Origin: Chthoniobacteraceae bacterium
Lineage (GTDB): Bacteria > Verrucomicrobiota > Verrucomicrobiia > Chthoniobacterales > Chthoniobacteraceae
Reading direction: 5' to 3'
Length of the DNA stretch: 35,105 nucleotides
Assembly (NCBI GenBank): GCA_031409335.1
Contig: JANNWY010000055.1
Span: 1-35,105, forward strand
The notes beneath the pieces were generated by a model. That model made no database searches. It saw only the letters and a list, made by a program, of their open reading frames with translations, and was not told where the DNA came from. The position numbers were made by a program, and so were the translations under genes. How positions within the stretch are numbered: the first letter of the stretch is position 1; each line of letters starts with the position of its first letter. Below, one piece after another: positions 1-35,105 of this stretch.

Positions 1-444
1 AAAGTCGTAACCGCCGCCGATCTGCTCGCGCTTCCACGGACGCAGCGGCTCCAGCGAATGCACGGTCAGCACCATCGGGATGCCGTAGTTCATCTTCGCC
101 ATGATGCCGCCGAGGTGCGTGTACCAAGTGTGCAAATGGACCACGTCGGCGTCGATGCGCGTGGTGTTCCAATCGAGGCAATGCTGCACCGCGCCGAACA
201 CGGAATGGAGCGGCTTCGGCGCGGTGTAGCCGCTGGTGTCGATGCCAAAGCCCGTGGCTTTCAGCGTCGGTGCAGCAAGGCGCGGCTCGCGCGATTCCCT
301 GCCGTAGCAGCGCACTTCCACGTCGATCAGCTTCGCGAGTTCGCGGCTCAGATAGTCCACGTGAACGCCCGCGCCGCCATAGATCGTTGGTGGATATTCG
401 TTGGTGAGGAAAAGCGCTTTTAGCCGGGGATTCACGCCGCACAT
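1..444 (-). CDS. glgA: GT4 glycogen synthase / alpha-maltose-1-phosphate synthase (actinobacterial-type GlgA/GlgM), runs off the left edge
   Basis: Not in the ORF track. Manual minus-strand translation gives MCGVNPRLKALFLTNEYPPTIYGGAGVHVDYLSRELAKL...DVVHLHTWYTHLGG...LTVHSLEPLRPWKREQIGGGYDF. EYPP-x-YGGAGVHV, HTWY and HSLEPLRPWK-x-EQ-x-GGGY are hallmarks of this family. Start is ATG 444 or GTG 435. Confidence 0.9.
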   Translation of the reverse strand, partial: MCGVNPRLKALFLTNEYPPTIYGGAGVHVDYLSRELAKLIDVEVRCYGRESREPRLAAPTLKATGFGIDTSGYTAPKPLHSVFGAVQHCLDWNTTRIDADVVHLHTWYTHLGGIMAKMNYGIPMVLTVHSLEPLRPWKREQIGGGYDF

Positions 445-570
445 GAAGGCGGGCGCGCGGGGTGGCGTCAAATCCCGAAAGCGCGCGGCGTCGCGATGGG
501 CGTGGGATTTCGGCGTGCGATCGGCTGCGGCGGCATTTACGAGTCGCCTATGCATTCCACGGTCGGTTCC

Positions 571-2175
571 ATGAATTTTGATGTCGTGATCGCAGGCGGC
601 GGTTTCGCCGGCGTGAATTGCGCGCAGGCTTTGGCGCGGGCGCTGGGGCAGGGGAGTGAGAAGCGGGTGGCGCTGATCGCGGAGCAAAATTACATGCTGT
701 TTCAACCCATGCTCGCCGAGGTCGCGGGCTCATCGCTTTCGCCGCGGCACGTCGTGAATCCGCTGCGCGGGCTGTGTCGCGGAGTGACCGTGCTGCGCGG
801 CGCGATCGCATCCATCGACATGGCTGCGCGCCAGCTCGAACTGAGCGCGGGCGATTTCACGCCGAACGTGCGGATCGGCTTCGGGCATCTCGCGCTGGCG
901 CTTGGCGGCATCGTCGATCTGAGCCGCGTGCCGGGGATGCCGGAGCACGCGTTTTTGATGAAGAACGTGGGCGACGCACTGAAACTGCGCGGCGCATTGA
1001 TCGATCGTTTTGAGGAGGCAAATCTGATCGCCGATGTGGCGTCGCTGCCGCGGCTGCTGACGTTCGTCGTGGTGGGCGGCGGATATTCGGGCGTGGAGAC
1101 GGCGGGGCAATTGCTCGATCTCGCGGAGAGCGTGCGCGAGTTTTATCCGCGGATCGCGGCGGAGAAATTCCGTGTCGTGCTGATCCACAGCGCGGCGCAT
1201 TTGCTGCCGGAGATCAGCGAAGAGCTGGGCCGCTACACGGAGGAAAATTTGCGATCGCGCGGAGTGGAGATCATCCTCGGCGCGCGGGTCACGTCGATGA
1301 CGGCTAGCAAGGTGACGCTCGGCGATGGGCGCGTGATCGAGAGCCACACGGTCGTCTCGACGGTGGGAAACGCGCCGCATCCGCTGATCGTTCAGCTTTG
1401 CGCGAAGGGCGGGATCGCGAATGAAAAGGGCCGCATCGTGACGGAGCCGACGCTGCGCGTGCCGGGGCAGCCGTGGCTGTGGGCGGCGGGCGATTGCGCG
1501 GCGGTGCCATCCGCAGCCGGGGGGACGTGCCCGCCGACGGGGCAGTTTGCGATGCGGCAGGGGACGACGATGGGCAAAAATCTCGCGCTCACGCTCGCGG
1601 GTCGCGAGGACCTCGCGCCGTTCACCTTCAAAGGACTGGGCTCACTCGCGGCGATCGGCCATCGCACGGCGGTCGCGGAAATCATGGGGCTGAAATTCTC
1701 CGGCTTCATCGCGTGGTGGATGTGGCGCACGATCTATCTCTCGAAGCTGCCCGGCATCGAGCGCAAGCTGCGCGTGATGATCGACTGGACGCTCGATCTG
1801 TTTTTTCCGCGCGACATCGTGCTTTTCCAGCCGCGCTACACCAAGCCGCTGGAAGACATCCGCCTCGAAAAAGGCGACGCCATTTTCCACGCGGGCGAGC
1901 CGGCGTTTTCGTTCTACGTGGTAAAGTCGGGCCGCATCGAACTGCGCGACGACTCCGGCACCGTGGTGCGCACCATCTCAGCGGGCGAGCACTTTGGCCG
2001 CCGCGCGCTGCTGGAGGATTGCAAATGGCGCTACAGCGCGATCGCCGTGGAGCCGTCGGCGCTCGTCGTGCTCAGCGCGCGCGTCTTCGATGCGATCACC
2101 CGCACGAGCACCTCGGTGCGCGAGCGGCTGGAGGATCTCTCCGCGCCGGCGGATGAAACGAAAGTGGAACCGTGA
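571..2175 (+). CDS. ndh: Type II NAD(P)H:quinone oxidoreductase (NDH-2 family) with a C-terminal cyclic-nucleotide-binding-like domain
   Basis: Two Rossmann motifs (VVIAGGGFAG, VVVGGGYSGVETAG), FQPMLAEVA, WAAGDCA and the C-terminal GFIAWWMWRTIYL. These are followed by a cNMP-like domain (LEKGDAIFHAGEPAFSFYVVKSGRIEL...GEHFG). ATG 571 is preferred over 496/550. Confidence 0.85.
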   Translation: MNFDVVIAGGGFAGVNCAQALARALGQGSEKRVALIAEQNYMLFQPMLAEVAGSSLSPRHVVNPLRGLCRGVTVLRGAIASIDMAARQLELSAGDFTPNVRIGFGHLALALGGIVDLSRVPGMPEHAFLMKNVGDALKLRGALIDRFEEANLIADVASLPRLLTFVVVGGGYSGVETAGQLLDLAESVREFYPRIAAEKFRVVLIHSAAHLLPEISEELGRYTEENLRSRGVEIILGARVTSMTASKVTLGDGRVIESHTVVSTVGNAPHPLIVQLCAKGGIANEKGRIVTEPTLRVPGQPWLWAAGDCAAVPSAAGGTCPPTGQFAMRQGTTMGKNLALTLAGREDLAPFTFKGLGSLAAIGHRTAVAEIMGLKFSGFIAWWMWRTIYLSKLPGIERKLRVMIDWTLDLFFPRDIVLFQPRYTKPLEDIRLEKGDAIFHAGEPAFSFYVVKSGRIELRDDSGTVVRTISAGEHFGRRALLEDCKWRYSAIAVEPSALVVLSARVFDAITRTSTSVRERLEDLSAPADETKVEP

Positions 2176-2198
2176 GCGGCGGTGCTCTCTCGCTTCCG

Positions 2199-2519
2199 CT
2201 ACTTCTTCGGCTTGTCCTTTGCGGCAGCGTCCTTTGGTTTCGATGCGTCCTTCGCCTTGTCGCCTTTCACTTCGATGGTCTGAGCGGTCATGGAATACTG
2301 GATCGTCACCTTCGCGCCGACCTTCAAATCACCGGTCACCTTCGTGTCCGCGTTGCGCGCGAGTTCCCATTTGTCGGTCCCCTTCATCACGATGATTTTT
2401 GTGTCGGTGATTTCGACGATGGGGCCGGTGACCTGATAGGTATTTGCAGCTTCTTCGGCAAAGGCCGCGGAGGCGAAACTGAATGCGCTGGCGAGGGCGA
2501 GGAGGGTGGTTTTGTTCAT
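2199..2519 (-). CDS. Small secreted beta-barrel/OB-fold-like hypothetical protein with Lys-rich tail
   Basis: Signal peptide MNKTTLLALASAFSFASAAFA, then YQVTGPIVEI...DLKVGAKVTIQY and a KDAAAKDKPKK tail. Confidence 0.75.
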   Translation of the reverse strand: MNKTTLLALASAFSFASAAFAEEAANTYQVTGPIVEITDTKIIVMKGTDKWELARNADTKVTGDLKVGAKVTIQYSMTAQTIEVKGDKAKDASKPKDAAAKDKPKK

Positions 2520-2838
2520 AGCGGTGTTCGGTAACGAAACGATTGTTTGGATGCAAGACTTCAGAGCATTTCCGAAAGATCCTGAGTGGCTGAAGGTTTG
2601 AAACCTCCGCGTTTCCCATCGTCGAATCTGGGGTTAAAACGGGTCCGGGCGTGATCGCGGGAATGTGGGTTCAAGCGGTAGAAATGAGGGGCGAACTGGC
2701 GAAAAAATGAGGGGAGAGTGAAGATTTACAATAATTTCTGTTGCCAAAGTGAGCGTGTGACGGCTATATCGCACTCGCTTTCCCGGTTCTCGCGAAAGTT
2801 CCCCGGATTCAGTCCCTCAACCCCCACTACAGTTTCAT

Positions 2839-4866
2839 ATGAAAAGAACCCGTTTCCTTCCCCTTGCCGCCGCCATCCTTGGATTGGTAGCCGTCACACC
2901 TGTTTATGCCGTTGATTTCGACTGGACCAACGCCTCCGGCGTTGACTCCAACTGGAATACCGCAGGCAACTGGACTCCCGCAGGGCCACCGTCGGGTGGC
3001 GGTGGAAACTTCGCCCGGTTCTTCGCCCCGGCCAGCGCGGCTGCGGTGATCAATGCGAACGTGCCGGACATTCAGGACTTTCTCACCGGCAACAACGGCA
3101 CTGCTGGTATTCGGCAGGTCGATCACAGTGCCGGGACTTTTAATAACACCGGCTGGTTCCGGATGGGTGCACTTGGCGGCACGGGCGATGTCGGCACCTA
3201 CAATCTCAGCGGTGGACAATACAACTCCGGTGCCTTCCGCGTCGTCGAAGGCGCTGGCCAAGTCGGTGCCCTGAATGTCAGCGGCACTGGTGTCTTCCGT
3301 CAAAACGATGTGGGTAATGTGGCGGATGGGAACAATTGGTCGCGCATCGGCCTGAATGGTACCGCGAACGTCAACCTCAGCGGCGATGGCGTCATCTCAG
3401 CCGACGCGCGCTTGCTGATCGGTAACGGCGATGACAGTTCTTCGGCGACGGTTACGCAGACCGGCGGCACGTTTGAGGTTCGCCGCGGTGAATATACGCT
3501 TGGTGACAGTTACGGTTCGATGGCCGCCACTCCGAATGCGCGGCACGTCATCAGCGGCGGCACGCTGCGGACTCTCGCGACCGCTGGCGATGATGACACC
3601 GGTGGCAATATCACCGTCGGCCAGTGGGACAATTCCAATGCCGAATTGGTCATTAGTGGCACGGCCGTTGTTCGCGCTGCGCTCGACGTCAACATCGCGG
3701 ACGGGCGCGCGGATTTCGCACAGAAAGGCACGATCACTCAGAGCGGCGGCGGTTTCACTTTTGGGCGCAACTTTGGGATGTCCTCAAGCAGTTCAAGCAC
3801 TGCGACGTATAACCTTTCGGGCGGCAATCTCACGCAGGACTCGGTCGATCCGAACAATCAGGCGAACTGGAATAACATCGGCCAGGGCGGTCCTGCCACC
3901 TTCAATCTTAGCGACACCGGCGTTGCTTCCTTCAATGCACGCACCCACCTGAATGGACCGAACGCAAAGGTGATTCAAACGGGCGGGCTGTTTGAGGTGC
4001 GCAATCACGAACTCATCATCGCCGATGGCGGTGCCACGGCCCAATACAACATCAGTGGTGGCACCGTGCAGACGAATGCCGGCGGAACCATCAGTGTCGG
4101 CAATTGGAATGGGGCGAACGGCCAGCTCAATGTCAGCGGCACTGGGCAAGTGCTCGCCAGTGGGGGGCTGACCATCGGCCAAGCCGAAAATGCTGCCAAC
4201 ACCTCGACCGGCAAGGTGACTCAAACCGGGGGTTTGGTGCGAGTGCAGGGTGACATCAATATGGGTCAGGGTAACGGTTCGGTTACCACTTCGGGCACTT
4301 ACGAACTCAATGGGGGAACGCTGGACATGACCAATGGCAACATCAATGGCGGCAGCGGCGTCGAAGTTTTCAACTTCGGCAACGGTCGCCTGCAAGATTT
4401 GGCCAACTTCAATATCGGCAACATGCTACAGACCGACGGCGTGCTGGCTCCCGGCGCGGCGGGGCTGGCGGGCATCACCACGATCAATGGCAACTATATG
4501 CAGCTTGCCGCTGGCGAACTCGAAATCAGCATTCTCAGCACCAGCAACTTCGATCTGCTCAATGTGAACGGCTTGGTGGACCTCGCCGGATCACTCATCG
4601 TCACCGACGACGTGCCGGGGCTCTCCATTGGATTGGGCTTCATCATCGTGAGTAACGATGCTAGCGATGCCATCAGCGGCACCTTCCTCGGTCTCGCGGA
4701 AGGCGCGGGGTTCACCACTCCGGCAGGCAATGTCTTCACCGTCAGCTACCTGGCGGGCGATGGGAATGATGTCGGCGTGACCGTGGTGCCCGAACCGACC
4801 ACCGGCGCGATGCTGCTCGGTGCGGCTGGCATGTTGGCCCTCCTGCGCCGCCGTCGGGTCTCGTAA
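2839..4866 (+). CDS. PEP-CTERM surface protein with Gly/Asn/Thr-rich beta-helix-like repeats
   Basis: Signal peptide, WT...NWNTAGNW start, repeated Y-x-LSGG / TQTGG motifs, and a C-terminal VPEPTTGAMLLGAAGMLALLRRRR sorting signal. Confidence 0.92.
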   Translation: MKRTRFLPLAAAILGLVAVTPVYAVDFDWTNASGVDSNWNTAGNWTPAGPPSGGGGNFARFFAPASAAAVINANVPDIQDFLTGNNGTAGIRQVDHSAGTFNNTGWFRMGALGGTGDVGTYNLSGGQYNSGAFRVVEGAGQVGALNVSGTGVFRQNDVGNVADGNNWSRIGLNGTANVNLSGDGVISADARLLIGNGDDSSSATVTQTGGTFEVRRGEYTLGDSYGSMAATPNARHVISGGTLRTLATAGDDDTGGNITVGQWDNSNAELVISGTAVVRAALDVNIADGRADFAQKGTITQSGGGFTFGRNFGMSSSSSSTATYNLSGGNLTQDSVDPNNQANWNNIGQGGPATFNLSDTGVASFNARTHLNGPNAKVIQTGGLFEVRNHELIIADGGATAQYNISGGTVQTNAGGTISVGNWNGANGQLNVSGTGQVLASGGLTIGQAENAANTSTGKVTQTGGLVRVQGDINMGQGNGSVTTSGTYELNGGTLDMTNGNINGGSGVEVFNFGNGRLQDLANFNIGNMLQTDGVLAPGAAGLAGITTINGNYMQLAAGELEISILSTSNFDLLNVNGLVDLAGSLIVTDDVPGLSIGLGFIIVSNDASDAISGTFLGLAEGAGFTTPAGNVFTVSYLAGDGNDVGVTVVPEPTTGAMLLGAAGMLALLRRRRVS

Positions 4867-4888
4867 AAGGAAATAGGTTTTGACTCAT

Positions 4889-4928
4889 CGGGCGCCTTCC
4901 GGCAACGGAAGGCGCCCGTTGCTTTTCC
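4889..4928 (+). terminator. Probable intrinsic terminator or stabilising hairpin
   Basis: Perfect 13-bp stem CGGGCGCCTTCCG / CGGAAGGCGCCCG with a GCAA tetraloop, followed by TTGCTTTT, about 22 bp after the PEP-CTERM stop. Confidence 0.75.
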
Positions 4929-4946
4929 AGCCACGGCTCCACGCTT

Positions 4947-6728
4947 ATGAAATCGTCCGTCCTCCTCGCATTCGCCGCCTGCTCCCTCTCGTCCGGCTGC
5001 AAACGCGCGTCTGCGCCGGTGACCGCCGCTCCCGCAACGCCAGTCGCGGCAGTGCCTGCGGCAGCTTCGCCAGTGCGCTTCCAGGCGGATCGCCTTTTCA
5101 CCGAGATCACTGCCGAGTCGGGCTTTCCCGCCGAGCCGCCCCGCTATCCCGACGGCACTTACATGACGCCCGAGATCACTCCAGCGGGAATCGCGCTGTT
5201 CGATTTCGACAACGACGGCCTGCTCGACATCCTCCACATCTGCCATCCCGCCCCGCAACCGTGGGCGCAACAGATCAAGGCGGTCGAACCGAATCGGCTC
5301 TACCGCCAGCACGCGGACGGTCGTTTTACCGAAATCCCGAACGCTGCGGGCCTGGCGGGAAAGGGTTTCCACAACGGCGTCGCCATCGGCGATGTGAACA
5401 ACGACGGCTGGCAGGACGTGTATGTCTGCAACTTTGGCGGACCCGACGAATTTTTCCTAAACAACGGAAAGGGTGCCTTCACCGATGCCACCGCGAGCGG
5501 CGGGTTTCTGAAAGGCGCGACGCCCGTGCTGACTTCGCCGGACAACTGGTCGAGCACCGCCGCGTTCTTCGACTATGACGGCGATGGCGACCTCGATCTG
5601 TGGGTCGCACATTTCGCCACATTCGATTCGAAGCATGTCTGCAAGGCCACCACGGAGACCGAGGTGCTCGACTACTGCGGCCCGCACACCTACCCCGGCC
5701 AGCTCGCCACGCTCTGGCGCAACGAGGGCGGCGGCATCTTCACCGATGTCACCGCCGCTGCCGGGATCGCCGCCGCGGGTCGCGGCTGGGGCATCATCGC
5801 CGCCGATCTCACCGGCGACGGGCTCGCCGATGTGCTGCAGGCCAACGACGTGGAACCCAACCAGCTCTGGGTCAATCAGGGCGATGGAAAATTCGTCGAT
5901 GAAGCCCTGCTGCGCGGTGCCGCGGTGAATGCTTTCGGTGCCGTGGCGGCGAACATGGGCGTGACCGTCGGCGACGTGCGCAACAAGGGGCAATTCGATT
6001 TTTTCATCACCCACTTTGGCGGCGAGTCGAACACGCTCTGGTCCGCGCAGGAAGACGGTGTTTTTAATGACACCACCGCCAGCGCCGGTATGGCGATGAT
6101 CGACCGTCCCTTCACCGGCTGGGGCGCGGGCTTTTTCGACTTCGACAACGATGGCTTCCTCGATCTCGCCGTCGCCAATGGCCGCGTCGCCCGCGGCCAC
6201 GCGCGCCCCGAGGCGCAGCTCGGCCCGTTTTGGAATATCTTCGCCGAGCCAAACCTGCTCTTCCGCGGCGACGGCACCGGGCGCTTCACGGACGCCAGCC
6301 AGAACGCGGGCAGCTTCACGCGCCGCTACGAAATCCACCGCGCGCTCGCCTTCGCCGACCTGCGCAATCGCGGCGCGATCGACCTCGTGGTCGGCAATCT
6401 CGACAACTCGCTGCGCATCCACCGCAACGACGCCGTGCCGCCCGGCAATCACTGGCTGCAAGTCCTCCCGATGCTCGAAAAACGCGAGGCGCTCGGCGCG
6501 AAAGTGACGCTGCTCGCCGGTGGCGTGAAACGCAGCGCCTTTTGCCTGCGCGCCTACAGCTACGTCTCGAGCAACGATCCGCGCTCCCACTTCGGGCTCG
6601 GCGCGGTGGCGAAGGCCGACGCCATCGAGATCGCATGGCCCAGCGGCACGCCGCGCCGCGAAAAATTTCCAGTCCCCGGCGTGGACCGCCTGCTCACGCT
6701 ACGGCAGGGCACCGGAACGGCGCTGTAA
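4947..6728 (+). CDS. CRTAC1-family FG-GAP repeat / ASPIC-UnbV lipoprotein
   Basis: Lipobox-like LSSGC, multiple DxDxDGxxD loops (DFDNDGLLD, DVNNDGWQD, DYDGDGDLD, DFDNDGFLD) and a C-terminal UnbV signature SYVSSNDPRSHFGLG...IEIAWPSG. Confidence 0.9.
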   Translation: MKSSVLLAFAACSLSSGCKRASAPVTAAPATPVAAVPAAASPVRFQADRLFTEITAESGFPAEPPRYPDGTYMTPEITPAGIALFDFDNDGLLDILHICHPAPQPWAQQIKAVEPNRLYRQHADGRFTEIPNAAGLAGKGFHNGVAIGDVNNDGWQDVYVCNFGGPDEFFLNNGKGAFTDATASGGFLKGATPVLTSPDNWSSTAAFFDYDGDGDLDLWVAHFATFDSKHVCKATTETEVLDYCGPHTYPGQLATLWRNEGGGIFTDVTAAAGIAAAGRGWGIIAADLTGDGLADVLQANDVEPNQLWVNQGDGKFVDEALLRGAAVNAFGAVAANMGVTVGDVRNKGQFDFFITHFGGESNTLWSAQEDGVFNDTTASAGMAMIDRPFTGWGAGFFDFDNDGFLDLAVANGRVARGHARPEAQLGPFWNIFAEPNLLFRGDGTGRFTDASQNAGSFTRRYEIHRALAFADLRNRGAIDLVVGNLDNSLRIHRNDAVPPGNHWLQVLPMLEKREALGAKVTLLAGGVKRSAFCLRAYSYVSSNDPRSHFGLGAVAKADAIEIAWPSGTPRREKFPVPGVDRLLTLRQGTGTAL

Positions 6729-6740
6729 TGGGTCTGTGTT

Positions 6741-6791
6741 CTCCTCTTCCTCTTAATCTTCCTCCTTGCGTGAAAGAGGAAGAGGAAGAGC
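6741..6791. repeat. Hexamer-unit inverted repeat (CTCTTC)n...(GAAGAG)n between convergent genes
   Basis: CTCCTCTTCCTCTTAATCTTCCTC (6741-6764) faces AAGAGGAAGAGGAAGAGC (6774-6791). Confidence 0.65.
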
Positions 6792-6813
6792 GGCGGGCTG
6801 TGAGAAAGGCGGG

Positions 6814-8214
6814 CTACTTCGCGTCGAGCCGCACCGGCTGCTTGCGCTGGTAGCTCGCGAGATGTTTCGCGAGAAGGCCATTGAGCTTCTCGTCCCCGAG
6901 CGCCTTCGCCAGTTCGATCGCGCGCCCCTGCGTCGCGATCGCTTCGTCAAACTTCCCAGCCTCCGCTTTCGCCGCGGCGACCGTATCGAGCAGCATCGGT
7001 TCGCGGCGGCGGGAAATCGCGAGCGCGCGATCGGCGATCTGTTCCGCGAGCGCGGCATCGCGCAGCTTGTCCTCGGGCGCGGTGGCGAGCAGCCAGGCGA
7101 GATCGTTGCTCGCCTCCGGCCAGTCCGGCCGCAGGCGCAATGCCTCGCGATATGAGGCGATTGCCTCCTCGCGCCGGTCGAGCAGTTTCAAGGCGCGCGC
7201 CGCTTCGAAGTGCGCCTGCGCGTCCTCGGCCCGCTCTTTCAGCACCGCGCGAAATTGCGGCAGCGCGAGTGACGGCTTGCCCTCGACGAGCATCGCCAGC
7301 CCGAGATGCCGGTGCGCATCGGCGTGGCGGGGATTGTGCCGGATTGCCTCGCCGAGCCGCGCGATGGCCTCCTTGTTTTTTCCCGCGGCGAGCAATTGCC
7401 GCGCGAGTTCATAGTGCCCTTCCCCGTTGGTCGGCGCGAATTCGACGAATTTTTGGAACGCGCCGGTCGCCTCCTCATTGCGTCCCATCCGCGCGAGCGC
7501 GCGCCCGAGACTGATCAGCGCATCGAGATACTTCGGGTTGATATCGAGCGCCGCGGAAAAGTGCGTCGCCGCCTCGTCGAGCTTCCAAATCTGCATCTGC
7601 GTCAGGCCGAGATTGTATTGCGCGTCGATGTGCTTCGGGTTCGCGCGCACCGCCTCGCCGAACTGCGTGATCGCGCCGTCCGCGTCGCCCAGCCGCACGA
7701 GCACTACGCCGTAATCGTTGTGCGCATCGGCATCGCCGGGCTGCTGCCGCACCGTCTCACCGTAGAGCGCGGAGGCTTCCATCAGCCGGTTCTCGCGCAG
7801 GAAAACCCCGCCGAGATCCTTTCGCGCAGCGGTGTAGTCCGGCTTGAGTCGCACCGCCTCGACCAATGCCGCGACGCCCTGCGCATTCTGCCCCAGCCGG
7901 TAAAGCGCGATGCCCAATCCATATTGCGCCTCCGCGTCCGCCGGCTGTTTGGCGATGATTTCCTTGAACTGCTCTGCCGCGCCCTGCGGGTCGCGCGTTT
8001 CCAAAAGTAGCGAGGCGAGATCGCGCCGCGCCGCGATCAAGTCCGGCTTCTTCCCGATCGCCGCGCGCAGCGCCTGGATCGCCTCCGCCGGTTTTTTGTC
8101 AGCGGCAAATTGCCGCGCCTGCTCGCGCAGAATTTCGGGCGTCTCTTCCGCGGCGAGAAGCTGCGCGGTGGCGACGGCGGACAGAGCGAGGAGGCGGAGC
8201 GTTTGACACTTCAT
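6814..8214 (-). CDS. Secreted tetratricopeptide repeat protein
   Basis: Signal peptide followed by about 10 TPR units (e.g. AEAQYGLGIALYRLG, DAQYNLGLTQMQIW) and a C-terminal NDLAWLLAT...LDTVAAAKAEAGKFDEAI cap. Confidence 0.9.
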   Translation of the reverse strand: MKCQTLRLLALSAVATAQLLAAEETPEILREQARQFAADKKPAEAIQALRAAIGKKPDLIAARRDLASLLLETRDPQGAAEQFKEIIAKQPADAEAQYGLGIALYRLGQNAQGVAALVEAVRLKPDYTAARKDLGGVFLRENRLMEASALYGETVRQQPGDADAHNDYGVVLVRLGDADGAITQFGEAVRANPKHIDAQYNLGLTQMQIWKLDEAATHFSAALDINPKYLDALISLGRALARMGRNEEATGAFQKFVEFAPTNGEGHYELARQLLAAGKNKEAIARLGEAIRHNPRHADAHRHLGLAMLVEGKPSLALPQFRAVLKERAEDAQAHFEAARALKLLDRREEAIASYREALRLRPDWPEASNDLAWLLATAPEDKLRDAALAEQIADRALAISRRREPMLLDTVAAAKAEAGKFDEAIATQGRAIELAKALGDEKLNGLLAKHLASYQRKQPVRLDAK

Positions 8215-8300
8215 CTCCCGATCTTTCGGGAAACCCAGCGTGCGTCAATCCAGCGGATGATTTTCCTGAAATCCCGGGGAGGCGGGCCGTCGCCGCGCGA

Positions 8301-9956
8301 TCACTGTCGGCGCAGGACGGTAAAGTGCCGGTAGGCCTCGTCGGTATTTGGAAAATCCAGCGTGTAGTGCAGGCCGCGGCTTTCGTGGCGCAGCAAGGCG
8401 CTATCCACGATCAGGGCGGCGACGCAGGCGAGATTGCGCAGTTCGAGGAGGTCGGTGGTGATTTTGTAGCCCCAGTAAAACTCCTGGATTTCGCGATCGA
8501 GATTCCGCAGCCGCGTAGCGGCGCGCTGGAGGCGTTTGGTGGTGCGCACGATGCCGACGTAGTCCCACATCAGGCGGCGGATTTCGTCCCAGTTGTGGTA
8601 GATCACGACGAGTTCATCGACATCGACCGCGCTGCCACTGACCCACGCGGGGAGGGGGAGAAGGTCGAAGGTCGAGGGTCGAAGGTCGAGGGCGGGGGAA
8701 CTCTGGCCGTCGGCCTTTGGCCTTCGACCTTCGTCTTCCGCCACAATGGCTTCGCAGCAGCGATGCGCGAGGACGCTGGCTTCGAGGAGGGAATTGCTGG
8801 CGAGCCGGTTGGCGCCGTGGAGGCCGGTGCAGGCGACTTCGCCGATGGCGTGGAGGCCGGCCAAAGTCGATGCACCGGTTTCGTCGGTGAGCACGCCGCC
8901 GCATTGATAGTGCGCGGCGGGGACGACTGGGATCGGCTGTTTGGTGATGTCGATGCCGAGCGCGAGGCAGGTGTCGTGGATGTGCGGAAACCGTTCGCGA
9001 ATGAAGTCGGCGGGCTTGTGGGTGATGTCGAGATAGACGCACTTCGAGCCGGTGCGTTTCATCTCGGCGTCGATCGCGCGGGCGACGATGTCGCGCGGCG
9101 CGAGCGCACCGCGTTCGTCGTATTTTGCCATGAACTCGCCACCCTTCACATCGAGCAGGCGCGCACCTTCGCCGCGAATCGCCTCCGAAATCAGGAAGCT
9201 GCGGGCGTCTTTGTGAAATAGGCAGGTCGGGTGGAATTGGATGAATTCCATGTTGGCGATTTTCGCGCCCGCGCGCCACGCGATCGCCACGCCGTCGCCC
9301 GTCGCGATGCTCGGATTGGTCGTGTAGAGATACACTTTTCCGCAACCGCCGGTGGCGAGAATGATGCGGTCGCTGCGCAGCGTTTTGACGACGCCGGTCG
9401 CTTCATCAAGGACGTAAACGCCGAGGACGCGGTCTTCGCTGACGTAGCCGAGTTTGGCGAGAGTGATGAGGTCCACGGCAATGTGGTTTTCAAAAACGTC
9501 GATGTTGGCGCTGCGCTCGATCGCGGCGAGCAGGGCGCGCTCGATCTCGCGGCCGGTCACATCGCGCGCATGGAGGATGCGGCGTTTGCTGTGGCCGCCC
9601 TCGCGGCCGAGGTCGAGTTCGTGACCGCCGTTCGGCAGTTCGCGTTCGTCGAAATTGACCCCGAAGTCGATGAGTTCGCGGATGCGCGCCGGTCCGTCGC
9701 TGACGATCGAGCGCACCACTTTTTCATCACACAAACCCGCCCCGGCATCGAGCGTGTCGGCGACGTGCAACTCGAAGGAATCCTCCGAACTGGTGACGCT
9801 GGCGATGCCGCCCTGCGCCCACGCGGTGTTGGATTCGCCACGTTTGCCTTTGGTGATGATGGCGACGCGGCCATGGGACGAGATGTTCAACGCGAAGCTG
9901 AGCCCGGCGATGCCACTGCCGATGACGATGAAATCGTAGTGCTTTATCTGAGACAT
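8301..9956 (-). CDS. nadB: L-aspartate oxidase
   Basis: MSQIKHYDFIVIGSGIAGL, SNTAWAQGGIA, REGGHSKRRILHA, MEFIQFHPT, LISEAIRGEGA, GLHGANRLASNSLLE, RHESRGLHY. The true start is ATG 9956, overlapping the end of panC; the ORF track over-extends it to 10439. Confidence 0.96.
   Translation of the reverse strand: MSQIKHYDFIVIGSGIAGLSFALNISSHGRVAIITKGKRGESNTAWAQGGIASVTSSEDSFELHVADTLDAGAGLCDEKVVRSIVSDGPARIRELIDFGVNFDERELPNGGHELDLGREGGHSKRRILHARDVTGREIERALLAAIERSANIDVFENHIAVDLITLAKLGYVSEDRVLGVYVLDEATGVVKTLRSDRIILATGGCGKVYLYTTNPSIATGDGVAIAWRAGAKIANMEFIQFHPTCLFHKDARSFLISEAIRGEGARLLDVKGGEFMAKYDERGALAPRDIVARAIDAEMKRTGSKCVYLDITHKPADFIRERFPHIHDTCLALGIDITKQPIPVVPAAHYQCGGVLTDETGASTLAGLHAIGEVACTGLHGANRLASNSLLEASVLAHRCCEAIVAEDEGRRPKADGQSSPALDLRPSTFDLLPLPAWVSGSAVDVDELVVIYHNWDEIRRLMWDYVGIVRTTKRLQRAATRLRNLDREIQEFYWGYKITTDLLELRNLACVAALIVDSALLRHESRGLHYTLDFPNTDEAYRHFTVLRRQ
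8660..8738. repeat. Heptamer-unit palindrome in frame within nadB
   Basis: GAAGGTC GAAGGTC GAGGGTC GAAGGTC GAGGGC (8660-8693) faces GGCCGTC GGCCTTT GGCCTTC GACCTTC GTCTTC (8705-8738). Confidence 0.85.
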
Positions 9957-10786
9957 AGATTGTCGATGAGCCGGGTCTTTCCAAAAAAGACGGCGACGGC
10001 GATGACGCAGCCAGGGCGCGCGGAAGTGATGTTTCCGAGCGTGTTTGCGTCCAGCACTTCCACGTAGTCGATGCGCGACAGCGATGCAGTCGCGATCGTT
10101 TTCACCACTAGTGCGCGGAGTTTCGCGGCGTTTTTTTCGCCGGAGCGAAATGCGGATGCCGCCGCCAGCAGCGCGCGGCGGAGCAGGGGAGCCTGCGCGC
10201 GCTCCTCCGGCGAGAGAAAGCGATTGCGCGAGCTGAGCGCGAGGCCGTCCGGCTCGCGAACGGTCGCCGCCGCGACGATGCGCAGCGGGAGATTCAAGTC
10301 GCGCACCATCCGGCGGATCACCATGCATTGCTGAAAATCCTTCAGCCCAAAAACCGCGACCGTCGGCTGGACGATCGTGAAGAGTTTCAGGACCACCGTG
10401 CAAACGCCGCGAAAATGGCCCGGCCGCGCAGCACCGCACAGCGGACCGGACACGCTCTCCTCATTCACCCACGTCGAAAAATCCGCCGGATACATTTCCC
10501 CGGCGCCCGGGCAAAAAATCGCGTCTGCTCCGTGCGCTTCGCAAAGCCGCCGGTCCGAGGCAAGCGTCCGCGGATAGCGGGAAAGATCTTCGTTCGGTGC
10601 AAACTGAGTGGGATTCACAAAAATGCTTACGATCACGAGTCCGCTCCCGTTCGCGATTTTTCGGGCGCGGTCGATCAGCGCGGCATGGCCCACATGCAGC
10701 GCGCCCATCGTGGGCACGAGAACCACCGGACCCCGGGCAGTGCTTGCGAGGCGGCGGATGGCTGGGATGCTGCGGAGGACTTTCAA
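9944..10786 (-). CDS. panC: Pantoate--beta-alanine ligase
   Basis: VPTMGALHVGH, SIFVNPTQF, RPGHFRGVCTVVLKLF, FGLKDFQQ, REPDGLALSSRN, TRLIDN. The likely start is TTG 10786, giving about 280 aa. Confidence 0.96.
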   Translation of the reverse strand: MKVLRSIPAIRRLASTARGPVVLVPTMGALHVGHAALIDRARKIANGSGLVIVSIFVNPTQFAPNEDLSRYPRTLASDRRLCEAHGADAIFCPGAGEMYPADFSTWVNEESVSGPLCGAARPGHFRGVCTVVLKLFTIVQPTVAVFGLKDFQQCMVIRRMVRDLNLPLRIVAAATVREPDGLALSSRNRFLSPEERAQAPLLRRALLAAASAFRSGEKNAAKLRALVVKTIATASLSRIDYVEVLDANTLGNITSARPGCVIAVAVFFGKTRLIDNLCLR

Positions 10787-10967
10787 GGGAAACCCGCCAT
10801 ACCGGACGTGCGCGAAAAGGCAAGCGTGAGAAGGCTTTGAAAAGGGTCGGTCGGGGTGCCATCGACGGCGCGCAGCGGGCAAGTGATCGGAGAATGCCGG
10901 CTCACCTCCGTGCCAGTCCCAGCCTTCATCTGGCGCTCAGTCGCAGCGGGGATATTCCGAATAAGAG

Positions 10968-10983
10968 CGGCGCGAGATTTGCT
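10968..10983 (+). promoter_or_regulatory. Sigma54 (-24/-12) promoter of the pilin-like gene
   Basis: CGGCGCGAGATTTGCT is GG-N10-GC and matches YGGCRCG-N4-TTGCW, 32 bp upstream of ATG 11016. Sigma54 control is typical of type IV pilin genes. Confidence 0.65.
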
Positions 10984-11015
10984 TGTGAATGTGCAAGCCA
11001 GACTCCCGGCGACCT

Positions 11016-11417
11016 ATGAAATCCGCACTACATCGACACTGGCAGGGGTTCACCCTCGTCGAGTTGATGATTGTGGTGGCCATCATCGCCCTGCTCGCAA
11101 GCATCGCCGTCCCGGCGTACGCGCGCTCCAGAAAGCGGGCGCAGGCTGTGCGCGTGCTTGAGGATCTTCGGACACTCGATTCCGCGGTCGATCAGTGGGC
11201 ATTGGAGAACAACAAAGCCGTCGGCGATATCGCGACTCACTCCGATCTCCAGCCTTACATCAAAGCGGGCACCGTGCTGAACAGCCAGGGAACCGATGCC
11301 CTCGGCAACAGCTTCGGCAACTCGTTCTCGGTGGATTTCATCCCGCGGGTGCCACCGCCGACCTACGGCGCGCTGTCCGACGTCGCGCCAGCGTCATTTT
11401 GGTCGCCATACTATTGA
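11016..11417 (+). CDS. Type IV pilin-like protein (prepilin N-terminal cleavage/methylation motif)
   Basis: Short basic leader, then QG/FTLVELMIVVAIIALLASIAVP (G-1, F+1, E+5); 133 aa. Confidence 0.9.
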   Translation: MKSALHRHWQGFTLVELMIVVAIIALLASIAVPAYARSRKRAQAVRVLEDLRTLDSAVDQWALENNKAVGDIATHSDLQPYIKAGTVLNSQGTDALGNSFGNSFSVDFIPRVPPPTYGALSDVAPASFWSPYY

Positions 11418-11441
11418 GCCACACCCAAGGGGGGCGCAATA

Positions 11442-11558
11442 GTAGGCGAGGTTTGTAACCTCGCGCGGGCGAACGCCGCGAGGCGGTGGAAGAAGGTGCG
11501 CGCTTTTTGCACACCGCGACAGCCTTCCCTGCTGCGCGAGGTTGGAAACCTCGCCTAC
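11442..11558. repeat. GTAG-type REP doublet (REPIN-like) between convergent genes
   Basis: GTAGGCGAGGTTTGTAACCTCGCGC (11442-11466) and inverted copy GCGCGAGGTTGGAAACCTCGCCTAC (11534-11558). Each is GTAG plus an internal hairpin GCGAGGTT-N3-AACCTCGC. Confidence 0.8.
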
Positions 11559-11585
11559 TTTGGCCGCCCGTCCGGCGGCATGGTG

Positions 11586-13118
11586 TTACGCTTGTTGAGG
11601 ACTGGCCGCGAGGGCGGCGGATGCTGGATTTGTGCGCGGCAGGGGCGTGAGGAAAAGATTGCGCCACTCGGCGCGCAGCCAGCGGGCGAGCCCGCGCAGC
11701 AGCGGGCGCGCGACGCTGGCGTCTGGCAGAAAGCCGCCGACCAGCACGCGGCGATGCAGATTCTCCGCGCCGAACACGCCCGCGGCGATTTTGCGCCGGC
11801 CGAGATGTGCGAGCCGGGTGTTGTAGGAGCGCATCACGCTCGCGACGACTTTCCCCGGGATGCCATCGAACGGGAAACTGCCGAACTGCGTGGCGGGATC
11901 GGAATACACCTGGCGCACCGGGCCGAGGTGATAACTGGCGATGTCGAGCAGCCACGCGGCGGTCATGAGTTCGGCGTCGCCCATGTAGAAATATTTGTCG
12001 CGATAGATGCCGTCGAACCACGCGCGGAAGCAGAACGCAAACCGCGCATTGTAGTCGTCGATCGCGATCGGCTCGCCCGTCAGCGCCCGCGCGATCAGTG
12101 ACTGCGCGCCCTGCGCCGTGAACGCGCAGAAATCCAGCCCCGGACTGTAGAGCGGATCGATGAATCCCGAGGCATCGCCCGCGAGCACCCAGCCATCGCC
12201 GGCGATTCGCTCGCACACGTAGGGCAGCGCTGAAAATGCGCGCTGATCGCCTGCCACCGCCCGCGCCTCGCCGAGCATCTCGCGCCCGACGGGATGCGTC
12301 TGAAAATGCGCGTGCAGCCGGTCGCCGATTGTCGCACCCGCCGCAGGCTGGAAAATCCGCGGGTCATAGACTAGCCCGATGCTCGTATCGCCGCCCTTCA
12401 GCGGGATGATCCAGCACCACCAGCCGTTGCCCATCAAATGATTCGTCGCCAGGCCGCGCGTCGTCTTCGTCGCATCCGCCCACTTTGGAAAACGCGCCCG
12501 CAGTTCCGCGCCATCCCAGTCTTTCACGTCCGTGAACCGCGCCCACAGCGCATTCACCGGATGCTCCGTCAGCGGGCGCAATTCCCCGAGTTTCCGCGCG
12601 ATCACCGCCGCCCGCCCGCTCGCATCCACGACCCATTTCGCATTCAAAACGCGCGTCTCTTCACCCATCCGCACCGTCAGCGCATTGCGCCCCGCTCCGC
12701 CCAGCTCGATCGTCTGCAATTTCGCAGGCCGCCAAATTTCACACCCCGCCGCGACCGCGAGCGAAAGCACGTGCTCATCGAGCGTCGCGCGATCCACCTG
12801 AAATCCCGGCAGCCGCGAATTGTACATCGCGCCGATTTCCGCGCAGTCCTCGAACGCATCCGCCGGAGTCCGCGCGAACCACATCCGCAATCCCTGCTTT
12901 GGCAACTGGCAATGCGCCAGATGCGACGACAGCCCGAGCACGCGCGTGAGAAAACACGAACTCACCTCCGTTGTCGATTCGCCGACTTTGCGATCGAACT
13001 CTGCGGCCTTCTCGACGATCACGACACGCCACGCCGGATTTCGCCGTTTCAGCAGCAGCGCGGTGGAGGCACCCGAGAAGGCGCCGCCGATGATTGCGAC
13101 ATCGCATTGAAATTCCAT
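11586..13118 (-). CDS. Flavin-dependent halogenase-like FAD oxidoreductase (tryptophan-halogenase superfamily)
   Basis: [48 protein letters not shown] (WxWxIP), [16 protein letters not shown]. Confidence 0.8.
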
Positions 13119-13174
13119 CGGCAGCGTTACTAACCGAAGCGCGCGGCGGGCGCAAAATTTCCCCGAAAAATTCG

Positions 13175-13203
13175 TTGCCGGGTTCGGAGTCGCGCTCTAA
13201 CGT
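13175..13203 (+). promoter_or_regulatory. Sigma70-type promoter of tRNA-Asp
   Basis: TTGCCG-N17-TAACGT followed by a GC-rich discriminator CCGCCCC, 16 bp before the tRNA. Confidence 0.65.
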
Positions 13204-13219
13204 CCGCCCCTTCTTTCAA

Positions 13220-13296
13220 GGAGCCTTAGCTCAATTGGTCAGAGCGCCGCCCTGTCACGGCGGAGGTTGCGGGTTCGAGCCCCGTAGGCTCCGCCA
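13220..13296 (+). tRNA. tRNA-Asp(GTC)
   Basis: Acceptor stem GGAGCCT/AGGCTCC, D-arm AGCTCAATTGGTCAGAGC, anticodon arm CCGCC-CTGTCAC-GGCGG, T-loop GGTTCGAGCCC and encoded CCA; 77 nt. Confidence 0.98.
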
Positions 13297-13329
13297 GATT
13301 CCATGAGGATCTGGCGGCTGCGGGTTTTT
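13291..13329 (+). terminator. Hairpin overlapping the tRNA 3' end; possible bidirectional terminator
   Basis: CCGCCAGAT-TCCATGAGG-ATCTGGCGG (13291-13317), then a T5 tract at 13325-13329. The convergent RND gene ends at 13332. Confidence 0.5.
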
Positions 13330-13331
13330 GC

Positions 13332-16300
13332 TCAACCGGGGTTGTGCTGCGCCGGATTCCATTGCGACATCGGCGGGGCGGGGGATGGCTTCGTCCGCTG
13401 CCAATTCCGCAGCCGTTCCAAATACAAATAAATCACTGGCGTGAGATAGAGCGTGAGCATTTGCGAGATGAGCAGGCCGCCGACCACGGCGACGCCGAGC
13501 GGCTGCCGCGATTCCGCGCCCGCGCCGATGGCGAGCGCGATGGGCAGCGTGCCCATGAGCGCGGCGAGCGTCGTCATCATGATCGGGCGAAAGCGCACGA
13601 GGCAGGCTTCGACGATTGCGTCAGCCGGCGCGCGGCCATCGGCGCGCTGCGCGGCGAGCGCGTAGTCGATCATCATGATCGCGTTCTTTTTCACGATGCC
13701 GATCAGCAGCAGGATGCCGACGAAGCCGTACACATTCAGCTCCATGCCAAACGCCAGCAGTGCGAGCAGCGCGCCGAAGCCGGCGGAGGGCAGGCCGGAC
13801 AGGATGGTGAGCGGGTGGATGAAACTTTCGTAAAGCATCCCGAGCACGAGATAGATGACGAGCACGGCCATGATGAAGAGCAGGCCGAGACCTTTCAGCG
13901 ACGATTGAAACGCCTGCGCGGCTCCCTGAAAGCCGGTGCTGATCGTGGCGGGAATCTCGCCTTTCACCGCCGCCTCGATGCGGGGAATGGCGTCGCCGAG
14001 TGAAACGCCGGGCGCGGTATTGAAGGAAAGCGTGACCGCGGGAAGCTGGCCGAGATGCTGCACGGTGAGCGGGCCGGTGTTGCGCTCGATGGCGGTGAGC
14101 GCGCTGAGCGGCACGAGCTTCCCGGAGTGCGAGCGCACGTGGAGGCTCGTGAGGTCCACCGCGCTGTCCTGAAAGTTTGGGAGCACTTCGAGGATGACGC
14201 GGTATTGATTTGTGGCGGTGTAAATGGTGGAGATCTGCTGTGAGCCGTAAGCGTTCGCGAGCGCGGTTTCGATCTGGTTTGCGGTGACGCCGAGCGCGCC
14301 CGCTTTGTCGCGCGCGATCTTCACCATCACCTGCGGATTGGTGATCTGGAGGTCGCTCGTCACGTCGATCAGGCCGGGGAGATCGCGCATCGTGCGCTCC
14401 ACTTTCGGCGCGACGGCGTAGAGTTCTTCGAGGTCCGGGCCATGGAGCGTGAACTGGTAGAGGCTCTTTGTGAAGGAGCCGCCGAGCCGGATGGCGGGGA
14501 CGAGTTGCGGGAAAATTTTCAGCCCCACGACTGTCGCAAATTTCGGGCGAAGCCCGGCGATGATCGCCTCTGCGGATGGGCGCTGCGAGCGCGGCTTGAG
14601 ATTGATGATGAGGCGCCCCGAGTTGCCGGTCGAACTGTTTGGCCCGACGCCGACGCTGGACATGAAACTCGCGATGTGCGGATGGCCGTCGAGCAGCGCC
14701 GCGGCCTCCTGCTGCATCTCCACCATTTTCTCGAACGAGGCACCCTGCGCGCCTTCGGTGGAGACAAAGATCTGCCCGGTGTCCTCCGTGGGGATGAAGC
14801 CCGTGGGCAGTCTCGTGAAAAGGAACGCGGTCGCGACGGCGCTCGCGAGCGCGACGAGCAGGACGCTGAAACGGCGGCGCATCGCCACCCGGAGAGTGCG
14901 TTCGTAAAAGCGGAGCGCGGCGGCGAACACGCGTTCGCTCGCGGTGTAAAACCAGCCGCGGGATGCCGTCCCGTGCGGCTTCAAAAAACGCGCGCAAAGC
15001 ATCGGCGTGAGGGTGAGCGAAATGAAACCGCTGAGCAGGATGGCGACGCCGATCACGACGGCGAATTCATTCAGCAGCCTGCCGAGGATGCCACCCATGA
15101 AAAGGACCGGAATGAAGACCGCGGCGAGCGAGATCGTCATCGAGACGATGGTGAAGCCGATTTCCCGAGATCCCTTGAGCGCGGCATCCATCGGGGACAT
15201 TCCCTTCTCGATGTGACGCACGATGTTTTCGAGCACGACGATCGCGTCATCCACGACGAATCCCGTCGCCAGTGTCAGCGCGAGCAGTGAGAAATTGTTC
15301 ACGCTGAAACCGAGCAGGTGCATGACCATGAACGTGCCGACGATCGAGAGCGGCATCGCGATCGACGGGATGAGCGTCGCGCGCACATTGCGGAGGAAAA
15401 GGAAGATCACCAGCACGACCAGCGCGATCGCCAGGACCAGCGTGAACTCCACCTCGTGAACGCTGTTGCGGATGGTGATGGATTTATCCGAGAGGATGTC
15501 GAGCTGGACGGAGGGTGGCATCTGCGTGCGAAACGCGGGCAGCAGCGTCCTCACCGCGTCCACGACGGCGACGGTGTTTGCGCCGGGCTGTTTCATCACC
15601 GCGAGCACGATGCCGCGGGTGCCGCCGAACCAGGTGGCGATCTTGTTGTTCTCCACGCTGTCGATGACGCGCCCGAGCTGCTCCAGCCGCACCGGCGAGC
15701 CATTCCGGTATGCGACGATGATCTGGCGATAGCCGGCGGCGTCAAAGAGCTGGCCGCTCGCCTGCACCGTCGCCGCCTCGTTCGCGCCAAACAGCGTGCC
15801 GGTCGGCAGGTTCACGTTCGCGTCCTGGATCGCCTTTGCCACTTCCTCCACACCGACGCCGCGCACGGCCAGCTCGCGCGGATCGACCTGCGCGCGCACC
15901 GCGTACTTTTGCGTGCCGAAAATGCTGACCTGCGCGACGCCCGGCGTGGTCGAGATGCGCTGCGCGAGCAGCGTGTCCGCGTACTCGTTCACATCGGAAA
16001 GCCGCAGCGTCGGCGAGGTCACCGCGAGGAACAGGATCGGTGAATCCGCGGGATTGACCTTGCGATACGAGGGCGGGCTCGGCATGTCGCGCGGGAGCAG
16101 CCGCGCGGCGCCGGCGATGGCGGCCTGCACATCCTGCGCGGCGGCGTCGATGTTGCGGTCGAGATTGAAAACGATGGTGACATTCGAGATGCCGAGCGCG
16201 CTTGACGACGTCATCGAGTCGATCCCCGCGATCGTGCTGAACTGCCGCTCGAGCGGGGTCGCGACCGAAGCCGCCATCGTCTCGGGACTCGCGCCGGGAA

Positions 16301-16451
16301 GGCTCGCGGAGACTTGGATCGTGGGGAAATCGACATTCGGCAGATCGCTCACCGGCAGTCTGCGAAAGGCGAACAATCCGAATCCGAGAATGCCGAGCAT
16401 GACCAGCGTGGTCATCACCGGCCGACGGATGAATGGCTCGGAAATGTTCAC
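13332..16451 (-). CDS. RND efflux permease, HAE1 family (MdtB/MdtC-like)
   Basis: MNISEPFIRRPVMTTL, LPVSDLPNVDFPTIQV, YRKVNPADSPIL, GFVVDDAIVVLENI, GIVKKNAIMMID, RFRPIMMTT. GTG 16451 overlaps the stop of the adaptor gene (GTGA); 1039 aa. Confidence 0.95.
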   Translation of the reverse strand: MNISEPFIRRPVMTTLVMLGILGFGLFAFRRLPVSDLPNVDFPTIQVSASLPGASPETMAASVATPLERQFSTIAGIDSMTSSSALGISNVTIVFNLDRNIDAAAQDVQAAIAGAARLLPRDMPSPPSYRKVNPADSPILFLAVTSPTLRLSDVNEYADTLLAQRISTTPGVAQVSIFGTQKYAVRAQVDPRELAVRGVGVEEVAKAIQDANVNLPTGTLFGANEAATVQASGQLFDAAGYRQIIVAYRNGSPVRLEQLGRVIDSVENNKIATWFGGTRGIVLAVMKQPGANTVAVVDAVRTLLPAFRTQMPPSVQLDILSDKSITIRNSVHEVEFTLVLAIALVVLVIFLFLRNVRATLIPSIAMPLSIVGTFMVMHLLGFSVNNFSLLALTLATGFVVDDAIVVLENIVRHIEKGMSPMDAALKGSREIGFTIVSMTISLAAVFIPVLFMGGILGRLLNEFAVVIGVAILLSGFISLTLTPMLCARFLKPHGTASRGWFYTASERVFAAALRFYERTLRVAMRRRFSVLLVALASAVATAFLFTRLPTGFIPTEDTGQIFVSTEGAQGASFEKMVEMQQEAAALLDGHPHIASFMSSVGVGPNSSTGNSGRLIINLKPRSQRPSAEAIIAGLRPKFATVVGLKIFPQLVPAIRLGGSFTKSLYQFTLHGPDLEELYAVAPKVERTMRDLPGLIDVTSDLQITNPQVMVKIARDKAGALGVTANQIETALANAYGSQQISTIYTATNQYRVILEVLPNFQDSAVDLTSLHVRSHSGKLVPLSALTAIERNTGPLTVQHLGQLPAVTLSFNTAPGVSLGDAIPRIEAAVKGEIPATISTGFQGAAQAFQSSLKGLGLLFIMAVLVIYLVLGMLYESFIHPLTILSGLPSAGFGALLALLAFGMELNVYGFVGILLLIGIVKKNAIMMIDYALAAQRADGRAPADAIVEACLVRFRPIMMTTLAALMGTLPIALAIGAGAESRQPLGVAVVGGLLISQMLTLYLTPVIYLYLERLRNWQRTKPSPAPPMSQWNPAQHNPG

Positions 16452-17566
16452 AACTTTGGACGATCGGACTGCACGATTACCTTCGCGCCAGGCACGAGCC
16501 GGAGCTGCCCATTCGTCACGACGCGCTCGCCGGGTTTCACGCCACTTTCGATCACGATTTCCTCCCCGACCGCGCGCCCCATTTCGACGACCCGCAGCTC
16601 TGCCGTGCCGTCGTCTTTCACCACGAATACCTGCTCGCCGCGCTGCCCCACCGTGACGGCGCTCGCCGGCACGACGGTGGCGCCGCGCTCCGTGTCGAGA
16701 TGCAGCGCGACATCGACAAACGCGCCGGGCCACAGCGCCCGGTCTTCATTGGAAAAAGTCGCCTTCAGCGTGATCGTGCCAGTCGTGGAATCGACGGCAT
16801 TGGCGATGAACGTGAGCGTGCCTTCGCCGAGCGGTTTCCCATCGCCAGGGGAAAGCGCGGTCACGCCGATCTCCCGCGCGCCGAGGCCGCGGCGGATCGC
16901 CGCGAGATGTTGCTCGGGCACGGCAAAGGCGACGTAGATCGGGGCGAGTTGTTTGATCGTCGTCATCGGCGTGTCGGCGTTGTCCTTGACGAGATTTCCC
17001 ACCTGCACATCGAGCGCGCCCGTGCGGCCGGCGATGGGCGCCTCGATCGTCGCGTAGCCGAGGCGCACCCGCGCGATCTCGACCAGCGCCTCGTCGGCTT
17101 TCACCGCCGCTTCCGCCGCTTCCGCAGTGGTCCGCATCTGGTCGAGTTGTTCCTGGGAAATCGCGCCCTTGGTGCCGAGCGCGCCGTTGCGATCCGCATC
17201 GCGCCGCGCTCCCGCCGCCGCAGCGCGATCCCGCGCGAGGTTCGCCTCCGCCTGCGCGAGCTGCACTTGGTAAAGCCTCGGCTGGATCGTGAAAAGCAGG
17301 TCGCCCTTTTTCACATCCTGTCCCTCGCGAAAATTCACTTCGATCAATTCCCCGCCGACTTGCGCCTTCACTTCCACGGTCGCCACCGATTCCACGTTGC
17401 CGATCGCGCGCAATTTGATCGGCACGTCCTTTGTCAGCGCCATTCCCACATGCACCGGCACCGGTCCGCCACCGCCGCGCGACCCCGCCGTGGCGTCGGG
17501 CTTCCGGTCGCAGCCGACAGTGAGTGTGAGCGCAAAGGCAAACGCGAATGCGCGGGAAAAATTCAT
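16448..17566 (-). CDS. RND periplasmic adaptor / membrane fusion lipoprotein (MdtA-like)
   Basis: ATG 17566, MNFSRAFAFAFALTLTVGC lipobox, EVKAQVGGEL...FREGQDVKKGDLLF, IEAPIAGRTG, NAVDSTTGTITLKATFSN, LWPGAFV. Confidence 0.93.
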   Translation of the reverse strand: MNFSRAFAFAFALTLTVGCDRKPDATAGSRGGGGPVPVHVGMALTKDVPIKLRAIGNVESVATVEVKAQVGGELIEVNFREGQDVKKGDLLFTIQPRLYQVQLAQAEANLARDRAAAAGARRDADRNGALGTKGAISQEQLDQMRTTAEAAEAAVKADEALVEIARVRLGYATIEAPIAGRTGALDVQVGNLVKDNADTPMTTIKQLAPIYVAFAVPEQHLAAIRRGLGAREIGVTALSPGDGKPLGEGTLTFIANAVDSTTGTITLKATFSNEDRALWPGAFVDVALHLDTERGATVVPASAVTVGQRGEQVFVVKDDGTAELRVVEMGRAVGEEIVIESGVKPGERVVTNGQLRLVPGAKVIVQSDRPKL

Positions 17567-17618
17567 CGGCCGACGATGGACGCACGCCGCCCCGCCGCGC
17601 AAGCGAGGACGCAAAGCG

Positions 17619-20600
17619 CTACGGTGCGATCTCGATGCGGAGGTGGAAGAACAGGCGCGGCGTCCCGGCGGGGACGGTGACGATCGCGCGGCGGGTTTCA
17701 AATTCCGTGGTCGCGGAGACGAGCGTGTCGGGCTCGATTTGCCACGCGATGAAATTGGTCGTGCTTTCCACAAAGTAAGTCGTGCCGGGGCGGGTGAGCG
17801 GTTTCGTGAACGTGAAAATGTAATTCGTCGCGTCGCCCGCGCCAGGTTGCGTCGTGAGCGCGGGGAGCAGCGGCGGTTGTGGCTCGAAGGTGAGCGGGTT
17901 TCCGCCGAGGCCGTACTCGCGCGCATTGCTGGAGCTGTCGAAATCGGGATCGTCCGCATCGCCGCTGCCGGGTCCGCCTGCGGGAAAGTAGAACGCTTTC
18001 CACTGCGCGTACGAAGGTCCGGTGGTGCCGGGCGAGGGGATGTCGCCGAGCCAGTTTGCGGCGTCGATGCCGAAGGTCGCGGTGCCGCGGCGATTGAGCG
18101 AAAGGCCGCCGGTCGTCGCGGGCCACGCGCCGCCGCTGGCGTAGTCGGTCTGATCTTCGATGGTGAGCGGAGAGAAGCCCGGTTCGAGTGGCGGCGGAGT
18201 GCCCGCGCGATAGAGCGTCACGTTTCCGGGCACGCCGAGTTGATCGGGCGATTGCCACGGTCCGGCGAGCGGCACGCTGTTGGAAATGCTGAACGCGGCG
18301 CGAAACGCGGGCGCTTTCACCGGATCGCTTGGCACGAACGGTACGATGACGAGCAGCCCGCCGGCGGGGATCGACTCGGTGGTGAAATCGAAATCCACAT
18401 CGCCGCGCAGCCGCCACAGCGCGAGCGATTGCGCGCTGCCAGTCGGGTTGCGCAGCTCCACAAATTCGAGGTCCGTATTCGCGCCAGCGGGCGAGTGATG
18501 CACCTCGCTGATGATGAGCGGGCCGACGCGCGGCGCACTGTTCGGCGCGCCGAGTTTCGCCTTCGGCACCGCGCCGCTCGCCTCGTTGTAGCAGGTGCGC
18601 TGCGCCATCGGGTAAAGCGCGCCGGTGCCGTTCGGGCGGCGGCCCCACGATTCATTCAACCGCGCCGCGCCGACATCCACGTGATCCACAAATTTCAGCA
18701 GCTTCCCGCCCGCATCCGCCTGGAAAAGCCACGCCTCGTTGTCGTGATTTCCGTCGAAAGAAAACTCGCCCGCGCCCGGCACGCCGGGAGTCGGATTCCA
18801 CGCGCCGTTCGGATTGAAATCCGTCTCATTGAAAACGAGGTAACCGCCCACCGCGATCGTCGTCCCATTCGGGATGCGGAATTGTTTGTAATCATCGCCC
18901 GTTTCGACCGAGCGCCGGTTGCTGAGATACCACCCGCTGAGATCGACGCTCGCGCCCGTGTTGTTGATCAGCTCGATCGCATCGACGTACGGCAGCGCCG
19001 TGTTGTTGAGCACTTCATTGATCGTCACCGCGTTGTCCGGGCCCGCTCCGGCGATGCCCGGCGAGCCGTGGAATTCCGACGACGAGCGCCAGTTCACGCC
19101 GTTGTTGAAATCCACGTCCGCGAAAGTCACGCCGCTGTATTCCAGCGTCGAGCCTTTGCCATCCGCGCGGCCTGGCCACAGGCCGGCGTCGTTGTAGGTG
19201 AATGCCTGGATCAACGTGTTGTCGCGCGCGCGGAGTTCGATGAGTTCGCCGTTGTCGTCGAGCGAACCCTCGATCCATTCGCCGACGATTTTCGCGCTCT
19301 GTGCCGTGCCGTAACGCAGCTCAAATGCGGCGCGATTTTTCACCACCAGCGCGCGGTCGCCGGGGTTCAGCGTGAAAGGCGCGAGCTTCAATTCCTTGAA
19401 CGGTTTTGTTTCCGGCAAACGCACCTCGAAAAGATTCACGACACGCGCGCCGATGTTGCGGATTTCAACGAATTCAAAATCCGCCGATGTGATCCCCGGC
19501 AGCACCGTGCTCTCCGCCATTGTCGGCGCGAGCGGGTTGAAATTCATCTCGCTCACCGCGATGTCGCCGAGCGTCGCGAAGAATTCGTTCACGAGATAAA
19601 CGCGCGTCAGCGGGCCGCTCCAATTGATGCCGATCGCGCCCTGTCCGGCGAACACCGTGGTCGTCGTGGGAAGCTGCCGCCGCGCGGTGAGCACCGTCGT
19701 TTGCGTGATCGGGAGCGCGCCCCCGTAAGCCGTGCCGCTGCCCGGCGTGCCGCCGCCCTCCGGCCGCGGATCGGTGCCGTTCAGCGTGTAGCGGATCGTG
19801 CCGCCGCTGCCGCTGAGAGTTACATTCGTGCCCGCGCTCACGATGCCGGATGCGGTCGCCGTCGCCGGTGGCGCGGGCATCTGGCCGTTGATCCAATTCG
19901 CGCGCGTCGTCAGCCACGTTTTCATCGCGGTGATTTCATTCAAATACACACCGCCCGCCGCCGCGTTGTCCGGCCACTTCGCCGCATCGCGCGCGCCTGC
20001 CGCGTTCCCGATCTGCACGCCCTGCGCATCGGCGACCGCGTTCAGATTCGCCTGCGCGAGCGGCCCCGCGCGGAGCTGCTGCCAGCGATCCACCCACGCC
20101 TGCACGAAGTCGGGATCGCGGAAGACATGGCCCCACCAGCCGAGCGTGAAAAAATATTCGATGTTCACCCAACTGCTCGGATTCGCATCGCGCCCGTCGT
20201 CCGAGCCAAGCGCGCGATCGAAATCCCAAATCGGCCCCGCGTTGATCCGCTCGCCGCGATCCTTGAAAAAATACGCGCTCAGTCGCAGCGCATCCACGTT
20301 GTAAGCGATGCTGTTGAGGATGTGGTGATCCACCCACGCTGCCGTGTCCATGTAAGTGCGGTAGTTTCGCGTCGTGAAATTCGCGTTCCGCTCGTTGGTC
20401 AGCGTCGTGTCAAACGTCTGCGTGTAACCTTGGATGTAACTAATCTGCTGCGGCGTATCGACCTGCGGATCGGGCTCCACCAGCACCAGCCCCACGCCGC
20501 CAGTCGTCGTCCAGGTGACCTCGTCGGGATCGTTGCGATCGACCTTCATAATGTATCCGCCCGTGACCGCGTTGCCGCTATTGTCGCCCGGTTCGAGCGC

Positions 20601-22463
20601 CGCAATATCGACGCGGTTGTTGTTTGATTTGATCTTCTCCGTCGCCACGTACACGCCCGCGTAATCCGCGTAGTCGAGCTTGCCGCCATTCGTGTTCACG
20701 AACATTTCCACAAACCGCGTGCGCGATGCCCAGCGCCCGCATTGCCGGCTGATTTCATTGATGAACGAGTTGTGGATGAACGTGTCGTCAAACAGCCACG
20801 GCCCGTTCAGCACCCAATCGCTGTCCGACGCCATGCCGAGCAGTGGGATGTCGCGGTCGCCTTCCACCTCGTCGCGCGTTTCGAGCCCGTAGCTCTTTTT
20901 TGGAAAACCCGACGACGATGATCCGCGCACGCGGGTTCCCGCGCGGCTGAAAATCACCGGCGCGGCATTCATCGACGCCGTCCCGGCCACGGTGTCGAAA
21001 ACGTGAAACAGCGACTGCGTGTAAAGCCCGCTCGCGCCATCCACCGGCTCACCCGCGCCATGATCGTCCACGACGAGGATCGGCAGGTTCGAGGTGAAGT
21101 TCGACGTGTTGTTCACGCCGCCGGTTTCGAGCAGCAGATATTGCAAAGTGGTCGTGCGGCCTTTCTGCCCGTTCGCGGAATCGAAGACCGCCGCGCGGAT
21201 CAGCTTGCTCGTCGCGATCGGGATCGGCGCGGAGTAGAGCGTGGACGCCACGGTCGGGTCCGCGAGCATCGCGCCGCTGCCGCTCGGATCGGAAATCACG
21301 TAGCGGATTTCCTTTCCCGCCGTTGCCCCGCCGAGCGTGAGATTGAACAGCGCGGTGAACGTGCCCGGCGCGCGCGATGCCGTGACGGAGATCGGAAGCT
21401 GGATCGTATTCGGCCCGCCATTCGCCACGCCCGGCGTCCCGACGGAAAAATATCCCGTCACGCCCGGCCCGCCCGTGTCGATGCTCGCGATCAATTGCGG
21501 CCACATGAAAAGATCGGAGCTGGTCGTGTTCGCATTCAGCGCCTGGAGCGCGAGCACATTGTCGCCCGCGAGCAGCGAGCTGATTTTCGAGGAAATATCC
21601 GTCGTCTCAAACGCGCCCGGCGCATGGATCTGGCCCGCGGGCGAATTGAAAACGAGCGCGCCTTCCGCTGGCGCGCTCGGGGAATTCGCGACGAAATCCG
21701 CATTGATCCACGCATAAAATCCGTCGTCGTAATTCGCCTTCAGCGTCAGCTTCGTCACGAGTCCCGGATTCGCGATCGTGAAATGCGCGCGCGCATACGC
21801 ACTGCGCCCGCTGCCGATGATCGAAGGCACCAGCGCCTTCAAATCAATCCCGAGATCCGCCTGCAAATTTGGATTCGCCCCGGTGTTCATAAAGCCGACC
21901 GCAAACGTCCCCGGCAACCATGCCGAATCGTCGAACGTCCGCGCGCGCCACGTCGTCCCCAGCACATTGTCCGCGGGCACAAATGCGCGCGCCGCGGTCG
22001 GCTTGTCGATCAGCGTCACGTCGTTCGAGTTCGTCGAAGTGCCGTAGCTGATGTCCGCAAATTGCGCGGGATACACCGGCGTGAATTCCGTCGTCACGGT
22101 CGCCCCGTCCGGCTTCACCAGCGCGAGATATTCGCCTCCGGCGGAAAGGTTGAAATTCGCGTGCAGCGGCTGCCCCGCGACGCGCCGGTCTTTGCCCGAT
22201 GCCCACACGATCAGGTAGCTGTTTCCCGGCAGCGTCACGTTCGGAAATGTCCACTTCGATTTGTTCGTGATGAGGTCCGTAAGGAACCAGCCGTTCAGGC
22301 TCACCGGCGTCGCATCGGGATTGCGAATCTCAATCCAGTCCGCATTGCTCCCGTCTTCATCGACGATCGAGTTTTGATTGCTCGCGAGGAATTCCGAAAT
22401 GACCGGATCGGCCACGGCAGGGAGCACGGAAAGAAGGAAAACTGGGATGAAATGACGGAGCAT
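17619..22463 (-). CDS. Large secreted lamin-tail-domain / CotH kinase-family protein
   Basis: Signal peptide from ATG 22463. Lamin-tail repeats (VISEFLASN..DWIEIRN, VSEMNFNP..EFVEIRN, INEVL..DAIELIN, ISEVHH..EFVELRN), CotH core (RVRGSSSSGFPKKSY, SDWVLNGP, YAGVYVATEKIK, NVDALRLSAYFFK, AGPIWDFDRALG) and IRYTLNGTDP FN3-like modules. Confidence 0.9.
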   Translation of the reverse strand: MLRHFIPVFLLSVLPAVADPVISEFLASNQNSIVDEDGSNADWIEIRNPDATPVSLNGWFLTDLITNKSKWTFPNVTLPGNSYLIVWASGKDRRVAGQPLHANFNLSAGGEYLALVKPDGATVTTEFTPVYPAQFADISYGTSTNSNDVTLIDKPTAARAFVPADNVLGTTWRARTFDDSAWLPGTFAVGFMNTGANPNLQADLGIDLKALVPSIIGSGRSAYARAHFTIANPGLVTKLTLKANYDDGFYAWINADFVANSPSAPAEGALVFNSPAGQIHAPGAFETTDISSKISSLLAGDNVLALQALNANTTSSDLFMWPQLIASIDTGGPGVTGYFSVGTPGVANGGPNTIQLPISVTASRAPGTFTALFNLTLGGATAGKEIRYVISDPSGSGAMLADPTVASTLYSAPIPIATSKLIRAAVFDSANGQKGRTTTLQYLLLETGGVNNTSNFTSNLPILVVDDHGAGEPVDGASGLYTQSLFHVFDTVAGTASMNAAPVIFSRAGTRVRGSSSSGFPKKSYGLETRDEVEGDRDIPLLGMASDSDWVLNGPWLFDDTFIHNSFINEISRQCGRWASRTRFVEMFVNTNGGKLDYADYAGVYVATEKIKSNNNRVDIAALEPGDNSGNAVTGGYIMKVDRNDPDEVTWTTTGGVGLVLVEPDPQVDTPQQISYIQGYTQTFDTTLTNERNANFTTRNYRTYMDTAAWVDHHILNSIAYNVDALRLSAYFFKDRGERINAGPIWDFDRALGSDDGRDANPSSWVNIEYFFTLGWWGHVFRDPDFVQAWVDRWQQLRAGPLAQANLNAVADAQGVQIGNAAGARDAAKWPDNAAAGGVYLNEITAMKTWLTTRANWINGQMPAPPATATASGIVSAGTNVTLSGSGGTIRYTLNGTDPRPEGGGTPGSGTAYGGALPITQTTVLTARRQLPTTTTVFAGQGAIGINWSGPLTRVYLVNEFFATLGDIAVSEMNFNPLAPTMAESTVLPGITSADFEFVEIRNIGARVVNLFEVRLPETKPFKELKLAPFTLNPGDRALVVKNRAAFELRYGTAQSAKIVGEWIEGSLDDNGELIELRARDNTLIQAFTYNDAGLWPGRADGKGSTLEYSGVTFADVDFNNGVNWRSSSEFHGSPGIAGAGPDNAVTINEVLNNTALPYVDAIELINNTGASVDLSGWYLSNRRSVETGDDYKQFRIPNGTTIAVGGYLVFNETDFNPNGAWNPTPGVPGAGEFSFDGNHDNEAWLFQADAGGKLLKFVDHVDVGAARLNESWGRRPNGTGALYPMAQRTCYNEASGAVPKAKLGAPNSAPRVGPLIISEVHHSPAGANTDLEFVELRNPTGSAQSLALWRLRGDVDFDFTTESIPAGGLLVIVPFVPSDPVKAPAFRAAFSISNSVPLAGPWQSPDQLGVPGNVTLYRAGTPPPLEPGFSPLTIEDQTDYASGGAWPATTGGLSLNRRGTATFGIDAANWLGDIPSPGTTGPSYAQWKAFYFPAGGPGSGDADDPDFDSSSNAREYGLGGNPLTFEPQPPLLPALTTQPGAGDATNYIFTFTKPLTRPGTTYFVESTTNFIAWQIEPDTLVSATTEFETRRAIVTVPAGTPRLFFHLRIEIAP

Positions 22464-22582
22464 AAAAGGGGGGAAGTGCAATAGCGCCGGAACTATGCCG
22501 AGCAAGTCCACACGCGCCACGAGATTGTTACTTGCGCGTTTCTATTCGCATCGCCGCTGCCCATTCTGAATCCTGAAATCCA

Positions 22583-24919
22583 ATGACGAAGCTTCCGCGT
22601 TTTTCCCTCCTGCTGCTCATCGGCGTCGCCGGTTGCCGCCGCGCCGCGGACGTTCCGCCGGCGTGGTTCGCCGATGTCACCGCCGCGCAGGGCGTGAATT
22701 TCATCCACGATTCCGGCTCGCGCGGACGTTATTTCATGCCAGAGCAAATGGGCTCGGGCGTCGCGGTGTTCGATGCCGATGGCGACGGGCGGCAGGACTT
22801 TTATTTTGTGCAAAATGGCGGCGCATCCTCCGCGTCGAAAAACCAGCTCTGGCTGCAAAAAACCACCGGCGGTTTCCGCGACGCGAGCGCGGGCTCGGGG
22901 CTGGATGTGGTGGGCTTTGGCATGGGTGCGATCGCGGGCGATGCAAACAACGACGGACGTGCCGACCTGATCGTGACGGCGTACGATGGCGCGCGTTTCT
23001 TTTTGAATCTCGGCGGTGGAAAATTCCGCGACATCACGCGCGAGTGCGGCATCGACGCGCCGCGCTGGGCGACTGCCGCGTCGTTCGTGGATTACGATCG
23101 CGATGGCTGGCTTGATGTCGTGATCGGGAACTACGTGGATCTGCCGCCTTCCGAGCAATGCCTCGACACGGCGGGCGCGCCGGAATTCTGCGGGCCGATC
23201 GATTTTCCCGGAACGGCGGCGCGGCTTTTCCGAAACCTCGGTCGTCGCGAAGGCCCGCCCGCATTTGAAGACACGACCGTGCGCTCCGGCATCGTCCACG
23301 CGCTCGGGCCCGCGCTCGGCGTGCTGTGCGCGGATTTCGATGGCGACCGCTGGCCGGATGTTTTCTTCGGCGACGATGGCGCGCCGAACCGCCTTTTCAT
23401 CAATCAACGCGACGGCACTTTCCGCGAGGAAGCCGCCGCGCGCGGGCTCGCGCTCGATGCCAATGGCGCGACCGCCGCGAACATGGGCGTGGCCGCGGGT
23501 GATGTGAATGGCGACGGGATGTTCGATGTCTTCATCACCCATCTCGATCGCGAACAGCACGGACTTTGGATGCAGGGACCGCGCGGCATGTTCACCGAAA
23601 AAGCCGCGACCTCCGGCCTCGCGGGCGCGGCGTGGCGCGGCACGGGATTTGGCGCGGTGCTCGCGGATTTCGATCACGATGGCGAGACGGATCTCGCGCT
23701 GGGGAATGGCGCGATCGAGCGCCAGACGCAGCCTGTAAAAGCCGCGTCGGGACTCGCGAAATTCTGGCTGCCGTACGCGCAGCGGTCGCAGTTGTTCGCG
23801 GGTGAAAATGGCGCGCGCCTCCGCGATGTGTCGCCGGGAAATGCCGCATTTTGCGAGCCGGGCGAAGTCGGGCGCGGACTGGCCGCGGTGGATTTCGACG
23901 ACGACGGCGCGCTCGACCTCGTGAAGACTTCTGCTGGCAGCGCCGCGCGGCTTTTTCGCAATGTCGCTCCAAAACGCGGCCACTGGCTGACGGTGCGCGC
24001 GATCGAGCCCGCGCTCGGCGGACGCGATGCGATCGGCGCGGAGATCGTCGTCGAGACTGCCGGGAAACGCTGGCACCGGCTCGCGCAATCCAGCCAGAGT
24101 TACCTCGGCAGTCACGAAGCGCGCGCGCATTTCGGGCTCGGCGAAGCGACGGCGGTGGCGGCGATCCGTGTCGTGTGGGCGGATGGCGTCGAGGAGCGTT
24201 TCGACGGCAGCGCGGCAGATCGGCACGTCGTTTTGAAAAAGGGCGAAGGCCGCGAACGCGCATCGCTCACCGATTTGCCAGCGCTCGCGAAATTGCCGCC
24301 ACGCACCGCCGCGCCCGCGCCGAAACCATCCGCGCATCGCGCGCCGTCGGTCGCGCCGGGCAGTCGCCAATGGCTCGCGGATCGCGCGACCGAACTTCTC
24401 GCGCAACGCGAACTCGCCGCCGCGTCCGAAGTGATCGAACGACTGCTGCGCGAGCACCCCGCGCATCCGCAATCGTGGCTGCTCGGTGGGCGGCTGCAAT
24501 TGCTCGGCGGCGACGCGGCCGGTGCCGAGCGTGCGTTCCAGCGCCACGTCGAACTCGCGCCGGAATCCGAGCAGGGCCATTTCCAAATCGGCCTCGCGCG
24601 GCTCGCCCTGGGCCGCATCGCCGAGGCGGAAAGCGCGTTCCAGCGCGCCTCGGAAATCAAGCCCGGCTACACCGCGGCGCATTTCAATCGCGCCATCGCG
24701 CTGATCCGCATCGAGCGCCCGCGCGAAGCCGCCGCCACGTTCCGCGAAGTGATCCGCTACAATCCCGAACACCTCGAAGCGTACGTGCGCCTCGCCGCGC
24801 TCCAGCTCGATCTCGGCGAACCCGCGCCCGCGCTGCGGCTGCTGCGCGAAGCATCCTGGCTCGCGCCAAACGACCCGCGCGTCAGCGAACTGATGTCGCG
24901 CGCGGCATCGCGGCAGTAG
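22583..24919 (+). CDS. FG-GAP / ASPIC-UnbV lipoprotein with C-terminal TPRs
   Basis: Lipobox VAGC, repeated DxDGDG loops, SYLGSHEARAHFGLG...VVWADG, a Pro/Ala linker and then about 5 TPRs. Confidence 0.9.
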   Translation: MTKLPRFSLLLLIGVAGCRRAADVPPAWFADVTAAQGVNFIHDSGSRGRYFMPEQMGSGVAVFDADGDGRQDFYFVQNGGASSASKNQLWLQKTTGGFRDASAGSGLDVVGFGMGAIAGDANNDGRADLIVTAYDGARFFLNLGGGKFRDITRECGIDAPRWATAASFVDYDRDGWLDVVIGNYVDLPPSEQCLDTAGAPEFCGPIDFPGTAARLFRNLGRREGPPAFEDTTVRSGIVHALGPALGVLCADFDGDRWPDVFFGDDGAPNRLFINQRDGTFREEAAARGLALDANGATAANMGVAAGDVNGDGMFDVFITHLDREQHGLWMQGPRGMFTEKAATSGLAGAAWRGTGFGAVLADFDHDGETDLALGNGAIERQTQPVKAASGLAKFWLPYAQRSQLFAGENGARLRDVSPGNAAFCEPGEVGRGLAAVDFDDDGALDLVKTSAGSAARLFRNVAPKRGHWLTVRAIEPALGGRDAIGAEIVVETAGKRWHRLAQSSQSYLGSHEARAHFGLGEATAVAAIRVVWADGVEERFDGSAADRHVVLKKGEGRERASLTDLPALAKLPPRTAAPAPKPSAHRAPSVAPGSRQWLADRATELLAQRELAAASEVIERLLREHPAHPQSWLLGGRLQLLGGDAAGAERAFQRHVELAPESEQGHFQIGLARLALGRIAEAESAFQRASEIKPGYTAAHFNRAIALIRIERPREAAATFREVIRYNPEHLEAYVRLAALQLDLGEPAPALRLLREASWLAPNDPRVSELMSRAASRQ

Positions 24920-25003
24920 TCCGTGCTTGTAGAAAAAATCTGTCGTGGAAAAAATCTTCCCATCGCGAGGGCGCGCGACTAGGAATCTGCGAGTCCTCGT
25001 TGC

Positions 25004-26863
25004 ATGATGATCGCCTCACGCCTCCTGACTTTCGCTGCCTGCGGCCTCGCGGGATTTTTTGGGATGAATGCGATCGGCCCGCGCGGAGCCGTGCGGCGGG
25101 AAATTTCGCAGGCCGCGGCCCAGTCGGCTCCAGTTGGGGAAATGCCGATGCCTGCCGTCGAGGACAGCGCGCTCGTCGCGGAGTGGGAGAAGATGCGTTC
25201 TCAATATGGCCGCGAGCCGGGCGATCTGCCGACCCTTTATCTGGCGGTGAAGGACACGAAGGATGCGTTTCGCCGCCGTGCGTTTCGCGCCGCGTTGCTG
25301 GCCGATTGGGCGATTACCGATCCGCGCGCGGCGCTCGCGTTTCTTCGGGAAAAGGATTCCGGGAACGTCAATCAGTTTCTCCGCGAATGGCTGCGGCTCG
25401 ATCCGCAGAATGCGATCGCGGCTTTGCTGGCGGATGAAAAAGGGAAGGGGAATCTCCGCAGTCTGCTCAGCGACATCGCGAAAGTCGCGCCTGCGCGGCT
25501 CGCGGAAATCGCCGGCGCGCTGCAAAAATCCGAGAGCCGCTTTGACTCCACGGCGCGGGACGCGTTTGCCATTTTCGCGCAGAGCGATCCGGACGCGGCG
25601 CGCCTGGCCGCGGAGTCGGTGCAGGGCGTATTGCGCGGCCAGGTCTTGGCCGGAGTGGCCGGTGTGTGGGCGGAGAAGGACGGGCCAGCCGCACTCGCGT
25701 GGGCACAGTCGCTGACCGCGGGCGAGGCGCGCGACGAAGCGCTGAAAGGCGTGCTCACTGGCTGGGCGAAGACCGATCCCGCCGCGGCGCTCCAGCGCAT
25801 CGACCTCGTGCCGCCGGGAGGCGAGGAAAATTACTACGCCTCGGATGTCGGCGCGCAGGTCTTGCGCGAAGCAGCGAAGCGCGACTGGGACGGGACGATG
25901 CAATGGCTGCGCGATCATCCCGGAAAACTCGGACGATCGAGCCTCAATGGTCTTCAGGATGTGATGTCGAAACGACTGAACTCGAATCCGGCGGAGACGA
26001 TGCGATCGTTGTCGAAGAGCGGTCTTCCCGGTCTCGACAATGTCCTCGCGAACGCGCTGCTCAACGACGGCTACGCTCAGCGCGATGCGATCTGGCAATG
26101 GCTCGACGGGCAACCACCGTCCGCCTTCACCACATCCGCGCGCGGCTGGGTGTTGAATGCCGTCGCGTGGAAGGAGCCTGAAACGGCGATGGAATGGATC
26201 GAGAAAATTCCCGACACGCCGGAAAACCAGAGCATCATCGAGCGCGGCACGATGAGTCTTTTGAATGGCGGCAGTCAGATGGATCGCTTCGAGAGCTTTT
26301 TTGCGAAGGCTTCACCGAAGATGCGCAGTTCGCTGATCGAGGCGGCGTTCCGGTTTGGCGGTCAGGGAATGAGCCGCGATCCTGCATTGTGGATCGGTCG
26401 TGTAAACGAACTCCCGCCGGAGCGGCGCAGCCAGGCCATCAGTGGACTGGCGAGCTCGTGGGCGGCGGAAGATCCCGCGGCGGCGATCGCGTGGGTGGAG
26501 GCGCTGCCATCGGAAAAGGAGCGCAGCGGCGCGTTCAGCTCGGCGATGAGTGGCTGGGCGCAAAACGATCCGGTGGCTGCCGCGCAATGGCTCAACACGC
26601 AGCCGAACGGCATGAACCGCGACATCGGCACGAGCGGTCTCGTCTCCGCGCTCATCAATTCCTCGCCGGAAGACGCGTGGACATGGGCGCAAAGCATCCG
26701 CGATCCGAGCCGCCGCCTCAGCGCGCTGCAACTCGCGCAGATGGGCTTGCGGAGTAAGGATCCCGCCATCGCGAAACAGATGCTGGAAAGTGCGCGCCTC
26801 ACGCCGACGGAAGTGCAGGCATTGACGCAAACACCGGACGCGCAGTCGTTCATTCGGCAATGA
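25004..26863 (+). CDS. Membrane-anchored alpha-helical repeat hypothetical protein
   Basis: N-terminal hydrophobic segment and recurring W-A-x-x-D-P-x-A-A-x-x-W units (WAEKDGPAALAW, WAAEDPAAAIAW, WAQNDPVAAAQW). Confidence 0.85.
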   Translation: MMIASRLLTFAACGLAGFFGMNAIGPRGAVRREISQAAAQSAPVGEMPMPAVEDSALVAEWEKMRSQYGREPGDLPTLYLAVKDTKDAFRRRAFRAALLADWAITDPRAALAFLREKDSGNVNQFLREWLRLDPQNAIAALLADEKGKGNLRSLLSDIAKVAPARLAEIAGALQKSESRFDSTARDAFAIFAQSDPDAARLAAESVQGVLRGQVLAGVAGVWAEKDGPAALAWAQSLTAGEARDEALKGVLTGWAKTDPAAALQRIDLVPPGGEENYYASDVGAQVLREAAKRDWDGTMQWLRDHPGKLGRSSLNGLQDVMSKRLNSNPAETMRSLSKSGLPGLDNVLANALLNDGYAQRDAIWQWLDGQPPSAFTTSARGWVLNAVAWKEPETAMEWIEKIPDTPENQSIIERGTMSLLNGGSQMDRFESFFAKASPKMRSSLIEAAFRFGGQGMSRDPALWIGRVNELPPERRSQAISGLASSWAAEDPAAAIAWVEALPSEKERSGAFSSAMSGWAQNDPVAAAQWLNTQPNGMNRDIGTSGLVSALINSSPEDAWTWAQSIRDPSRRLSALQLAQMGLRSKDPAIAKQMLESARLTPTEVQALTQTPDAQSFIRQ

Positions 26864-28494
26864 CGCGCGCACATTTCACCACCCTCGCCGGTGGCGCGCT
26901 GGCGCTCGGGATCGGTGCCGTCGCCGCGAAGATGAGCGAGCCCGCGCCCGCCATCGTGCCACCGCTGGTCGAGCCCGCGAAGTCGGCGATGCCCGTGCCC
27001 GCGCGCGGCCGGACGGTCAGCGAATCGTTCGCCGCGGCGCTGCAAAAAGAGACTGGCGGGAAACGCTGGCTGCTGCTGCTCGCCGCGACTGAGAAGGCCG
27101 ATGCGTCCGACATGCCGGGGCTGATCCGCGCGGTCGGCGTGGATTCCGCCGCCGTCCGCATGCTCGCCGCGCACTGGGCCGATCTCGATCCGAGCCACAT
27201 GTTTCACACCGTCTATGCCGAGCTGCTTTTGCCGGAAAATACCCCCGGCGCATTGCCGAGCCGCTACACCCTGTCGAGCGTGCTTTTCGAGCAGTGGGTG
27301 AAGAACGACCCCGCTGCCGCGGTGAAGGCGCTCAACGATGTGCCGGAATTTTCGGGCCGCGAAAATCTGCGTATGACGGCCTCGAACCAGCTCATGAAAG
27401 CCGATGTCGAAACCGGGCTGCGCGCGATGAAGGATTGGGGCATCCGCAATTACTCCCCCGACATGAAAGGCGTGGCGGCGTGGGCCGCGCGCGATCCGCA
27501 GCGCGCGGCGGAAAGCATTTTGAAAAACACCGAGGGCTACGCGCGGCAGGCGGCGCTGAGGGAGGTGGCGAAAGTATGGGGAAACGCCAATCCCAGTGCC
27601 GCGTTCGAATTCGCCGCCGGGCTCGATTCCACGAGCCGCGCGCAGGTCAGCGGGGAAGTCATCCGCGCATGGGCCGAGCGCGATGCGGCGGGTGCGGCGG
27701 CATTTGCCGCGACGCAGCCGGAAGGCGCATTTCGCAACGCGCTCGGCCAGAGTCTTGTCACCGAGTGGGGGAAAACGGATGCGGCTGCGGCGCTCGCGTG
27801 GAGCCAGGGAAATCTGCGCGGCTCGGCGCAGACCGAGGCCATCTCCGGGCTCGTAAAATCCGCCGCGGAAAAAGATCTTGCCGGAGCCGCCCAACTCGTC
27901 GCGACGATGGAACCCGGCACGGCGCAGAACCGCGCGAGCACGGCGATTTTTGAAACGTGGTTTAACAAAGGCAAAGGCGAACGCGCCGCCGCGATCGAAT
28001 GGCTCGCCGCGCTGCCCGATGCCACGGTGCGCAAGGCGGCGATCGAGCGCGTGCAATGGAACTGGGCGTGGAACGATCCCGCTGGCGTGCGCGATTTCAT
28101 CTCCGGCCCGAATGGCGCGCTCGCGTCGCATTCCCTCATCCAGCAAGTCGCCCGCGGCCAGGTGTCCAAAAATCCCGAAGCCGCCATGCAATGGGCCACC
28201 AGCCTGCCCGCCGATCGCGCCGCCGAAGCGCGCGCCGCCGTGCTGGAAAACTGGCTCTCGATCCGCCCAGAAGGTGCCGCCGACTACGTCAGAAAACTCC
28301 CGGTCGGCGAGGAGCGCAGCCGCGCGGTTTCCAGCGTTTCTCAATCGCTCATCTACCAATCCCCGCAGCAGGCCGCCGCGTGGTACCGCACGCTCGGCGA
28401 TGCCGAACGCAAAGTGGCGCGCGAAGTTTTCGACCGCAGCGGCCTTCCGGAGGATCAGCGGAAGCAGTTGGAAGACGGCTTGAAGGCACCGTGA
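26860..28494 (+). CDS. Second membrane-anchored alpha-helical repeat protein (paralog, ATGA-coupled)
   Basis: Same repeat type (WVKNDPAAAVKA, WAARDPQRAA, WAERDAAGAAAF, WGKTDAAAALAW). Its start overlaps the previous stop codon. Confidence 0.85.
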   Translation: MTRAHFTTLAGGALALGIGAVAAKMSEPAPAIVPPLVEPAKSAMPVPARGRTVSESFAAALQKETGGKRWLLLLAATEKADASDMPGLIRAVGVDSAAVRMLAAHWADLDPSHMFHTVYAELLLPENTPGALPSRYTLSSVLFEQWVKNDPAAAVKALNDVPEFSGRENLRMTASNQLMKADVETGLRAMKDWGIRNYSPDMKGVAAWAARDPQRAAESILKNTEGYARQAALREVAKVWGNANPSAAFEFAAGLDSTSRAQVSGEVIRAWAERDAAGAAAFAATQPEGAFRNALGQSLVTEWGKTDAAAALAWSQGNLRGSAQTEAISGLVKSAAEKDLAGAAQLVATMEPGTAQNRASTAIFETWFNKGKGERAAAIEWLAALPDATVRKAAIERVQWNWAWNDPAGVRDFISGPNGALASHSLIQQVARGQVSKNPEAAMQWATSLPADRAAEARAAVLENWLSIRPEGAADYVRKLPVGEERSRAVSSVSQSLIYQSPQQAAAWYRTLGDAERKVAREVFDRSGLPEDQRKQLEDGLKAP

Positions 28495-28524
28495 TCCGCG
28501 CAGGGGGCGATTTGACCTGAAAAA

Positions 28525-28715
28525 GGCGATGGAATTACCGCGGAAGACGCCGATGACGCGGAAAACACGGAAAAGCAGCGGTTTGGGCCGCAACCCGAAA
28601 CAGACCCCGTCTCACCAAATGGGTGAATGCGACCAAGCCCGCTGCCTGCCCTCGAAGTCTCTCCCAATCCGCGTTTTCCGCGTAATCTGCGTCCGCTGCG
28701 GCAATCTCCATCGCC
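28525..28715. repeat. ~190-bp palindromic (MITE-like) element with arms made of 9-bp units
   Basis: Left arm GGCGATGGA-ATTACCGCGGAAGACGCCGATGACGCGGAAAACACGGAA; right arm ATCCGCGTTTTCCGCGTAATCTGCGTCCGCTGCGGCAAT-C-TCCATCGCC. By hand, 31/39 positions match in the core, plus a 9-bp perfect outer stem. Confidence 0.85.
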
Positions 28716-28773
28716 GCTTTTAGGTGTGAAAATGGCCGCGCCCGCGAAGCATCCGCAGCCAAAGCCCATGCGG

Positions 28774-29196
28774 CCTAGACTGCAATGCTGCCAAAATTTG
28801 CAATTCCCAAGTGTTTGAAACTGCAATGAGGCCGGAATTTGTAATTCCCAAGCGTTTGAAGCTGTAATACAGCCGGAATTCATAATTTTCGAGCGTTTGA
28901 GACTGTATTACGGCCAAAATTTGTAATTCCACCTCACTTCCGTACGTAACACGCCCGGAATGGACAATTCTGAGAGAGTTACAGCTGTAATTATCGCGCC
29001 TGAGAGGCGGATGGCCTTTTTACAACTGTAACAGGCCCGGCATTCATAATTTTCGCCCCTTTACAGTCGCAACCGGTCTTTCACCCACAATTCTGGCAGT
29101 AATATAGTCTAAAACGGACGGTTTTTGACAGCGTTGCACGCAGTGTGATTTCCCGACCTTCAAAATCGTGGCGAAAACCCGTTTTGCAGCACAAAG
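28774..29196. repeat. Degenerate non-coding tandem array with a 41-bp period (8-9 clear units, phase traceable to about 10)
   Basis: CTGYAA-like boxes start at 28780, 28821, 28862, 28903, 28944, 28985, 29026, 29067, 29108 and 29190, all exact multiples of 41 apart. Unit 2 is AAACTGCAATGAGGCCGGAATTTGTAATTCCCAAGCGTTTG. Confidence 0.9.
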
Positions 29197-29252
29197 GGCG
29201 GGAGCGATGCCAATGCGGACAGGTGCGGCACGTCATCACCATCCATTCCGCC

Positions 29253-29280
29253 CTTCATGTCCGCCGTGTCCTTCGTGGTT
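29253..29280. repeat. Orphan 9-mer-unit palindrome arm
   Basis: CTTCATGTC CGCCGTGTC CTTCGTGGT T, the same style as the right arm of the 28525-28715 element. Confidence 0.6.
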
Positions 29281-29631
29281 CAATCCGAATCCGCAGGCTT
29301 TTCCACGAGATGCAAAACAGTGAAAAATGGGTGTTGACATCCAAAGAGGGGTAATCAAATCAAAGATCGCGTTTGCAGCGTTGGCGGTATTTCCACCCAT
29401 GAATGACCTTCCCCCAAAAAAGCGGCCCCGCGTCAAAGCCACGATGGACGTGGCTTCCGAAAGCCGCGACGAGCTGCATCCGCTGGTCACGCGCCGCTGC
29501 TCACATCCCGCGCGCCGGTCCACGCTCTGCGCAAATGGAAACCGTAACCGGCTCCGCACATCCAGTTTCATTCCACGAATGCGCACCCTCCGGCCAGCGC
29601 ACAAAAAACCCTCGAAAACCGATTGAATCCC

Positions 29632-29907
29632 ATGAATCTGACCGGCCTGTTTCGTTGCGTTGCATTGGTTTCAGCCATCCTGCTCGGATCGCAGGCCCGT
29701 GGCCAGTCCAGCTACACCATGTATTACCAAAGCGGGCCGCCGCCGACGACGCAGGCGAGCAGCAGTTCGATGGGTTTTGAGGTGCCGATCGAGCGAACGG
29801 GGCACAGCTTTTCCTTTTGCTGGCGCATCGTCGCCAGTGGCAGCGCCAGCAACAGTAGCACCTACCCCGCGCGTTTTGTGACTTCATCAGACCCCCTCAC
29901 TCCCTGA
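29632..29907 (+). pseudogene. Probable truncated secreted-protein gene (or a short secreted protein)
   Basis: Signal peptide MNLTGLFRCVALVSAILLGSQARG, then a beta-rich segment (FEVPIERTG...FCWRIVASGSA) reminiscent of a Calx-beta/Ig domain start. It stops at 91 aa, 61 bp before the STAND gene. Confidence 0.5.
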
Positions 29908-29968
29908 CGCCGATCCCCGCTCTGACCGTCCCCGGTGCGGCGGGCGCGAAAGCAATTTTCTAGCAGTC

Positions 29969-32900
29969 ATGCCTGATAACAAAAAACTCTTCCTCTCCAT
30001 CGTCAGCAACGAGTTCGTGTCGTATCGCCAGCTTCTCGCGTCGGACTTGAAGCGCCCGAACCTGGATGTCGCCGCGCAGGAGGATTTCATCAACACCGGC
30101 GGCTCCACCTTGGAGAAGCTGGACGACTACATCCGCAGTTGCCATGGGGTCATCCACATCATCGGCAAGGCCACCGGGGCCGTGCCGCCGGAGGCAGCGG
30201 TGAAGGCTTTGCTCGCCCGTAATTCCGACTTCGCCGCCAAGCTCCCGCCGCTCGCACCGCACCTCGCGCAGCCGCAGCCCGGCTTTTCCTACACGCAGTG
30301 GGAAGCCTACCTCGCCCTTTACCATCAGCGGCCACTCTTCGTTTATCGCCCCACCGACTTCGATCTGGCGCTGCATCAGGTGCCGCGCGGGCCAAAGTTC
30401 GTTTTCAGCGCCGACGAGGAAAAGTCCCAACGCGAGCATTGCCGCCGCATCTGCGATCTCGGCCACGACCGCAGCCAATTCCTCAACGAAGAGCGCCTCA
30501 GCTCCGCCGTGCTCCGCGACCTCGTGGAGATCCTGCCCCGGCTGGAGACGACCATCAACGTCTCCGCCACCAAGCTCGGCCACACCGCCGAGCGACTCAT
30601 CGGGCGCGACGAAGACCTCGCCCGACTCGATGCCGCCTGGAACGACTCGCACAAAAACGTCGTCATCGTCCGCGCGTTTGGCGGCATGGGGAAGACTTCC
30701 CTCGTCGCCACCTGGATGGCCGAGCTGGCGCTGAAAAACTGGCGTGGCGCCGGGCGCGTCTTCGATTGGTCCTTCTACAGCCAGGGCACCAACGACCAGC
30801 GCGCCGCTTCCGCCGACACCTTCATCGCCGCCGCGCTCACAGCCTTTGGCGATCCCGATCCCGTGCTCGGCTCCGCGTGGGATCGCGGCGCGCGGCTCGC
30901 CCGGCTGGTGGGAAAAGAGCGCTGCCTGCTCGTGCTCGATGGCCTGGAGCCGCTTCAATATCCGCCCGGCCCGATGGAGGGAAAGCTCAAGGACCAGGCC
31001 ATCGAAGCCCTGCTCAAAGGACTCGCCGCCCAGAACGCCGGGCTGTGCGTCGTCACCACGCGTGAAAGAGTCCCCGACATCCAGCAGCACTACGGACGCA
31101 CCGCCGCCGACCTCGCGCTCACCGCGCTCACCGACCTCGCCGGTGCGGCCCTGCTGCATCACCACGGAGCCACGCGCGCCGGAGCCGTGGAGATCAAACG
31201 CGACGACCGGGAACTGCAAACCGCCAGCCGCGAAGTGCGCGGCCACGGCCTCACCCTGCGATTGCTCGGGCAGTATCTGCGGCTCGTGGAAGGCGGCGAC
31301 ATCCTCAAGCGCGGCACCGTGCGCCTGGCCGATGCCGAGCGCGAATACCAGAACGACGCCACCCGCCCCTACGGCCACGCCTTCAAAGCCATGGAAGCCT
31401 ACGAGCAATGGTTCCAGCGCGAGGGCGAGCGCGGCCAGCGCCAGCTCGCCGTCCTGCGCCTGCTCGGCCTCTTCGACCGTCCCGCCTCCAAGGATTGCCT
31501 CGACGCCCTGCTCAAAGCGCCCGCCATCGCCGGGCTGACCGAGCTGCTCGTCGGGTTGGCACCACGCGATTGGAATCTCATCACGAACCGGCTGGCGGAA
31601 ATCAATCTCGTCACCGTGCAGGCCGACGGCGGGCTGGATGCGCATCCGCTGCTGCGGGAATACTTCGCGATGAAACTCCGCGAGCAGCCCGAGAGCTGGA
31701 AGGCCGCGCACAAGCGGCTCTACGAACACCTCTGCGCGAAGACGAAGGACAAGCCCGACGCCACCCTCGAAGACCTCCAACCGCTCTACCAAGTCGTGGC
31801 CCACGGCTGCCAGGCGGGCTTGCAGCAGGAGGCGTGTGAAAAGGTTTACTTCGCCCGCATCCAGTGCGGGCAGAAATCCTACAGCGCGAAGAAACTCGGT
31901 GCGTTCGGTTCGGACTTGGGAGCCATCGCGTGCTTCTTCGAGCAACCTTGGAGCTGCATCTCACCTGCGCTCAGTGAATTCTGGCAAGCTTGGCTGCTTA
32001 ACGAAGCCGCCTTCCGCCTGCGCGCCTTGGGCCGGCTGACCGAGGCCCTCGAGCCGATGCGGGCTGGGCTGGAGAAGCTCATCACGCAAAAGAATTGGAA
32101 GGCTGCAGCAGGAATGGCCAGCAACCTGAGCGAGCTGGAGCTGACGCTGGGCGAGGTGGCCGGCGCGGTGGGGGACGCCGAGCAGTCCGTGACCTACGCC
32201 AACCGCAGCGGCGATGCGGACATGCGGTATGCGATGCGCGAGACATCAGCCGACGCCCTGCACCAGGCGGGCCGCCGGGCCGAGGCGGAGGCGCGCTTCC
32301 GCGAGGCCGAGCAGACGCAGGCCGAGCGCCAGCCCGCCTACCCGCTGCTGTATTCGACGGGGGGCTTCCGGTATTGCGACCTGCTCTTGACGGAGGCGGA
32401 GCGGGCCAGTGGGAATGTCGAAGGAAGAATGGCGAATGACGAATTCGTGAAGCACTGCCGCGCCGTCTCCGAGCGAGCGGCGCAGACGCTCAAGTGGGAG
32501 GAGGGAATGCGCGGCGCACCGATTCTCGACTTCGCGCTTCACCACCTCACCCTGGGCCGCGCCGCGCTCTACGAAGCCATTCTCGGGAAATTCGACATTC
32601 GCAATTCGTCACTCGAAATTGACCACGCCGTCTCCGGCCTCCGCCGCGCCGGCCAGAGCGATGAGCTTCCCAAAGCCCTCCTCACCCGCGCCTGGCAGTG
32701 GAATCTCACCGGCGTGCGGACCGGCCCCGAGAGCGCGCAGAGCGACCTGGACGAAGCCTGGGAAATCGCCGCCCGCGGGCCGATGCCGCTTTTTCTCGCA
32801 GACATCCATCTCTATCGCGCCCGCCTCTTCTTCCGCGAAGCCCATTATCCTTTCACCGATCCCGACGGCACGCCGCGCACCCCCCAGCAGGACCTTGCGG

Positions 32901-33022
32901 ACGCCCGCAAAATCATCACGAAGATAACCAGCTTCAAGCGGCCCGACGGCGTCTTCGAGTCCCACAGCTACCTCCGCCGCCTGCCCGAACTCGAAGACGC
33001 GGAGCAGGCCATTCTCAAGTAA
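29969..33022 (+). CDS. DUF4062/TIR-like + STAND (NB-ARC-like) P-loop NTPase + TPR protein (NLR-like)
   Basis: N-terminal KLFLSIVSNEFVSYR...TLEKLDDYIRSCHGVIHIIG...SYTQWEAYLA. NTPase motifs LIGR, Walker A AFGGMGKTSL, Walker B LLVLDGLE, VVTTRE, GHGLTLRLLG and winged-helix AHPLLREYF. C-terminal helical/TPR region. Confidence 0.88.
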   Translation: MPDNKKLFLSIVSNEFVSYRQLLASDLKRPNLDVAAQEDFINTGGSTLEKLDDYIRSCHGVIHIIGKATGAVPPEAAVKALLARNSDFAAKLPPLAPHLAQPQPGFSYTQWEAYLALYHQRPLFVYRPTDFDLALHQVPRGPKFVFSADEEKSQREHCRRICDLGHDRSQFLNEERLSSAVLRDLVEILPRLETTINVSATKLGHTAERLIGRDEDLARLDAAWNDSHKNVVIVRAFGGMGKTSLVATWMAELALKNWRGAGRVFDWSFYSQGTNDQRAASADTFIAAALTAFGDPDPVLGSAWDRGARLARLVGKERCLLVLDGLEPLQYPPGPMEGKLKDQAIEALLKGLAAQNAGLCVVTTRERVPDIQQHYGRTAADLALTALTDLAGAALLHHHGATRAGAVEIKRDDRELQTASREVRGHGLTLRLLGQYLRLVEGGDILKRGTVRLADAEREYQNDATRPYGHAFKAMEAYEQWFQREGERGQRQLAVLRLLGLFDRPASKDCLDALLKAPAIAGLTELLVGLAPRDWNLITNRLAEINLVTVQADGGLDAHPLLREYFAMKLREQPESWKAAHKRLYEHLCAKTKDKPDATLEDLQPLYQVVAHGCQAGLQQEACEKVYFARIQCGQKSYSAKKLGAFGSDLGAIACFFEQPWSCISPALSEFWQAWLLNEAAFRLRALGRLTEALEPMRAGLEKLITQKNWKAAAGMASNLSELELTLGEVAGAVGDAEQSVTYANRSGDADMRYAMRETSADALHQAGRRAEAEARFREAEQTQAERQPAYPLLYSTGGFRYCDLLLTEAERASGNVEGRMANDEFVKHCRAVSERAAQTLKWEEGMRGAPILDFALHHLTLGRAALYEAILGKFDIRNSSLEIDHAVSGLRRAGQSDELPKALLTRAWQWNLTGVRTGPESAQSDLDEAWEIAARGPMPLFLADIHLYRARLFFREAHYPFTDPDGTPRTPQQDLADARKIITKITSFKRPDGVFESHSYLRRLPELEDAEQAILK
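32413..32621. repeat. Split heptamer inverted repeat inside the STAND gene
   Basis: GAATGTC GAAGGAA GAATGGC GAATGAC GAATTC (32413-32446) and GAAATTC GACATTC GCAATTC GTCACTC GAAATTG (32587-32621) are imperfect reverse complements. Confidence 0.75.
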
Positions 33023-33058
33023 TCGACTTCCCACCAACTCACTCAACCAACCTTCACC

Positions 33059-33466
33059 ATGAAACCATTCACCCACACCCAAGAAAACCCGCTCCCGCTC
33101 AAGACCCCGCCGGGCACTTCGGACTTCACCATGCACGCGGACACGAAAGACGGCGTGGCCATCCTCGTCTGCACCGTCGGCAAGACCGTGCTGCACTACG
33201 ATGCCCGCTGCCTCGCCGACCTGCACGCCATACTCAAGGCCCACGGCGACTGGATGGACCTCGGCGGCGCGGATGAACAGAAGCCGGCAAAGGACGGCAC
33301 CGTGGAAGCCTGGGGCCGCTCGCCCAAGAATCCGGTCAAGGGCTGGTACGGCTTGAAGAAAGGATTGCGCGGCCGCTTCGGCGTGTATGTGCCGCCGCTG
33401 ATGGAAGCCCTCGGCCTCTGCGAACTGGAGCACAACGCCAAGAACAACCGGATGCGCGCGAAGTAG
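33059..33466 (+). CDS. Conserved hypothetical protein, DUF6855-like
   Basis: LKTPPGTS, GDWMDLGGADEQKPAKDGTVEAWGRSPKNPVKGWYGLKKGLRGRFGVYVPPLMEALGL...NNRMRA. Family name recalled from memory and unverified. Strong coding codon bias. Confidence 0.8.
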   Translation: MKPFTHTQENPLPLKTPPGTSDFTMHADTKDGVAILVCTVGKTVLHYDARCLADLHAILKAHGDWMDLGGADEQKPAKDGTVEAWGRSPKNPVKGWYGLKKGLRGRFGVYVPPLMEALGLCELEHNAKNNRMRAK

Positions 33467-33732
33467 GCTGACGGCACGAGGTGGGGCGCGTCTTCCCAGC
33501 GAGAAGGGGTAGGTCCGCATACATGGGAAGGTGGGAGGGGGCAGCAACGTGAGCCGGGCGATCACGGCCAATCGCGATCCGAAGGAAGTCCACCGCCGGA
33601 AACTTCAGAAAACTCTGCACATATGCACGGCCTGACCCTTTCTCTGGGCGCTTGGCACCAGACACACTTCATTTACAATTCACGCACAGAAATCTGACTA
33701 GCCGGCGGCGGTTCGTCACACATTCTATCCCG

Positions 33733-34956
33733 ATGAAAGTCCCATTGATCCTCAGCGCAGTTCTCATCCACGCGATCTTCACCCACAGCGGACGTGCGGC
33801 AGATGGAGCCGTTGAGGAAACGTTGGCGACTCCGGCGGTGCCAGATGGTCAGCGCGCGGGGGTTTGGGAAAAGCGGAGCAACTTCTTGCGCGGACGCATT
33901 TATCACTCAGCGGTCTGGACCTACGCGGAAATGATCGTGTGGGGCGGCGGCTCGGAGCACCAGTTTTACAATGACGGCGGGATCTACGATCCGGTGAAAG
34001 ACCAGTGGCGGCGGGTGTCGGAAACGAATGCACCTTCCGGTCGTTGGGGCCACGCGGCGGTTTGGACGGGACGGGAGATGATCGTGTGGGGCGGGCGCAG
34101 CAACTTCGCGGCAAGCGACAGCAAGAATGACGGGGCGCTTTACAATCCAGAGACGGATACGTGGAGGCGGATGAGCGCCGTGGATGCGCCGACGGCGCGT
34201 TCGCAGATGGCCGCGGTGTGGACCGGCGAGGAGTTGATCGTGTGGGGCGGCATGGGCGACGGCGGGGAATGCTTTGCCACCGGTGCCAGCTACAATGCCC
34301 GGACGGACACGTGGACGGCGCTGCCAGCGGACAATGCGCCGGAAGGCCGGATGGAACCCGCGTTTGTGTGGACAGGGCGCGAGTTCGTGGTGTGGGGCGG
34401 TTTGCTTCAAGGCGGCACCCGTTCGTCGGGCACGGGTGGACGTTACAACCCGGAGAGCCGGACCTGGAAGTCGCTGCCGATGGAAGGCGCGCCGGTTTCG
34501 TCGCGGGGATTGCAAGCGGTGTGGACTGGCACGGAGATGATCGTGTGGGGTGGTGCGCATCTCGATGGCGAAACGCCCGTCAACATCGGGCTGAGGACCG
34601 GCGGACGATACCATCCGGGCACCGACTCCTGGCAGCCGACGGCGGTGAGCGGCGCCCCGGATGGACGGATGTGTTACGCCGCCGCATGGACGGGCGAGGA
34701 GATGATCGTCTGGGGCGGTGGCGATCAAAAGAGCGGGAGTTTGAAGACCGGCGGTAGCTACAATCCGGCGGGCAACGATTGGATCGCCACGGCGACTGTC
34801 GGCGCGCCTTCCGGACGCGGAATCGCGACGGCAGTGTGGACCGGGGACGGGATGTTGATTTTCGGAGGCTCGACGGGTGGAGTGGAGGCGTTCAACGAGA
34901 CTTGGTTTTACCGGCCAGACACCCGGCCTGCGCCGCTCGATCGTGCGCGCGACTAA
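33733..34956 (+). CDS. Secreted 7-blade Kelch-repeat beta-propeller protein
   Basis: Signal peptide from ATG 33733 and seven A-V-W-T-G-x-E-M-I-V-W-G-G...G-x-x-Y-[DN]-P-x-x-D-x-W repeats. Confidence 0.9.
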   Translation: MKVPLILSAVLIHAIFTHSGRAADGAVEETLATPAVPDGQRAGVWEKRSNFLRGRIYHSAVWTYAEMIVWGGGSEHQFYNDGGIYDPVKDQWRRVSETNAPSGRWGHAAVWTGREMIVWGGRSNFAASDSKNDGALYNPETDTWRRMSAVDAPTARSQMAAVWTGEELIVWGGMGDGGECFATGASYNARTDTWTALPADNAPEGRMEPAFVWTGREFVVWGGLLQGGTRSSGTGGRYNPESRTWKSLPMEGAPVSSRGLQAVWTGTEMIVWGGAHLDGETPVNIGLRTGGRYHPGTDSWQPTAVSGAPDGRMCYAAAWTGEEMIVWGGGDQKSGSLKTGGSYNPAGNDWIATATVGAPSGRGIATAVWTGDGMLIFGGSTGGVEAFNETWFYRPDTRPAPLDRARD

Positions 34957-34966
34957 CCGGCGGAGC

Positions 34967-35105
34967 TAGTGTATTGTCAATTGTAGCGCGATGGTTAAAA
35001 GTGAAAGAATTAGCGGGTACTAATATTATCTCTGTATAAATGGGTGTGATGCCAAAGAAAAAGCATCACATCCGACTCAGTGGCGAGGAACGCGGGCAAC
35101 TCGAA
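34967..35105 (+). mobile_element. Left end of a probable IS630-family insertion sequence
   Basis: Abrupt shift to AT-rich sequence after CTAG (34966-34969, containing the TA target typical of IS630). Putative left end GTGTATTGTCAATTG..., then a transposase-like ORF start. Confidence 0.6.
35049..35105 (+). CDS. IS630-like transposase / HTH N-terminus (partial)
   Basis: MPKKKHHIRLSGEERGQLE resembles the K-Y/H-x-V/I-x-L-S/T-x-E-E-R-x-x-L start of IS630 transposases. Only 19 codons are visible. Confidence 0.6.
   Translation, partial: MPKKKHHIRLSGEERGQLE

Follow-up and report, generated by a model that had tools for sequence, protein, structure and literature searches.

A 41-bp repeat array in a Chthoniobacteraceae genome, probably the orphaned upstream module of a helical-bundle and FN3 gene family

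The sopC centromere of the F plasmid, which works together with SopB, is built from twelve head-to-tail units of 43 bp (about four helical turns), often with one inverted repeat in each, and its cognate gene adjoins it. Sigma-54 promoters, according to PMC3844500, carry GG at -24 and TGC at -12 and depend on an activator that binds some 80-150 bp upstream. In Porphyromonas gingivalis, PMC2575886 and PMC4596501 describe MITEPgRS/MITE464 as dispersed non-coding elements with 41-nt tandem repeats in variable unit number, MITEPgRS also having ISPg1-type terminal inverted repeats and A/B flanking repeats. TIGR-Tas arrays, as presented in PMC12045711, consist of 5-15 units of 36 nt, with two alternating repeat types and short linkers.

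The array analysed here (Table 1) lies in a window of 35,105 nucleotides, contig C55 of a 7.9-Mb genome that is 98% complete. Its period of 41 bp without indels, reported in a first-pass annotation of the sequence, was borne out by TRF (period 41 at 28779-28930, indels 0%) and by a lag-41 identity of 0.575 across 28774-29101, a value reached by none of 300 dinucleotide shuffles when the best lag between 30 and 55 was taken for each (maximum 0.342). The same annotation had counted about 10 units, which is too many, since 29102-29224 is aperiodic (lag-41 identity 0.22) and eight units were found. Its perfect dyads A (28979-28990) and B (28834-28848) are present and all 15 of its linkers match the sequence, but dyads do not characterize every unit as it had claimed: symmetry is uneven (0-6 of 6 pairs in A, 1-6 of 6 in B), and u5 has no B dyad. 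Box B looks like a pair of AATT words at a distance of 7 bp. The most similar units are the promoter-distal ones, and the units are, as previously noted, lower in GC than their surroundings (0.39-0.51 against 0.54-0.73 in four left-flank blocks). Contigs from two metagenome runs cover the array unchanged, which is not independent support because these runs are possibly the source. No open frame runs through the array, and a coding relic was rejected on that ground. No Rfam family matched the array at gathering score (three chance-level matches fell far below it), and a sigma-70 scan returned one site, the number expected by chance.

Table 1. Parts of the array and of the adjoining DNA, in window coordinates.
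Feature	Position	Strand	Length or pattern	Basis or remark
Array, units u0-u7	28774..29101	+	eight 41-bp units	TRF, lag identity, homologues
Box A, one per unit			12 bp, TTR-N6-YAA	element-specific, homogenised inside an element
Box B, one per unit			RAATT-N3-AATTY	in u5 swapped for the family-conserved CCTGAGAGGC segment
Linkers between boxes A and B			7 bp each	position-specific
Non-repeating spacer, last unit to promoter box	29102..29133	+		equal length in gene-linked G129 and C120
Decayed sigma-54-type -24/-12 box	29134..29149	+		sits where gene-linked copies have intact boxes
Non-repeating tail	29150..29225	+		common to second orphan copy on contig C87; no gene behind

Searched with a sequence-only model, the 151 family genomes yielded 13 distinct elements, spread over 9 genomes; the window's own genome contributes three (C55, C87 and C177). 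A sequence-only model built from the alignment of the window, C87 and G001 matched G129 at an E-value of 5.6e-5. An alignment of the window with C87 is free of gaps throughout its 287 columns, and the two are 79% alike over 29048-29225. This preservation of the period across nearly gap-free homologues favours selection on spacing, as first proposed. When seven elements were compared (small samples of related sequences), linkers and box B were 0.45-0.50 alike at equal unit number and 0.30-0.33 elsewhere, and linkers alone 0.45-0.48 at equal units versus 0.30-0.31 at other units. The linkers, which do differ along the array as described, are thus passed on by unit position and are not acquired spacers; at equal unit positions they are conserved among homologues, and the earlier verdict that the array is not a CRISPR holds. 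The separation from TIGR arrays was likewise confirmed, inasmuch as period, box C/D and Nop gene all fail. The window shares with TIGR-Tas arrays two alternating repeat types connected by short linkers, but has a period of 41 instead of 36 nt, inherited linkers and no box C/D words in phase (TGATGA 0, CTGA 2, at different phases), and no Nop domain was detected among the 28 window ORFs or, with PF01798, in the genome (0 matches; this model may miss divergent Tas proteins). Box A similarity was highest inside one element (0.61 versus 0.50 and 0.44), and by these alignments box A is the part that switches identity and becomes homogenised. It differs among C55, C87 and C120 although they share one genome, and G129 bears the box A word of the window, whose perfect form (at most one mismatch) has no other occurrence in the own genome. 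A recurrence of box A inside the coding sequence of some partner gene or at other promoters was also considered and found no support in the own-genome search.

The metagenome array L079 and the family array G129 directly precede the gene of an unnamed protein of ~350 aa, here called the partner. The own genome has five copies of this gene: at C120 a 41-bp array ends at a clean sigma-54-type box, and at C190 a 42-bp array is likewise accompanied by a box. The fifth copy (G000:C150:17730-18416) is 5'-truncated by a sequence that we take to be transposase-like. Partner proteins measure ~305-350 aa, with an FN3 domain C-terminal to a long helical bundle; the structure model (pLDDT 86.5) places long helices at 10-207, followed by the predicted FN3 domain, for which the best fold match had Z 13.8 and rmsd 1.8 over 90 aligned residues. 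Fold searches with the partner returned only FN3 and generic helix bundles, with no catalytic fold, and the helical domain is not basic (net charge +5 to -12). An Atlas search led to unnamed Verrucomicrobiota clusters, and at E<=1e-30 the family took in 947 cluster representatives, a set that includes some unrelated multi-FN3 proteins. As in sopC, the gene-linked copies consist of head-to-tail units of about four turns, in many cases with one inverted repeat per unit, beside a cognate gene; they differ from it in being chromosomal, in the presence of several unrelated arrays per genome, in fast sequence turnover and in a partner without ParB resemblance (0 of 23 proteins matched ParB families). 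Neither ParA nor ParB was matched among the 28 window ORFs.

A second protein family appeared beside similar arrays. Scanning metagenomes for three B dyads spaced by 41 bp returned 47 loci, many of which are heptamer or AT-rich repeats; 22 were hand-picked by eye and 40 of their 125 ORFs scanned, among which three neighbours were DUF6261, the B dyad adjoining the gene upstream at L037 and L055 and downstream at L040. At this last locus (L040:3211-4144) the whole array lies downstream, not upstream, of the DUF6261 gene, and at L059:3858-4545 a 41-bp array of heptamer-like words stands directly 5' of a 23S_rRNA_IVP four-helix-bundle gene. The partner proteins gave no DUF6261 Pfam match, and alignment of the two profiles by hhalign yielded an E-value of 0.041 and a probability of 1.3% over 161 collinear columns (reversed control, E 0.31; shallow test, E 0.29). 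Profiles alone leave homology unproven, but the predicted helices of both proteins coincide within a few residues, making it likely, and the partner is probably, on these models, a distant counterpart of DUF6261. The arrays linked to the two families agree in period, upstream position, B dyad and helix layout of the protein; they differ in that the partner adds FN3 and lacks the DUF6261 Pfam match, in the sigma-54 box, and in the orphan state of the window copy.

The partner gene is present in 35 of 151 family genomes and, in the class-level search, in 11 of 201. Among the family-level loci (30 returned, 28 analysed, two fragments excluded), the best upstream period was 41 or 42 at 19 of 24, two of these 19 being near-identical, after four further loci had been dropped from the upstream count (one because its 5' end was disrupted, three because their upstream DNA measured 0-325 nt); a best period of 41 or 42 was found downstream at none of the 28. 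In four other families an array preceded the gene at 16 of 18 loci and followed it at none of 20 (20 loci, two dropped upstream; one 14-bp repeat scored negative). Combined, 35 of 42 assessable partner genes have an upstream array and none a downstream one, the genes without array numbering 5 of 24 at family level and 2 of 18 outside it. The sequence of these arrays is far less constant than their spacing: similarity of at least 0.6 was reached by only 4 of 18 pairs at 70-81% protein identity, whereas of the 43 protein pairs with >=50% identity 42 agreed in period, versus 198 of 467 pairs below 40% (non-independent pairs, kin included). As read from these sequences, unit length (41 or 42) follows the protein clade, whereas the arrays themselves are in many cases unrelated in sequence. 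A large number of related arrays consist of nearly identical repeats (scores up to 0.95), and palindromes are enriched yet not required, since a clear dyad (p<=0.05) was found in 11 of 37 unit consensuses. The array class is real and non-neutral. The three-B-dyad pattern was absent from 400 other genomes of the phylum, a sample taken outside the window's family; viral contigs gave 0 matches to three patterns, and a strict pattern run over GTDB returned the two G001 copies and nothing else.

In the clade closest to the window, the arrays are coupled to a promoter-type box. A -24/-12 motif was found 5' of all eight close-clade genes with intact upstream DNA (one with the variant TTGCAC) and of C190, against 227 of 52542 random 300-nt windows, and the own genome encodes rpoN and 11 strong-scoring sigma-54 activator domains. 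The motif was not found at the own-genome loci C272 (375 nt available) and C16 (190 nt), at any of 18 distant family-level loci or at any of 24 non-own loci of the wider set, and sigma-54 coupling is therefore lineage-specific; at four of the eight close-clade genes the box stands without an array. Over the 250 nt before the box, the window has an ungapped identity of 0.42 with the G129 array and 0.416 with that of C120, in both cases with a best offset of 0 (background 0.248 +/- 0.027; 0 of 20000 random windows as high), and on sequence grounds we are confident that the window array is the same element as the gene-linked ones. With respect to the box, five of nine elements are in register at 0 or one unit and three are displaced by one helical turn (-10, +11, +10), with three of the nine boxes chosen by a loose pattern; G027, one of the nine, is out of phase. 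The earlier reading of a phased protein-binding array is favoured by this apparent helical phase between array and promoter box. The last A boxes have their centres some 93 and 134 bp upstream of the inferred start, within the activator range of sigma-54 promoters, which suggests an enhancer. In the window itself the box reads TG for GG and TGA for TGC, so that both invariant elements are lost, whereas gene-linked homologues have GG/TGC; the window copy is likely to be inactive as a promoter. The system resembles sigma-54 promoters with upstream activator sequences, as PMC3844500 presents them, in the GG/TGC box, the palindromic sites 80-150 bp upstream and the fixed helical phase, and departs from that description in that its sites number six to nine, follow a strict 41-bp array and vary in sequence between copies inside one genome. 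It also differs in that most partner-family members have an array without a sigma-54 box, and in that the window box is decayed.

Our preferred reading, held with somewhat better than even confidence, is that the array forms a helically phased DNA docking platform, which would serve as a sigma-54 enhancer in this lineage and is orphaned here; that it acts at the DNA level as a platform has marginally more in its favour. In the proposed cassette, the 41/42-bp array would be an upstream DNA module followed by the promoter and the helical-bundle and FN3 gene. Units of 41-42 bp, close to four helical turns, would bring the sites onto one face of the duplex, where aligned sites could support cooperative protein loading, and the platform would control the adjoining promoter, providing in the sigma-54 lineage the enhancer that such a promoter requires. 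The putative reader would rely more on spacing than on any single sequence, and no candidate for it emerged from the sequences, the box A word being unique in the genome and the partner's helical domain not basic. Fixed spacing combined with a sequence whose replacement outpaces the divergence of the neighbouring protein makes this an unusual cis element and points to geometry-based DNA recognition. Sigma-54 promoters are silent without an upstream-bound activator, which renders the function of the array testable in that lineage, and the array offers an entry point to a large family of proteins that is still uncharacterised.

In the window copy the gene would have been lost and the -24/-12 box would have decayed, so that transcription is probably no longer driven. 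A six-frame HMM search of 28400-30200 and of the whole window found no partner-gene remnant; the tail behind the box is probably the old leader, and the window copy is probably a stranded control module, a leftover. The association with an NLR-like locus, assumed at first, was not sustained: the start of the NACHT gene is about 870 bp distant, close homologues share no neighbour seen in a comparison of their ORF lists, and the NACHT gene is no part of the element. Orphans are frequent and well preserved, contrary to what decay alone would lead one to expect.

This abundance of orphans would be explained by live non-autonomous elements, either MITE/REP-like or docking or titration sites acting in trans, served by a family protein encoded elsewhere, an explanation that we consider unlikely. 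The 13 elements of the window's lineage comprise ten orphans (10 of 11 assessable), two that are cut off by a contig edge and a single one with the gene, a count biased by a search seeded with orphans. Two G001 copies are 99% identical yet have different left flanks, although both reach contig ends, possibly once with the gene; an alignment of the two G130 copies spans 296 columns and contains one gap, homology stopping exactly at TGGCACGCA. Four of five high-GC metagenome arrays are orphans, three of which keep a box-like motif, and the fifth has the gene. The homogenisation of box A inside elements fits such mobility, but its dissimilarity between C55, C87 and C120 does not, the own genome has only three orphan copies in 7.9 Mb, and neither terminal inverted repeats nor target duplications were seen at element ends (inspected by eye; several copies are cut by contig ends). 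By the descriptions in PMC2575886 and PMC4596501, MITEPgRS likewise has 41-nt tandem repeats in dispersed non-coding elements whose unit number varies; its terminal inverted repeats and flanking repeats have no counterpart seen here. At the orphans L017, L022, L021 and L023 similarity is lost within a few bases past the -24 word, the two G130 copies ending exactly at this place, and the window and G029 both go on with a GTGTGA(T/C)TTC-like word after the box. The break at the promoter box could be a recombination or insertion site.

The proposal that transcripts of the array are processed into RNAs of ~41 nt (or ~20 nt), which would bind the helical protein as guides or scaffolds, is quite improbable. 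Folding of the array is more favourable than that of shuffled sequences (z -3.95), as repeated dyads predict anyway. A DUF6261 model gave middling matches, at ranks 14 and 16, to two four-helix bundles of the 23S-rRNA-intervening-sequence type, 2rld (Z 8.2, rmsd 3.3, 94 aligned) and 2gsc (Z 8.0; presumably of this type); both matches are under the tool's noise level for helical bundles. The precursor of ~41-nt RNAs suggested in the first-pass annotation is not supported, given linkers that are inherited and not acquired, many arrays of near-perfect repeats in which nothing could act as a spacer, and a promoter box that in this lineage lies downstream of the array, between it and the gene. To this are added the failure of PF01798 to find a Nop domain in the genome and, for the array, the lack of phased box C/D words and of an Rfam family at gathering score.

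Very improbable in our judgement is that the array is a product and not a site, a cassette-tied fixed-step duplication regenerating 41/42-bp tandem copies of upstream sequence: sequence does turn over fully at a unit length that remains 41 or 42 and goes with the protein clade, no dyad is evident in about half of the arrays, and the window's promoter-distal units are the most similar, but the partner shows no catalytic fold, and whole-unit copying would not homogenise box A while linkers keep their position. A neutral minisatellite unrelated to any gene, to which the decaying, gene-less window copy might seem to conform, is scarcely credible and largely refuted for the family by upstream arrays at 35 of 42 assessable genes, with none downstream, and by nearly gap-free alignment across genera.

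A broader interpretation, offered tentatively and rather doubtful at present, is a cross-phylum system of DUF6261-like helical-bundle proteins and arrays whose information would lie in 41/42-bp geometry and not in sequence; the protein or an associated factor would read or build the four-turn repeats as a ruler, gate a sigma-54 promoter in one lineage and act in trans on orphan arrays. No description of the array class was found in the literature covered (subscription journals and supplements lay outside it), and its combination with an FN3-fused partner, sigma-54 coupling and frequent orphans is apparently undescribed in print; nor was confirmation obtained there for a possible connection of hagB/hagC in P. 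gingivalis with DUF6261 and repeats upstream.

Several further features were recorded in the window. To the left of the array, 28515-28725 forms a long hairpin (z -7.4) belonging to a dispersed family with matches at E<=0.001 on at least 23 other contigs; among 12 other elements, two (L003 and L017) have a member of this family directly next to the array. Directly 5' of the NACHT start codon, 29888-29966 is a short multi-copy element with eight further matches in the genome and a summed depth of about 290 in two metagenomes, where its flanks are unrelated. It also occurs near a gene end in L002, the gene there being presumably integron-integrase-like, and is possibly an attC-like cassette site, canonical boxes not being evident. 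A small cassette-like ORF at 29632-29907 (+), with a signal-peptide-like start and no Pfam match, ends inside this element. Finally, heptamer repeats run at 8660-8733 and 32413-32620, the latter inside the NACHT ORF, where they give rise to two odd inserts in its C-terminal part.
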